A DNA stretch of 64,000 bases from Eubacteriales bacterium (GTDB lineage Bacteria > Bacillota > Clostridia > Oscillospirales > CAG-272): contig JAZNJA010000057.1 in assembly GCA_045577755.1 (NCBI GenBank), positions 1,052 through 65,051 on the forward strand, read 5' to 3'. Below the pieces are notes generated by a model. The model was not told the origin of the DNA. It was given only the letters and a program-made list of their open reading frames with translations, and made no database searches. Numbering within the stretch: position 1 is the stretch's first letter; each line of letters starts with the position of its first letter. The translations under genes were made by a program, and so were the position numbers. Below are positions 1 to 64,000 of the stretch, one piece after another.

Positions 1-1733
1 ATCTCGCGGAAAGCGGCGATACGATCAGCCTCGAAGAACATATGCTCGGTACGGCAGAGACCGATACCCTCAGCGCCCAGCTCGCGAGCCTTCTTAGCGT
101 CGGCGGGAGTGTCGGCGTTGGTGCGGACCTTCAGGGTGCGGAACTTGTCAGCCCAGCCCATGATGGTGCCGAAGTTGCCGGAGATCTCAGCGTCAACGGT
201 GGGGATGATACCGTCGTAGATCTTACCGGTGGAGCCGTCGATGGAGATGTAGTCGCCCTCGGCGTAGGTCTTGCCGGCCAGAGTGAACTTCTTGTTCTCC
301 TCGTCCATAGCGATCTCACCGCAACCGGAAACGCAGCACTTACCCATACCGCGGGCAACGACGGCTGCGTGGGAGGTCATACCACCGCGGACAGTCAGGA
401 TACCCTGAGAGGCCTTCATACCGGTGATGTCCTCGGGAGAGGTCTCGAGACGGACCAGAACGACCTTCTTACCGGCAGCATGCCAAGCCTCGGCGTCCTC
501 AGCGGAGAAGACGACCTGGCCGCAAGCGGCACCGGGAGAAGCGCCCTGACCCTTACCGACAGGGTTCGCTGCCTTCAGAGCCTTAGCGTCGAACTGGGGA
601 TGGAGAAGGGTGTCGAGGTTACGGGGGTCGATCATCAGAACGGCCTCCTCCTCGGTCTTGTGACCCTCGGCGACCAGATCGACAGCGATCTGGAGAGCTG
701 CGGGAGCAGTTCTCTTACCGTTACGGGTCTGGAGCATATAGAGGTTACCGTGCTCAACGGTGAACTCCATATCCTGCATATCGTGGTAGTGGTTCTCGAG
801 GATCTCGCAGACCTCGACGAACTTCTTGTAAGCCTCGGGGAACTTCTCAGCCATCTGAGCGATGGGCATGGGAGTACGGACACCTGCGACGACGTCCTCA
901 CCCTGAGCGTTGGTCAGGAACTCACCCATCATCTTCTTCTCGCCGGTAGCGGGATCGCGGGTGAAGGCAACACCGGTGCCGCAATCGTCACCCATGTTAC
1001 CGAACGCCATTGCCTGGACGTTAACGGCAGTACCCCAGCTGTAGGGGATGTCGTTGTCGCGGCGGTAGACGTTTGCGCGGGGGTTGTCCCAAGAACGGAA
1101 CACGGCCTTGACGGCGCCCATGAGCTGCTCCTTGGGGTCGGAGGGGAAGTCGGAACCGATCTTAGCCTTGTACTCGGCCTTGAACTGGTTAGCCAGCTCC
1201 TTGAGGTCCTCGGCGGTCAGCTCGACGTCGAGCTTCACACCCTTCTCTTCCTTCATCTTATCGATGAGCTCCTCGAAGTACTTCTTACCGACCTCCATAA
1301 CGACGTCGGAGTACATCTGGATGAAACGGCGGTAGCAGTCGTAAGCCCAACGAGCGTTGCCGGACTTCTCAGCCATGACCTCAACGACCTGCTCGTTGAG
1401 ACCCAGGTTCAGAATGGTATCCATCATACCAGGCATGGAAGCGCGTGCGCCGGAGCGGACGGAAACCAGCAGGGGGTTCTCGAGATCACCAAACTTCTTA
1501 CCGGTGACAGCCTCCATCTTGACGATGTACTCGTTGATCTCAGCCTGGATCTCAGGGTTGATCTGACGGCCATCCTCGTAGTACTGGGTGCAGGCCTCGG
1601 TGCTGATGGTGAAGCCCTGGGGAACGGGCAGACCGATGTTGGTCATCTCGGCCAGGTTGGCGCCCTTACCGCCCAGAAGCTCACGCATGTTTGCGTTACC
1701 TTCGGTGAACAGGTAACAATACTTGTTTGCCAT
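1..1733 (-). CDS. ppdK: pyruvate, phosphate dikinase, N-terminal ~577 codons (3' end runs off the window)
   Basis: Minus-strand translation from ATG at 1733 reads MANKYCYLFTEGNANMRELLGGKGANLAEMT. It contains the phosphohistidine loop TVRGGMTSHAAVVARGMG and reaches the window edge in GAEGIGLCRTEHMFFEADRI. It is absent from the ORF track because there is no stop in the window. The listed + ORF 42..1754 is its antisense shadow. Confidence 0.95.
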   Translation of the reverse strand, partial: MANKYCYLFTEGNANMRELLGGKGANLAEMTNIGLPVPQGFTISTEACTQYYEDGRQINPEIQAEINEYIVKMEAVTGKKFGDLENPLLVSVRSGARASMPGMMDTILNLGLNEQVVEVMAEKSGNARWAYDCYRRFIQMYSDVVMEVGKKYFEELIDKMKEEKGVKLDVELTAEDLKELANQFKAEYKAKIGSDFPSDPKEQLMGAVKAVFRSWDNPRANVYRRDNDIPYSWGTAVNVQAMAFGNMGDDCGTGVAFTRDPATGEKKMMGEFLTNAQGEDVVAGVRTPMPIAQMAEKFPEAYKKFVEVCEILENHYHDMQDMEFTVEHGNLYMLQTRNGKRTAPAALQIAVDLVAEGHKTEEEAVLMIDPRNLDTLLHPQFDAKALKAANPVGKGQGASPGAACGQVVFSAEDAEAWHAAGKKVVLVRLETSPEDITGMKASQGILTVRGGMTSHAAVVARGMGKCCVSGCGEIAMDEENKKFTLAGKTYAEGDYISIDGSTGKIYDGIIPTVDAEISGNFGTIMGWADKFRTLKVRTNADTPADAKKARELGAEGIGLCRTEHMFFEADRIAAFRE

Positions 1734-1918
1734 TGGTGTGTCCTCCATATATAGAATTTTTTATAAACAGGATCTCGGCCGGAGAGAGTGCGGACAAGCC
1801 CTCCAAACCATCGTATATTATACCATATTCTTCCCCGTTTGAAAACACTTTTCGCGAAATTTCATTCAATTAAAATATGTAAATATTTTGTGAACAAGTA
1901 AAATTTCACAAAAAGAAT

Positions 1919-1947
1919 TTGACAGGAGGGCGGAGAATGTGTATAAT
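1919..1947 (+). promoter_or_regulatory. sigma-70-like promoter (TTGACA-17-TATAAT) for the LRR gene
   Basis: TTGACA at 1919-1924, a 17-nt spacer, and TATAAT at 1942-1947, about 45 nt upstream of the ATG at 1993. Confidence 0.5.
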
Positions 1948-1992
1948 GTTATATATCGCCTCTTTTACGCAAACGAACAGGAGAAATATATC

Positions 1993-2874
1993 ATGAAGCA
2001 ATGTCCGAAATGCAAAGCCATATCCAAATATGAGGATGCCAACTTCTGTACAAAATGCGGGGCGGATCTGCGCATATCTTCGCCCCCTGCTCCTCCCTCT
2101 TTCAATCTGAAAGAGCTGATTCAGCAACTTGCCCCCTTTAAGGTGCATCGAAATCCCGATGGAGTCACATATACGATCATCGGCGTTACAAACCAATATT
2201 TAAAAACCGCCGAAATTCCCAACGTGGTAACAGACATCGGGAGCTACGCATTTTATGATTGTAAAGATCTCACGTCCGTCACTATTCCCGACAGCGTAAA
2301 GAGTATTGATAATCGCGCCTTCTGCAATTGCTCCAGCCTTACTTCCATTGTCATTCCAAACAGCGTAACGAGTATTGGTGATGAAGCATTTAGCTATTGC
2401 GGCTCCCTTGTGTCTGTGACCATTCCCGACAGTGTGAATTATATTGGTCAAAGTGCGTTTAACGAATGCATTTCTTTAACTTCCGTTATAATACCGAAGC
2501 ATGTGCGCCATATCAAGAGTTCTGCATTCCATAACTGTCATTCACTTCAATCGGTGGTCATCCCCAACGGCATGATTTCCATCGAGAGCGCGGCGTTCCG
2601 ATACTGCAGTTCCCTAATGTCCGTGACCATTCCTAATAGTGTGACAAGCATCGGTGAAAGCGCTTTTCAAGAATGTCGCTCTCTGCAAGACATCATCATT
2701 CCAAGCAGTGTGATCAGCATTGGAGAAAATGCGTTCCAACACTGCAAATCCCTCAGGTCCGTCACCATTCCCGACAGCGTACAGGAAATCGGCAAGAACG
2801 CGTTCGCCGACTGTCCCTCCTTAACCGACATCAACGCGCCCCATCGCTTCCTAGATCAGTTTCTATATATGTAA
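1993..2874 (+). CDS. zinc-ribbon plus BspA-type leucine-rich-repeat protein (no signal peptide seen)
   Basis: The ORF track gives 1939..2874. The preferred start is ATG 1993, preceded by AGGAG. The N-terminus has CPKCKAISKYEDANFCTKCG (CxxC..CxxC). About 11 tandem ~23-aa repeats of the form L.S..IP.SV..I...AF..C..L follow. Local GC is clearly lower than in the flanking genes. Confidence 0.8.
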   Translation: MKQCPKCKAISKYEDANFCTKCGADLRISSPPAPPSFNLKELIQQLAPFKVHRNPDGVTYTIIGVTNQYLKTAEIPNVVTDIGSYAFYDCKDLTSVTIPDSVKSIDNRAFCNCSSLTSIVIPNSVTSIGDEAFSYCGSLVSVTIPDSVNYIGQSAFNECISLTSVIIPKHVRHIKSSAFHNCHSLQSVVIPNGMISIESAAFRYCSSLMSVTIPNSVTSIGESAFQECRSLQDIIIPSSVISIGENAFQHCKSLRSVTIPDSVQEIGKNAFADCPSLTDINAPHRFLDQFLYM

Positions 2875-2915
2875 CCGTTTTGATTCTCTAATCCATCAAT
2901 TGAAAAGGACCCCCC

Positions 2916-3554
2916 ATGACCGACATATTCGACATCTTCAAGCGTCTTGAACAGAACAAGACCGCTCCCTCCACCACCCCCATCACCCATCTTCTGGTGG
3001 GTCTGGGCAACCCCGGCAAGCAGTACGCCCTGACCCGCCACAACGCGGGATGGCTCTGCATGGATAAGGTCTGTGAGACCTACCACTGCCCCACCGACCG
3101 CTCCAAATTCAACGCATTGGTGGGCGAGACCACCATCGCGGGTGCCAGAGTCCTGCTCATGCGCCCCCAGACCTACATGAACGCCTCGGGCGAGGCCGTG
3201 GCCGCCGCCGCCAAGTTCTACAAGATCGAGCCCGCGCATATCATCGTCTGCTCGGATGACGTGAGTCTCGACGTAGGCGGGATGCGGGTGCGCGGAAAAG
3301 GCTCCGACGGAGGCCAGCGCGGTCTGCGGAGCATCATCGACGAGCTGGGCACCGATGCCTTCCCCCGCATCCGCTTCGGCGTGGGCAAGAAGCCTCATCC
3401 CGACTACGACATGAAGGACTGGGTGCTGTCCACCTTCGCCCCCTCCGAGCTGGAAAAGCTCCGCTCCCTCTTCCCCATCGCCTGCGAGGGCATCGAGCGG
3501 CTCATCAAGGATGACCTTGACGGGGCCATGCAGGTCTGCAACCGCAAGGGATAA
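2916..3554 (+). CDS. pth: peptidyl-tRNA hydrolase
   Basis: LLVGLGNPGKQYALTRHNAGW plus QTYMNASGEAV motifs, 212 aa, and the canonical position upstream of mfd. Confidence 0.95.
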   Translation: MTDIFDIFKRLEQNKTAPSTTPITHLLVGLGNPGKQYALTRHNAGWLCMDKVCETYHCPTDRSKFNALVGETTIAGARVLLMRPQTYMNASGEAVAAAAKFYKIEPAHIIVCSDDVSLDVGGMRVRGKGSDGGQRGLRSIIDELGTDAFPRIRFGVGKKPHPDYDMKDWVLSTFAPSELEKLRSLFPIACEGIERLIKDDLDGAMQVCNRKG

Positions 3555-3628
3555 GCCATCATACACACCGTTTCGGTAGCGTTTGACCCCCCATGGGGGA
3601 GAAAATGCTACCCTTTCGGCGTTTTCAC

Positions 3629-3844
3629 GCGCCCATCAGGGCGCATATCGAGCCGCGATAGCGGCATATCGAACCGCGGGGCGTATACCGCGCGGTATAT
3701 CGAGCATCCTTCAGGATGCATATCGACAGGTTATATAAAGTCGATATACGCCTTGCGGCGTTCGATATGTGCGCCGCTTCGCGCCGCCCTCGATATTCCG
3801 CCCGGGCGTTGCCCGTAGCGGATCGATATGCCCCCTTCGGGGGC
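3629..3844. repeat. array of 8 short GC-rich hairpins, each abutting the heptamer ATATCGA (4 units) or its complement TCGATAT (4 units)
   Basis: ATATCGA occurs at 3645, 3666, 3697 and 3720. TCGATAT occurs at 3741, 3762, 3790 and 3823. The hairpins include GCGCCC-atca-GGGCGC, GCCGC-gata-GCGGC, GCATCC-ttca-GGATGC, ACGCC-ttgc-GGCGT and GCCCCC-ttc-GGGGGC. The AT-rich centre is at 3727-3740. Confidence 0.8.
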
Positions 3845-3872
3845 GAGTTCTATCTCCACAGAAAGGAACCCT

Positions 3873-6800
3873 ATGAACCTTCTCACCTCCGCCATCCGCA
3901 CCGACCCCGAGTACGGTCAGCTTCTCGCCGCCGTCCGCCGGAATTTCAAGGATAAGCCTCTGCCCATCCTGGCCAACGGCCTGTGCGAGGGTGCCTCCGA
4001 GGCCTTTATCATTTCGCTTATTGAGGACACCTGTCTGTTCAATACCGCCACCAAAACCACCAAGAGGACTGCTCTGATCATCTGCCCCGAGGAGAAGGAC
4101 TGCGTCCGCATGAAGCAGACCCTGAATCGGTTCGGTCTCAAGGCCGCCTTCTACACCGCCCGCGATCTCTCCTTCTACGGCGCGGGGGTCACCGCCTCCC
4201 ACGAGTACGAGCATGAGCGGCTGAAGGTGCTGGCGGGACTCATCACGGGGGGCTACGATGCCGTCATCACCACCCCCGACGCGGCTTTGGGCTACACCAT
4301 CCCCCCCGACAAGCTCCGCGCTACCTCGGTGCATCTGGACTACTCCCTTCCCGTGGATCTGGCGGGGCTGACCGCCTCACTGGTGGCGGCGGGATATGCC
4401 CGCGTGGACATGGTGGAGGGGCCCGGTCAGTTCGCCCTGCGGGGCGGCATCATTGACGTCTGCGCCCCCTACGGCACCTACGTGGACGACGACGGGGAAT
4501 CCATCGAGGGCTCTTATCCCCTGCGCGTAGAGCTGTTCGGGGACGACATCGACCGTATGGGGCTGTTCGATCCCGAATCCCAGCGCATGACCCGGGCCAT
4601 CGACGAGGCCGATCTGCTCCCCGCCAGAGAGCTGCTCACCAACGGTGAGGGTCTTTCCAAGCTAGAGGAGGTCATCCGCGCTCAGCGCAAGACCGCTGCG
4701 GGACGGGCTCCCGAGGCCGCGAGGGTGTTGGACGAGGAGCTGGCCGCCATCTCCGCCGCCCGCCGCGCCCAAAATCCCACGGGGGCCGAGCTGAATTTTC
4801 TGGATAAATACATGAAGGTGCTCTACCCCGAGTGCGCCTGTCTTCTGGATTATTTTCCCGAAAAGACCCTGTTTCTCATCCGCAACAATTCCGCCGTAAA
4901 TGACCGGCTCAAGGCGGGGGAGTGGCAGATGAACGAGACCATCAAGAGCCTCATCGAGGCGGGGACCATCGCGGGCAAGCACGCCGAGTACCAGAAGCCC
5001 ACCACCGCCTTTGATCTCTTCCTGGACCGCAACGCCACGGTCCACGTGGATTCCCTGTCATACGGTATGTCGGGCAAGCGGCTGGGGGGTATCTTCGGCT
5101 TCCGCACCAAGCACATGATCTCCTACGCCGAGAACTTCAAGCTCCTCTGCGAGGATCTCACCGCCTATATGCGGTCGGGCCACCGCCTGGCCGTCATCGC
5201 CGAGAACGAGGCCGCCGCCCACAATCTGGCCGAGATGCTGGACGAGGCGGGCTTTGACAGCGTCATCCCCAAGGAAGGGAGCATGGATAATGCCGCCGAT
5301 ATGCCCAAGGGCATGGTGGTGATCCTCTGGCGGGACTACCTCTTCGGCTACGAGCTGATCGTTCCCAAGATCGCCATTCTCTCCACCAACCCCGACGGAA
5401 GAACCGGCGCCCTTTCCACCGCCGCCATTCGCTCCCGCAAGCAAAAGGCCATGGCGGAGAAGGCCAAGAAGAAAAATTCCAAGACCATCCTCTCCTTCAA
5501 CGAGCTGGACGTGGGGGATATCGTGGTCCACGAGACCTACGGTATCGGTCAGTACACGGGCATCGAGACCTTGACCACCGCGGGGGTGACCCGTGACTAC
5601 ATCGGCATCAAGTACGCGGGGACGGATAAGCTCTTCATCCCCGTGGAGAAGCTGGACATGGTGTCCAAGTACATCGGCGCCCATGCCGACGACGGTATGG
5701 TCAAGCTCTCCAAGCTGGGAACAGACCACTGGAACAAGACCAAGGCCAGAACCAAGGCCATGGTCAAGGAGATGGCCAAGGACCTCATCAAGCTCTACGC
5801 CGAGCGCCTCCGCCGCCCCGGCTACGCCTTCTCCCCCGACGACGATTTTCAGCGGGACTTTGAGGCCGCCTTCGAGTACGAGGAGACCGCGGGTCAGCTG
5901 GCCGCCATTGACGACATCAAGGCGGATATGATGCGCCCCACCCCCATGGACCGCCTGCTCTGCGGCGACGTGGGCTACGGCAAGACCGAGGTGGCTTTGC
6001 GCGCCGCCTTCAAGGCCGTCACCGACGGCAAGCAGGTGGCGGTGCTGGTGCCCACCACCATTCTGGCCCTCCAGCACTACCAGACCTTCACCCGCCGTAT
6101 GCGCGCCTTCTCGGTGAACGTGGATATGCTCTCCCGCTTCAAGACCCCCAAGGAGCAGGAGCAGACTCTCCGCCGCCTGGAGCGGGGGGACGTGGACGTG
6201 GTCATCGGCACCCACCGACTGTTGGGTAAGGATATCAGCTTCCGCGATCTGGGTCTGCTCATTGTGGACGAGGAGCAGCGCTTCGGCGTGGCGCAGAAGG
6301 AAAAGCTCAAGCAGCTCTGCGGCAACATCGACGTGCTGACCCTGTCGGCCACCCCCATTCCCCGTACCCTGAACATGGCCATGGGCGGTATCCGCGACAT
6401 CTCCATTCTGGACGAGGCTCCCGTGGACCGTCTGCCCGTACAGACCTACGTGCTGGAGCACGACGACCTCATCATCCACGAGGCCATCCGCAAGGAACTG
6501 CGCCGCGGCGGTCAGGTCTTCTACCTCCACAACGTGGTGGAGAACATTGACCAGCTGGCGGGATCTTTGGCTAAGGCCATTCCCGATGCCCGCATCACCG
6601 TAGCCCACGGCAAGATGGACAAGGAGCAACTGGAGGAGATCTGGGAGCGGATGCTTCTGGGTGAGATCGACATTCTGGTCTGCACCACCATCATTGAGAC
6701 GGGTGTGGACATTCCCAACGCCAACACCCTCATCGTGGACTGCGCCGAGCGGTTGGGTCTGTCCCAGCTCCACCAGCTCCGCGGCCGTGTGGGCCGATCT

Positions 6801-7514
6801 GCCCGCCGCGCCTACGCCTACTTCACCTACCGCCCCGGTAAGGCCATCTCCGAGATCGCCGAGAAGCGCCTGGGCGCCATCCGCGAGTACGCCGAGTTCG
6901 GCGCGGGCTTCCGTATCGCCCTCAGAGATATGGAGATCCGCGGCACGGGCAACCTCCTGGGCGCCGAGCAGCACGGACACATGGAGGCCGTGGGCTACGA
7001 TCTATACATCAAGCTTCTCAACGACGCCGTTCTGGAGGAGAGAGGAGAAAAGCCCCCGGAGAAAAAGGACTGCACGGTATCGGTCAATATCTCGGCCTTC
7101 CTCCCCGACTCCTACGTCCGCTATCCCTCCCAGCGCATGGCCCTCTATAAGCGCATCGCCCTCATCCGCAACCGGGACGACATGGAGGACATGACCGACG
7201 AGCTATGTGACCGCTACGGTGACCTTCCCGCCCCCGCCGTCAACCTGTTGGATATCGCCCTGGCCCGCGCTCTGGCCGAGGCCTGCGGAGTGACCTCCAT
7301 CCGCCAGGAGGGCAACACCGTATTCTTCACCCAGGATCATCTGGACATCGATATCTGGAGTGAGCTTTCAGACGTGACCAAGGGTCGCATCCGCTTCTCG
7401 GGCATGAGCAAGGACGCCTCGGTCAAGCTCCAGCTCCGCGGCGGAGAGGATATGATGGGGATTATTCACAAAATATTTGAAAAATATCTCTCTTTGAGTC
7501 ACGAGGAGGGGTAG
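3873..7514 (+). CDS. mfd: transcription-repair coupling factor
   Basis: The ORF track gives 3828..7514. The preferred start is ATG 3873, after GAAAGGAA. Helicase motifs LLCGDVGYGKTEVALRAAF, DEEQRFGV and QLHQLRGRVGRS are present, and the gene follows pth as is usual. Confidence 0.95.
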   Translation: MNLLTSAIRTDPEYGQLLAAVRRNFKDKPLPILANGLCEGASEAFIISLIEDTCLFNTATKTTKRTALIICPEEKDCVRMKQTLNRFGLKAAFYTARDLSFYGAGVTASHEYEHERLKVLAGLITGGYDAVITTPDAALGYTIPPDKLRATSVHLDYSLPVDLAGLTASLVAAGYARVDMVEGPGQFALRGGIIDVCAPYGTYVDDDGESIEGSYPLRVELFGDDIDRMGLFDPESQRMTRAIDEADLLPARELLTNGEGLSKLEEVIRAQRKTAAGRAPEAARVLDEELAAISAARRAQNPTGAELNFLDKYMKVLYPECACLLDYFPEKTLFLIRNNSAVNDRLKAGEWQMNETIKSLIEAGTIAGKHAEYQKPTTAFDLFLDRNATVHVDSLSYGMSGKRLGGIFGFRTKHMISYAENFKLLCEDLTAYMRSGHRLAVIAENEAAAHNLAEMLDEAGFDSVIPKEGSMDNAADMPKGMVVILWRDYLFGYELIVPKIAILSTNPDGRTGALSTAAIRSRKQKAMAEKAKKKNSKTILSFNELDVGDIVVHETYGIGQYTGIETLTTAGVTRDYIGIKYAGTDKLFIPVEKLDMVSKYIGAHADDGMVKLSKLGTDHWNKTKARTKAMVKEMAKDLIKLYAERLRRPGYAFSPDDDFQRDFEAAFEYEETAGQLAAIDDIKADMMRPTPMDRLLCGDVGYGKTEVALRAAFKAVTDGKQVAVLVPTTILALQHYQTFTRRMRAFSVNVDMLSRFKTPKEQEQTLRRLERGDVDVVIGTHRLLGKDISFRDLGLLIVDEEQRFGVAQKEKLKQLCGNIDVLTLSATPIPRTLNMAMGGIRDISILDEAPVDRLPVQTYVLEHDDLIIHEAIRKELRRGGQVFYLHNVVENIDQLAGSLAKAIPDARITVAHGKMDKEQLEEIWERMLLGEIDILVCTTIIETGVDIPNANTLIVDCAERLGLSQLHQLRGRVGRSARRAYAYFTYRPGKAISEIAEKRLGAIREYAEFGAGFRIALRDMEIRGTGNLLGAEQHGHMEAVGYDLYIKLLNDAVLEERGEKPPEKKDCTVSVNISAFLPDSYVRYPSQRMALYKRIALIRNRDDMEDMTDELCDRYGDLPAPAVNLLDIALARALAEACGVTSIRQEGNTVFFTQDHLDIDIWSELSDVTKGRIRFSGMSKDASVKLQLRGGEDMMGIIHKIFEKYLSLSHEEG

Positions 7515-7592
7515 ACGGCTTCACAATTTTGTGATATAATAAGGAATTGTAATACCATCGGATAACAACCACAGGAAAGGATCCGTTTCTCT

Positions 7593-8909
7593 ATGAAAAC
7601 AATCTACTATCGCCGCGCTCTGGCGGTGCTTTTGGGACTGGCTCTTCTTCTGGCCGCCCTCTCTGTGACGGGCTGCTCCAAAAAGGCCACCCCTCTTCTG
7701 GAGCTGGACGGACAGAGCATTTCTGTCAACCAGTACCAGTTCCTTCTCGCCCGTGTCAAGGGCTCTCTGGCCCAGAACGGCTATTCGGTCAACAGCTCCG
7801 GCTTCTGGGACGTCATCGTGGATTCCAACGGAGTCACCTATGACGAGTACTTCCGTCAGGCCGTGCTGACCGACGCCCGCCGCTACCTCGCCGCACTCGC
7901 CATCTTCGAGGAGGAGGGTCTGAGCCTCTCCAAGAGCGATCTGGACGCCATCGACGAGGATATTGAGGAGTACATCCGCGACGCGGGCTCCAAGTCCGCC
8001 CTCAACGCCACCCTGGCGACCTATGGCATCAACGTGGATATGCTCCGCGAGCTGTACGTCATTGAGGCCAAGTACGCCTACGTGCAGAATTTCATCTACG
8101 GTACCGACGGCTCCCTCATCGGCGCGCAGCCCCGTCTGGACTACCTGCAGGAGCACGCCGTATGCTTCCGCCAGGTGCTGATCCGCTCCTTTGATTACGT
8201 GTACGACACCGATACCAACGGTGACGTCATCTACTACCAGCCCGACGAGAACAACGCCCGAATCAACAACATCGCCTACGATACCGTTAACGGCAACACC
8301 CGCCTGGACGAAAAGGGCAAGAACATCGTGGATAAGAACGGTGACGACGTCTACTACCTCCCCAACGGAAAGATCGCCTACGACAAGGTGAACGGCGTCC
8401 GCGCCATTACCTACGACAAGGATGGCAACGCCAAGGTCGTTCAGTACTCCGCCGAGGAGCTGGCCGCTCACAAGGAGGCCGCCGAGGAGATCATGGCCGA
8501 CGTGGCCAAGGGCGACTACGGCAGCTTCGAGTCACTGCTGGCCTCCTATGAGAACGGTGACGATGACGCCTTTGTCACCGACGGCGACTACTGCTTCCTG
8601 TACACCACCGGAGACAACAGCTACGACTACCTCAACGACATCGCCGACGCCCTGGCTGAGGCAGAGGAGGGAGAGATCCGCATCGTTTCCTCGGAGTACG
8701 GCTATAACGTGGTCATGAAGTACCCCATCCCCCAGGATGCCGTCACCAATTCCGCCTACGAGGATTGGTTCACCGACCTGGTCACCCGTGTGAAGGCCAA
8801 GCTTTTCCACGAGAAGTGCAGCCCCTACATGGACCGTGTGACGGTGGACAAGGAGGCATTCTCCTCCCTTCCCTCCATGAAGGATATCGGCGCCAATTAC
8901 TATTACTGA
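7593..8909 (+). CDS. lipoprotein, SurA-N/PrsA-like foldase homologue with a degenerate parvulin region
   Basis: The signal peptide and lipobox read LLAALSVTGC. The gene sits downstream of mfd, where Firmicutes usually carry a PrsA-like PPIase. There is only weak parvulin-like start/end similarity (HAVCFRQVLI ... YGYNVVMKY), interrupted by a repeat-containing insertion. Confidence 0.55.
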   Translation: MKTIYYRRALAVLLGLALLLAALSVTGCSKKATPLLELDGQSISVNQYQFLLARVKGSLAQNGYSVNSSGFWDVIVDSNGVTYDEYFRQAVLTDARRYLAALAIFEEEGLSLSKSDLDAIDEDIEEYIRDAGSKSALNATLATYGINVDMLRELYVIEAKYAYVQNFIYGTDGSLIGAQPRLDYLQEHAVCFRQVLIRSFDYVYDTDTNGDVIYYQPDENNARINNIAYDTVNGNTRLDEKGKNIVDKNGDDVYYLPNGKIAYDKVNGVRAITYDKDGNAKVVQYSAEELAAHKEAAEEIMADVAKGDYGSFESLLASYENGDDDAFVTDGDYCFLYTTGDNSYDYLNDIADALAEAEEGEIRIVSSEYGYNVVMKYPIPQDAVTNSAYEDWFTDLVTRVKAKLFHEKCSPYMDRVTVDKEAFSSLPSMKDIGANYYY

Positions 8910-8921
8910 TACCTAAGCAAC

Positions 8922-8950
8922 AAAAAAAGCCCTGAGCAAGGGCTTTTTTT
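8922..8950. terminator. bidirectional intrinsic terminator between convergent genes
   Basis: AAAAAAAGCCCT-gagca-AGGGCTTTTTTT: a stem flanked by an A-run and a T-run. Confidence 0.8.
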
Positions 8951-8971
8951 GTTTATTTGTATAGGTCTCAG

Positions 8972-9526
8972 TCAGTCCTGTTTCAAGACAGCGGTACCGT
9001 CCGCGGAAAGAACGATGAAACGGCCGTCCTCATACAGGGCGTAGGAAGGGGGAAATCCACCCTTGGGAATGGAGACCGAGCCGGGGTTGAGCAGAAGGAC
9101 ACCGTCGGGGTTCTCCTCCAGCACGGGGATATGGGTATGCCCCGACAGAACCACGCTGCCCGCGGGGAGCTTGGGGAGATCATTCGCGGTGGGATTCGCG
9201 CCGCTTCGGTGGCCGTGGCAGGCGAACCACGTTTTACCGTCCACGAAAAGCAGGGCGGTTTCCGCCATGATGGGAAAGGGCAGGACCATCTGGTCCACCT
9301 CGGTATCGCAGTTGCCGCGGACGCAGAAGAGCTTATCGGCTTGCTCCGAGAGCATGGCGATGACCGCCTTTGGGTCGTAGCCCTCGGGGAGGTCGTTGCG
9401 GGGGCCGTGGTAGAGAAGGTCACCCAAAAGGATCAGGCGATCCGCGCCCGAGGCGGTGAAGGCATCCAGCAGCTTTTTGCAGGCGGTGGCCGAGCCGTGG
9501 AGGTCGGAGGCGATCATGAGCTTCAT
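8972..9526 (-). CDS. YfcE/MJ0936-family metallophosphoesterase
   Basis: The ORF track gives 8972..9628. The preferred start is ATG 9526, after AGAGGAGGAA. Motifs present are MKLMIASDLHGS, LLGDLLYHGPRN, RGNCD, GHGH and SGHTHIP. Confidence 0.85.
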   Translation of the reverse strand: MKLMIASDLHGSATACKKLLDAFTASGADRLILLGDLLYHGPRNDLPEGYDPKAVIAMLSEQADKLFCVRGNCDTEVDQMVLPFPIMAETALLFVDGKTWFACHGHRSGANPTANDLPKLPAGSVVLSGHTHIPVLEENPDGVLLLNPGSVSIPKGGFPPSYALYEDGRFIVLSADGTAVLKQD

Positions 9527-9539
9527 GGTGTTCCTCCTC

Positions 9540-10418
9540 TCAACCGCACTGGAGCGCGAACCACACCCGGTCAAAGTTGCCCTCGGCCAGGTCCTGCTTA
9601 CGGATATAGAAATACAGATTCCCCACATCGCCGTACATCAGCTCATAGTCCCCGTCCATGATGGAGGCCATCTGGAACAGAAGGACCCAATCGGAGGCGG
9701 CTCTGCGGATCTCCTCCTTGAGGTCGTCGGGAGTCTCGCGGTAGCTCTTGGAATCACCGCTGTACAGGCCTCGGGCGGACCGCTCACACTCGGTCAGCAT
9801 CTCCCCCTGCACCAGATTGGCATAGCCCAAAAGCTTGTGCCGCTCGCTGTCCAGCTCGTAGCCCAGATCCTCCAGCGCCTCGTCGTAGTCGTCCCAATCC
9901 ACGTCCGCGTCGGCGTGGCGGTCCAGCTCCTCGTAGCTGGGGTAGGAATCCTTGGCCTTGCAGGAAATATCGTACTCCTTCACGGCGTGCTCCTCCGCAA
10001 GATCCTCGGGGAGGGCCGTGGGGATCAGCGCATCTGTGTCCTCAAAGCAGAAAACGCGGACACAGCCCTCGTCGGCGGGGTCGAAGCCCCAGCAGGAGGA
10101 CTCCATCTCGTAGAAAAAGGAAAGCAGTCCCTTTTTGGGGAGCAGACCGTCCCGATCCAGGGGCGCGATCTCCGTCAGGTCGATCTGGCAGAGGAAGGAC
10201 AGAGGTCTGTTGGCGGTCTCGCCGTCATAGTTCGCGGCCTCAAAGCGGGGCCACGCAAAGCCTGCGGGCAGGGCGGGCTGACCGCCAAACTTACTGCGGC
10301 AGGGGGAGCCGTTCTTACGGGCCTTTTTCAAGGTGATGGCGATCTCGTTTTTGCGAAGAGCCTGCAAAAGCTGACCCAGATCGTTATCTTGCTTTTTATT
10401 CATTTTCGCATTGGACAT
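9540..10418 (-). CDS. DUF1963 (YwqG-like) family protein
   Basis: SKFGGQPALPAGFAWP, LSFLCQIDL, LLGYANLVQGEM and GDVGNLYFYI are typical of the YwqG/DUF1963 family. The stop lies 13 nt from the downstream phosphoesterase start, so the two are probably an operon. Confidence 0.75.
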   Translation of the reverse strand: MSNAKMNKKQDNDLGQLLQALRKNEIAITLKKARKNGSPCRSKFGGQPALPAGFAWPRFEAANYDGETANRPLSFLCQIDLTEIAPLDRDGLLPKKGLLSFFYEMESSCWGFDPADEGCVRVFCFEDTDALIPTALPEDLAEEHAVKEYDISCKAKDSYPSYEELDRHADADVDWDDYDEALEDLGYELDSERHKLLGYANLVQGEMLTECERSARGLYSGDSKSYRETPDDLKEEIRRAASDWVLLFQMASIMDGDYELMYGDVGNLYFYIRKQDLAEGNFDRVWFALQCG

Positions 10419-10440
10419 ATCGGTTTCTCCTAAAATTCTA

Positions 10441-10480
10441 AATTTCCTTATCCATCAATGGGTTACATGGGCGTAACCCC
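10441..10480 (-). repeat. family-B element copy (hairpin GGGGTTAC..GTAACCC followed by ATTGATGGATAAGGAAATT) upstream of the DUF1963 gene
   Basis: The reverse complement reads GGGGTTACGCCCATGTAACCCATTGATGGATAAGGAAATT. Compare the copies at 50977-51020 and 52103-52154. Confidence 0.65.
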
Positions 10481-10482
10481 TC

Positions 10483-10645
10483 TAGGGCATCTCAAAAACT
10501 CATCGTGCTACGAGCGGCGAGAAGATTTTTCGTCAGTCTATGCAAAAAAACGCGCGTATAGTTGACCCTATACGAAGTTTTTTTGTGACGAATGACGGGA
10601 AAGATTCCGCCGATTCGTTGCGCGAGGGGTTTTTTGAGATGCCCT
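10483..10645. repeat. ~160-nt imperfect palindromic element between rsgA and the DUF1963 gene
   Basis: The outer arms are TAGGGCATCTCAAAAA (10483-) and TTTTTGAGATGCCCT (-10645). The inner arms are CGTATAG..CTATACG, with matching flanks on either side of a centre near 10563. Confidence 0.7.
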
Positions 10646-10649
10646 CTTG

Positions 10650-11630
10650 TCAATCGTACTTCTTTTTCCCCTTCAGGGTGGTATACAGCTCCTTGTAGGA
10701 GGCGTGGCGGATGGGGGATATCTCCTTTTTGGCCACGGCTTCCAGGATGGCGCACTCCTCGTCGTTGATATGGGTGCAGTCGGTATACCGACATTTGCCG
10801 AGGTAGGGGCCGAACTCGCGGAAGGTGTGGGGGAGGTCCTCCAGCTCAAAGAAATCGAACCGCTCGAAGTCCAGAAGGGAGAAGCCTGCTGTGTCGGCTA
10901 TGTAGCCACCCTGTGCGCCGGGCAGGTCGAAGAGCTCGGTGTGGCGGGTGGTGTTCTTGCCGCGGCCGATCTTCTCGCTGATGTCTCCCGTGGTGAGGTC
11001 CAGGCCCTCAAAAACGGTGTTGAGGAGGGTGGACTTTCCCGCGCCCGAGGCTCCCGCTACGGCGGTGATCTTGCCCTTCAGCTCGGTATGGGCGAAGTCG
11101 GCAAATGCCTGCACCCCCTCTCCCGTGTAGCAGGACAGAACGAAGGTACGGTAGCCCACCTTTCCATACAGGGCGGCGATCTTGGCGGACCGCTTGGGAG
11201 AAAGCTCACTCTTGCCCACGATGATCACGGGCTCGATATCATTGAACTCCAGGATGGACAACAGCTTGTCCACCGTGGGGATGTCGGGGTCGGGGGAGGC
11301 GGCGGCGATGACCACCAGCATGGTATCCAGATTGGCCAGCGGAGGGCGGATGAGGCTGTTTTTGCGGGGGAGAATATCGTCGATCACCAGGCCCGTGCGC
11401 TCGGCGGAGGGGGTGACCTTGCCGTCGGTCACCGCAAATGAGGTGTCGTCGTACTGCACCTCCACCAGGTCTCCCACAAGGGGGGTGGTACGCTCGTGGC
11501 GGAAGGTCCCGCGGGCGCGGCACTCCACCGTTTGTCCCGTCAGAGGGGAGTTGGGGATCCCCGCGTCCAGTCGGACAGTGTAGAGTCCCCCCGTCATTTT
11601 TATGATGCGTCCCGTTTGGGTGTAGGTCAT
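10650..11630 (-). CDS. rsgA: ribosome small-subunit-dependent GTPase A
   Basis: Circularly permuted GTPase: NDIEPVIIVGKSEL, the P-loop GASGAGKSTLLN, and the C-terminal zinc knuckle CRYTDCTHINDEEC. Confidence 0.92.
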   Translation of the reverse strand: MTYTQTGRIIKMTGGLYTVRLDAGIPNSPLTGQTVECRARGTFRHERTTPLVGDLVEVQYDDTSFAVTDGKVTPSAERTGLVIDDILPRKNSLIRPPLANLDTMLVVIAAASPDPDIPTVDKLLSILEFNDIEPVIIVGKSELSPKRSAKIAALYGKVGYRTFVLSCYTGEGVQAFADFAHTELKGKITAVAGASGAGKSTLLNTVFEGLDLTTGDISEKIGRGKNTTRHTELFDLPGAQGGYIADTAGFSLLDFERFDFFELEDLPHTFREFGPYLGKCRYTDCTHINDEECAILEAVAKKEISPIRHASYKELYTTLKGKKKYD

Positions 11631-11752
11631 GAAAATACTTCCTTTTCCTTGGATTACCTATATGATACCCCAAAACCGTGATTTTGTAAAGTAGTATGGA
11701 AGAAAAAACTTGGAATTTCGGAGAAAAAAGCAGGATAAATTCGTCAAATGCC

Positions 11753-11781
11753 CTTGAAACTTGGAGTGTTTTGCGGTATAA
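11753..11781 (+). promoter_or_regulatory. candidate promoter TTGAAA-17-TATAAT for azlCD
   Basis: TTGAAA at 11753-11758 and TATAAT at 11776-11781, about 55 nt upstream of the azlC ATG. Confidence 0.45.
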
Positions 11782-11834
11782 TATCGGTATCATTTCACTT
11801 TACTTCATTAGAACGGAACATACACGAAATAATC

Positions 11835-12599
11835 ATGAAAAAGCAAGCATACACCTTCCGGGAGGGACTGCGGGACGGCGTGCCGATTGGCCTCGGCTAT
11901 CTGTCGGTCTCCTTCGGTATCGGCATCGCGGCGGTGGCGGCGGGGCTGTCCCCCCTCATTGCCCTCATCATATCCATGACCAACGAGACTTCAGCCGGTC
12001 AGAAGGCTGGTCTGGACCTTATCGCCGACTGTCTGCCCCTGGCCGAGGGCATCATCACCATGATCTTGTCCCAGCTGGTCATCAATCTGCGCTACTCCCT
12101 CATGGGCATCTCCCTGTCCCAACGGCTGGACGGTAGCTTCACCACCCCCTGGCGGATGCTCCTCTCCTTCAGCATCACCGACGAGATCTTCGCGGTGGCA
12201 TCCACCAAAAAGGAAAAGGTGGGGGTGTACTACTTCGCGGGTCTGGGCTGTATCCCCTACATCGGCTGGGCGGCGGGGACGCTCCTGGGTGCTCTGGCAG
12301 GGACGCTTCTCCCCGAAATGGTGCGAGGCTGCCTCGGACTCATGCTCTATGGGATGTTCATCGCCATCATCATCCCGCCCGCGAGACGGGAGCGAGGGGT
12401 GCTGTTTGCGGTCTGTCTGGCGGTGGCCCTGTCCTGTGTCTTCTATTTCCTACCCCTCTTTGATTTCCTGTCGGACGGTCTCGCCCTCATCATCGCGGCG
12501 GTGGTCTCGGCGGCGGTGGCGGCTCTGCTCTTCCCCGTGGCCGCGCCCCATGAGGACGTGGAGACCCCCGCGCCCGACGGTGGGGAGGTGAGCGCATGA
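11835..12599 (+). CDS. azlC: AzlC-family branched-chain amino acid exporter subunit
   Basis: The ORF track gives 11748..12599. The preferred start is ATG 11835 (MKKQAYTFREGLRDGVPIGLGYLSVSFGIG). It is a multi-TM protein and overlaps azlD by 4 nt. Confidence 0.85.
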   Translation: MKKQAYTFREGLRDGVPIGLGYLSVSFGIGIAAVAAGLSPLIALIISMTNETSAGQKAGLDLIADCLPLAEGIITMILSQLVINLRYSLMGISLSQRLDGSFTTPWRMLLSFSITDEIFAVASTKKEKVGVYYFAGLGCIPYIGWAAGTLLGALAGTLLPEMVRGCLGLMLYGMFIAIIIPPARRERGVLFAVCLAVALSCVFYFLPLFDFLSDGLALIIAAVVSAAVAALLFPVAAPHEDVETPAPDGGEVSA

Positions 12600-12931
12600 G
12601 CCAGCTTTCCATGTCCATGGGGCATCTCGCCCTGTATCTGGCGGTCATGGCGGGCGTCACCTACCTCATCCGCATGATCCCCTTCACCCTCTTCCGCAAG
12701 GAGATCAAGTCCGCCTTCTTCCGCAGCTTTCTGGCCTACGTGCCCTACGCGGTGCTGGGCGCCATGACCTTCCCCTCCATTTTCTTCGCCACGGCTTCCC
12801 TCCCCTCGGCCATCGCGGGGACGGTCATCGCCCTGGTCCTGGCCTTCTTCAAGCGGTCTCTTCTGACCGTGGCGGTGGGGGCGTCGGGGACGGCGCTGGT
12901 TGTGGAGCTGGTGATGATGTATTTGCTGTAA
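12596..12931 (+). CDS. azlD: AzlD-family small membrane subunit
   Basis: 111 aa with 3-4 TM segments, translationally coupled to azlC. The stop TAA (12929-12931) is the first three bases of repeat element A1. Confidence 0.8.
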   Translation: MSQLSMSMGHLALYLAVMAGVTYLIRMIPFTLFRKEIKSAFFRSFLAYVPYAVLGAMTFPSIFFATASLPSAIAGTVIALVLAFFKRSLLTVAVGASGTALVVELVMMYLL

Positions 12932-13186
12932 ATTGGGATTTAGCGAACTGTTTGACGGAGCAGATCGGTATGTTCTAGGGGGCCACCTCATCCGTCGGCT
13001 TCGCCGACACCTTCTCCTCCAGGAGAAGGCGTCGGTAACCGCAACCCCTTGAGATATAAAGATCTTTCGGGTCGTGGTAACCTAGGCTTCTCCTGGAGGA
13101 GAAGCCCCCGCGAAGCGGGTGATGAGGTGGCCACCTACCCAATTCCACTCTGCTCCGTCAGACCGACAAACCCAAATTTGAATTTC
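12930..13186. repeat. family-A MITE-like structured element, copy A1 (257 bp)
   Basis: The ends are AAATTGGGATTTAGCGAACTGTTTGACGGAGCAGA and TCTGCTCCGTCAGACCGACAAACCCAAATTT, in inverted orientation. Nested inverted repeats include GGCCACCTCATC (12981) / GATGAGGTGGCC (13121). Internal palindromes include CCTTCTCCTCCAGGAGAAGG and GGCTTCTCCTGGAGGAGAAGCC. Confidence 0.8.
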
Positions 13187-13223
13187 TACCAAATCGCCAT
13201 TCTCACAGAAAGGATATACCCTT

Positions 13224-15338
13224 ATGTCCACAAAAAAGATCCCCGAGCTCTTCGGCAGCATGGTCTTCAACGACGACGTCATGCGCTCCCGCCTTCCCCG
13301 CGAGGTCTACAAGGCTCTGACCAAGACCATTGAGAAGGGCCGCACCATCGACCCCGCCATCGCCGACGTGGTGGCCAACGCCATGAAGGATTGGGCCATT
13401 GAGAAGGGCGCCACCCACTATACCCACTGGTTCCAGCCTCTGACGGGGGTGACCGCCGAGAAGCACGACGCCTTCATCTCTCCCATCGCGGGGGACCGTG
13501 TGGTTATGGAGTTCTCGGGCAAGGAGCTGATCAAGGGCGAGACCGACGGCTCCTCCTTCCCCTCGGGCGGTCTGCGGGCCACCTTTGAGGCCCGCGGCTA
13601 CACCGCCTGGGATCCCGCCTCCTACGCCTTCGTCAAGGACGGTACCCTCTACATCCCCACCGCCTTCTGCTCCTATACGGGCGAGGCTCTGGATACCAAG
13701 ACCCCCCTGCTCCGCTCCATGGACGCCATCAGTGAGCAGTCCCTCCGCATCCTACGCCTCTTCGGTGACACCACCACCACCCGCGTCACCACTACGGTGG
13801 GGGCTGAGCAGGAGTATTTCCTGGTGAATCAGGAGTATTTCGAGCAGAGAAAGGATCTCATCTACTGCGGCCGTACCCTTTTCGGCGCTCCCGCCCCCAA
13901 GGGACAGGAAATGGACGACCACTACTTCGGCCCCATCAAGCCCAAGGTGGCCGCCTTTATGGACGAGCTGGACGAGGAGCTGTGGAAGCTGGGCATCAAC
14001 GCCAAGACCGAGCATAATGAGGCCGCCCCCGCCCAGCACGAGCTGGCGCCCATCTACGCCACTACCAACATGGCGGTGGATCAGAACCTCATCATCATGG
14101 AGCATATGCGGCTCATCGCCGAGCGCCACGGGCTGGTCTGCCTCCTCCACGAGAAGCCCTACGCGGGGGTCAACGGCTCGGGTAAGCACAACAACTGGTC
14201 CCTGACCACCGATACGGGCAAGAATCTGGTGGACCCCGGCAAAACTCCTCGGGAAAACACCCGCTTCCTCTTGTTCCTGGCCGCCATTGTCCGCGCCGTG
14301 GACGAGTATCAGGATCTGCTCCGTATGTCGGTGGCCTACCCCGGCAACGACCACCGCTTGGGCGGCTTTGAGGCGCCTCCCGCCATCATCTCCATGTTCC
14401 TGGGCGAGGAAATGAACGATATCGTCAATTCCATCGTGGAGGAGCGGGTCTACACCGACCATAAGGCGGGTACCATGAACCTGGGCATTCCCTCTGTCCC
14501 CACCTTCCGCAAGGACACCACCGACCGCAACCGCACCTCTCCCTTTGCCTTCACCGGTAACAAGTTTGAGTTCCGTTCCCTGGGATCCTCCCAAAACATC
14601 GCCATGCCTAACGTGGTCATCAACACCGCCGTAGCCTCGGTGCTCTGCGACATGGCCGACACCCTGGAGGCCGCCGTGGCCGAGGGACAGGAGTTCTCCG
14701 TCGCCGTGGCACGGGTGATCAAGGATACCCTCGCCGCCCATAACCGCATCATCTACAACGGAAACGGCTACTCCCAGGAGTGGTTGGCCGAGGCCGCCCG
14801 CAGAGGGCTCTCCAACCTCCGCACCACGGTGGAATCCTGCGAGGTGCTGACGAGCGAAAAGTCGGTGGAGCTGTTCTCCCGCTTCGGGGTTCTATCCTCG
14901 GTGGAGCTCCACGCCCGCCGCGAGATCCTGCTGGAAAGCTACGCAAAGATGCTCAACATTGAGGCTCAGACCATGATCCTCATGGCCACAAGGCAGATCA
15001 TCCCCGCTGTGGAATCCTATATTACCAAGTTGGGTAGTGCCGCACGGGCTAAGCTGGATATTCTGGGAGACACCGCCGTCGGTATCCGCGTGGAGCGGGA
15101 GCTGATGACCCGCCTCTCCGAGCTGACCGCCGCCACCTACGACGCCGTGAACGCCCTTCGGCAGGCCGACCGCGAGGCCCAGACCGCAGGGGATGCCCAC
15201 GCAATTGCCGTGGCCTTCCGCGACAAGGTAGTTCCCGCCATGGCCGCCCTCCGTGCCCCTGTGGACGAGATGGAAACCCTTGTCGCCTCCCGGGATTGGC
15301 CCCTGCCGACATATGGGGAAATGATGCACAAGCAGTAA
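13224..15338 (+). CDS. glnA: glutamine synthetase, type III
   Basis: 704 aa. The N-terminus [20 protein letters not shown], plus [16 protein letters not shown] and the overall length, fit GS-III as found in Bacteroides and Ruminococcus-type organisms. Confidence 0.9.
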
Positions 15339-15501
15339 ATCATACGAATCATCAGGACACCTGCTTGCCCATTGAGCTTCGACAGAGGACGACATATGGG
15401 GACGTATGGGAAAATGACGCATAAGCAGTCAATTCATCCTCGATCCCCCAAATCACGTCGATCTATGGGGGTTACATCCATGTAACCCCCTACAAAAGCA
15501 G

Positions 15502-15533
15502 AAAAGACCACCCATTTCGGCGGTCTTTTTTTG
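15502..15533 (+). terminator. intrinsic terminator downstream of glnA
   Basis: AAAAGACCACC-catttc-GGCGGTCTTTTTTT (one mismatch in the stem). Confidence 0.6.
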
Positions 15534-15572
15534 CCAAGGGGCACAGTTTTCCCGTTCATTCCCGCGACATAC

Positions 15573-15606
15573 GAAAGGCCCCCCGCCGAGGCGAGGGGCC
15601 TTTTTC
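15573..15606. terminator. hairpin terminator between convergent glnA and nifJ
   Basis: GAAAGGCCCC-ccgccgaggcga-GGGGCCTTTTTC. Confidence 0.6.
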
Positions 15607-15683
15607 TATCCGATCCGTGGGATCACAGATCCCCGCGAAGCGGTGCTCTCGTGTAATTACGATCCGTATTTACCGTCTACTGA

Positions 15684-18600
15684 TTACTCGTAGAGCTTCT
15701 TCATTCTCTCCAGTCTGTCGAACTTGGCGGCAGCGGAAGCCTCAGCCTTTGCGAACAGAGCCTCTGCGCGCTCGGGGTTGGAGGCGGCCAGACGTGCGTA
15801 GCGGTTCTCGGACTTGATGAACGCGGTGTAGTCACCGGTAGGAGTCTTGGAATCCACGGTCAGCTTGCCCGTCTCAAGAGTGGGGTTGTAGCGGAACAGA
15901 TGCCAGTAGCCTGCGTCAACAGCCTTCTTCATCTCGAGCTGGCAGTTCTGCATACCGCCCTTGACACCGTGCATCTCACAAGGAGCGTAACCGATGATCA
16001 GGGAAGGACCGTTGTAGGCCTCAGCCTCGGTCAGAGCCTTCAGGAGCTGGTTCATGTCAGAGCCCATAGCGACCTGAGCGACGTAGACGTAGCCGTAGGA
16101 CATAGCGATCTCAGCCAGGTTCTTCTTGCCGATGGCCTTACCGGCGGCGGCGAACTGAGCCACCTGACCGATGTTGGAAGCCTTGGAGGCCTGTCCACCG
16201 GTGTTGGAGTACACCTCGGTATCGAAGACGAAGACGTTGACGTTCTCGCCGGTAGCCAGGACGTGGTCCAGACCGCCGAAGCCGATGTCGTAAGCCCAAC
16301 CGTCACCACCGAAGATCCAGACGGACTTCTTGTTCAGGTACTCCTTCTCAGCCAGAATGGCGGGAGCCACGGGGCAACCCTCGGCGGCAGCCTTCTCCAG
16401 CTCGACGACCAGAGCCTTGGTAGCGGCCTCGTTAGCCTTACCGTCGTCCTTGGTGTCCAGGTAAGCCTTGGCGGCAGCCTTGAACTCGTCGGAAGCCTTG
16501 TCGGAGTTCATCATCTCCTCAACCTGAGCCATGAGTCTGTCGCGGACGGCCTTCTGACCGAGGGCGATACCCAGACCGTGCTCGGCGTTGTCCTCGAACA
16601 GGGAGTTTGCCCAAGCGGGACCCTTGCCGCTCTCGCGGTTGACGGTGTAAGGAGTTGCGGGGGAGGAACCGCCCCAGATGGAGGAGCAACCGGTAGCGTT
16701 GGAGATATACATTCTCTCGCCGAACAGCTGGGTGATCAGGCGAGCGTAAGAGGTCTCGGCACAGCCTGCGCAGGAGCCGGAGAACTCAAGCAGGGGCTGC
16801 TTGAACTGAGAGCCCTTGACGGTGTTGTCAGCGAAGGGCAGAGCCTTGCTGGAGACGTTGGCCACACAGTAGTCGAAGGAAGCCTGCTGAGCGGACTCCT
16901 GAGCCTGGGGAACCATGTAGATAGCCATATCCTCGGGCTTGACCTTCTCGCCTGCGGCGGCGGCCTTCTTCTCGGCGGTGGCGTTGACAGGGCAAGCCTT
17001 CACGCAGAGGGTACAGCCCATACAATCCAGAGGAGAAACGGCGATGGTGAACTTGTAGCCCTCGCAGCCCTTACCGATCATCTTAGCGGTGAACTTGGTG
17101 GACTCGGGAGCGTTTGCGGCCTCCTCGGCATCCAGAGCGTAGGGACGGATGGCGGCGTGAGGGCAGACGAAGGAGCAGTTGTTACACTGAGCGCACTTGG
17201 TGGGATTCCAGGTAGGAACCATAACGGCCACACCGCGCTTCTCGAAGGCAGCGGAGCCCTGGGGGAAGGTACCGTCCACGTAGTCCACGAATGCGGAAAC
17301 GGGCAGGCTGTCACCCTTCATAGCGTTGACGGGGGTCACCACGTTGTTGACGAAGGCACCCAGATCAGCGCGGTCGCAGGTCTTGGTGGCGGCGGCCTCG
17401 TCGTCAGCGCAGGTAGCCCAAGCGGCGGGAACCTCAACGGCGTGGTATGCGTTGGCACCGGCGTCGATAGCGGCATGGTTCAGGTCAACGATGGCCTGGC
17501 CCTTCTTCAGGTAGGACTTGGTAGCCATGTACTTCATGTACTCCACAGCCTCGGCGGCGGGCAGGATAGCGGCCAGAGCGAAGAATGCGGACTGAAGCAC
17601 GGTGTTCTTGACCTTGGCGTTACCCAGGTCGCGAGCCAGCTTGGTAGCGTTGATGGTGTAGAACTTGATGTCGTTCTTGGCGATATACTGCTTCACAGCG
17701 GAAGGCAGGTTGGTGTCCAGCTCCTCATCGGACCAGTTGCAGTCCAGAAGGAAGGTACCGCGGGGCTTGATGTCCTGCACGATGTCGTAGCGGGAGATGT
17801 AAGCCTGGTTGTGGCAAGCCACGAAGTCAGCCTTATTGATGTAGTAAGGAGACTTGATGGGGGTGTCACCGAAGCGCAGGTGGGAGATGGTGATACCGTT
17901 GGTCTTCTTGGAGTCATACTGGAAGTAAGCCTGAATGTACTTGTCAGTATGGTCACCGATGATCTTGATGGAGTTCTTGTTGGCACCGACGGTACCGTCG
18001 CCGCCCAGACCCCAGAACTTGCAGGCCTTGGTTCCGGCAGGAGCGGTGTCGGGAGCCACAGTCTCCTCGAGGGAGCAATTGGTCACGTCATCCACGATAC
18101 CAATGGTGAAGTTCGCCTTGGGCTCATCCTTGGCCAGGTTGGCGAAAACAGCGAAGATGGAGGAAGGAGGAGTATCCTTGGAGCCCAGACCGTAACGGCC
18201 GCCGACAACCTTCTTCTGGACACCGTGGGTAGCCAGAGCGGTAACGACGTCGAGGTACAGAGGCTCACCCAGAGAACCGGGCTCCTTGGTACGGTCGAGG
18301 ACGGCGATCTTCTCGCAGGTTGCGGGAATAGCCTCGATGAGCTTGTCAGCGCAGAAGGGACGGTACAGGCGGACCTTGATCAGACCGACCTTCTCACCCT
18401 GAGCCATCATGTAGTCGATGACCTCCTCGGCCACGTCGCAGATGGAGCCCATAGCGATCATGACGCGGTCCGCGTCGGGAGCGCCGTAGTAGTTGAAGAG
18501 CTTGTAGTCGGTGCCCAGCTTGGCGTTGACCTTGTCCATGTACTCCTCGACGATGGCGGGCAAAGCGTCGTAGTAGCGGTTGCAGGCCTCGCGGTTCTGG

Positions 18601-19283
18601 AAGAAGATATCACCGTTCTGAGCGGAGCCGCGGAGCACGGGATGCTCGGGGTTCAGAGCGCGGGAGCGGAATGCGGCCACAGCGTCCATATCCACCATCT
18701 CAGCCAGGTCGGCGAAGTCCCAGACCTCGATCTTCTGGATCTCGTGAGAGGTACGGAAGCCGTCGAAGAAGTTCAGGAAGGGAACGCGGCCCTTGATGGT
18801 AGCCAGGTGAGCGACGGCACCCAGGTCCATAACCTCCTGAGGGTTGGTCTCAGCCAGCATAGCAAAACCGGTCTGACGGCAGGCGTAGACGTCGGAGTGG
18901 TCACCGAAGATATTCAGAGCGTGAGAAGCCACGCAACGGGCGGACACGTGGAAGACGCAGGGGAGAAGCTCACCGGCGATCTTGTACATGTTGGGGATCA
19001 TCAGCAGAAGACCCTGGGATGCGGTGTAGGTGGTGGTCAGCGCACCTGCGTTCAGGGAGCCGTGGACAGTACCGGCGGCGCCTGCCTCGGATTCCATCTC
19101 CATCACGTTGACGGTGGTACCGAAGATGTTCTTGAGTCCCTGTGCAGACCACTGGTCTACCCAGTCAGCCATGGGGCTGGAGGGGGTAATCGGGTAAATG
19201 CCGGCGACTTCGGTGAAAGCGTAGCTTACCGTAGCGGCTGCCTGGTTACCGTCCATGGACACTTTTTTTCTCATGATTGCCAT
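15684..19283 (-). CDS. nifJ: pyruvate:ferredoxin (flavodoxin) oxidoreductase
   Basis: The ORF track gives 15684..19325. The preferred start is ATG 19283, 11 nt after AGGAGG. MDGNQAAATVSYAF, two 4Fe-4S motifs (CAQCNNCSFVCP, CMGCTLCVKACP) and the TPP site GGDGWAYDIGFGGLDH are present. Codon usage looks strongly biased toward preferred codons. Confidence 0.96.
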   Translation of the reverse strand: MAIMRKKVSMDGNQAAATVSYAFTEVAGIYPITPSSPMADWVDQWSAQGLKNIFGTTVNVMEMESEAGAAGTVHGSLNAGALTTTYTASQGLLLMIPNMYKIAGELLPCVFHVSARCVASHALNIFGDHSDVYACRQTGFAMLAETNPQEVMDLGAVAHLATIKGRVPFLNFFDGFRTSHEIQKIEVWDFADLAEMVDMDAVAAFRSRALNPEHPVLRGSAQNGDIFFQNREACNRYYDALPAIVEEYMDKVNAKLGTDYKLFNYYGAPDADRVMIAMGSICDVAEEVIDYMMAQGEKVGLIKVRLYRPFCADKLIEAIPATCEKIAVLDRTKEPGSLGEPLYLDVVTALATHGVQKKVVGGRYGLGSKDTPPSSIFAVFANLAKDEPKANFTIGIVDDVTNCSLEETVAPDTAPAGTKACKFWGLGGDGTVGANKNSIKIIGDHTDKYIQAYFQYDSKKTNGITISHLRFGDTPIKSPYYINKADFVACHNQAYISRYDIVQDIKPRGTFLLDCNWSDEELDTNLPSAVKQYIAKNDIKFYTINATKLARDLGNAKVKNTVLQSAFFALAAILPAAEAVEYMKYMATKSYLKKGQAIVDLNHAAIDAGANAYHAVEVPAAWATCADDEAAATKTCDRADLGAFVNNVVTPVNAMKGDSLPVSAFVDYVDGTFPQGSAAFEKRGVAVMVPTWNPTKCAQCNNCSFVCPHAAIRPYALDAEEAANAPESTKFTAKMIGKGCEGYKFTIAVSPLDCMGCTLCVKACPVNATAEKKAAAAGEKVKPEDMAIYMVPQAQESAQQASFDYCVANVSSKALPFADNTVKGSQFKQPLLEFSGSCAGCAETSYARLITQLFGERMYISNATGCSSIWGGSSPATPYTVNRESGKGPAWANSLFEDNAEHGLGIALGQKAVRDRLMAQVEEMMNSDKASDEFKAAAKAYLDTKDDGKANEAATKALVVELEKAAAEGCPVAPAILAEKEYLNKKSVWIFGGDGWAYDIGFGGLDHVLATGENVNVFVFDTEVYSNTGGQASKASNIGQVAQFAAAGKAIGKKNLAEIAMSYGYVYVAQVAMGSDMNQLLKALTEAEAYNGPSLIIGYAPCEMHGVKGGMQNCQLEMKKAVDAGYWHLFRYNPTLETGKLTVDSKTPTGDYTAFIKSENRYARLAASNPERAEALFAKAEASAAAKFDRLERMKKLYE

Positions 19284-19464
19284 TTTAGGAAAATCCTCCT
19301 TGAAAATTTTTCCTCGCGGGAGCAAAACCGCGAGACAAATTTGCTCACTATATATAATAGCATACTTTTCGCAAAAAGTAAAGGGTTTTTGTGAAATTTC
19401 AAGGATTTGGTGAAAAAAAGTTTACATAAAGTTATATATATGCGGAATTTCATTGCCGCGGTAC

Positions 19465-19493
19465 TTGACGAAAAACCAAAAGAATGGTACAAT
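19465..19493 (+). promoter_or_regulatory. candidate promoter TTGACG-17-(TGg)TACAAT for mnmG
   Basis: TTGACG at 19465-19470, and an extended -10 TGgTACAAT ending at 19493. Confidence 0.5.
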
Positions 19494-19546
19494 ATCATGG
19501 GTTATTCGGATATAACTGGTAATTAATGGTAATTTAAGGAATTTAT

Positions 19547-21442
19547 ATGAGCGAAAAAAACATCACAAGGACCTCGGTAGCGGTGATCGGCGCGGGGCAC
19601 GCGGGCTGTGAGGCGGCGCTGGCCGCGGCGCGCATGGGTGTGGACACGGTGCTCTTTACCCTGTCTCTGGACCAGATCGCCAATATGCCTTGCAATCCCT
19701 CCATAGGAGGCACGGCCAAGGGGCACCTGGTCTATGAGATCGACGCCCTGGGCGGTGAAATGGGCAAATGCGCCGACGCGGTGACTCTTCAGAGCCGCAC
19801 CCTCAATCTGGGTAAGGGTGCCGCCGTCCACTCCAAGCGGGTGCAGGCGGATCGGGTGGCCTACCACGTCCGCATGAAGCATACACTGGAGCAGACCGCA
19901 AACCTCCGCGTGGTGCAGGCCGAGATCACGGATATTATTGAAAAAATCGACCAAAATACCGGCAAAAGCAAGGGCGTTTCCGCTGTCATCACCCGCCTCG
20001 GCGAGCGTTGGGACTGCGACGCCGTCATCATTGCCACGGGTACCTACCCCGAGGCAAAAATTTTTGTCGGAGATAAGAATTTTGAGTCGGGACCGGACGG
20101 TTCCCTGCCCTCGAAGGGGTTGTCTGCTTCGCTGTCGGCTATGGGCATTCGTCTCATGCGCTTCAAGACGGGCACCCCCGCAAGAGTCAAGCGGGAGACC
20201 ATAGATCTGTCTGTGCTGGAGGTCCAGCCCGGGGAGGAGGGTGCCATTCCCTTCTCTACACAAACTGACAAAAACACCTACCTGCAGGGTGAGCAGATCC
20301 CCTGCCACATCGTCTACACCAACGCCGAGACCCATCGCGTCATCCATGAGAACATCCACAGAAGTGCCATGTATTCGGGTCAAATCACGGGTACCGGCCC
20401 CCGCTACTGTCCCTCCATTGAGGATAAGATCGTCCGCTTTGCCGATAAGGAGAGGCACCAGCTCTTCGTGGAGCCTATGGGCGAGGATACCGAGGAGATG
20501 TACGTTCAGGGCTTCTCCACCTCCCTCCCCACCGACGTACAATGGCAGATGATCCGATCCCTCAAGGGTTTTGAAAACGCCGAGATCATGCGGTACGCCT
20601 ACGCCATTGAGTACGATTGCGCTGATCCCACCCAGCTGAACGCCACGCTGGAGTTCAAGGATCATTCCAACCTGTACGGTGCAGGCCAGTTCAACGGCAC
20701 CTCGGGCTATGAGGAGGCCGCCGCCCAGGGTCTGGTGGCGGGCATCAACGCCGCCCTGACGGCTCTCGGTAAGGATAAGATCACCCTACCGCGCTCCGGT
20801 AGCTACATCGGCACTCTGATCGACGATCTCGTCACCAAGGGCACGAATGAGCCTTACCGCATGATGACATCACGGTCGGAATTCCGCCTGATCCTGCGCC
20901 AGGACAACGCGGATCTTCGTCTGACCCCCATTGGTCATGCCTGCGGACTTGTCTCCGAGGAGCGTTATCAGGCCTTTTTAAGAAAAAAAGAAGCAGAAGA
21001 AGCCGAAAAAGCCCGTCTGGAGGCTACTCATCTTGGTCCCGACACCGTGAATCCCATACTGGACCGTCTGGAGCTCGAGCCCGCAAAATCCGGTGTTTCT
21101 TTGTGTGATCTTTTGAGACGTCCCCAGATCACCTATGACGATCTTACCCCCCTGGATCCCCGCCGTCCTTATTTGTCTCCGGAGATCATAAAAACCGTAG
21201 AGACCGATGTCAAGTACGCAGGCTATATCAAGCGCGAGCTGGCCGAGGTGGAACGGCAAAGAAAGCTGGAGGGAAAGTATATTCCCGCAGATATGGATTA
21301 CAGCAGGATCAAGGGTCTTCGCTTGGAGGCAACCCAAAAGCTGACAAAATATCGCCCCGCCACGGTGGGACAGGCCTCCCGCATATCCGGTGTCAGTCCC
21401 GCGGATATTTCTGTCCTACTCCTATATTTGGGCATTAAATAA
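19547..21442 (+). CDS. mnmG: tRNA uridine 5-carboxymethylaminomethyl modification enzyme MnmG (GidA)
   Basis: FAD-binding VIGAGHAGCEAALAAARMG, GPRYCPSIEDK, 631 aa, followed by rsmG. Confidence 0.96.
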   Translation: MSEKNITRTSVAVIGAGHAGCEAALAAARMGVDTVLFTLSLDQIANMPCNPSIGGTAKGHLVYEIDALGGEMGKCADAVTLQSRTLNLGKGAAVHSKRVQADRVAYHVRMKHTLEQTANLRVVQAEITDIIEKIDQNTGKSKGVSAVITRLGERWDCDAVIIATGTYPEAKIFVGDKNFESGPDGSLPSKGLSASLSAMGIRLMRFKTGTPARVKRETIDLSVLEVQPGEEGAIPFSTQTDKNTYLQGEQIPCHIVYTNAETHRVIHENIHRSAMYSGQITGTGPRYCPSIEDKIVRFADKERHQLFVEPMGEDTEEMYVQGFSTSLPTDVQWQMIRSLKGFENAEIMRYAYAIEYDCADPTQLNATLEFKDHSNLYGAGQFNGTSGYEEAAAQGLVAGINAALTALGKDKITLPRSGSYIGTLIDDLVTKGTNEPYRMMTSRSEFRLILRQDNADLRLTPIGHACGLVSEERYQAFLRKKEAEEAEKARLEATHLGPDTVNPILDRLELEPAKSGVSLCDLLRRPQITYDDLTPLDPRRPYLSPEIIKTVETDVKYAGYIKRELAEVERQRKLEGKYIPADMDYSRIKGLRLEATQKLTKYRPATVGQASRISGVSPADISVLLLYLGIK

Positions 21443-21457
21443 GAGGATAAGTTGTTT

Positions 21458-22180
21458 ATGAGTCAATTCAAAGACCTATTTACGGATATTTTTCAAAAGA
21501 ATAGTCTGAATGAGTTCATTTCCGACGAAATCATCGGGAAATTTCAAGAGCTGACTGATATTATGATCGCAACCAATGCCGTCATGAATATCACTGCCCT
21601 GACAACGGTTGAGAAGATCATTCCCCTTCATTACGCGGATTGTGCCAAGATCGCCTCACTCATTCCCTATGGCGCGCGGGTAGCAGATATCGGTTGCGGC
21701 GGCGGATTTCCGATCCTGCCTTTAGCGATTTTGCGTCCCGATCTTCAACTCGTGGGTATTGACAGTACCGATAAGAAGATCAAGTACGTTCAGAAGACCG
21801 CCGATCACCTTGCCCTTGCCGTGCGGGCAATCAGCGGCCGCGCCGAGGACCTGGCTAAAAGCGCGGAGCATCGGGATGCTTATGACGTAGCGGTCAGTCG
21901 TGCGGTTGCCCGCCTGAATATTCTGGATGAGCTTTGTATGCCCTTTGTCAAGGTTAACGGCAGTTTCATTGCCATGAAGGGGTCCGCCGGTTTTGATGAA
22001 TTGGAGGAAGCGAAAAACGGTATCACAAGATTAGGCGGAAGCGTCACGGCATTGACAAACTACGATCTGTACACCAACGAAGCCAGCGAGCAACGAACCG
22101 TCATTCAGATTCAAAAAATATCAGTGACCCCCAAGGAGTTTCCTCGTGGGTTTGGTGTTATGAAAAAAAGACCCCTTTGA
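21458..22180 (+). CDS. rsmG: 16S rRNA (guanine527-N7)-methyltransferase RsmG (GidB)
   Basis: The ORF track begins at TTG 21452, and ATG 21458 is more likely. SAM motif DIGCGGGFPILPLAI, with the conserved position after mnmG. Confidence 0.9.
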   Translation: MSQFKDLFTDIFQKNSLNEFISDEIIGKFQELTDIMIATNAVMNITALTTVEKIIPLHYADCAKIASLIPYGARVADIGCGGGFPILPLAILRPDLQLVGIDSTDKKIKYVQKTADHLALAVRAISGRAEDLAKSAEHRDAYDVAVSRAVARLNILDELCMPFVKVNGSFIAMKGSAGFDELEEAKNGITRLGGSVTALTNYDLYTNEASEQRTVIQIQKISVTPKEFPRGFGVMKKRPL

Positions 22181-22194
22181 TTTCTAAATAACTA

Positions 22195-22447
22195 TATTTC
22201 ACGTGAAACATTTTTCACGTGAAATATTTTTGTTTCACGTGAAACATTTTTTCCCTTTATATTTTGTTTCACGTGAAACATTTCTTTCCTTTATATTTTG
22301 TTTCACGTGAAACATTTTATCCCTATATTTTGCTTCGTGTGAGAATGTTCTTCTTCACAATTGTTTCACGTGAAACAATGATAATATCTAAGAATTTTGG
22401 CTTATCATTCCACGTTTATATGCTTCTTTCATGTTTCACGTGAAACA
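22195..22447. promoter_or_regulatory. tandem parS array: 5 perfect TGTTTCACGTGAAACA palindromes plus 2 near-perfect and 1-2 degenerate copies
   Basis: The perfect 16-mers are at 22231-22246, 22265-22280, 22299-22314, 22362-22377 and 22432-22447. Near-perfect copies are TATTTCACGTGAAACA at 22195-22210 and TTTTTCACGTGAAATA at 22211-22226. A degenerate copy TGCTTCGTGTGAGAAT lies at 22331-22346. Three of the perfect copies sit in a 34-bp tandem unit. Confidence 0.9.
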
Positions 22448-22544
22448 AATATAAAATGTTTTCAAACATTTCTGAAAAACCCTTGAAAATTTGATTTCGA
22501 TGTGCTATACTATATACATTCCATTACAAAAAGGAGGAAAACTT

Positions 22545-23312
22545 TTGGGAACCATTATTTCCTTTGCTAATCAAAAGGGCGGCGTGGGTAAGACCACTTC
22601 TGCCGTGAATATAGCCGCGTCCCTTGGTGTCTTGGGTTATAAAACCTTACTTGTGGACCTTGATCCCCAGGGTAATGCCACCAGCGGAGTTGGTGTCGCA
22701 AAAAAAGGCCTAAAAAGAACAACGAAGGACGTGCTTCTTGGCCTTGCTGACGCTCATGAGACCATTATTCAGACTGAGTTTCAGAATTTATCTTTGATTC
22801 CTTCCAACACGTCCCTGGCAGGCACGGAATTTGAGCTTATGCAGGGTGATACTCCCGAACCCTGGGCTTGCATGAAAAATGCATTTTCTGTGATCAAGAA
22901 GGAGTACGACTATATTATTGTGGATTGTCCCCCTTCTCTCGGTATGCTGACCGTCAACTCCTTGACTGCCAGCGACGGCGTTATCGTCCCTATGCAGTGC
23001 GAGTTTTATGCTCTGGAAGGCTTAGCCCAGCTCATGGTCACGATTTCCAAGATCCGAGAGCATTACAACAATAAGCTTTCGATCACGGGTATTCTTCTGA
23101 CCATGTACACCAACCGTCTTCTTCTTACGCAGCAGGTAAAAAACGAGTTGAAGAAGCACTACGCCGGCAAACTGTTTGATACCCACATTTCCCGTGGCGT
23201 CAAGTTGTCCGAGGCTCCCGGCTTTGGTCTGCCTGTGTATTATCACGACAAGAAGAGCAAGGGTGCCGCTGAGTATCTTTCGGTGGCTAATGAGCTCGCT
23301 ATGAGAATCTGA
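22545..23312 (+). CDS. parA: chromosome partitioning ATPase ParA/Soj
   Basis: The ORF track gives 22491..23312. The preferred start is TTG 22545, 7 nt after AGGAGG (MGTIISFANQKGGVGKTT, a deviant Walker A). VDLDPQGNAT and DCPPSLG are present. Confidence 0.93.
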   Translation: MGTIISFANQKGGVGKTTSAVNIAASLGVLGYKTLLVDLDPQGNATSGVGVAKKGLKRTTKDVLLGLADAHETIIQTEFQNLSLIPSNTSLAGTEFELMQGDTPEPWACMKNAFSVIKKEYDYIIVDCPPSLGMLTVNSLTASDGVIVPMQCEFYALEGLAQLMVTISKIREHYNNKLSITGILLTMYTNRLLLTQQVKNELKKHYAGKLFDTHISRGVKLSEAPGFGLPVYYHDKKSKGAAEYLSVANELAMRI

Positions 23313-23330
23313 TAGGAGGTATTTCGGAAA

Positions 23331-24218
23331 ATGGCAAAGAAACAAGGCTTAGGCCGGGATTTTTACGAGCTCTTGGACGATAATATCGCCGAAAATGCCT
23401 CAAACAACGCAAGTTTCATCAAAATCTCCCGTATTTCACCCCGCGCTGATCAGCCCCGCAAAAATTTTGACGAGAATGCTCTGCAGGCTCTGGCTGATTC
23501 GATCCGTGTTCACGGTGTGATACAGCCCATCGCTGTGCGCGAGCTGTTCGATCTCAGCGGTAATTATGAGATCATTGCCGGCGAGCGCAGATGGCGTGCC
23601 GCAAAAATGGCCGGTCTCGACGAGATTCCCGCAATTATACTGACCGGTGATGATCTGAAGATTGCCGAAATGTCCCTCATTGAGAATCTACAGAGACAGG
23701 ATCTGAATCCCATTGAAGAGGCTTTCGCCTATAAGATCCTCATTGAGCGTTTTGATCTCACTCAGGAGGAGGTTGCCAGACAGGTGGGTAAGAGCCGCTC
23801 GGCAATTGCCAATATGCTTCGTCTTCTGGAGCTCCCCGACGAGATCACTTCCCTTGTAGAGGACGGAAAACTCTCCATGGGTCATGCCCGCGCTATTCTC
23901 GGTCTGATCAAGGAAGAGGATATGCTCCCCCTGGCCACCGCCATTATGGAGAAGGATCTCTCGGTCCGTGAGACAGAAAACGCCGTACGCAAGCTGAATA
24001 TACCCCCCTCAGACGTCATTGAAGACGATGAGGACAGTATTCTGATCCAGAGACGGATCTACATGAAGGATCTGGAGGACCGCGCCAGAACCGCCCTCGG
24101 CCGTAAGGTAAAGATCAACGAGACCGGCCGCAAGAAGACGGTGGAGCTCACCTTTGAGGATGACAAGGACCTCGAGAATCTTCTGAAAACTCTTGTCGGA
24201 CAAGACATTTTTGCATAA
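23331..24218 (+). CDS. parB: chromosome partitioning protein ParB/Spo0J
   Basis: ParB box IIAGERRWRAAKMAG and the HTH region EEVARQVGKSRSAIANMLRLL, immediately downstream of parA. Confidence 0.93.
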   Translation: MAKKQGLGRDFYELLDDNIAENASNNASFIKISRISPRADQPRKNFDENALQALADSIRVHGVIQPIAVRELFDLSGNYEIIAGERRWRAAKMAGLDEIPAIILTGDDLKIAEMSLIENLQRQDLNPIEEAFAYKILIERFDLTQEEVARQVGKSRSAIANMLRLLELPDEITSLVEDGKLSMGHARAILGLIKEEDMLPLATAIMEKDLSVRETENAVRKLNIPPSDVIEDDEDSILIQRRIYMKDLEDRARTALGRKVKINETGRKKTVELTFEDDKDLENLLKTLVGQDIFA

Positions 24219-24249
24219 TTATCTACCAATAGGAAAGGAAACACAAGCT

Positions 24250-25530
24250 ATGCTGGATATCAAATATATTCGTGAAAACCCCGAGGAGGTCATTGCCCGC
24301 CTTCTGATCAAGGGCAAGGACGCCCGCGCTGATATTGAGGCCATTCTGGCTCTGGACGGTGAGAGACGCACTCTCATCACCGAGACCGAGGCTATTAAGG
24401 CCGAGCAGAACAAGATGAACAAGCTCATTCCTCAGTACAAGAAGGAGGGCAAGGACGTTGCCCCCATCTTCGCTGAGATGAAGGCTATGTCGAACAAGAC
24501 CAAGGAGATCGATGAGAAGCTGAAGGCTGTTGAGGTCAAGCAGACTGACATCATGCTTGGTCTGCCCAATCTGCCCGATCCTGATCTGCTTCCCGGCGGT
24601 AAGGAGAACAATCAGCCCCTCCGCTACTGGGGCGAGCCCAGACAGTTTGATTTTGAACCTAAGCATCACGTGGATCTCTGCACCGACCTGGGACTGATCG
24701 ACTACGACCGCGGCACCAAGCTGGCCGGCTCCGGATTCTGGATCTACAGAGGCATGGGCGCCCGTCTGGAGTGGGCTCTGCTCAACTACTTTATCGACAC
24801 CCACCTGGCCGATGGCTACGAGCTGATCCTCCCTCCGCACATGCTGGAGTATGAGTGCGGTCTGACCGCAGGCCAGTTCCCCAAGTTTGCCGATGAGGTC
24901 TACAAGATCGAGAACCCCACCGACAACCGTATGCATTACATGCTCCCCACCGCTGAGGCCGCTCTGGCGTCCCTGTACCGCAACGAGATCCTGACCGAGG
25001 CTGATCTGCCCAAGAAGCTTGTCTCCTACACCCCCTGCTTCCGCCGTGAGGCAGGCTCCTACCGCTCCGACGAGCGCGGTATGGTCCGCGGCCATCAGTT
25101 CAATAAGGTGGAGATGTTCCAATTCACCCTGCCTGAGCAGTCCGACGCCGCTTTTGACGAGCTGGTAGCCAAGGCTGAGGCTCTGGTGGCGGGTCTGGGA
25201 TTCCACTTCCGCACCGTCAAGTTGGCCGCTGAGGATTGCTCCGCCTCCATGGCCCGTACCTACGATATCGAGATCCAGATTCCCTCTATGAACGGCTACA
25301 AGGAGGTCTCCTCTGTCTCCAACGCCCGTGACTACCAGGCTCGCCGCGGTATGATGCGGGTTAAGAGAGCCAACGGTAAGACCGAGTATGTCCATACGCT
25401 CAACGGATCGGGTCTGGCTACCAGCCGTATTCTTCCCGCTCTGGTGGAGCAGAATCAGAACGCCGACGGCAGCATCAACGTTCCCGACGCGCTGAAGAAG
25501 TATCTGGGCGTGGACGTGATCCGCAAATAA
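24250..25530 (+). CDS. serS: serine--tRNA ligase
   Basis: The ORF track gives 24193..25530. The preferred start is ATG 24250 (MLDIKYIRENPEEV). There is a coiled-coil N-terminal arm, and class II motifs FRREAGS and LNGSGLATSR. Confidence 0.95.
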   Translation: MLDIKYIRENPEEVIARLLIKGKDARADIEAILALDGERRTLITETEAIKAEQNKMNKLIPQYKKEGKDVAPIFAEMKAMSNKTKEIDEKLKAVEVKQTDIMLGLPNLPDPDLLPGGKENNQPLRYWGEPRQFDFEPKHHVDLCTDLGLIDYDRGTKLAGSGFWIYRGMGARLEWALLNYFIDTHLADGYELILPPHMLEYECGLTAGQFPKFADEVYKIENPTDNRMHYMLPTAEAALASLYRNEILTEADLPKKLVSYTPCFRREAGSYRSDERGMVRGHQFNKVEMFQFTLPEQSDAAFDELVAKAEALVAGLGFHFRTVKLAAEDCSASMARTYDIEIQIPSMNGYKEVSSVSNARDYQARRGMMRVKRANGKTEYVHTLNGSGLATSRILPALVEQNQNADGSINVPDALKKYLGVDVIRK

Positions 25531-25545
25531 TCGGGAGGTACCCCC

Positions 25546-26241
25546 ATGTGGTTGCATAAATTGCAGTTTCTGTTTTTTGAGACATCGGGGGAGCCATCCT
25601 TGCTGGAGGAGCTGTGGGCCTATTTTGAGGGTAAGTATTTTTCGGTGGATACCGGAAGATACGAGCATATCAATATCGGCTCCGGCTCTCTCATCACCCT
25701 TCAGCGGGTGGTTTTGGGTATTTTCATCGGTGTCATCATTGCCGCCGGTATTGCCTGCTATGACAAAAACCGTCTGGGTGCTCTGGTGCGCTCCATTGTG
25801 AAGGAGCAGTGTCTCTGGCCCGACAAGGCTAAGACTCTCTCAGAGTTGGGCTTTGCCCGCAACGGTGGCGTCAAGGCCAGTCTGCGCAGTCCCAATAAGC
25901 TGGGCCGTGTAGTCCACTGTGTGGAAAAAGAGACCTACGACAAACAGGTCGAGGCCGCCAGGCAAGCCTACGTTGCCGAGCACGGCAATGAGGAGGGATT
26001 TTTCATGCCCTCCTATCGCTTCAATTTTGAGACGGACCATTTCTATATCCCTGACGAGGAACATTACCGCGCCGAGATTCGCTTTGACGAAAAGGGATCG
26101 GGCTGGCGTGCCTTCATTCTGGTGGTCATCATCTCGGTGGTGTCGGCCTCTCTGGTCTGCTTCCTGCTTCCCGATATGATCCAGCTTGTGGATAACATGA
26201 TTGGTATTCTCACCGAAAACGACCGATTTATGACCGGTTGA
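25546..26241 (+). CDS. hypothetical membrane protein (2 predicted TM segments)
   Basis: GGGAGG lies 7 nt upstream of the ATG. Hydrophobic segments are VVLGIFIGVIIAAGIACY and AFILVVIISVVSASLVCFLL. I recognised no family. Confidence 0.55.
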   Translation: MWLHKLQFLFFETSGEPSLLEELWAYFEGKYFSVDTGRYEHINIGSGSLITLQRVVLGIFIGVIIAAGIACYDKNRLGALVRSIVKEQCLWPDKAKTLSELGFARNGGVKASLRSPNKLGRVVHCVEKETYDKQVEAARQAYVAEHGNEEGFFMPSYRFNFETDHFYIPDEEHYRAEIRFDEKGSGWRAFILVVIISVVSASLVCFLLPDMIQLVDNMIGILTENDRFMTG

Positions 26242-26289
26242 TCATATTTTCGTTTAGTTTGCTTAACTTACATGGAAGGGAGACGTATC

Positions 26290-26994
26290 ATGAGTCAATC
26301 GATTCCCACCAAGCGTCCCTTAATCGGTCTGGTCTCCTCCAGATCCGGGGACAATAAAACCATTCCGCAGCGCTACATGAACGCCGTCTGGAACGCGGGA
26401 GGTCTACCTGTGGTGATGCCTTATACCACCGATCCCCAAAACCTTGCGGAATATGCCGAGATCTTTGACGGCTTCCTGTTCTCCGGCGGCGTGGACGTGG
26501 ATCCCGCCAAGTACGGAGAAATGGTCGAGACTGACCTGGTGGAGATCGACAACGTCCGCGATGAGTTTGAAGAGGCACTTTTCAAGGCCATCTACCCCAC
26601 CGGCAAGCCCATCCTGGGGATTTGCCGCGGTATTCAGTCCATCAACGTCTGGCTGGGCGGTACCCTGTATCAGGATATAGACGGCCATCGACAGGACGTC
26701 GGGGGAGACGTGCGTACCCATCCCATTGAGATCCGCGAGGGGAGCATGCTCCACCGCATCTGCAAAAAGACCTCGGTCATGGTCAATACCTTCCATCATC
26801 AGGCTGTCAAGGCCCTCGCGCCTGCTTTGACGTCGGATGCCGTTAGCCCCGATGGCTTTATCGAGGCCGCCCACGAGGAGGGCCATCGCTTCCTGTTCGC
26901 CGTTCAGTTCCATCCTGAGTTCTACTGGCAAAAGGAAGACGACGACCATTCCCTCGCCATCTTTCGGGCGTTCCTGGATGCCTGCAAATCCTGA
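26290..26994 (+). CDS. class I glutamine amidotransferase-like peptidase C26 (gamma-glutamyl-GABA hydrolase family)
   Basis: The ORF track gives 26272..26994, and ATG 26290 is preferred. Nucleophile elbow GICRGIQSINV, HHQAV and FAVQFHPE are present. Confidence 0.85.
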   Translation: MSQSIPTKRPLIGLVSSRSGDNKTIPQRYMNAVWNAGGLPVVMPYTTDPQNLAEYAEIFDGFLFSGGVDVDPAKYGEMVETDLVEIDNVRDEFEEALFKAIYPTGKPILGICRGIQSINVWLGGTLYQDIDGHRQDVGGDVRTHPIEIREGSMLHRICKKTSVMVNTFHHQAVKALAPALTSDAVSPDGFIEAAHEEGHRFLFAVQFHPEFYWQKEDDDHSLAIFRAFLDACKS

Positions 26995-27001
26995 CGTAAG
27001 T

Positions 27002-27047
27002 AAAAAAGCCTTACGGAACAAGTACGTTCCGTAAGGCTGATTTTTTT
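27002..27047. terminator. bidirectional intrinsic terminator
   Basis: AAAAAAGCCTTACGGAAC-aagta-CGTTCCGTAAGGCTgaTTTTTTT, between convergent genes. Confidence 0.85.
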
Positions 27048-27051
27048 GATA

Positions 27052-27663
27052 TCAGAGGGCCCGCTTCATGGGACGCAGAGTTCCGGGATCCAACGCCTTA
27101 CAGAGCAGCACAGCGCAGATACCCGTGAGAATCGCGTTGGGGATCATATAACCGGCGTTATAGACCAGGGAGTAGATCCAGGGATTCATGCCCTCAGGGG
27201 CATAGCTGCCCCAGAGAATGCCTCCCGACAGCACTGAGGACAGGTAGCGAAGGATACAGACCGTCACCGCGCCCACACCGTAGCCGGTCAGGCGGAGGAC
27301 CTGCTTCTTCTGTCCGAAGGGCTTCGCGAAGAGAGGAGCGATACCAATGACGGTGAAGGCGATGACGTAATCCAGAAGGACACACAGAACAAACGCCCAC
27401 CAGGTGTTGGCAGGGGGAGGATACCACCCCATGGCGATCTGCAGGACCGAAAAGACCAGTCCGGCGCCCATGCCCCAAACCGCTCCATGACGGTAGGCAT
27501 AGTAGACGATGGGCAGCATGCCGATGGTGATGGAGCCTCCCGCGGGGAAGAGAATGGCGTTGTAGGGCGCCAGGGCACAGACGTAATCCACCACCCAGGC
27601 CAGCGCCAGCATCATGGCTCCCTCAACCAGGGCCAGGAGAAATTTTTTGTGGTTCACTTTCAA
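27052..27663 (-). CDS. thiT: energy-coupling-factor thiamine transporter S component ThiT
   Basis: A multi-TM protein directly downstream of a TPP riboswitch. The ORF-track start (27696) lies inside the riboswitch terminator stem. The preferred start is TTG 27663, 7 nt after GGAGG (27675-27671). Confidence 0.8.
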   Translation of the reverse strand: MKVNHKKFLLALVEGAMMLALAWVVDYVCALAPYNAILFPAGGSITIGMLPIVYYAYRHGAVWGMGAGLVFSVLQIAMGWYPPPANTWWAFVLCVLLDYVIAFTVIGIAPLFAKPFGQKKQVLRLTGYGVGAVTVCILRYLSSVLSGGILWGSYAPEGMNPWIYSLVYNAGYMIPNAILTGICAVLLCKALDPGTLRPMKRAL

Positions 27664-27675
27664 AAAACCACCTCC

Positions 27676-27716
27676 AAAATAAAAATTCGACCGCACGGAA
27701 AATCTCCGCGTGGTCT
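27676..27716 (-). terminator. riboswitch expression-platform terminator
   Basis: The minus-strand RNA reads GACCACGCGGA-gauu-UUCCGUGCGGUC followed by GAAUUUUUAUUUU. Confidence 0.7.
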
Positions 27717-27775
27717 CATGAATGGTGGTTATGAATGGCGATTGCGCACTCTCCGATTCAAGACATTCAAAATAC

Positions 27776-27876
27776 TTCCTACGCCGGTATTATCCGTATC
27801 AGGTTAAGGGTTCGCGCTATCGGCGCATCTCAGCCGACCGTCCGGGTCGTCACCCGGGGCCAGCACCCCTGATTTT
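27776..27876 (-). promoter_or_regulatory. TPP (THI-box) riboswitch aptamer
   Basis: The minus strand reads TCAGGGGTGCTGGCC...GGCTGAGATGCGCC...GCGAACCCTTAACCTGATACGGATAATACCGGCGTAGGAA. This carries the conserved GGGGUGC, CUGAGA, ACCUGAU and AUAAUACC.GCGUAGGAA cores. Confidence 0.92.
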
Positions 27877-27921
27877 TCGTGCCGGAAAGACCTTTCAGAG
27901 GTCCTTCCGTGTCGTACCGTT

Positions 27922-27950
27922 ATTATACTATAAAATTTTCGCCTTGTCAA
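27922..27950 (-). promoter_or_regulatory. consensus promoter TTGACA-17-TATAAT driving the riboswitch-thiT unit
   Basis: On the minus strand, TTGACA is the reverse complement of 27945-27950 and TATAAT is the reverse complement of 27922-27927. The spacer is 17 nt. Confidence 0.7.
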
Positions 27951-28035
27951 GTGCCCTTTGTGCGTCGGAGCATAAATAATGGATAATTTTTTCTTTTTTG
28001 TACGGGTGGTTTTTGTTGATTCTACGAAAAATCGA

Positions 28036-28063
28036 TTGACAAAACCGAAAAATATGGTATAAT
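28036..28063 (+). promoter_or_regulatory. candidate promoter TTGACA-16-(TGg)TATAAT
   Basis: TTGACA at 28036-28041, and an extended -10 TGgTATAAT ending at 28063, upstream of the 28121 gene. Confidence 0.6.
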
Positions 28064-28120
28064 GGTAGTAAACCGCCATGATCGCGTGACGGTATCCAAA
28101 TTCCAAAGGAGACAGACCGA

Positions 28121-37791: not shown

Positions 37792-37884
37792 CCGCGGACA
37801 TTCGCCATGATCCGAGGTAAGGCCGCGGATCCGATTTCAAAGTAAGAACAGGTCCTTCCCGAAGGGGGGACGTCACGGCGGGAG

Positions 37885-38766
37885 GTGAGCCGAATCAAGC
37901 AGCGTTTTTTCATAGCCTGTCTGGGTCTGGCTCTGGCCGTCGCCCTGTTTACGGGCGTATTCGCCGTCATGGGCTGGGGCTCCCTTCTTCGGGACGTGGG
38001 CTCGGCTGTCATTTATCCCTTCCAGTGGGTATTTTCCAAGGTGGGCTACGCCCTTTCGGGTTTTGGGGATTACCTGTCCGACGTGGACGGCCTTCTGGAG
38101 GAGATCGAATCCCTGAAGGCCGATAATCAGGTCCTGCGGGAGAAGCTGGTGGATGCTCAGATCCAAATGGACGAGAACCAATGGCTGTACCAATATCTGT
38201 CCATCAAGGATCAGCACAGGGACTACAGCCTCTGCGCCGCCTCGGTGGTTGCCTCCTCCTCGGTCATGGGAGACGGCGGCGCGTACGTCACCGAGTTGAC
38301 GTTGAATAAGGGGACCTCCTCCGGCGTGGAGGCGGGTATGCCCGTCATAACCTCCTCGGGCCTGGTGGGGGTGGTGGTGGAGGCAGGGCTTGACCACTGT
38401 CGGGTATCCACCATTCTGGACACCTCGGTCTCGGTAGGGGCCGTTACCACCAGAGCTACCGAAAACGGCCTTTGTGAGGGAGATTATTCCCGCGTGCACA
38501 ATGGATGTGCCCTGCTTCGGCAGCTCTCTGAGGAGGCTGACGTGGAGATCGGGGACCTTGTGGTCACCAGCGGGCGCGGAAGCGTATATCCCTACGGCAT
38601 TCCCATCGGGCGGGTGACCGAGGTGTCGTCCAACGCCTATAGCCGTACTACCGAGGCTACGGTACAGCCCTTCACCGACTTTTCCGACCTGACGCAGGTG
38701 GTGGTCATGACGCAGTACGTTCATTACGTGGACGGATACGAGATCGCACAGGGGGAGGAGCCGTGA
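37885..38766 (+). CDS. mreC: rod shape-determining protein MreC
   Basis: N-terminal TM segment and a coiled coil (LLEEIESLKADNQVLREKL). Beta-barrel motifs GMPVITSSGLVGVVVEA..STILDTSVSVGAV and GDLVVTSGRGSVYPYGIPIGRVTEV are present. The GTG start has a poorly spaced RBS, so the exact start is uncertain. Confidence 0.85.
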   Translation: MSRIKQRFFIACLGLALAVALFTGVFAVMGWGSLLRDVGSAVIYPFQWVFSKVGYALSGFGDYLSDVDGLLEEIESLKADNQVLREKLVDAQIQMDENQWLYQYLSIKDQHRDYSLCAASVVASSSVMGDGGAYVTELTLNKGTSSGVEAGMPVITSSGLVGVVVEAGLDHCRVSTILDTSVSVGAVTTRATENGLCEGDYSRVHNGCALLRQLSEEADVEIGDLVVTSGRGSVYPYGIPIGRVTEVSSNAYSRTTEATVQPFTDFSDLTQVVVMTQYVHYVDGYEIAQGEEP

Positions 38767-39365
38767 GGCGGGACCGCGTAGGGCGTCCCGGCCGACAGAG
38801 CGGCGGCGTTCGCTACACCGTGGTGGGAAGCGGACGGCGCTACCTGCTGGAGCAGATTCGCCTGACGGCGGTGCTGTCTCTTACGGGGCTGATCCTCATA
38901 GCACTGGAAACCACCGTATTTTCCCGTATTCCCCTTCCCTTCCCGGGCGGTATCACCGCCTCCCCCGCTCTGGGGCTGCTCTTTCCCATGGCCGTAGGTT
39001 TTCTGTACGGCGAGGAGGAGGGCGGGATCGCGGGGCTGATCGCCGGATGGCTGTCGGATGCCACCCTGAGCGAGGGTATGATGCTGCTCCCCCTCCTGTA
39101 CTTTCTGTGCGGTTACCTCTCGGGGACCGTGGGAAAGCGGAGACTCGCCCATAACCTTCCCTCCTTCGCGGTCTTTTCCCTGTTCGGCGGCGGGCTCAAA
39201 TGTCTTTTGGCCGTGGGGATCGAGACGGTACGGAGCGGTGGGCTTCCCCCGGCTCTGTGGGTCTTGAAGGGACTGGCTCCCTCCTGGGGAATGACGGTTT
39301 TGTTCTCGGCGGCCGTGTACGGCATCATCAAGGCCGAGCAGTGGCTGCTCAAGCCCAAAAACTGA
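38763..39365 (+). CDS. mreD: rod shape-determining protein MreD (putative)
   Basis: A multi-TM protein translationally coupled (GTGA overlap) to mreC. The N-terminal ~35 aa may be over-extended. Confidence 0.65.
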   Translation: MRRDRVGRPGRQSGGVRYTVVGSGRRYLLEQIRLTAVLSLTGLILIALETTVFSRIPLPFPGGITASPALGLLFPMAVGFLYGEEEGGIAGLIAGWLSDATLSEGMMLLPLLYFLCGYLSGTVGKRRLAHNLPSFAVFSLFGGGLKCLLAVGIETVRSGGLPPALWVLKGLAPSWGMTVLFSAAVYGIIKAEQWLLKPKN

Positions 39366-39428
39366 TCTGAAAGCATGATTTTTTCATACACAATCGAAGT
39401 CTAACAACATTTTCACGGAGATAACAGC

Positions 39429-42128
39429 ATGAGCAAGAAAAAAGAAAGAGAGCTGCAAAGAGAAAACGAGTGCATCCTCTTTGAGAATCAGAAGGTCGTG
39501 GACGTGAATATGGAGCATGAGGTGAAGAAATCCTTCATCGAGTATTCCATGTCTGTCATCATCTCCCGCGCCCTGCCCGACGTGCGCGACGGCATGAAGC
39601 CGGGTCAGCGCCGTATCCTGTACACCATGTACGAGGATCACCTGACCCACGACAAGCCCTTCCACAAGTCGGCGGCTACCGTCGGTACGGTGCTGGCGCG
39701 GTACCATCCTCACGGTGACGCCTCCGTGTACGGCACGATGGTACACATGGCACAGCCCTTCAATATGCGCCATATCCTCATTGAGGGCCAGGGTAACTTT
39801 GGCTCGGTGGACGGTGACCCGCCCGCCGCTTACCGATACACCGAGGCGCGCATGGACAAGATCACCGACGAGATGCTCAGGGACATGGACAAGAACGTGG
39901 TCAACATGATCCCCAATTTCGACAACAGCCGCAAGGAGCCCGAGGTTCTTCCCTCCCGCTTCCCCAATCTCCTGGTCAACGGCTCCATGGGTATCGCTGT
40001 CGGTATGGCCACCAACATCCCCACCCACAATCTGGGTGAGGTCATTGACGCCACCATCTACCGCATGGAGAACCCCAACTGCGAGATCCTGGAGCTCATG
40101 CAGTTCATCCAGGGCCCCGACTTCCCCACCTACGGTACCATCTACGGCACCAATGGCATCAAGGAGGCTTACCTCACGGGTAAGGGCCACATCATGGTCC
40201 GCGCCGCCGCCGAGGTGGAGGAGGACAAGCGCCAGATCGTCATCACCGAGATCCCCTACAGCGTCAACAAGAGCCTGCTCTGCGCCGCCATCGGTAATCT
40301 GGTGAAGGACAAGCGGGTGGACGGCATCTCGGATATCCGCGACGAGTCCGACCGCAACGGTATGCGCATCGTTATCGACCTCAAGCGTGAGGCCAACGGC
40401 CACGTGGTGCTGAATCAGCTCTACCGCTACACCCAGCTCCAGGATACCTGTGCCGTCAATATGCTGGCCATCGTCCGCAACGAGCCCAAGGTGCTGAACC
40501 TGGCCCAGATCCTGGACTACTACATCGAGCATCAGGAGTCGGTCATCACCAACCGCGTCAAGTTCGATCTGGCCGCCGCCCTGCGGGATGCCCACATCTA
40601 CGAGGGCTATAAGCTGGCCATCGACAACATCGACGAGGTCATCTCCATCATCCGCTCCTCCCCCGATATCGCCACCGCCAAGGTCAACCTCATGAACCGC
40701 TTTAACGGTCCCGTCCGTGGCGGTGAGGAGCTGGATCTGGCCGAGTTCGCCGCCGACGAGAACCCCGGGCTCTCCGAGGAGCAGGCCGCCGCCATCGTGG
40801 CCCTGACCCTGGGCCGTCTCTCCGGCCTGGAGCGCCAGAAGATCGAGGACCGCCTGGAGGCTCTCCACGCCGCCATCAAGGAGTACCGCGAGATCCTGGG
40901 CGACATCAACCGCATCAAGCAGATCATCAAGGACGAGATGCTGGAGATCAAGGCCAAATATGCCGAGCCCCGCCGCACCCGCATCGAGCAGGTAGAGAAC
41001 GAGATCATCGACGAGGATCTGGTGGAGCGCCGCAACTGCGTCCTGACCCTGACCCACGCCGGCTACATTAAGCGCCAGGCCACCGACGTCTACTCGGCCC
41101 AGCGCAGAGGCGGTAAGGGCATCATGGGTATGGCCACCAAGGAGGAGGACTACATCGAGCAGGTGGTCTCGGTCCACTCCCATTCCACCGTCATGATGTT
41201 CACCAACACGGGTAAGGTCCAGTGCATACGGGGCTTCCAGATCCCCGAGGCCTCCCGTACCGCCAAGGGCACCAACGTGGTCAACCTCCTCCAGCTCACC
41301 GAGGGGGAGAAGATCACCTCTATGATCGCCGTCACCGACTTTGCCGAGGGTGAATACCTGATCATGGTGACCCGAAACGGTGTCATCAAGCGTACCCTGC
41401 TCGCCGAGTTCGAGTATCAGCGCAAGGGCGGTAAGATCGCCATGAACCTGGACGAGGGCGACGAGCTGCTCTACGTCCTCCACACCATGGGCGACAGCGA
41501 GATCATTATTGCCACCGCTGCCGGTAACGCCGTCCGTTTCGACGAGAACAACGTCCGCTGTATGGGCCGTACCGCCCGCGGTGTCAAGGGTATTTCCCTG
41601 CGCGAGGGCGACGGTGGCCGCGACCGCGTGGTGGGCGCCGTTGTGGTGGATGATACCAAGCACCTGGTCACCGTCACCGAGCGGGGCTACGGGAAGCGTT
41701 CTCCCTTCGACGACTTCCGCACCATGGCCAACCGCGGCGGCTTTGGCGTCCGTTGCCAGAACGTCACCGAAAAGACCGGCCTTGTGGCGGGTATCGCCTC
41801 CGTGGACGGGGATGAGGATCTCATGATGATCACGGATCAGGGTACCATCATCCGCACCCCTGCCTCGGATATATCCATTCTGTCGAGAAGCGCCGGCGGT
41901 GTCATCGTCATGCGCCTGCCCGAGGGCCAGTACGTGGCCAACTTCACTGTGGTGGCCAAGGAAGAGGAGGATGCCGATGAGGCCGATACCGAGGCCGTCG
42001 AGGTAGAGCTTGAGGCAGAGGGCACCGAGGATGAGGTGATCCTTGCTGAGATTCCCGATGACTCCGCAGACGAGCTCTCGGACGAGCCCTTTGAAGAGCC
42101 CTCTGAAGAGCCCTTTGAAGAGGTATAA
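39429..42128 (+). CDS. gyrA: DNA gyrase subunit A
   Basis: [29 protein letters not shown], and the active-site region [10 protein letters not shown]. There are C-terminal beta-pinwheel repeats and an acidic tail ending [15 protein letters not shown]. Confidence 0.97.
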
Positions 42129-42131
42129 GCC

Positions 42132-42764
42132 ATGAAAAGAATACTCACTATTCTGTTGGCGGTTTTGATGCTGGCCGGATCCGTCGTGGGTCTTGCCTCC
42201 TGCTCCGCCAGCGAGCCTGCCCCCGACATTGATCAGGTGTACGACCGTCTGGTTCAGGTCATTGAGGCCTCCCATGAGGTCAACGTTCTGCTCTTTGGCG
42301 CGGGTCTCCCCGTCTATCCCCGCGGGGATGCCGAGGATGAGCTGGTCCATCGCTACTATGGCGTGGACGATAACGGCCGGGAATACGTGACTCCCTACGC
42401 CAAGTACGCCAGCATCGCCGAAATGCAGGCCGCCATCGCGGCGGTCTACAGCACCGAATATCGAGAGTCTCTGTATGAATCCCTGTTTACAGGCTACGCG
42501 GCCAACGAAATGTCGGTGGTCATGCCGGCCCGCTTCTCGGAGGACGAGCGATATCTGTACATGAGTAAGTACGTGGATCCCCTGGTGAAGGGGGTACGGG
42601 TGTACGATTACGCCTCTATGGAGATCGTAAGCTATTCCCATTCCTCCCGTATGCGGATCAGCATTCGCTCTTATACCGAGAATCAGCCCGACGAGTGGGT
42701 CAACGTGTATCTGACCTTCGTCTACGAGAACGGAGACTGGTACCTGGACAGCCCCAGCTGCTGA
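42132..42764 (+). CDS. hypothetical lipoprotein
   Basis: Signal peptide and lipobox VVGLASC. It starts 4 nt after the gyrA stop. I recognised no family. Confidence 0.6.
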   Translation: MKRILTILLAVLMLAGSVVGLASCSASEPAPDIDQVYDRLVQVIEASHEVNVLLFGAGLPVYPRGDAEDELVHRYYGVDDNGREYVTPYAKYASIAEMQAAIAAVYSTEYRESLYESLFTGYAANEMSVVMPARFSEDERYLYMSKYVDPLVKGVRVYDYASMEIVSYSHSSRMRISIRSYTENQPDEWVNVYLTFVYENGDWYLDSPSC

Positions 42765-42797
42765 GCGGTGCTTCCCTGTTCACTTTCCGATCCGGTG

Positions 42798-42836
42798 AAA
42801 AACATCCCCTTTCCTGTGAGAGGGGATGTTTTTTGA
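42798..42836 (+). terminator. intrinsic terminator
   Basis: AAAACATCCCCT-ttcctgtgag-AGGGGATGTTTTTT. Confidence 0.85.
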
Positions 42837-42881
42837 GTTTATGCGGTTCTGTAAGAAACGAAACATTAATATAATAACAAT

Positions 42882-43955
42882 ATGTTACATTTAGTGCTAT
42901 GGAATACGGGATCAAAAGGGAGAGGACAACTCAAAAAACTGAAATGGGGGGTTTTTACTTCCCTGCTCGCTGTTCTCCTGTGGTGGATGGCACTCCGAGG
43001 GGCGGGGGCCATGGAAAAGGAGGTGACGGTTACGGTTCAAAAGGAGGAAGCGGGAGTCTGGGCTTTGTGCCTGTCCCGTGACCTGTACGGGATCTGCGAC
43101 GGTGAAAATATGGCTCTGCTTCTAAGGATCCACGCCCCCCATGGAAGCAGGATCGCCCGGGTGGAAACAGCCTCGGGGGCCGATGGCTTGGTTGTGACGG
43201 TGGGAGAGAGCGGTGGGGATTCGGTCACGGTGCTGCTGGACGGGAGACCCTTCAAGGAGGAAGGGGAGCCAAGCCCCCTATTGCGGGTATTTCCGGAGGA
43301 GTCAGCGGGGGAAACAGGGAGGGGATGGAAGGATCCCGACGCGTATCCCACGGTGACGGCGGGAGGGTATGGAGATCTCGCGGTATACGTTATGGGGAAG
43401 GAAGGGGTGGAGGTGATCCCTCTGAGATTCATGCCACCGAAGGAGGTGGGTGCTTCGGGGGAAATCTCGGTATCCGGGACAGATGAAACGGGAAGCGAAA
43501 CCTCGGAGGAGACCGCGGAGCCGACAGAGACCCTTGAAAATACCAAGTGGCCTGAGGAATCGACTCAGGCCGAGAGTCCGGGGACCGATGATGGGTCCAT
43601 GCCGCCCGAAGTAGGACATAGCCGCTTCATGGGCTGTCGGGAGACGGCTGTACGGAATGGACGCTTTACGGTGGAATTTCTGTTTCGGGGAAAAGGGAAG
43701 GAAACCCCTGTCCATTGTGCCAAGGGGGGCGGGTTACTGACTCTGACCGTGTACTCTGTCGAGACCCTGACGGTACGGGAGGGGGGAAGCACTGTGACCT
43801 ACGGAGGGGAATGGAGGGTCTGCAAATTCTCGGGACTCTCGTCCCATGGGCAGTACCTGTTTTTCGTGGATACCGGGGAGGAATACGTAGAGGTCCTGTA
43901 CGTGAACGGGTGCTTTGCGGGATTTGAAAAGGGAAGGGAGGTTTCATGGGGATAA
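42882..43955 (+). CDS. hypothetical secreted/membrane-anchored protein
   Basis: An N-terminal hydrophobic segment (VFTSLLAVLLWWMALRGAGA). The start codon is uncertain because there is no good RBS before ATG 42882. Codon usage is GGG/GGA-rich, unlike the neighbouring genes. Confidence 0.45.
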   Translation: MLHLVLWNTGSKGRGQLKKLKWGVFTSLLAVLLWWMALRGAGAMEKEVTVTVQKEEAGVWALCLSRDLYGICDGENMALLLRIHAPHGSRIARVETASGADGLVVTVGESGGDSVTVLLDGRPFKEEGEPSPLLRVFPEESAGETGRGWKDPDAYPTVTAGGYGDLAVYVMGKEGVEVIPLRFMPPKEVGASGEISVSGTDETGSETSEETAEPTETLENTKWPEESTQAESPGTDDGSMPPEVGHSRFMGCRETAVRNGRFTVEFLFRGKGKETPVHCAKGGGLLTLTVYSVETLTVREGGSTVTYGGEWRVCKFSGLSSHGQYLFFVDTGEEYVEVLYVNGCFAGFEKGREVSWG

Positions 43956-44062
43956 CGGCGTTTTTTTCGGTGAGATTGCAAATAAATAATCCCAATTGAT
44001 GCTGATTTGACGAAAATTTGGTAAGAAACTGCGTTATTCACAATGAATTCAAAAAAAATGTA

Positions 44063-44091
44063 TTGACAATTAAGGAGTTTTGATATAAAAT
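44063..44091 (+). promoter_or_regulatory. candidate promoter TTGACA-17-TAAAAT
   Basis: TTGACA at 44063-44068 and TAAAAT at 44086-44091, about 55 nt upstream of ATG 44146. Confidence 0.5.
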
Positions 44092-44145
44092 ATACTCAAC
44101 GCATACTGTTTGTATGCAAATCTTATCTCAAAGGAGAAAAAAAGC

Positions 44146-45672
44146 ATGAACGCAAAAAGAATTTTTGCTCTTCTTCTGTCTCTCTTGATGGTCGTGACCA
44201 GCCTCACCGCTATGATGACCGTCTCCGCTGACGAGACCGAGGATAAGTTCGCTCCCACCAATGAGGAACTCACTCAGATGTACGTGGGCGGCCAGGGCGG
44301 CGCGCTTGGCGGCTTTGGCCCCGGCAGCTCCTTCGGTGCAATGGTGTCTGTTCCCGCCGGCAAGAGACTGACTCAGATCAACTTCCACGCTCTGGCTACC
44401 TACAACACCAACGTCAACCACATCGAGTTCAAGGTCTACCAGTGGGATACCGACTACGCCACCTCCGTCAAGGGTGAGGTCCTGGCCATCGCTACCAAGA
44501 CCAACCACACTGACAACGCTCCCCTGGACCTCAAGCTCCCCACCAACCGTAACCTGACCGGTGATTTGCTGTGGGTCGCTACTTACGTCTCCGGTGATTC
44601 TCAGATGACTCCCTGGCTGGCCTCCGAGGGCCCTGTCGGTACCGCCATGTACTTCGGCAACGGTAAGGAGTGCGCCGCATTCTGCTTCTCTATGACCACC
44701 GCTGACGAGCTCACCGTGACTCCCAACTCCTACACCGCTACCTTCGTGGCTGACGGCACCGAGGTCGCCAAGGTTAAGTTCCTTGAGGGTGATACCGTTC
44801 TGTACAACATCCCCGAGGTTCCCGCTAAGGACGGCTACTGGGCTGACTGGGCTCCCTACACCCTGGGCAACGCTGACGTCACCATCGAGGCTGTCTACAC
44901 CGACGCCTCCGACGCTGTCAAGCCCGAGATCAAGGACCCCGCTAACGTCACCGCTTTCGCTGAGTCCCACATTTCCTACCTCCGCGGCGAGGGCTGCGTG
45001 GCTAAGGTCAACCGTGACGGTACCGTTTCCTTCACCGGTGGCTGGGAGGTCGACGCTGATATCGACGCTTACGCCAAGATCAACTACCTGCAGTTCATGC
45101 AGAAGAACCTTGAGGGCTTCAAGAGCAAGAACGATCTGCCTAACAAGAGCCACAAGTACAAGGTCATCGTCCTGAAGGTCAAGGCTCCCGCCGTGGCCCT
45201 GGATTCCGATCCCAACATGACCGTTATCGTCGGCCGTGATACCGAGATCTACGGTAAGGAGGTCGCAAACCAGATCAAGTGCGACGGTACCGAGGAGTAC
45301 TGGATCTTCGACTTCTCCGATGAGCCCGATTTCTATTCCGACGTCATCAACAACATCTCCATCAACTGGGCATACAGCATGGGCGAGGAGTCCAACCTGG
45401 GCGCTGAGTTCGTCCTGATGGGCTTCCAGTTCTTCGATACTCTGGAGGACGCTCTGACCGCTACCGGCGGTGAGGAGGCTACTGAGGCTCCCACTGAGGA
45501 GAAGACCGAGGCTCCCGAGACCGAGGCTCCCGCTACCCAGGCTCCCGATACTCAGGCTCCCGTCGTGGACGATACCGAGCCCGCTAAGAGCGGTTGCGGT
45601 TCCGTCATTGGCTTTGGCGCAGTTGCCGTTCTGGCCGCCGCCGCTGCCGCTGTGGCTCTGAAGAAGGACTGA
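44146..45672 (+). CDS. secreted surface protein with Listeria-Bacteroides-type repeat and C-terminal GCGSV-TM-KKD signal
   Basis: The ORF track gives 44110..45672. The preferred start is ATG 44146, 9 nt after AAGGAG. The signal peptide reads MNAKRIFALLLSLLMVVTSLTAMMTVSA. YTATFVADGTEVAKVKFLEGDTVLYNIPEVPAKDGYWADW resembles the Flg_new/InlB B-repeat. The linker reads EATEAPTEEKTEAPETEAPATQAPDTQAP. The C-terminus reads KSGCGSVIGFGAVAVLAAAAAAVALKKD. Codon usage resembles ppdK and nifJ. Confidence 0.75.
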   Translation: MNAKRIFALLLSLLMVVTSLTAMMTVSADETEDKFAPTNEELTQMYVGGQGGALGGFGPGSSFGAMVSVPAGKRLTQINFHALATYNTNVNHIEFKVYQWDTDYATSVKGEVLAIATKTNHTDNAPLDLKLPTNRNLTGDLLWVATYVSGDSQMTPWLASEGPVGTAMYFGNGKECAAFCFSMTTADELTVTPNSYTATFVADGTEVAKVKFLEGDTVLYNIPEVPAKDGYWADWAPYTLGNADVTIEAVYTDASDAVKPEIKDPANVTAFAESHISYLRGEGCVAKVNRDGTVSFTGGWEVDADIDAYAKINYLQFMQKNLEGFKSKNDLPNKSHKYKVIVLKVKAPAVALDSDPNMTVIVGRDTEIYGKEVANQIKCDGTEEYWIFDFSDEPDFYSDVINNISINWAYSMGEESNLGAEFVLMGFQFFDTLEDALTATGGEEATEAPTEEKTEAPETEAPATQAPDTQAPVVDDTEPAKSGCGSVIGFGAVAVLAAAAAAVALKKD

Positions 45673-45710
45673 TTTTCTTAGGATCAGCGCGACTGACAAA
45701 CAAACGTTTT

Positions 45711-45746
45711 GCCCCACAGACCCGAAAGGGTTTGTGGGGCTTTTTG
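45711..45746 (+). terminator. intrinsic terminator
   Basis: GCCCCACAGACCC-gaaa-GGGTTTGTGGGGCTTTTT. Confidence 0.85.
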
Positions 45747-45754
45747 ATGATTTT

Positions 45755-45979
45755 CAAATTGGGGTTTATCGAACTGTTTGACGGATGGAAAATGTATTTT
45801 TTTGGTAACGGGCGACCACATAGGGTCGCCCCTACAAACCGCCTTATAATAATTTAAAACCCGAAAAGTCATTGTCAAACAAAGAAATACACCTGTAGGG
45901 GCGGCCCTGCGTGGCCGCCCGTTACATAGCGGTTTCATCTTACCTATCGGATCTCAAACACACCGAAAAACTGCAATTT
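45755..45979. repeat. family-A MITE-like element, copy A3 (225 bp)
   Basis: The left end CAAATTGGGGTTTATCGAACTGTTTGACGGA is 30/30 identical (from its second base, 45756-45785) to the partial copy at 63971-64000. The internal inverted pair is GTAACGGGCGACCACATAGGGTCGCCCCTACA (45805-45836) / TGTAGGGGCGGCCCTGCGTGGCCGCCCGTTAC (45894-45925). The right end reads ..TACCTATCGGATCTCAAACACACCGAAAAACTGCAATTT. Confidence 0.8.
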
Positions 45980-45981
45980 AT

Positions 45982-47220
45982 CTACCCATAAAACTTATGA
46001 TTCCCAATCGTCATGATATAGGGCCTTGTCCGTCCGATCCAGGAGGAGGTGGCAATCCCGGGATTGTAAAAATAGATCATTTGGGTGGAGAGTGAATAAC
46101 CCTCCAGGCAGATCTTGGCGGCGCGGATGGCCGAGGCGGTGGGGGCTTGGTAAATGGTGCCGCTGGACACGGGGGAGAACTGGGTGCCGTATTTGGTATC
46201 AAAGATGACGCCCTTGACGGTGTTCGGGTACTGACTGCTCCGCACACGGTTGAGCACCACGTTCCCTACGGCGATCTGCCCCGCGAAGGGCTCACCCTTG
46301 GCCTCGGCGGAGATGATGCGGGAGAGCCAGTAGAGGTCTGTGGAGTTGTAATATTCCGATGCCCACTTCACGGCGGTAGGATCCCCTGAGGTAATGAAGG
46401 CATCGTAGTACCCCGACCGAATGGTCACCTTGGCATTCATGGCCTTGCACATGGAGGTCAAGGGGACGAAGATCCAGCCTCCCAGGCTGATCACCTTCTT
46501 ACCCGTGTAGAAAATGCGCTCATTGACGGTAATGTAGGGGTCGCCCACCTTCACGGTAACCGAAAGATTGGTGCCCGTGATCACTACCTGCTCGGTGGCC
46601 TCGGTATAGACGGTTTTGAAGCTTCCGAAAAGATCAGCAAAGCGTTGAACGGGGACGTATACGGTGCCGCCAATGTCGGCTACCTGTCCCTTCAGGATCT
46701 GCTTTCCATCCTTGTACAGGTCAACGGCCATAGCGCCCGCGGGATAGGGGTAGTAGATCCGCGCGCCTCCTCGCACCTGCTTCTCCATTTTTGTTTCGAT
46801 TCGCCGCGCGATCAGCTCCTGAGTCAGGGGAAGGGAAGGATCAAAAAGGTCGGTCTCTTCCTGTTCAGACCCGTCCGGGATGGGATCTTGCGTGTCGAGA
46901 TCGGGGGAGGGCCGGGTGGCGCTCTCCTCACGGCGGTTCAAGGAAAAGGATACCGACAGCTCCTCGGCCATGGTCCCGGGCTTAGCCGGAACGCGGATCG
47001 GCTCTACCTCGGGAGAGGAGGAGTGAATCTCTGAATCCGTATTCTCTATGGGGGATGAGGGTGTAAAGTCATCCCTTTGCGGATGAGAGAGGGCCGCCAC
47101 CGAGGGAATCGCCGCGGGGATAGTGAGCAGTACCGACAAAAGGACTGCCGCCACACGGGATGGTAAGGGTGTTCGGTCGGTGGCGCTGTTTCGGTGGATG
47201 TGGCTGAATGTGTGTTTCAT
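45982..47220 (-). CDS. SleB/CwlJ-type cell wall hydrolase with copper-amine-oxidase-like N-terminal (stalk) domain
   Basis: The ORF track gives 45982..47301, and ATG 47220 is preferred. There is a signal/anchor segment (VAAVLLSVLLTIPAAIPSVAA). The C-terminal Hydrolase_2-like motifs are LSRIISAEAKGEP, GQIAVGNVVLNRV, VIFDTKYGTQFSP and YFYNP. Confidence 0.8.
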   Translation of the reverse strand: MKHTFSHIHRNSATDRTPLPSRVAAVLLSVLLTIPAAIPSVAALSHPQRDDFTPSSPIENTDSEIHSSSPEVEPIRVPAKPGTMAEELSVSFSLNRREESATRPSPDLDTQDPIPDGSEQEETDLFDPSLPLTQELIARRIETKMEKQVRGGARIYYPYPAGAMAVDLYKDGKQILKGQVADIGGTVYVPVQRFADLFGSFKTVYTEATEQVVITGTNLSVTVKVGDPYITVNERIFYTGKKVISLGGWIFVPLTSMCKAMNAKVTIRSGYYDAFITSGDPTAVKWASEYYNSTDLYWLSRIISAEAKGEPFAGQIAVGNVVLNRVRSSQYPNTVKGVIFDTKYGTQFSPVSSGTIYQAPTASAIRAAKICLEGYSLSTQMIYFYNPGIATSSWIGRTRPYIMTIGNHKFYG

Positions 47221-47493
47221 GGTGGTGGTCACCTGCCTTTCCGGCGGTACCGATGTATTGATTACGCGAATATGATATGGGAACGAATCAAGGCATATCA
47301 CGGGCGTGCCTCCGAAAACGGTACGGCCTGTGAGTTGTCCCCCACGGAAAGCCCGACGGATCGAGCCTTCCGCGGGAGCGGAGGAATTTCAAGCGGGGCG
47401 GGGATCGAGAGCCATGGGGATGCCCGCCTCGCCTGTTCCATTATATCAGAATTATGCGTTGAAATCAAGGAACAATGTTTGGCAGAAGAGGGA

Positions 47494-47630
47494 AAAATAG
47501 GGTTTGTCGGGGTGTTTGAAGGAACAAAGCGGAGTGCTTTTCGGTGGCGGGTGCACCTGTGTGTACGCCCGTAACATGGCAGTTTCTTCTTACCTATCGG
47601 GTTACAAACTCACCGCCAAACCTCAATTTC
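47494..47630. repeat. family-A element, short copy A4 (137 bp)
   Basis: The left end reads AAAATAGGGTTTGTCGGGGTGTTTGAAGGAAC. There is a single hairpin, GGGTGCACCTGTGTGTACGCCC. The right end reads GTAACATGGCAGTTTCTTCTTACCTATCGGGTTACAAACTCACCGCCAAACCTCAATTT and aligns with the right half of A3. Confidence 0.7.
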
Positions 47631-47639
47631 ACAACAAAT

Positions 47640-47662
47640 AATTTGAGAATCATTCTCAAATT
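47640..47662. promoter_or_regulatory. Zur/Fur-type operator, perfect 11-1-11 palindrome
   Basis: AATTTGAGAAT-C-ATTCTCAAATT ends 2 nt before the -35 of the zur-znu promoter. Confidence 0.7.
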
Positions 47663-47664
47663 AC

Positions 47665-47693
47665 TTGACAAACCGTCCCGATTGTGCTATACT
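47665..47693 (+). promoter_or_regulatory. promoter TTGACA-17-(TGc)TATACT of the zur-znuACB operon
   Basis: TTGACA at 47665-47670 and TATACT at 47688-47693, with TG at -15/-14. Confidence 0.65.
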
Positions 47694-47731
47694 TTTATAC
47701 TGCAAGAATTTGTGCCGAGAGGGGGGATACC

Positions 47732-48196
47732 GTGGCGAGAATCTATAAAACGGCGGGGAGACAGCGCCTGCTGGATTTCTTGGAGAGCCGACCCGACCGC
47801 CAGTTTACGGTGGAGGAGCTTTGTCATGAAATGGACACACAGGACGGCGAGACCAGCCGCAAGAGTACGGTATACCGTCATCTCTCCGAGCTGTGTGACG
47901 AGGGACTGGCGCGGAAATACCGCAGCGATACCCAGTCAGCCTACGTCTACCAGTACGTGGGGTTGGGAGACTGTTGTCACCATTTCCATTTGAAGTGCGT
48001 CACCTGCGGCGAGCTGATCCACCTGGAATGTACTGTCAGCGAGGAGCTTTTGGACCACATATCCGCCCATCACGGCTTTGAGGTGGACAGCGGCCGTTCC
48101 ATTCTGTATGGCCTGTGCGAGGCCTGCGCCTCCCTGAAAAGAAAACAGGATCCCACAAAGCCCAAGGGCTGTGCCTGTGGGCATCATCACGGATAA
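47732..48196 (+). CDS. zur: Fur-family metalloregulator, probably Zur
   Basis: The ORF track gives 47684..48196. The preferred start is GTG 47732, after GAGGGGGGA. There is a winged-helix N-terminus (RQRLLDFLES...TVEELC). CHHFHLKCVTCGELIHLEC and LYGLCEAC supply CxxC pairs. The gene heads a zinc ABC transporter operon. Confidence 0.8.
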   Translation: MARIYKTAGRQRLLDFLESRPDRQFTVEELCHEMDTQDGETSRKSTVYRHLSELCDEGLARKYRSDTQSAYVYQYVGLGDCCHHFHLKCVTCGELIHLECTVSEELLDHISAHHGFEVDSGRSILYGLCEACASLKRKQDPTKPKGCACGHHHG

Positions 48197-48208
48197 GGAT
48201 ATAGGAAT

Positions 48209-49159
48209 ATGAAAAAAAGCATACTGATCTTACTTTGCCTGACCCTTCTTCTGGGTGTAGGAGCAGTCTTCACCGGTTGCGGCTCTACCTCCGACCATAC
48301 GGGAACCACCATTGTCGCCGTCGGATTCGCGGGCTACGATTTCGCCCGCTCCATCCTGTCCCGCTATACCGAAAACGGCGGGGAAGGGGTGGTCCAGCTG
48401 ACGATTCTGGGCAAGCCCGGCCAGGATATGCACAGCTTTGAGCCTACCGCCCAGGACATCATTACCCTGGCGGGGGCCGACGTGGTCATTGCCACGGGGG
48501 CCGAGGGCTGGCTGGACGCCGCCTTGGAATCCTCCGGGAATACCTCCGTGCGGGTGGTCTCCATGATGGAGGCCTGCGACGTGCATGGAGCGGATCACGA
48601 CCATGACCACGGCCATGAGGACGGCTCCTGCGCCCTTATCGGAAACGACGAGCACGTCTGGCTGTCGGTGGATTACGCCGGTCGTATCGTCATGGGCATT
48701 ACCGAAGCTCTGAAGCAGGCGGATCCCGAAAATGCCGCCGCCTGGGAGGCAAGCGCGGGGCAGTACACTGCCGAGCTGGAGGCGCTGAGCGTCGAATTCC
48801 ACGATATGGCCAAAACCGCTGTCCGCAAGCAGGTGGTGGTGGCCGACCGTCATCCCTTTGTGTACCTCTTTTCCGACCTGGGGCTGGACTGTGTAGCCGC
48901 CTTTCCCGGTTGCTCCTCCGAGACCTCGGCCTCCTTTGAGACCCAGGTCAAGCTCATTGAATTCACCAAGGCTCATGAGTTGCCTTATATTTTCATCATT
49001 GATGGCTCAGACAGTAAGGTCGCCGAGGTGGTGGCCGCTGAGACGGGGGCGGAGATCCTGACCCTTAATTCCCTCCAGGTGGTGACCGATTACGAGAACA
49101 CCACCTACCTGTCGGTCATGCGAAGCAATCTGGATAATTTGAAAAAGGCTTTAGGATAA
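48209..49159 (+). CDS. znuA: zinc ABC transporter substrate-binding lipoprotein (ZnuA/TroA family)
   Basis: Lipobox AVFTGC, and the His/Asp-rich loop HGADHDHDHGHEDGS typical of ZnuA. Confidence 0.88.
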   Translation: MKKSILILLCLTLLLGVGAVFTGCGSTSDHTGTTIVAVGFAGYDFARSILSRYTENGGEGVVQLTILGKPGQDMHSFEPTAQDIITLAGADVVIATGAEGWLDAALESSGNTSVRVVSMMEACDVHGADHDHDHGHEDGSCALIGNDEHVWLSVDYAGRIVMGITEALKQADPENAAAWEASAGQYTAELEALSVEFHDMAKTAVRKQVVVADRHPFVYLFSDLGLDCVAAFPGCSSETSASFETQVKLIEFTKAHELPYIFIIDGSDSKVAEVVAAETGAEILTLNSLQVVTDYENTTYLSVMRSNLDNLKKALG

Positions 49160-49169
49160 AGGATAATTT

Positions 49170-50057
49170 ATGTCTTTGATCACTTGTGAAAATCTCACCC
49201 TCGCCTACGACACGGGGGTGGTGGCCTCGGGGGTGAGCTTCACTCTGGAGGCGGAGAGCTATCTCTGCATTGTGGGAGAGAATGGCTCCGGCAAAAGCAC
49301 TCTGCTCAAATCCATGCTGGGACTTCACCCCGTGGACGGCGGTGTTCTGACCATTGATCCCACCGTCCGCAGATGCGGTATCGGATATCTTCCCCAGCAT
49401 ACCCCCGCCCAAAGAGATTTTCCGGCTTCGGTGCGAGAGATCGTGCGATCGGGTTGCCTGAAAAAGAGCGGTTTCCGTCCCTTTTGGCGGGCGTCCGACA
49501 AAAAGATGGCCGACGAGGCTATGGCGCGGATGGGTATCGACCATCTGGCGGGGAAGTGCTACCGCGAGCTGTCGGGAGGCCAACAGCAGAGAGTCCTGCT
49601 GGCAAGAGCCTACTGTGCCACGGGCAAGCTGATCCTTCTGGACGAGCCCATCGCGGGGCTGGATCCCATGGCCATGACCGAAATGTACCGCATGATCGCT
49701 GACCTCAACCGGGAGGGGGTGGCGGTGGTCATGGTGTCCCACGACGTTTCCGCCGCAGTGCAGTACGCCACCCACATTCTCCATATGGGCAAGACTACCT
49801 CCTTCTTCGGCACCACCGAGGCCTATCTGGCTACCCCCGTGGGTCAGCAGTTCGCCCGCCGCGAGGGAGGGAGCTACGGGGACTGGAGCCCCAAGACCGC
49901 CTGGGACGCTCCCGATATCGGAAGGATCCTGGACGTTCGCGCGGCTCCCGACGCCCGTTCGGTGCTGGGTGCCCGCGGCGTATCCCGTGACCGCAATCTT
50001 ACCGCAACCCGCCGACGGGGCGGGGCTACATCCAAAGGAGAGGGGGAGGATGCATGA
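49170..50057 (+). CDS. znuC: zinc ABC transporter ATP-binding protein with a ~50-aa Arg/Gly-rich C-terminal extension
   Basis: Walker A GENGSGKSTLLK, signature LSGGQQQRVLLARA and Walker B LILLDEP. The gene overlaps znuB by 4 nt. Confidence 0.88.
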   Translation: MSLITCENLTLAYDTGVVASGVSFTLEAESYLCIVGENGSGKSTLLKSMLGLHPVDGGVLTIDPTVRRCGIGYLPQHTPAQRDFPASVREIVRSGCLKKSGFRPFWRASDKKMADEAMARMGIDHLAGKCYRELSGGQQQRVLLARAYCATGKLILLDEPIAGLDPMAMTEMYRMIADLNREGVAVVMVSHDVSAAVQYATHILHMGKTTSFFGTTEAYLATPVGQQFARREGGSYGDWSPKTAWDAPDIGRILDVRAAPDARSVLGARGVSRDRNLTATRRRGGATSKGEGEDA

Positions 50058-50899
50058 ATATCATCGAACGGCTCCAAACCTACTTCTCCTACGGCTTTGT
50101 CCGCTACGCCTTCATCGCGGGGGTGCTGATCTCTCTGTGCGCGGGGCTTCTGGGGGTGGTTCTGGTGCTCAAGCGCTATGCCATGATCGGAGACGGCCTG
50201 TCCCACGTGGCCTTCGGGGCCATGGCTGTGGCGGCGGTGCTGGGCTTTGCCCCCATGACCGTGGCTCTGCCCGTAACGGTAGCCGTTGCGGTACTCCTCC
50301 TTTTGGCGGGGGAAAAGCAGCTCATCAAGGGAGACTCGGCCATCGCCATGCTCTCTGCCGGCTCTCTGGCGGTGGGCTATCTCCTGCTCAACCTCTTCCC
50401 CGCCTCGGATACGGGGAGCCTATCGGGGGACGTCTGCGCCTCTCTATTCGGCTCTACCTCCATGATGACCCTGCAGGGCAGTGACGTCTGGCTCTGCGTG
50501 GGCCTTTCGGTTGCGGTGATCGGGTTTTTCATCATTTTCTATAATAAGATCTTCGCCGTGACCTTCGACGAGGGCTTTGCCACCTCCTCGGGCGTCCGCG
50601 TCCGCGCCTATAACTTCCTCATTGCGGCGGTCAGCGGTATCGTCATCGTCCTGGCCATGAAGCTGGTGGGGGCGCTGCTCATTTCCTCCCTGATCATTTT
50701 CCCTGCCCTGTCGGCCATGCGGGTGTTCCGCAGCTTCCGCTCGGTGATCGTCTGCTCGGCGGTGATCTCGGTGGTGGGGTCCTTGACGGGACTGCTCTGC
50801 GCTCTGCTCTTTTCCACCCCTACGGGAGCCTCGGTGGCGGTTGTGCATATCGTGATATTCCTGGTATTTACCATTCTGGGCAAGCTTCGCCGCACTTGA
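50054..50899 (+). CDS. znuB: zinc ABC transporter permease (ABC-3 family)
   Basis: A multi-TM protein with LKRYAMIGDGLSHVAFGAMA, typical of ZnuB/TroCD. The stop TGA (50897-50899) is the first triplet of family-B repeat copy B2a. Confidence 0.88.
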   Translation: MNIIERLQTYFSYGFVRYAFIAGVLISLCAGLLGVVLVLKRYAMIGDGLSHVAFGAMAVAAVLGFAPMTVALPVTVAVAVLLLLAGEKQLIKGDSAIAMLSAGSLAVGYLLLNLFPASDTGSLSGDVCASLFGSTSMMTLQGSDVWLCVGLSVAVIGFFIIFYNKIFAVTFDEGFATSSGVRVRAYNFLIAAVSGIVIVLAMKLVGALLISSLIIFPALSAMRVFRSFRSVIVCSAVISVVGSLTGLLCALLFSTPTGASVAVVHIVIFLVFTILGKLRRT

Positions 50900-51020
50900 C
50901 TGTAATCACCGTATTACCCTTTGATGCATATAGCAAATTTACAGGTCTTATCAATTCTGAATCAGTTTTGGCCCGTATGACTGTAACCACCATATAACCC
51001 ATTGATACACAAGGATATTT
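50897..51020 (+). repeat. two tandem family-B cassette copies filling the znuB-rlmN intergenic region
   Basis: Copy 50897-50940 reads TGACTGTAATCACCGTATTACCCTTTGATGCATATAGCAAATTT. Copy 50977-51020 reads TGACTGTAACCACCATATAACCCATTGATACACAAGGATATTT. The second copy ends 2 nt before the rlmN ATG. Confidence 0.75.
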
Positions 51021-51022
51021 TT

Positions 51023-52105
51023 ATGAAAGACTTACTCTCTGTTACCCCTGCCGAGCTGGAGGAGCTGATCCTCTCGGTGGGCGAGCCGAAATACCGAGCC
51101 GGGCAGATGTTCCCCCAGCTCCACAAGGGTCTGTCCCCCGAGGAGATGACCAATATCGGCAAGAAGACCCGCGAAAAGCTGGCGACGGTGGCCGAGTATC
51201 ACCTCCCTCAAGTGCGCCGCAAGCTGGTGTCGGCTCTGGACGGCACCGTGAAATACCTCTTTGAACTGCGGGACGGCCACTGCGTGGAGTCGGTGGTTAT
51301 GCGCTACAACCACGGCAATACCATCTGCATTTCCTCTCAGGTGGGGTGCCGCATGGGGTGCAAGTTCTGCGCCTCCACCATCGGCGGTAAGGTCCGCGAC
51401 CTCATCCCCGGGGAGCTTCTGGGTCAGGTCATCGCCGCCCGGAAGGATCTGGGGGAGCGCATTTCCAACATCGTCATGATGGGCATCGGCGAGCCCCTGG
51501 ACAACTACGACAACGTAGTGAAGTTTCTCCGCCTGGTGGCCCACCCCGACGGATTGAACATCGGCTACCGCCACATCTCCCTGTCCACCTGCGGGGTGGT
51601 CTCGGGGATCTACAGGCTGGCTGAGGAGGAGTTTCCCATCACCCTGTCCATCTCCCTCCACGCCCCCAACGATGCCACCCGCTCCTCCATCATGCCTGTG
51701 AACAACCGCTGGGGCGTGGACGAGCTGCTCACCGCCTGCAAGGATTACTACGATAAGACCGGCCGCCGCCTGTCCTTTGAATATACCCTCATTGCGGGCA
51801 AAAATGACACCGTGGAGGGTGCTTCCGAGCTGGCAAACGTCCTCAACCGCCACCTCCGCACCCGCACCACCACTATGCCCATCCACGTCAACCTCATCCC
51901 CGTCAACGAGGTGGAGGAGACCGGCTTTTCCCGCTCCAGCGACGAGGCGGTGAAGGCCTTTGCGGCGGTACTGGAGAAGCGGGGCATCCGCGCCACGGTA
52001 CGCAGAAAGCTGGGGGCCGACATCAACGCCTCCTGCGGTCAGCTCCGAAGAGCCGAGCAGAAGGCCGCCGAAACAGCCGAAAAGACCGACTCCGACGAGA
52101 CTTGA
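51023..52105 (+). CDS. rlmN: 23S rRNA/tRNA (adenine-C2)-methyltransferase RlmN, radical SAM
   Basis: The ORF track gives 51002..52105, and ATG 51023 is preferred. YRAGQMF, the radical-SAM motif CRMGCKFCAS, MGIGEPLDN and ASCGQL are present. Confidence 0.93.
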   Translation: MKDLLSVTPAELEELILSVGEPKYRAGQMFPQLHKGLSPEEMTNIGKKTREKLATVAEYHLPQVRRKLVSALDGTVKYLFELRDGHCVESVVMRYNHGNTICISSQVGCRMGCKFCASTIGGKVRDLIPGELLGQVIAARKDLGERISNIVMMGIGEPLDNYDNVVKFLRLVAHPDGLNIGYRHISLSTCGVVSGIYRLAEEEFPITLSISLHAPNDATRSSIMPVNNRWGVDELLTACKDYYDKTGRRLSFEYTLIAGKNDTVEGASELANVLNRHLRTRTTTMPIHVNLIPVNEVEETGFSRSSDEAVKAFAAVLEKRGIRATVRRKLGADINASCGQLRRAEQKAAETAEKTDSDET

Positions 52106-52154
52106 CCTCGTATCCGTTACACGCATATAACCCATTGATAAATAAGGATATTTT
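52103..52154 (+). repeat. family-B cassette spanning exactly from the rlmN stop codon to the next start codon
   Basis: TGACCTCGTATCCGTTACACGCATATAACCCATTGATAAATAAGGATATTTT is followed directly by ATG at 52155. Confidence 0.75.
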
Positions 52155-52676
52155 ATGATGTACTCTTTTGAATCAAGCGGCTCCAGAAAGCCCCTCCATG
52201 CCATGGTGATCGGAGCTTTGGTGGGCGCGGCGGTGCTGTTCTCATTGGGGACCCTGCCCGACGTCCCTCTCCCCTCCCTGTTCCAGATGGGGGCTATTCT
52301 CTGCGCCACCCTGGCGGTCTACCTGACGGTGCGCTACTCCCTCCGTACCTACCGCTACGCCATCCAGCCCAACACTATCGTGGACGCCGAAGGGGTGGAG
52401 CAGTACGATCTGGTCATCACCGAGATCACGGGCAAGAAGATGAAGGTGGTCTGCCGCGTGGGGCTTCGCACCGTGGATCACTATCAAGTGACGGTCTTCA
52501 CACGCGGAAAAACAGACGAATACGAGAGAGGCCTGCTCTGCGCGAGAAAAAAAGTATTCAGGTATGAAAACACACCCATCTCTCCCGCGTCCTGTTACAT
52601 CCCCATCCCCGAGGAAAACGCCGTGGTGGTGATTCCTGCGGACGAGCGGATGGTGGAGATATTGAAGGCAAGGTAA
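52155..52676 (+). CDS. hypothetical membrane protein
   Basis: 173 aa with two hydrophobic segments near the N-terminus. The stop TAA (52674-52676) is fused to a TAAATTGGGG family-A terminus. Confidence 0.5.
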   Translation: MMYSFESSGSRKPLHAMVIGALVGAAVLFSLGTLPDVPLPSLFQMGAILCATLAVYLTVRYSLRTYRYAIQPNTIVDAEGVEQYDLVITEITGKKMKVVCRVGLRTVDHYQVTVFTRGKTDEYERGLLCARKKVFRYENTPISPASCYIPIPEENAVVVIPADERMVEILKAR

Positions 52677-52703
52677 ATTGGGGTGTAACTATTCAGCCAC
52701 CTT

Positions 52704-52864
52704 CAAATTGGGATTTTTCGGTGTCTATTAAAGGGTCATCCTGAGCGGAGCCGCTTGCGGCGGAGTCGAAGGATCTCCTTTGCCGACAAGAGATCCTTCG
52801 ACTCCGGGCTTCGCCCTCCGCTCAGGATGACCACATCAACAACTCACCGACAAACCCAAATTTG
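52704..52864. repeat. family-A element copy A2 (161 bp) carrying a 99-nt three-way hairpin
   Basis: The ends are CAAATTGGGATTTTTCGGTG (52704-52723) and CACCGACAAACCCAAATTTG (52845-52864). The outer stem is GGTCATCCTGAGCGGAG (52734-52750) / CTCCGCTCAGGATGACC (52816-52832). The inner stem is CGGAGTCGAAGGATCTC (52761-52777) / GAGATCCTTCGACTCCG (52790-52806). Side hairpins are CCGCttGCGG and GGCttcGCC. Confidence 0.85.
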
Positions 52865-52883
52865 AATTCTAAAGGAGGTTCCC

Positions 52884-53813
52884 ATGTACTACCTGTACGT
52901 CCCTTACCATGGCACCGAATCCCGCCTCCCCGAGGCTTACAACGATCTGACCGCCGCCAAGGCCGCCGCTGACGGGAAGGCCGTCTACGGCTACTGCGTC
53001 TGTGACGAGTCGGGCGAGGGGGTCTACTCCCCCGTTGGCTCCTTCACCGCCTCCCACATCCTGTGGCACGCCAAGGACGTGGCCGACTATATGCGGATCC
53101 ATGAGTACACCTACGGCGACGCGGATCAGAATCCCGCTCTGGACAAATACTCCGAGAATCCCGAAAAGAAGACTTCCTGCGACCGCTTCTGCGGGTGGGT
53201 GCTCTGCGAGGCGGGGTACGTGGCCCATCAGCCGAAAACCAAGGGTCTGCCCCTGTACTTCTCCCCCAATCTGGAGGAGTTCCTGGTCAAGTACGGCTTT
53301 ACCCGCATCGATGACGCCGCCGACCTTCGTCCCGGTGACGTCGTTTTCGAGGGGGATTCCCGCCATTTCGGCCCCGGCTTCCCCGATCAGTTCCGCGACT
53401 TTCCCCGCCATGTTTTCATCCACGCGGGACCTGCTGAGGACGGCCTGTTCTACCGATACGATTCGGGTTCGGATCAGCGCATCCAGTCGGTTCAGCCCAT
53501 GATCGAGCGGCTCATTAAGCCCGAGCAGAACCGGTATTTCCGCTTCGCCTACCGTGCGCCTGCTTTGGAGGAGGTCACTCACATCAGTGCCCACGCCCTC
53601 TGCACCAACAACCGCGGCGCCCTGGAGAAGAGTGACCGTTGCGGTTGCTTCTACTGCGAGAGGATCTATGATCCTAAAGAGATCAAGGACTGGACGGATA
53701 ACGGCAAAACCGCCATGTGCGGCCATTGCGGGATCGATTCGGTGATCCCCGATACCGAGGAGTACCCTCTGACTCCCGATTTATTGAAGAAGATGCGCGG
53801 CTACTGGTTTTGA
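52884..53813 (+). CDS. hypothetical protein: possible papain-like (NlpC/P60-like) Cys/His core plus C-terminal four-Cys zinc-ribbon-like module
   Basis: AAAGGAGG lies 6 nt upstream of the ATG. CDRFCGWVLCEAGY ... GDVVFEGD ... HVFIHAG suggests a Cys-His hydrolase fold, but this is weak. The C-terminus reads CGCFYCERIYDPKEIKDWTDNGKTAMCGHCGIDSVIP. Confidence 0.5.
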   Translation: MYYLYVPYHGTESRLPEAYNDLTAAKAAADGKAVYGYCVCDESGEGVYSPVGSFTASHILWHAKDVADYMRIHEYTYGDADQNPALDKYSENPEKKTSCDRFCGWVLCEAGYVAHQPKTKGLPLYFSPNLEEFLVKYGFTRIDDAADLRPGDVVFEGDSRHFGPGFPDQFRDFPRHVFIHAGPAEDGLFYRYDSGSDQRIQSVQPMIERLIKPEQNRYFRFAYRAPALEEVTHISAHALCTNNRGALEKSDRCGCFYCERIYDPKEIKDWTDNGKTAMCGHCGIDSVIPDTEEYPLTPDLLKKMRGYWF

Positions 53814-53837
53814 TCTCGTCGCGGTAAGGAGTTCATT

Positions 53838-54704
53838 ATGAGCAAGTCAAAGGTCTATTTTTCCCCTGTCATCACTCCCGAGAAGGTGCTGGAAATGTAT
53901 GATATTCTGGGCGTGACCCTGCCCGGAAACGTGGCCGTCAAGGTCCATTCCGGTGAGAAGGGCAATCAGAACTTCCTGCGCCCCGATTTCTGGAAGCCCG
54001 TCATCGACCGCGTGGGGGGCACCGTGGTGGAGTGCAATACCGCCTACGAGGGTATGCGCAACACCACCGAGCGGCACCGTCAGCTCTTCCGTGAGCACGG
54101 CTGGATGGACTACTACAAGGTGGATCTCTTGGACGCCGAGGGACCCGATCTGGTTTTGGATATCCCCGACGGTAAGGTGATTCAAAAGAACTACGTGGGC
54201 AAGGATATTGCCAATTACGACTCCATGCTGGTGCTGTCCCACTTCAAGGGGCATCCCATGGGAGGCTACGGCGGGGCGCTGAAGCAGCTGTCCATCGGTT
54301 GCGCCTCCTCCTTCGGTAAGCAGTACATCCACGGCGCGGGGGATCCCGAGGCCTTCTGGACGGCGGAGCGCAATAAGTTCCTGGAGTCCATGGCCGACGC
54401 CGCCGCCTCGGTGGTGGAGCTGTTCAAGGGGCAGATCGTGTATATCAACGTCATGAAGAATATGTCGGTGGACTGCGACTGCTGTGCCGTGGCCGAGGAT
54501 CCCTGCATTGCCGACATCGGTATTCTGGTCTCCACCGATCCCATCGCCATCGACCGGGCCTGCGTGGATCTGGTGTACGCTTGCTCGGATCCCGGCAAGC
54601 CTCACCTCATCGAGCGCATTGAGTCCCGCAACGGTGTGCATACCATTGAGGCCGCCGCCGAGCTGGGGTTCGGGTCGCGGGAGTATGAGTTGATCAAGGT
54701 GTAA
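53838..54704 (+). CDS. DUF362 domain protein
   Basis: MSKSKVYFS..., VKVHSGEKGN, and LSHFKGHPMGGYGGALKQLSIGC resemble the DUF362 family. Confidence 0.65.
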   Translation: MSKSKVYFSPVITPEKVLEMYDILGVTLPGNVAVKVHSGEKGNQNFLRPDFWKPVIDRVGGTVVECNTAYEGMRNTTERHRQLFREHGWMDYYKVDLLDAEGPDLVLDIPDGKVIQKNYVGKDIANYDSMLVLSHFKGHPMGGYGGALKQLSIGCASSFGKQYIHGAGDPEAFWTAERNKFLESMADAAASVVELFKGQIVYINVMKNMSVDCDCCAVAEDPCIADIGILVSTDPIAIDRACVDLVYACSDPGKPHLIERIESRNGVHTIEAAAELGFGSREYELIKV

Positions 54705-54708
54705 GACC

Positions 54709-55581
54709 ATGAACAGCAATTGTTTCACGGTCTGCGGGCTTTTGCTCATGGACGGTCGGGTGCTTCTGGTGCGCCACACCTACGGTACCGCCAAGGATCG
54801 TATTCTGCTCCCCGGTGGATACGTCCATGACGGTGAGCTTCCTACTGCAGCGGCGGAGCGGGAGATCTTCGAGGAGACGGGAGTCTGCGCCCACGCCGAT
54901 TCCCTGCTGGCTATGCAGTTCAAGGATGATCAATGGTGCGCCGTGTTCCGCATGGAGTATCTGGAGGGAAAGCCCCGTTCCGACGGGTATGAGAACAGCG
55001 AGGTGTTGCTTCTTTCTCCCGAGGAGGCGGTGGCACGTCCCGATATCACCAACATGAGCCGCGCTATCCTGAAGGCCTATTTGAAGGACGGCGGCGAGGG
55101 GCTTATGCGGAGCGACTATATCTCTCCGTCGAGTGACGCGGCACATTACACGCTGTTCCAGAACGGCGGGTACGAGTACGACGCCAAGGCCGAGTGCGAG
55201 GGCGCGGTGAGTGCCATCGCGGAAGCGTTGACCGCAAAAGGATTTTCGAAGAACGGGAATCTGTTCTACCGTTACCGAGAGGGTAAGAATGCCGCCGAGG
55301 TGATCGGTCTGCAACGGTCGCAGTTCAATTACGAGACGAGCTATTCCTTTACCTTGAACGTCGGTCTTGTCAAGGCAACCGCCTTTGGGGCTGAGAAGCT
55401 GACCGCCGCTCTGATCAAGAGCGCACCGCAGGCTTACTTCGAGCGGTCGGGTATCCTGTGTCACGGGTGGGACCTGTGGTACAAGTTCTCCCTGAAGGAT
55501 CGGCACGGAGGGGATTACGTGAAGGACGTGATCCTGCCCGATCTCGACAAGGTCCTGTCTCATCTGGAAGCCCGGACGTAA
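54709..55581 (+). CDS. NUDIX hydrolase with a C-terminal extension (DUF4304-like)
   Basis: The NUDIX box reads GGYVHDGELPTAAAEREIFEETGV. The C-terminal ~150 aa (FSKNGNLFYRY...FTLNVGL) resembles DUF4304. Confidence 0.7.
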   Translation: MNSNCFTVCGLLLMDGRVLLVRHTYGTAKDRILLPGGYVHDGELPTAAAEREIFEETGVCAHADSLLAMQFKDDQWCAVFRMEYLEGKPRSDGYENSEVLLLSPEEAVARPDITNMSRAILKAYLKDGGEGLMRSDYISPSSDAAHYTLFQNGGYEYDAKAECEGAVSAIAEALTAKGFSKNGNLFYRYREGKNAAEVIGLQRSQFNYETSYSFTLNVGLVKATAFGAEKLTAALIKSAPQAYFERSGILCHGWDLWYKFSLKDRHGGDYVKDVILPDLDKVLSHLEART

Positions 55582-55583
55582 CG

Positions 55584-55616
55584 GGAGGCCGCCATGGCGG
55601 CCTCCTTTCCTTTTGC
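55584..55616 (+). terminator. intrinsic terminator
   Basis: GGAGGCCGCC-at-GGCGGCCTCC followed by TTTCCTTTTG. Confidence 0.7.
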
Positions 55617-55682
55617 ACAATTTTGGAACCGTTGAATGAACCGAAACACCCCTCACCGTGCGGTAAGGGGTGTTTTTTTGTT

Positions 55683-58364
55683 TCAGTTGGCCTCCTCCAG
55701 CGCGCGGAGCAGATAGGCGTGGACGTTGTAGACCACGTCGTCGTCTCTGGTGTAGGTGAGGGTACTTGTGGTGATATGACTGACCAGCTCGCTTGTGTAG
55801 TCGGCGCCCTTGGCATCCTCCAGCATGGTGAGCATCTGGTAATCCTCGATGCCGTCACGCATATTCACAAGGCGGATGGAGGGGATGGGATCCAGCTGGC
55901 CGTAGGCCGAGCCGGGATAGACCAGGATACCGTCGCCGGGGCCTGTCTTGGAGACGGGATTGCGCATCTGGTAGGTGTTGTTCCCCGCCGCGTCGTAGTA
56001 GGAAACGTGCCAGTAGAGGAAGCCCGTCACGTCATTGAGGTAGTTTGTCCAGAACATGGTACGGCCCTCTGTGCCGTCGTTGAAGAGGAGGATGTTCTGG
56101 TAAGGGCTGGTGTACTTGGGCTCGCAGGCCACGTAGCTCCAGCGCTCTCCGCCCTCCTCCACAAAGCCGTTCATACGGTCGGAGAACTCGCCGAAGGTAG
56201 AATCCACATCCGCGGACTGGATATACTGCGCGCCGCTCAGTCCCTTCAGCTCTCTGGGGGTGAAGCTAAACAGATGGGGGACCCAGAGGTTGACGCCGTG
56301 CTTGGACAGGTACTCGATGGCGTCACGCTCGCTACCCACGGCGAATTCATCGTACCACGCGGGGAAGGCGGTGGTCTTGTCTACGCTGTTGAAGTTGAAG
56401 CGCTTGAAATCCATGTTCCGCTCAAAGGGCACCAACAGGCGGTAGTCGTCCCAGCCCCAGACCTCGCGGAGTTGCTTGGCCTCACGGGCGATGGCCAGCA
56501 CGCTGAGCAGGCCCGTGTTGTCGTAGACCGTCTCGGAAACACCGTCGGGGAAGGTGATGGGACGCCAGCCGCGGGGAACACCGGGCTCGTCCTGTCCGTA
56601 GTAGAACATCTTGGGGGCCAGGATGGGGTCGTTCTTGATGGAATCGAACTGATCCTTGGTCAGCACGCGGAGGGAGGTGACCCTGGGGTTTTTGAACCAA
56701 TCGGCACCCAGGACGTTGAAGTAGGTGATGCTGCCGGTCAGGGTGACGCGATGCTTGAGGAAGAAATCGGCCACGGCCTTGGTGATCTCCACGTCGCTGT
56801 AGCGCTGACGGTCGGGGTTCTCGTTGTACTGCTGGTAGTAAACGCCCACGATGTCCCAAAGGCCGAAGGCGGTCTTCATAGCGGTCTCGTCGGAGAGGGT
56901 CACGTCGTAGACGTAGGTATAGACGTTTGCGGCTTTGATGCACTTGCCCGTGTCGGCATCCAGGATCTCTACGGTGGCCTTGTAGGCGCCGGGGGTGGAA
57001 TCCTTGGTGGTCACGGCCTGGACCACGAAGCCGCGGAGAGAATCCCGGAAGGGATACTTCTCGTGGTTCCAATCCGAGCCCGAGAAGGGACCTATGAGAA
57101 CGTAGGGACCGTAGTCGAGCTTACTGTCGGCATCCATGCCGTAGCGGCCACTCTCGGTATTGCTCGAATAAGCGATGTAGGAATCGTAGGGGATCACGGC
57201 GTCGGGGTAGACGAAGGTGGCGGGAAAGCCGTTGTGGGTGACGTAGCCATCCTCCATGTAGAATTCCACGCCCAGCTCGGTGGTGAGGGTCTCCCCCTTT
57301 TGGTTTGTGAAGTCGGAGACACGGATGTGGATCTTCCTTGTGGTGGGGGAGTAGAGGAAGAACTGACAGCCCTCCATCTCGTTCTTGCCCATCTGGATGG
57401 TATAGCTCTCGGCTCCCGTATCCATGTCCGAGAGATCGTAACGGGCGACCTTCTCGGTGATGTGGTCGAACCAGAGCTTGACGGTGGGATCGTCATCGGG
57501 AGCAACGACGGTTTCTTTATCGGGGATGGGATCGTAGAAGGAGGTATCCATATCCGATCCGTAACCCAAGCCGTATTTCTCGTTGAGAGTGGCGTTGGTC
57601 AGGTTCCCGGAGACCGCGTTGGCATAGATCGTCAGCTCGCAGAAGCAGTAGACCGTTCCGCTCGCAGTATCCTTGACGAAGAGGTGGACCTCATCGCCGC
57701 TTTGGAAGCTGTTCAGGTTGAGGTTATAGCGGAAGCCCGTGGCGTTGGTGTAGCCCTCCTTCTTGGCGGCCTGGAGAACGGCGGCCTCACGGGTGACAAG
57801 CTCCACGCCATCGGTGGTGTAGGTCACCTCGCTGTCGGTGCCGATGCGCCAGCCCAGCTCGAAGCTGTTGATACTGAAGCCGATCCAGCCGTAGAGCTGG
57901 AGAATACCCGTATTTTCGTTTACGGTCACGTTCCAGTTCCCTGTCTTCTTGACTGCGGTGGCGTACTCCGTCTGGCGGATCTCATGCTTGACCGAGTCCA
58001 GCCGGACCTTGCCGACGGTCTTTTTCGCGTCGGAAAAGTAGGTGTTTCCGCAGTCGCCCTGGGTGTTGGGGGCTTCGGTCTCAGGCTCTGTGGGAGCCTC
58101 GGTCGGGGCTTCGGTGGTCTCGTCGGCAGCGGGAGGAACGGTCTCCCTGTCATCCGTTTCGGAGGGAGGCTCGGCCGTGCCGTCCTCGGTGGATGCTTCC
58201 CCGTCGGTCTCGTCGGGGGCTTGAGTCTCGGTACCGGGGGCGGGGGCAGCGGTCGTATCCTCGGTGTGGGGCAGAGTATCCTCGGGCAGATCAGCCACGC
58301 AGGAGGCAAGGATCACCAGAAGCACCGTACAAACGGTCAGAATCAGGCTCAGGTATTTTTTCAT
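55683..58364 (-). CDS. DUF4091 (GH123-like) domain lipoprotein with N-terminal Thr/Pro/Glu linker
   Basis: The ORF track gives 55683..58442. The preferred start is ATG 58364, after GGAGGA. The lipobox reads LVILASC. The linker reads TEAPTEAPTEPETEAP. The C-terminal FLYWHVSYYD...GPGDGILVYPG...PIPSIRLVNMRDGIEDYQML matches the DUF4091 signature. Confidence 0.75.
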   Translation of the reverse strand: MKKYLSLILTVCTVLLVILASCVADLPEDTLPHTEDTTAAPAPGTETQAPDETDGEASTEDGTAEPPSETDDRETVPPAADETTEAPTEAPTEPETEAPNTQGDCGNTYFSDAKKTVGKVRLDSVKHEIRQTEYATAVKKTGNWNVTVNENTGILQLYGWIGFSINSFELGWRIGTDSEVTYTTDGVELVTREAAVLQAAKKEGYTNATGFRYNLNLNSFQSGDEVHLFVKDTASGTVYCFCELTIYANAVSGNLTNATLNEKYGLGYGSDMDTSFYDPIPDKETVVAPDDDPTVKLWFDHITEKVARYDLSDMDTGAESYTIQMGKNEMEGCQFFLYSPTTRKIHIRVSDFTNQKGETLTTELGVEFYMEDGYVTHNGFPATFVYPDAVIPYDSYIAYSSNTESGRYGMDADSKLDYGPYVLIGPFSGSDWNHEKYPFRDSLRGFVVQAVTTKDSTPGAYKATVEILDADTGKCIKAANVYTYVYDVTLSDETAMKTAFGLWDIVGVYYQQYNENPDRQRYSDVEITKAVADFFLKHRVTLTGSITYFNVLGADWFKNPRVTSLRVLTKDQFDSIKNDPILAPKMFYYGQDEPGVPRGWRPITFPDGVSETVYDNTGLLSVLAIAREAKQLREVWGWDDYRLLVPFERNMDFKRFNFNSVDKTTAFPAWYDEFAVGSERDAIEYLSKHGVNLWVPHLFSFTPRELKGLSGAQYIQSADVDSTFGEFSDRMNGFVEEGGERWSYVACEPKYTSPYQNILLFNDGTEGRTMFWTNYLNDVTGFLYWHVSYYDAAGNNTYQMRNPVSKTGPGDGILVYPGSAYGQLDPIPSIRLVNMRDGIEDYQMLTMLEDAKGADYTSELVSHITTSTLTYTRDDDVVYNVHAYLLRALEEAN

Positions 58365-58631
58365 AGGGGTTCCTCCGGAAATCATTTTCTGTTCATAATG
58401 ATACCATAATCGGGAATTTCTGTCAAGGTGGGTTTTTCCCAAATAAAGCAGTTGATTTTTGTACAGATTTTTGAGGGAAAACGGCAGAACACGCCGCCGC
58501 GTTGGTCTCGCGGCGGCGTGTCCGTCTTTAGGTCAGCCGATCACGCCTCCCGGGAGCCGCGATGGGGTCAGATCTCCTCTCCGCACTGTATGCAAAAGGT
58601 TCTTTATATCTGTGATCGAAACGCGTTTCCG

Positions 58632-60506
58632 TCATTCATCTCCCTCGTATACCACGATCCTATTCCCACCGATGGCCTCAGCCAGGTTCGTGGCGATGTG
58701 ATCTGTAGCGGTTACATAACCGTTGATCCGCAAGGGCTCGGCAAAGGTCTTCGTACCGTCAAGATTGGGTGAGTAATCTGTCGAGATACCCAAGCCATCC
58801 ATATATAGCCAAACGGTCTTTCCGTCGGCGGTCTGAGCAGAGCAAACGTAGTTAACGGTCTCGGTGTATTCGCTGGGGATGGTCACCGTGTATTGAGACG
58901 AGATCTCGGTGATATCAAGGTATACCCGCTGAGAGAGCTTTTCCTCTCCCATGTAGGCCTCACGGGGTAGCTTGTCTGCCTTCTTGGCCTCAAAATTGGG
59001 GGAGACCAAGCCATTGAACATAAACAACAGGGGCGGAATTTCGGGATATTTTTCGGCATTTCTGATCTCATCATCTCGGTAGGCGGACGTACCGTATATG
59101 GTGACGGGCTCCGTGAATTCCACGGCGGGGCCGAAGAACTTGTCGTAATCCTCCGCGGTGACCATGATCCAGATACTCTTACCGTCCGCCGTGATGGCCT
59201 CCATCACGTACGTCTTTTCGGTAATGAACAAGGATCCGCTGTATTTCTTCACGGCCGAAATGATATCCGTGTACACCAGGATGTGATTTCTCAGGTCGTC
59301 CTCAAAGGGCTTTCCGTAGCCGCTCTTGGTGGCCGTGCCTACGATCTGAGCCATATTGTCCTTCGTGTAGTCGATCTTTTTGAAGTGGAACAGCTTTACC
59401 GAGGTCTTCTCCTCCGAATTCTCGTCCGCCATCAGCTCGTCCTCCTCCAGGCTGCCGATCATGCGGACAGGCGCCTCATAGGTGATCCTCTGCATACCGT
59501 GATTCTTGACGACCGATTCGGCGTTCTTGTTGAATACGCTTTTGTATTCAGAATCGTCGACCCTCATCCATACGGTATCGCCGCTTACCAGGACGGCCTT
59601 GTAATATGTGTGTAAGCTTTCTCCAAAAGAACCCACGGGAATCAGCTCGGTAACGTCCAGGTACACGGGTTGGCCGATTTGTTGAGCCTCCTCATAGGGA
59701 ATGGGCGGCTGGTTGGTCAAGAAACAGGATTCGAATTGATCGGAATCCACTGTCCAGAAGTAGAAGATCACGTCGGGTACGCCTGCGGGTATGTCGATCT
59801 CCCGGATCTCATCGGCGGTGAGGACGGTCTTGCCAATGATCTTCGCGGGGGTGGCTAACACGGGCATCGAGAAAAAATAGTCATCGTACTTATATTTGTC
59901 GACGATGATCCATTGCTCCTCGCCGCTTGCGGTGAGGGCCTTACACAGATAATGGCTGGTCACGATCGTGTTGGCGTAGCTGAGCTCGAGCTCGATCGTC
60001 AAGTTCAGGATCTCCATGGATACTCCCATGTGCGGCCTCATGTCGGGGCTATAGGGTTCTTGAGGAAAGCTTCTCTTCCCTTTATCCAAGGTCTGCGAGG
60101 TGTCCGAGTACTCGAAACAGAAGAGCCGCTCCCGAGTCTCACGCGACGATGTTGGATCCAGGGCTAGATCATACCGATCCGCGACACCGTTCAAGCGAAC
60201 GGGCTCGTCGAACACAATCTTCTTTGCGTGAATCGGCAGGTTGTATTCTTCGACGTAGGAATCGAAGTAGGTTACGTAGTCCTCAGACTCGATCTTCATC
60301 AGCGCGGTGCTTCCATCGGCCAGCACACACTCGCAGATGAGCTCCACGTTCCACAGAGTACCGTTAATGGGCGTGATCTCCACCACGTCCATATAGCAGC
60401 TTCTTCCCCGCCCTATTCTATCGGTATAGGGGACGGGCTCGGAGGAGCAGGCGCAGAGGGGCATCAGCATACAGAAGATCAAAAGCAGCGGCAAAAGTTT
60501 TCTCAT
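58632..60506 (-). CDS. hypothetical lipoprotein composed of five tandem ~115-aa repeats
   Basis: The ORF track gives 58632..60599. The preferred start is ATG 60506, after AAGGAG. The lipobox reads LMPLCAC. The repeated pattern is Y.D(V/I).E(I/L) ... (C/A).A...(D/G)G...W(I/L/M).(V/M)...(D/E)Y...F ... (F/Y).EP(V/L)R(I/M/L).G. GC appears lower than in the neighbours. Confidence 0.7.
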   Translation of the reverse strand: MRKLLPLLLIFCMLMPLCACSSEPVPYTDRIGRGRSCYMDVVEITPINGTLWNVELICECVLADGSTALMKIESEDYVTYFDSYVEEYNLPIHAKKIVFDEPVRLNGVADRYDLALDPTSSRETRERLFCFEYSDTSQTLDKGKRSFPQEPYSPDMRPHMGVSMEILNLTIELELSYANTIVTSHYLCKALTASGEEQWIIVDKYKYDDYFFSMPVLATPAKIIGKTVLTADEIREIDIPAGVPDVIFYFWTVDSDQFESCFLTNQPPIPYEEAQQIGQPVYLDVTELIPVGSFGESLHTYYKAVLVSGDTVWMRVDDSEYKSVFNKNAESVVKNHGMQRITYEAPVRMIGSLEEDELMADENSEEKTSVKLFHFKKIDYTKDNMAQIVGTATKSGYGKPFEDDLRNHILVYTDIISAVKKYSGSLFITEKTYVMEAITADGKSIWIMVTAEDYDKFFGPAVEFTEPVTIYGTSAYRDDEIRNAEKYPEIPPLLFMFNGLVSPNFEAKKADKLPREAYMGEEKLSQRVYLDITEISSQYTVTIPSEYTETVNYVCSAQTADGKTVWLYMDGLGISTDYSPNLDGTKTFAEPLRINGYVTATDHIATNLAEAIGGNRIVVYEGDE

Positions 60507-60652
60507 AGTCTCTCCTTTGCGAAACGACACGGCTTCAGTTCTGTACCGCTGTCGGTTCATAGATATAGTTATTATAACATACCCGAGGACATATGTCAAT
60601 ACTACCGAACAGATTCATTGCCCGCAAAGCACGGTGTCATATCCTTTCGCGC

Positions 60653-60686
60653 AAAAAACACCGCCTCCCGAGGGAAGGCGGTGTTC
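60653..60686 (-). terminator. intrinsic terminator after the GGGtGRT gene
   Basis: The minus strand reads AGAACACCGCCTTCCCTCGGGAGGCGGTGTTTTTTG. Confidence 0.85.
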
Positions 60687-60706
60687 TATAGGCGTAATCA
60701 GTCGGA

Positions 60707-61705
60707 TTACTTGCTGGCCTCTTCGATCGCCACGGCAACGGCCACGGTCATACCGACCATGGGGTTGTTACCTGCACCGATCAGACCCATCATCTCCACG
60801 TGAGCGGGGACGGAGGAGGAGCCGGCGAACTGGGCGTCGGAGTGCATACGGCCCATGGTGTCGGTCATACCGTAGGAGGAAGGACCTGCGGCCATGTTGT
60901 CGGGATGGAGGGTACGGCCGGTACCGCCACCGGAGGCGACGGAGAAGTAGCCGACACCGTTCTCCTGGCACCACTTCTTGTAGGTACCGGCGACGGGGTG
61001 CTGGAAGCGGGTGGGGTTGGTGGAGTTACCGGTGATGGACACACCGACGTTCTCCAGCTTCATGATGGCCACGCCCTCGGGCACGTTGTCGGAGCCGTAG
61101 CAGCGGACGTCAGCGCGGGGACCCTTGGAGAAGGGCTTCTCCTCGACCACGGTAACGGTCTCGGTGTAGGGATCGAACTCGGTCTTCACGTAGGTGAAGC
61201 CGTTGATGCGGGCGATGATGTAGGCGGCGTCCTTGCCCAGACCGTTCAGGATGACGCGGAGGGGCTGGGTGCGGACCTTGTTGGCGTTCAGAGCGATCTT
61301 GATGGCGCCCTCGGCGGCGGCGAAGGACTCGTGGCCGGCCAGGAAGCAGAAGCACTCGGTCTCCTCGGAGAGGAGCATCTTGCCCAGGTTGCCGTGGCCA
61401 AGACCGACCTTGCGGTTCTCGGCGACGGAGCCGGGGATGCAGAAGGCCTGCAGACCGATACCGATAGCGGCAGCGGCGTCGGAAGCCTTGGTGCAGCCCT
61501 TCTTGATGGCGATGGCTGCGCCCACAACGTATGCCCACTTAGCATTCTCAAAGCAGATGGGCTGGGTCTCTTCGACGATCTTGTAGGGATCGATGCCGTA
61601 AGCGTCGCAGATCTCCTTGCACTCGTCGATGGAGTGGATACCGTATTCATTCAGAGCGGCGAGGATCTTCGCTTCGCGTCTCTCGTAACCTTCAAACTTT
61701 GCCAT
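60707..61705 (-). CDS. GGGtGRT-family protein (function unknown)
   Basis: 332 aa containing the eponymous VASGGGTGRTLHPDN motif. Codon usage looks strongly biased toward preferred codons. Confidence 0.8.
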   Translation of the reverse strand: MAKFEGYERREAKILAALNEYGIHSIDECKEICDAYGIDPYKIVEETQPICFENAKWAYVVGAAIAIKKGCTKASDAAAAIGIGLQAFCIPGSVAENRKVGLGHGNLGKMLLSEETECFCFLAGHESFAAAEGAIKIALNANKVRTQPLRVILNGLGKDAAYIIARINGFTYVKTEFDPYTETVTVVEEKPFSKGPRADVRCYGSDNVPEGVAIMKLENVGVSITGNSTNPTRFQHPVAGTYKKWCQENGVGYFSVASGGGTGRTLHPDNMAAGPSSYGMTDTMGRMHSDAQFAGSSSVPAHVEMMGLIGAGNNPMVGMTVAVAVAIEEASK

Positions 61706-61725
61706 GATATACAGTCCCTCCTTGA

Positions 61726-62442
61726 TTATTCCTTGCGGGGGTCAATGTACTTGACAGCATCATTGAACCGACCGTAGGTACCCTTGGCCTTCTCGTACGC
61801 CTCGTTAGGCTCCATGCCCTTCTTGATGAAGTCGGTCATCTTGCCCAGAGAAACGAACTCGTAGCCGATCACTTCGTTATTCTCATCCAGAGCCATGCGA
61901 GTGCAGTAGCCCTCGGTCATCTCCAGATAGCGCACGCCCTTAGCGCGGGTGCCGTACATGGTACCCACCATGGAACGCTCGCCCTTACCCAGATCCTCCA
62001 TACCTGCGCCGATGACCAAGCCCCCCTCGGAGAAAGCGGACTGGCTGCGGCCATAGACGATCTGCAGGAACAGCTCACGCATTGCGGTGTTGATGGCGTC
62101 GCACACCAGGTCGGTGTTCAGTGCCTCCAGAAGGGTCTTACCGGGCAGGATCTCGGCGGCCATAGCGGCAGAGTGGGTCATACCCGAGCAGCCGATGGTC
62201 TCCACGAGGGCCTCCTCGATGATACCGTTCTTGACGTTCAGGGACAGCTTGCAGGCGCCCTGCTGGGGAGCGCACCAGCCCACACCGTGGGTGTAAGCAG
62301 AGATGTCGCTGATCTGTCTGGCCTGGATCCACTTGCCCTCCTCAGGCAGAGGAGCGGGACCGTGGTTGGGGCCCTGGGCTACGGTACACATGTTCTGAAC
62401 CTCATGGCTCATTGCGTACTCGCACTTGTACTCATTGCTCAT
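61726..62442 (-). CDS. NifU/IscU-like Fe-S scaffold-domain protein
   Basis: The ORF track gives 61726..62538. The preferred start is ATG 62442, after AAGGAG. GWCAPQQGACKLSLNVKNGIIEEALVETIGCSGMTHSAAMAAEIL parallels the three-Cys core of IscU. The gene lies 20 nt upstream of the GGGtGRT gene. Confidence 0.7.
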   Translation of the reverse strand: MSNEYKCEYAMSHEVQNMCTVAQGPNHGPAPLPEEGKWIQARQISDISAYTHGVGWCAPQQGACKLSLNVKNGIIEEALVETIGCSGMTHSAAMAAEILPGKTLLEALNTDLVCDAINTAMRELFLQIVYGRSQSAFSEGGLVIGAGMEDLGKGERSMVGTMYGTRAKGVRYLEMTEGYCTRMALDENNEVIGYEFVSLGKMTDFIKKGMEPNEAYEKAKGTYGRFNDAVKYIDPRKE

Positions 62443-62560
62443 GATTGTATATCTCCTTTGAAAATTTTGCAGGATGATCCCCCTCAGGGGGAGCGCCCCC
62501 TTTTGGGGGGCTTTGGGGACGCTGTTCGCCGTGACCATACCGACCCTGTGTCGGTCCTTC

Positions 62561-63187
62561 TTAAGATAGAAGCTCGATCAGCGGGGCGATGGCTCCCAGA
62601 TACGCCTCGCCGATGTAGCAGGCACCGTCGGGCGTGGGATGAACGCCGTCGGCGGCGTAGTAGGCGGGCTCCTCCTCATCCTCGGCATGCAGGATCTCAT
62701 CCAGAGGGAGGTAGGCGTCGGCGTACTCGTCGGCCAGGCGTTTTACAATAGCTTGTTTACGGGCCAGTTCCTCACAAAGCTCCTTCTTGGCGGGGTCCAC
62801 GGACTCCAAAAGAAAGGGCTGGATCATGAGGATACGGGCGCTCGTGCGGGACTTGATGGCGTCCAGGACTATGCGGTAGTTCTTCTCGAACTGCTCGTCG
62901 GTGGTCTCGACGTACTCGAAGGCGTAGTGATGCCAAACGTCGTTGACGCCGATCATGATGGAGACGATATCGGGCTGAATCTCTATGAAATCAGCCTCCA
63001 GCCGCTCCACCAGATGCTCGGTACGATTACCGCTGATGCCGAGATTGACAAACTCAAACTCGGTATCGGGAAAGGAATCCTGGATCATAGCCGAAGCGAA
63101 TCGGGGGTAACCGTTGCCCATGTCGTGTGGGTCGCTCCGATCCCGTCCCGCGTCGGTGACACTGTCGCCTTGAAAAAGGATCTTCAT
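62561..63187 (-). CDS. SGNH/GDSL-family hydrolase
   Basis: Block I FQGDSVTD, block III GISGN and block V-like IGVNDVWHH are present. Confidence 0.85.
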   Translation of the reverse strand: MKILFQGDSVTDAGRDRSDPHDMGNGYPRFASAMIQDSFPDTEFEFVNLGISGNRTEHLVERLEADFIEIQPDIVSIMIGVNDVWHHYAFEYVETTDEQFEKNYRIVLDAIKSRTSARILMIQPFLLESVDPAKKELCEELARKQAIVKRLADEYADAYLPLDEILHAEDEEEPAYYAADGVHPTPDGACYIGEAYLGAIAPLIELLS

Positions 63188-63236
63188 GGTGGTGGGGTGT
63201 TACCTTTCGTTATGTTTTGGGAATGCGCGGATGTAA

Positions 63237-63812
63237 TTACTTGACGATCTCGCCGTAGACCTCGCCGAAGGCGGCGGCGGCGTTGCACTCATCGGTGTCG
63301 ATGTGCATGGCCAGAGCGTAGCTGGGGCTGACGCGGACCACGACGTCGTCGTAGATGGTGGTGCGCTCGGACTTGACCAGAACCTTGACGACCTCACCGT
63401 TGGAGACACCCAGACCCTCGGCATCAGCGGGAGTCATGTGGATGTGACGCTTGGCGATGATCGCGCCCTCGGAGACCTCGATCTCACCTGCGGGGCCGAC
63501 CATCTTCAGACCGGGAGTACCGGCCACGTCGCCGCTCTCGCGGACGGGGACGTTCTTCAGACCCAGAGCGCGGGCATCGGTGTAGGACAGCTCGATCTGG
63601 TTAGCCTTACGGGTGGGACCCAGAACGCTGACCATCATCTCACCCTTGGGACCGACCAGCTTGATCTTCTCGTTGCCGGTTGCGAACTGACCGGGCTGGC
63701 TGAGCATCTTCTTGACGGTCAGCTCTGCGCCCTCGCCGTACAGAGCGGCGACGGCCTCGTCGGTCAGGTGGATGTGACGAGCGGAGGTCTCAACAAGAAT
63801 TTTGTTTTCCAT
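63237..63812 (-). CDS. pduL: phosphate acyltransferase PduL (phosphotransacetylase type)
   Basis: 191 aa with the duplicated PduL motif (SARHIHLT and AKRHIHMT) and ...AMHIDTDE. Confidence 0.9.
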   Translation of the reverse strand: MENKILVETSARHIHLTDEAVAALYGEGAELTVKKMLSQPGQFATGNEKIKLVGPKGEMMVSVLGPTRKANQIELSYTDARALGLKNVPVRESGDVAGTPGLKMVGPAGEIEVSEGAIIAKRHIHMTPADAEGLGVSNGEVVKVLVKSERTTIYDDVVVRVSPSYALAMHIDTDECNAAAAFGEVYGEIVK

Positions 63813-63970
63813 ACTGCAATTCCTCTTTCGTATTGAAATTTATGGCTTTGTGACACATAAATCACATTCCTATAAATTATAGCACAAATGTGTCGAAATG
63901 TAAAGTGTTATTTTGAAATATTTCGGGGGGGATAGAAAAAAAGTTTTTGGGGATAATGTAGAGAAATGAG

Positions 63971-64000
63971 AAATTGGGGTTTATCGAACTGTTTGACGGA
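63971..64000. repeat. family-A element left terminus (partial, truncated by window end)
   Basis: AAATTGGGGTTTATCGAACTGTTTGACGGA is identical to 45756-45785. Confidence 0.7.

Follow-up and report, generated by a model that had tools for sequence, protein, structure and literature searches.

The window (the whole 64,000-nucleotide stretch analyzed here) has a chromosomal gene context, mnmG-rsmG-parAB-serS...dnaA-dnaN-recF-gyrB. The gene mnmG (19547-21442, plus strand) neighbors rsmG (21452-22180, plus strand; Pfam GidB, E 1.5e-38), which encodes the 16S rRNA m7G527 methyltransferase and lies directly upstream of an array of parS sites. On the other side of the array, parA (soj; 22545-23312, plus strand; Pfam AAA_31, E 9.8e-63, with CbiA and MipZ) reads from a TTG start codon behind a GGAGG ribosome-binding site, and this start aligns with the MGKII... 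start of relatives. It is followed by parB (spo0J; 23331-24218, plus strand; Pfam ParB_N and HTH_ParB) and serS. Farther along are dnaA (30091-31542, plus strand), then dnaN, recF and gyrB. A DnaA-box scan found a candidate oriC, an unstranded cluster of boxes between dnaA and dnaN (31621-32041), and a second cluster at 37234-37568. The array lies 7.6 kb from the start of dnaA and 9.2 kb from the first DnaA-box cluster, which makes it origin-proximal. The rsmG-parA spacer that houses it spans 364 bp, has 28% G+C inside a 58% G+C genome, and contains only the array and a strong promoter.

A motif scan recovered five perfect copies of the 16-mer TGTTTCACGTGAAACA within 217 bp (starts at 22231, 22265, 22299, 22362 and 22432), exactly as the preliminary description had counted and placed them. 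The two copies with one or two mismatches that it had also reported are parS-a (TATTTCACGTGAAACA, 22195-22210, one mismatch), which begins 14 bp past the rsmG stop codon, and parS-b (TTTTTCACGTGAAATA, 22211-22226, two mismatches). Seven sites, to which no strand is assigned, thus occupy 253 bp (22195-22447). The perfect sites parS-1 (22231-22246), parS-2 (22265-22280) and parS-3 (22299-22314) each open one of three 34-bp units. They are followed by the perfect sites parS-4 (22362-22377) and parS-5 (22432-22447), the latter 35 bp upstream of the -35 element of the parAB promoter. All seven fit the parS consensus tGTTNCACGTGAAACa, a 16-bp palindrome, as do the sites of chromosomal ParABS centromeres. 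In the whole window, eight matches had at most three mismatches; the expectation from dinucleotide shuffles is 0.13, and none of 100 shuffles attained eight.

Tandem Repeats Finder placed a repeat with a period of 34 bp and 4.1 copies at 22197-22336, bearing out the description of three sites in a 34-bp tandem unit. Each unit consists of parS plus an 18-nt T-rich spacer, and the spacers differ at a few positions. The T-rich 18-mer had been presented as a conserved element with a consensus. The consensus is roughly right; spacers share no sequence between species, and the 18-mer is therefore a co-amplified spacer and not a functional element. We also considered it as the site of a second protein or as a repeated promoter and rejected both, since its TTCACG-18-TATATT matches are weak (9/12) and the spacer is conserved in no other species. 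A possible decayed unit, TGCTTCGTGTGAGAAT (22331-22346, unstranded, six mismatches), is in phase with the array and is also present in strains L112 and L113. Matches of this quality are expected by chance 0.5-1 times per 364 bp, however, so the earlier mention of decayed copies holds only tentatively, for this one relic. All hits from an Rfam scan of the rsmG-parA spacer were hairpin look-alikes that scored far under the gathering thresholds, which rules out a known structured RNA in the spacer.

The proteins encoded beside the array match its sites. ParB carries the CTP box GERRWRA, and IIAGERRWRAAK aligns with the GERRxRA box of the ParB structures 7bnk and 6t1f. Its best matches in the PDB are the ParB proteins of Myxococcus xanthus, Caulobacter and Bacillus subtilis (E about 1e-54). 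The four specificity positions read R-M-E-G (from GKSRS...ANMLR...LLELP...MGHAR), with the arginine and glycine equivalent to R173 and G201 of Caulobacter. The combination RTAG marks parS binders and QKKR marks binders of Noc sites, the RXXG class is highly specific for parS, and methionine and glutamate are tolerated at positions 179 and 184 (PMC7383237). By these residues, the window's ParB falls into the parS-specific RXXG class. ParA has the KGGVGKT motif, providing a Walker-type partner encoded next to parB. Consensus sites, a canonical parAB pair and parS-type ParB residues uphold the identification of the palindrome as the Firmicute parS consensus.

The assembly that contains the window is a short-read MAG of an uncultured gut bacterium, in 253 contigs (3.45 Mb, 93.5% complete). 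A genome-wide motif search found no parS at two or fewer mismatches outside the array in these 3.45 Mb, in keeping with the earlier notion of a single center, although a further parS could conceivably lie in the small part of the genome missing from the assembly. The 12-mer core TTTCACGTGAAA occurs seven times in the assembly, always inside the array, and the five matches with three mismatches are scattered and chance-like. The window's parB was the single ParB_N hit genome-wide, making it the only ParB-family gene of the genome, and an SMC gene is present.

We consider it probable (at roughly 85%) that the array is the centromere of the chromosome and the genome's only place for ParB loading, and that it changes by the duplication and loss of units. 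By analogy with studied ParB proteins, each 16-bp palindrome would take one ParB dimer through the helix-turn-helix, and binding to parS would shut the CTP-bound dimer into a clamp. The clamp would slide to the flanking DNA and free the site for the next dimer. With seven sites inside 253 bp, at a distance of about 9 kb from oriC, the array would thereby supply a single dense ParB focus. ParA would then move this focus, and SMC would be loaded on it. Units would be gained or lost via slippage or unequal exchange. Selection retains the sites and a centre-to-centre spacing of ~34-38 bp, whereas the sequence of the spacers is free to change. In vitro, B. subtilis ParB condenses DNA with a force that increases with the number of tandem parS sites (PMC8299390).

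Relatives identified through their ParB are uncultured Clostridia/Oscillospiraceae MAGs from ruminant guts. Twenty-one of the 24 genomes of the same genus have 1-7 parS sites, which almost always fall together within a few hundred bp, and over 50 independent MAGs contain the array as such. The compact array is therefore genus-wide and not peculiar to one genome. We analyzed 33 arrays (the window plus loci L028-L060, with ParB identity down to 52%), all of them immediately upstream of parA. Comparing the rsmG-parA spacer among them revealed copy-number variation, with 2-11 sites per array. Such variation could also mean that one or two sites suffice and that the extra copies are products of neutral slippage in a drifting, microsatellite-like array, rather than parts of a strong loading center tuned by selection. 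A one-unit difference between two strains of the window's species and the lineage-specific nature of freshly amplified, identical units are consistent with this alternative. Furthermore, a single parS is enough for segregation in several species, P. aeruginosa among them (PMC7333895), so copies past one or two may add little.

We nonetheless regard neutral copies as a fairly unlikely explanation, for the sites of these arrays bear the marks of purifying selection. Among 149 sites in the 33 arrays, variation was confined to positions 1/16 and 5/12, where the published consensus is itself degenerate, and the remaining twelve were at least 96% invariant. In older arrays all sites remain intact although the spacers have decayed completely. 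For example, loci L041-L045 have all four sites (4/4) and the promoter identical, yet their spacers cannot be aligned, a footprint of selection on the sites. Centre-to-centre distances, with identical spacers counted once, form a sharp peak at 34-38 bp and a minor mode at 24-25 bp, and the 34-38-bp spacing is maintained despite spacer turnover. In addition, every array (33/33) holds at least two sites, with a median of four.

The same 33 arrays show an asymmetry between half-sites. Off-consensus bases are two-fold commoner in the half-site on the rsmG side than in the one on the parA side (95 vs 53). Counted by genome, the rsmG-side excess is 19 vs 4 with 10 ties, among genomes that are phylogenetically non-independent, which calls for caution. 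Such a bias is unexpected for a symmetric ParB dimer and could reflect strand-biased mutation or shared ancestry. Another same-genus locus (L027, genome G019) has overlapping parS sites with a 14-bp period (TGTTTCACGTGAAAATGTTTCACGTGAAAATG...); because adjacent sites share bases, all of them could not be occupied simultaneously.

The reading of the array as a centromere that evolves by whole units draws on unit turnover observed both between and within species. Perfect unit amplifications have occurred independently with lengths of 25 bp (11 copies in L028 and 5 in L029), 34 bp (6 copies in L033), 35 bp (3 copies in L050) and 63 bp (2 copies in L046). The window's own 34-bp unit is common to no other genome of the genus. 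A sister species whose ParB is 93% identical also has T-rich spacers, about 32 bp in length and probably homologous to those of the window. Neither exact-protein look-ups with the window's ParB and ParA nor two exact searches of metagenome contigs at the DNA level, one for a unique segment of the array and one for the promoter, gave a match. Five independent assemblies (L112-L116) were reached via near-identical ParB sequences from a large protein search. One of them, L112, is a Logan assembly of the same species (ParB 99% identical), made from a different run with a different assembler, and it reproduces all the sites, spacers and flanks with scattered SNPs. It has two 34-bp units, versus three in the window, and a spacer of 330 bp versus 364 bp. 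By spacer similarity, the unit missing in L112 appears to be the first (22231-22264). The one-unit deficit in L112 and the independent amplifications in relatives support the proposal that the 34-bp period arose by tandem duplication, and the pattern of repeats indicates that the array grows and shrinks by the duplication and loss of whole parS-plus-spacer units.

Repeats of this kind raise the concern that the copy number in the window is an assembly artefact in which the 34-bp repeat was collapsed or expanded. The sequence comes from a fragmented short-read MAG, L112 differs by a unit, and arrays lie at contig ends in G014, G016 and L113 (the L113 contig terminates within the repeat), indicating that such repeats break assemblies. 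However, the window's three units are mutually distinct, and the longest exact repeat (30 bp) is shorter than the usual assembly k-mers and any read. L112 matches the window in all but one unit and the SNPs, three independent assemblies of the sister species (L114-L116) are mutually identical, and the array recurs in the more than 50 MAGs mentioned above. An artefact is thus improbable, and the array is real, its exact copy number being the one given by the assembly. The difference between L112 and the window is either strain variation of one unit or a one-unit mis-assembly in either assembly.

Across the order, the 201 genomes analyzed mostly have 1-4 parS sites, with 2 as the most frequent number, and these sites usually lie kilobases from one another. 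Two genomes of the same order but another family have many more, with 28 perfect copies of TGTTCCACGTGGAACA in G112 and 15 in G057 (loci L109 and L110 are listed with them). We rejected these as larger tandem arrays, as their sites are dispersed over many kilobases and contigs, which is the opposite strategy to a compact array. Within the order, the compact single array is therefore one layout among several, and it characterizes the window's clade. A Lachnospiraceae genome (L077) likewise has five parS sites within 380 bp, and the Bacilli loci examined carry one parS in parB and a second some 1.9 kb upstream.

The position of the array between two genes also points to possible roles in transcription. 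The abutting sites parS-a and parS-b, together with a following T-run, form a terminator-like hairpin (22194-22232, plus strand) with a 15-bp stem, a 4-nt loop and a T-rich tail (RNA fold of -20.9 kcal/mol, z = -6.8). In about one third of the relatives the first site pair folds into a similar hairpin (-20 to -33 kcal/mol) with a T-rich tail, and in some other relatives a classical GC hairpin and T-run separate sites 1 and 2. The recurrence of one or the other hairpin suggests that a terminator is required at this spot. From its position, the parS-a/parS-b hairpin and T-run would end rsmG transcription, and we put the chance that the rsmG terminator is built from parS copies at a little below even. 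Tempering this idea, base pairing in RNA is expected of any two parS palindromes, and the fold is thus not specific.

At the other end of the array, the best promoter-scan hit (10/12 matches plus TG) is the predicted parAB promoter at 22483-22511 (plus strand), which has TTGAAA and TATACT separated by 17 nt and a TGn extended -10 (TGcTATACT). The pattern TTGnnn-17-TGnTAnnnT is present in 33/33 related loci. The location of parS-5 is such that ParB occupancy could feed back on parAB transcription. There is precedent in P. aeruginosa, in which the promoter-proximal parS3 and parS4 repress their genes, but Spo0J of B. subtilis does not regulate the genes beside its parS sites (PMC7022226). Among the relatives, the proximal parS lies 29-46 bp from the -35 in 22/33 loci and 70 to 303 bp away in some others. 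The lack of regulation by Spo0J and these long distances weaken the idea, and autoregulation of parAB through the array is a tentative possibility, somewhat doubtful on the present evidence. An inverted repeat, AAATGTTT-TC-AAACATTT, sits between the proximal parS and the -35 (22454-22471). It resembles a parS reduced to its outer arms, with no CACGTG core, and is kept in strains L112 and L113 and in the sister species (L114-L116).

Could the palindromes be mainly a transcriptional device, an rsmG terminator and/or parAB operator with segregation as a secondary role? The array fills the rsmG-parA spacer exactly, with the hairpin and T-run at its 5' end and a site 35 bp from the -35 at the other. 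However, the ParB consensus is held at twelve specific positions over 149 copies, far beyond what a terminator needs, and some relatives have a separate classical terminator inside the array. The array also holds the genome's only parS sites, in a genome in which parA, parB and smc are all kept. We consequently view a primarily transcriptional role as very improbable.

The preliminary description also held that the array replaces the noc gene. The genome has a single ParB-family gene and is thus without Noc, and the window has no match to the NBS palindrome ATTTCCCGGGAAAT at two or fewer mismatches. This rules out Noc sites interleaved in the array and sets it apart from Noc/NBS or mixed parS/NBS arrays. 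In a sister group, however, a Noc-type paralogue (specificity residues Q-K-R-R) lies between rsmG and the parS array at locus L054, and was seen only in that group. Its coexistence with the array between rsmG and parA means that the array is no replacement of noc. Rather, noc is absent from the window's clade and the array alone is kept. The paralogue spans 1083-1910 of L054 and is also found in L057-L059; additional parS sites precede it and directly follow parB. Although this paralogue beside an array might suggest a ligand other than ParB, such as a Noc-type protein or another regulator, the genome's one ParB-family gene with parS-type residues, the window without an NBS motif and the spacer without an Rfam family at threshold make such a ligand hardly conceivable for the window.

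An array serving as the only ParB-loading place would be an ordinary bacterial centromere in compact form, and comparison with known systems supports this view. The Spo0J/Soj/parS system of B. subtilis has exactly the same 16-bp consensus (TGTTNCACGTGAAACA) and shares with this locus a ParB that bears the CTP motif and parS-type residues, an adjoining ParA, SMC and an origin-proximal location beside rsmG. B. subtilis has about ten parS sites dispersed over the origin domain, including one within spo0J, and its noc gene separates rsmG from soj. Here, in contrast, all the sites fall within 253 bp upstream of parA, parB has none and noc is absent. The statement of the preliminary description that parS sites are usually single and scattered proved overstated: according to published work, parS sites generally cluster near the origin, and dense clusters have been described (PMC3597684, PMC7333895, PMC3899335). 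Bacterial genomes have from 1 to about 23 parS sites, and the reason for their clustering near the origin has been posed as an open question (PMC7333895; PMC10197239).

Another chromosomal comparison is with M. xanthus, whose 22 parS sites occupy 3 kb of DNA some 4 kb upstream of parA (PMC3899335). Both chromosomes use one dense multi-parS cluster near parAB as a centromere, here as the probable reading. The M. xanthus cluster has a density of ~1 site per 140 bp over 3 kb and is away from the promoter, whereas the window has ~1 per 36 bp in head-to-tail units that abut the parAB promoter, with a lower copy number that varies by species and strain. The tandem organization is reminiscent of F-plasmid sopC, in which a 43-bp unit is repeated 12 times in tandem and SopB binds the 16-bp inverted repeat of every unit (PMC3597684). 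Like sopC, the array is made of direct repeats that arose from unit duplication and carry one 16-bp palindrome each for a helix-turn-helix protein of the ParB family. Its head-to-tail arrangement (34-bp period, 4.1 copies) extends to 11 perfect units in relatives. However, sopC is plasmid-borne, downstream of sopB, with a 43-bp period, another palindrome (TGGGACCACGGTCCCA) and a SopB-type protein. The array is chromosomal and upstream of parA, has a 34-bp period with three units still recognisably tandem, and is built on canonical parS and not on TGGGACCACGGTCCCA.

Precedent for transcriptional effects comes from P. aeruginosa, whose parS1-4 form an origin-proximal cluster (PMC4368675; PMC7022226) with intergenic parS3 and parS4 just upstream of genes. 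Unlike the array, these four sites spread over kilobases, six more lie elsewhere and none is in the parAB promoter. The layout of the window, with repeats, promoter and parA-parB in cis, recalls type Ib plasmid partition loci. In these loci, centromere repeats upstream of the par operon double as the operator. By analogy, the shared layout suggests that assembly of the partition complex and autoregulation could be coupled. In type Ib loci, however, the ParB proteins are small and of the ribbon-helix-helix type and the direct repeats are short, whereas here the ParB is a helix-turn-helix, CTPase-type chromosomal protein and the sites are canonical parS. A speculative and, in our view, unlikely synthesis would treat the clade's only centromere as a fast-evolving tandem "satellite" fused to the parAB promoter in a type Ib-plasmid-like manner. 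ParB loading would then set parAB transcription, copy number would be an evolvable gain control, and the 34-38-bp spacing and rsmG-side bias would reflect higher-order ParB assembly rather than independent sites.

We found no description in the literature of short-period natural chromosomal parS arrays as such. Their mechanism and kind are already known, however, and the array is not a new system. The evolution of parS number and clustering and the control of chromosomal ParA and ParB levels have been named as open questions (PMC7333895; PMC13371061). The single-locus centromeres of the clade form a natural series, with 2-11 copies, varied unit lengths and a copy number that differs even from strain to strain, all within one promoter context. 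This series could be used to study dose effects of parS on ParB loading and parAB expression. The array also marks the origin region in fragmented MAGs, with the caveat that such arrays can break or be miscounted in short-read assemblies.

We also noted several features of gene order and origin structure around the locus. The genes mnmG, rsmG, parA, parB, serS and dnaA are all on the plus strand (19547-31542), so that parAB is transcribed toward the presumed origin. The orientation of soj-spo0J in B. subtilis is the opposite; here parAB points to dnaA and not away from it. Upstream of mnmG, in the usual place of mnmE, jag, yidC and rnpA, is a minus-strand gene for pyruvate:ferredoxin oxidoreductase (15684-19325). 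The window has 29 DnaA boxes at one or fewer mismatches, against 8.7 expected, and its two DnaA-box clusters are 5.6 kb apart. A triad of boxes (TTTTCCACA-n-TGTGGAAAA-n-TGTGGAAAA) occurs once after dnaA (31621-31669) and twice after gyrB (37234-37280 and 37456-37488), and the cumulative GC skew has its minimum near 40-42 kb of the window. Together, the two clusters and the skew minimum may indicate a bipartite or displaced oriC.
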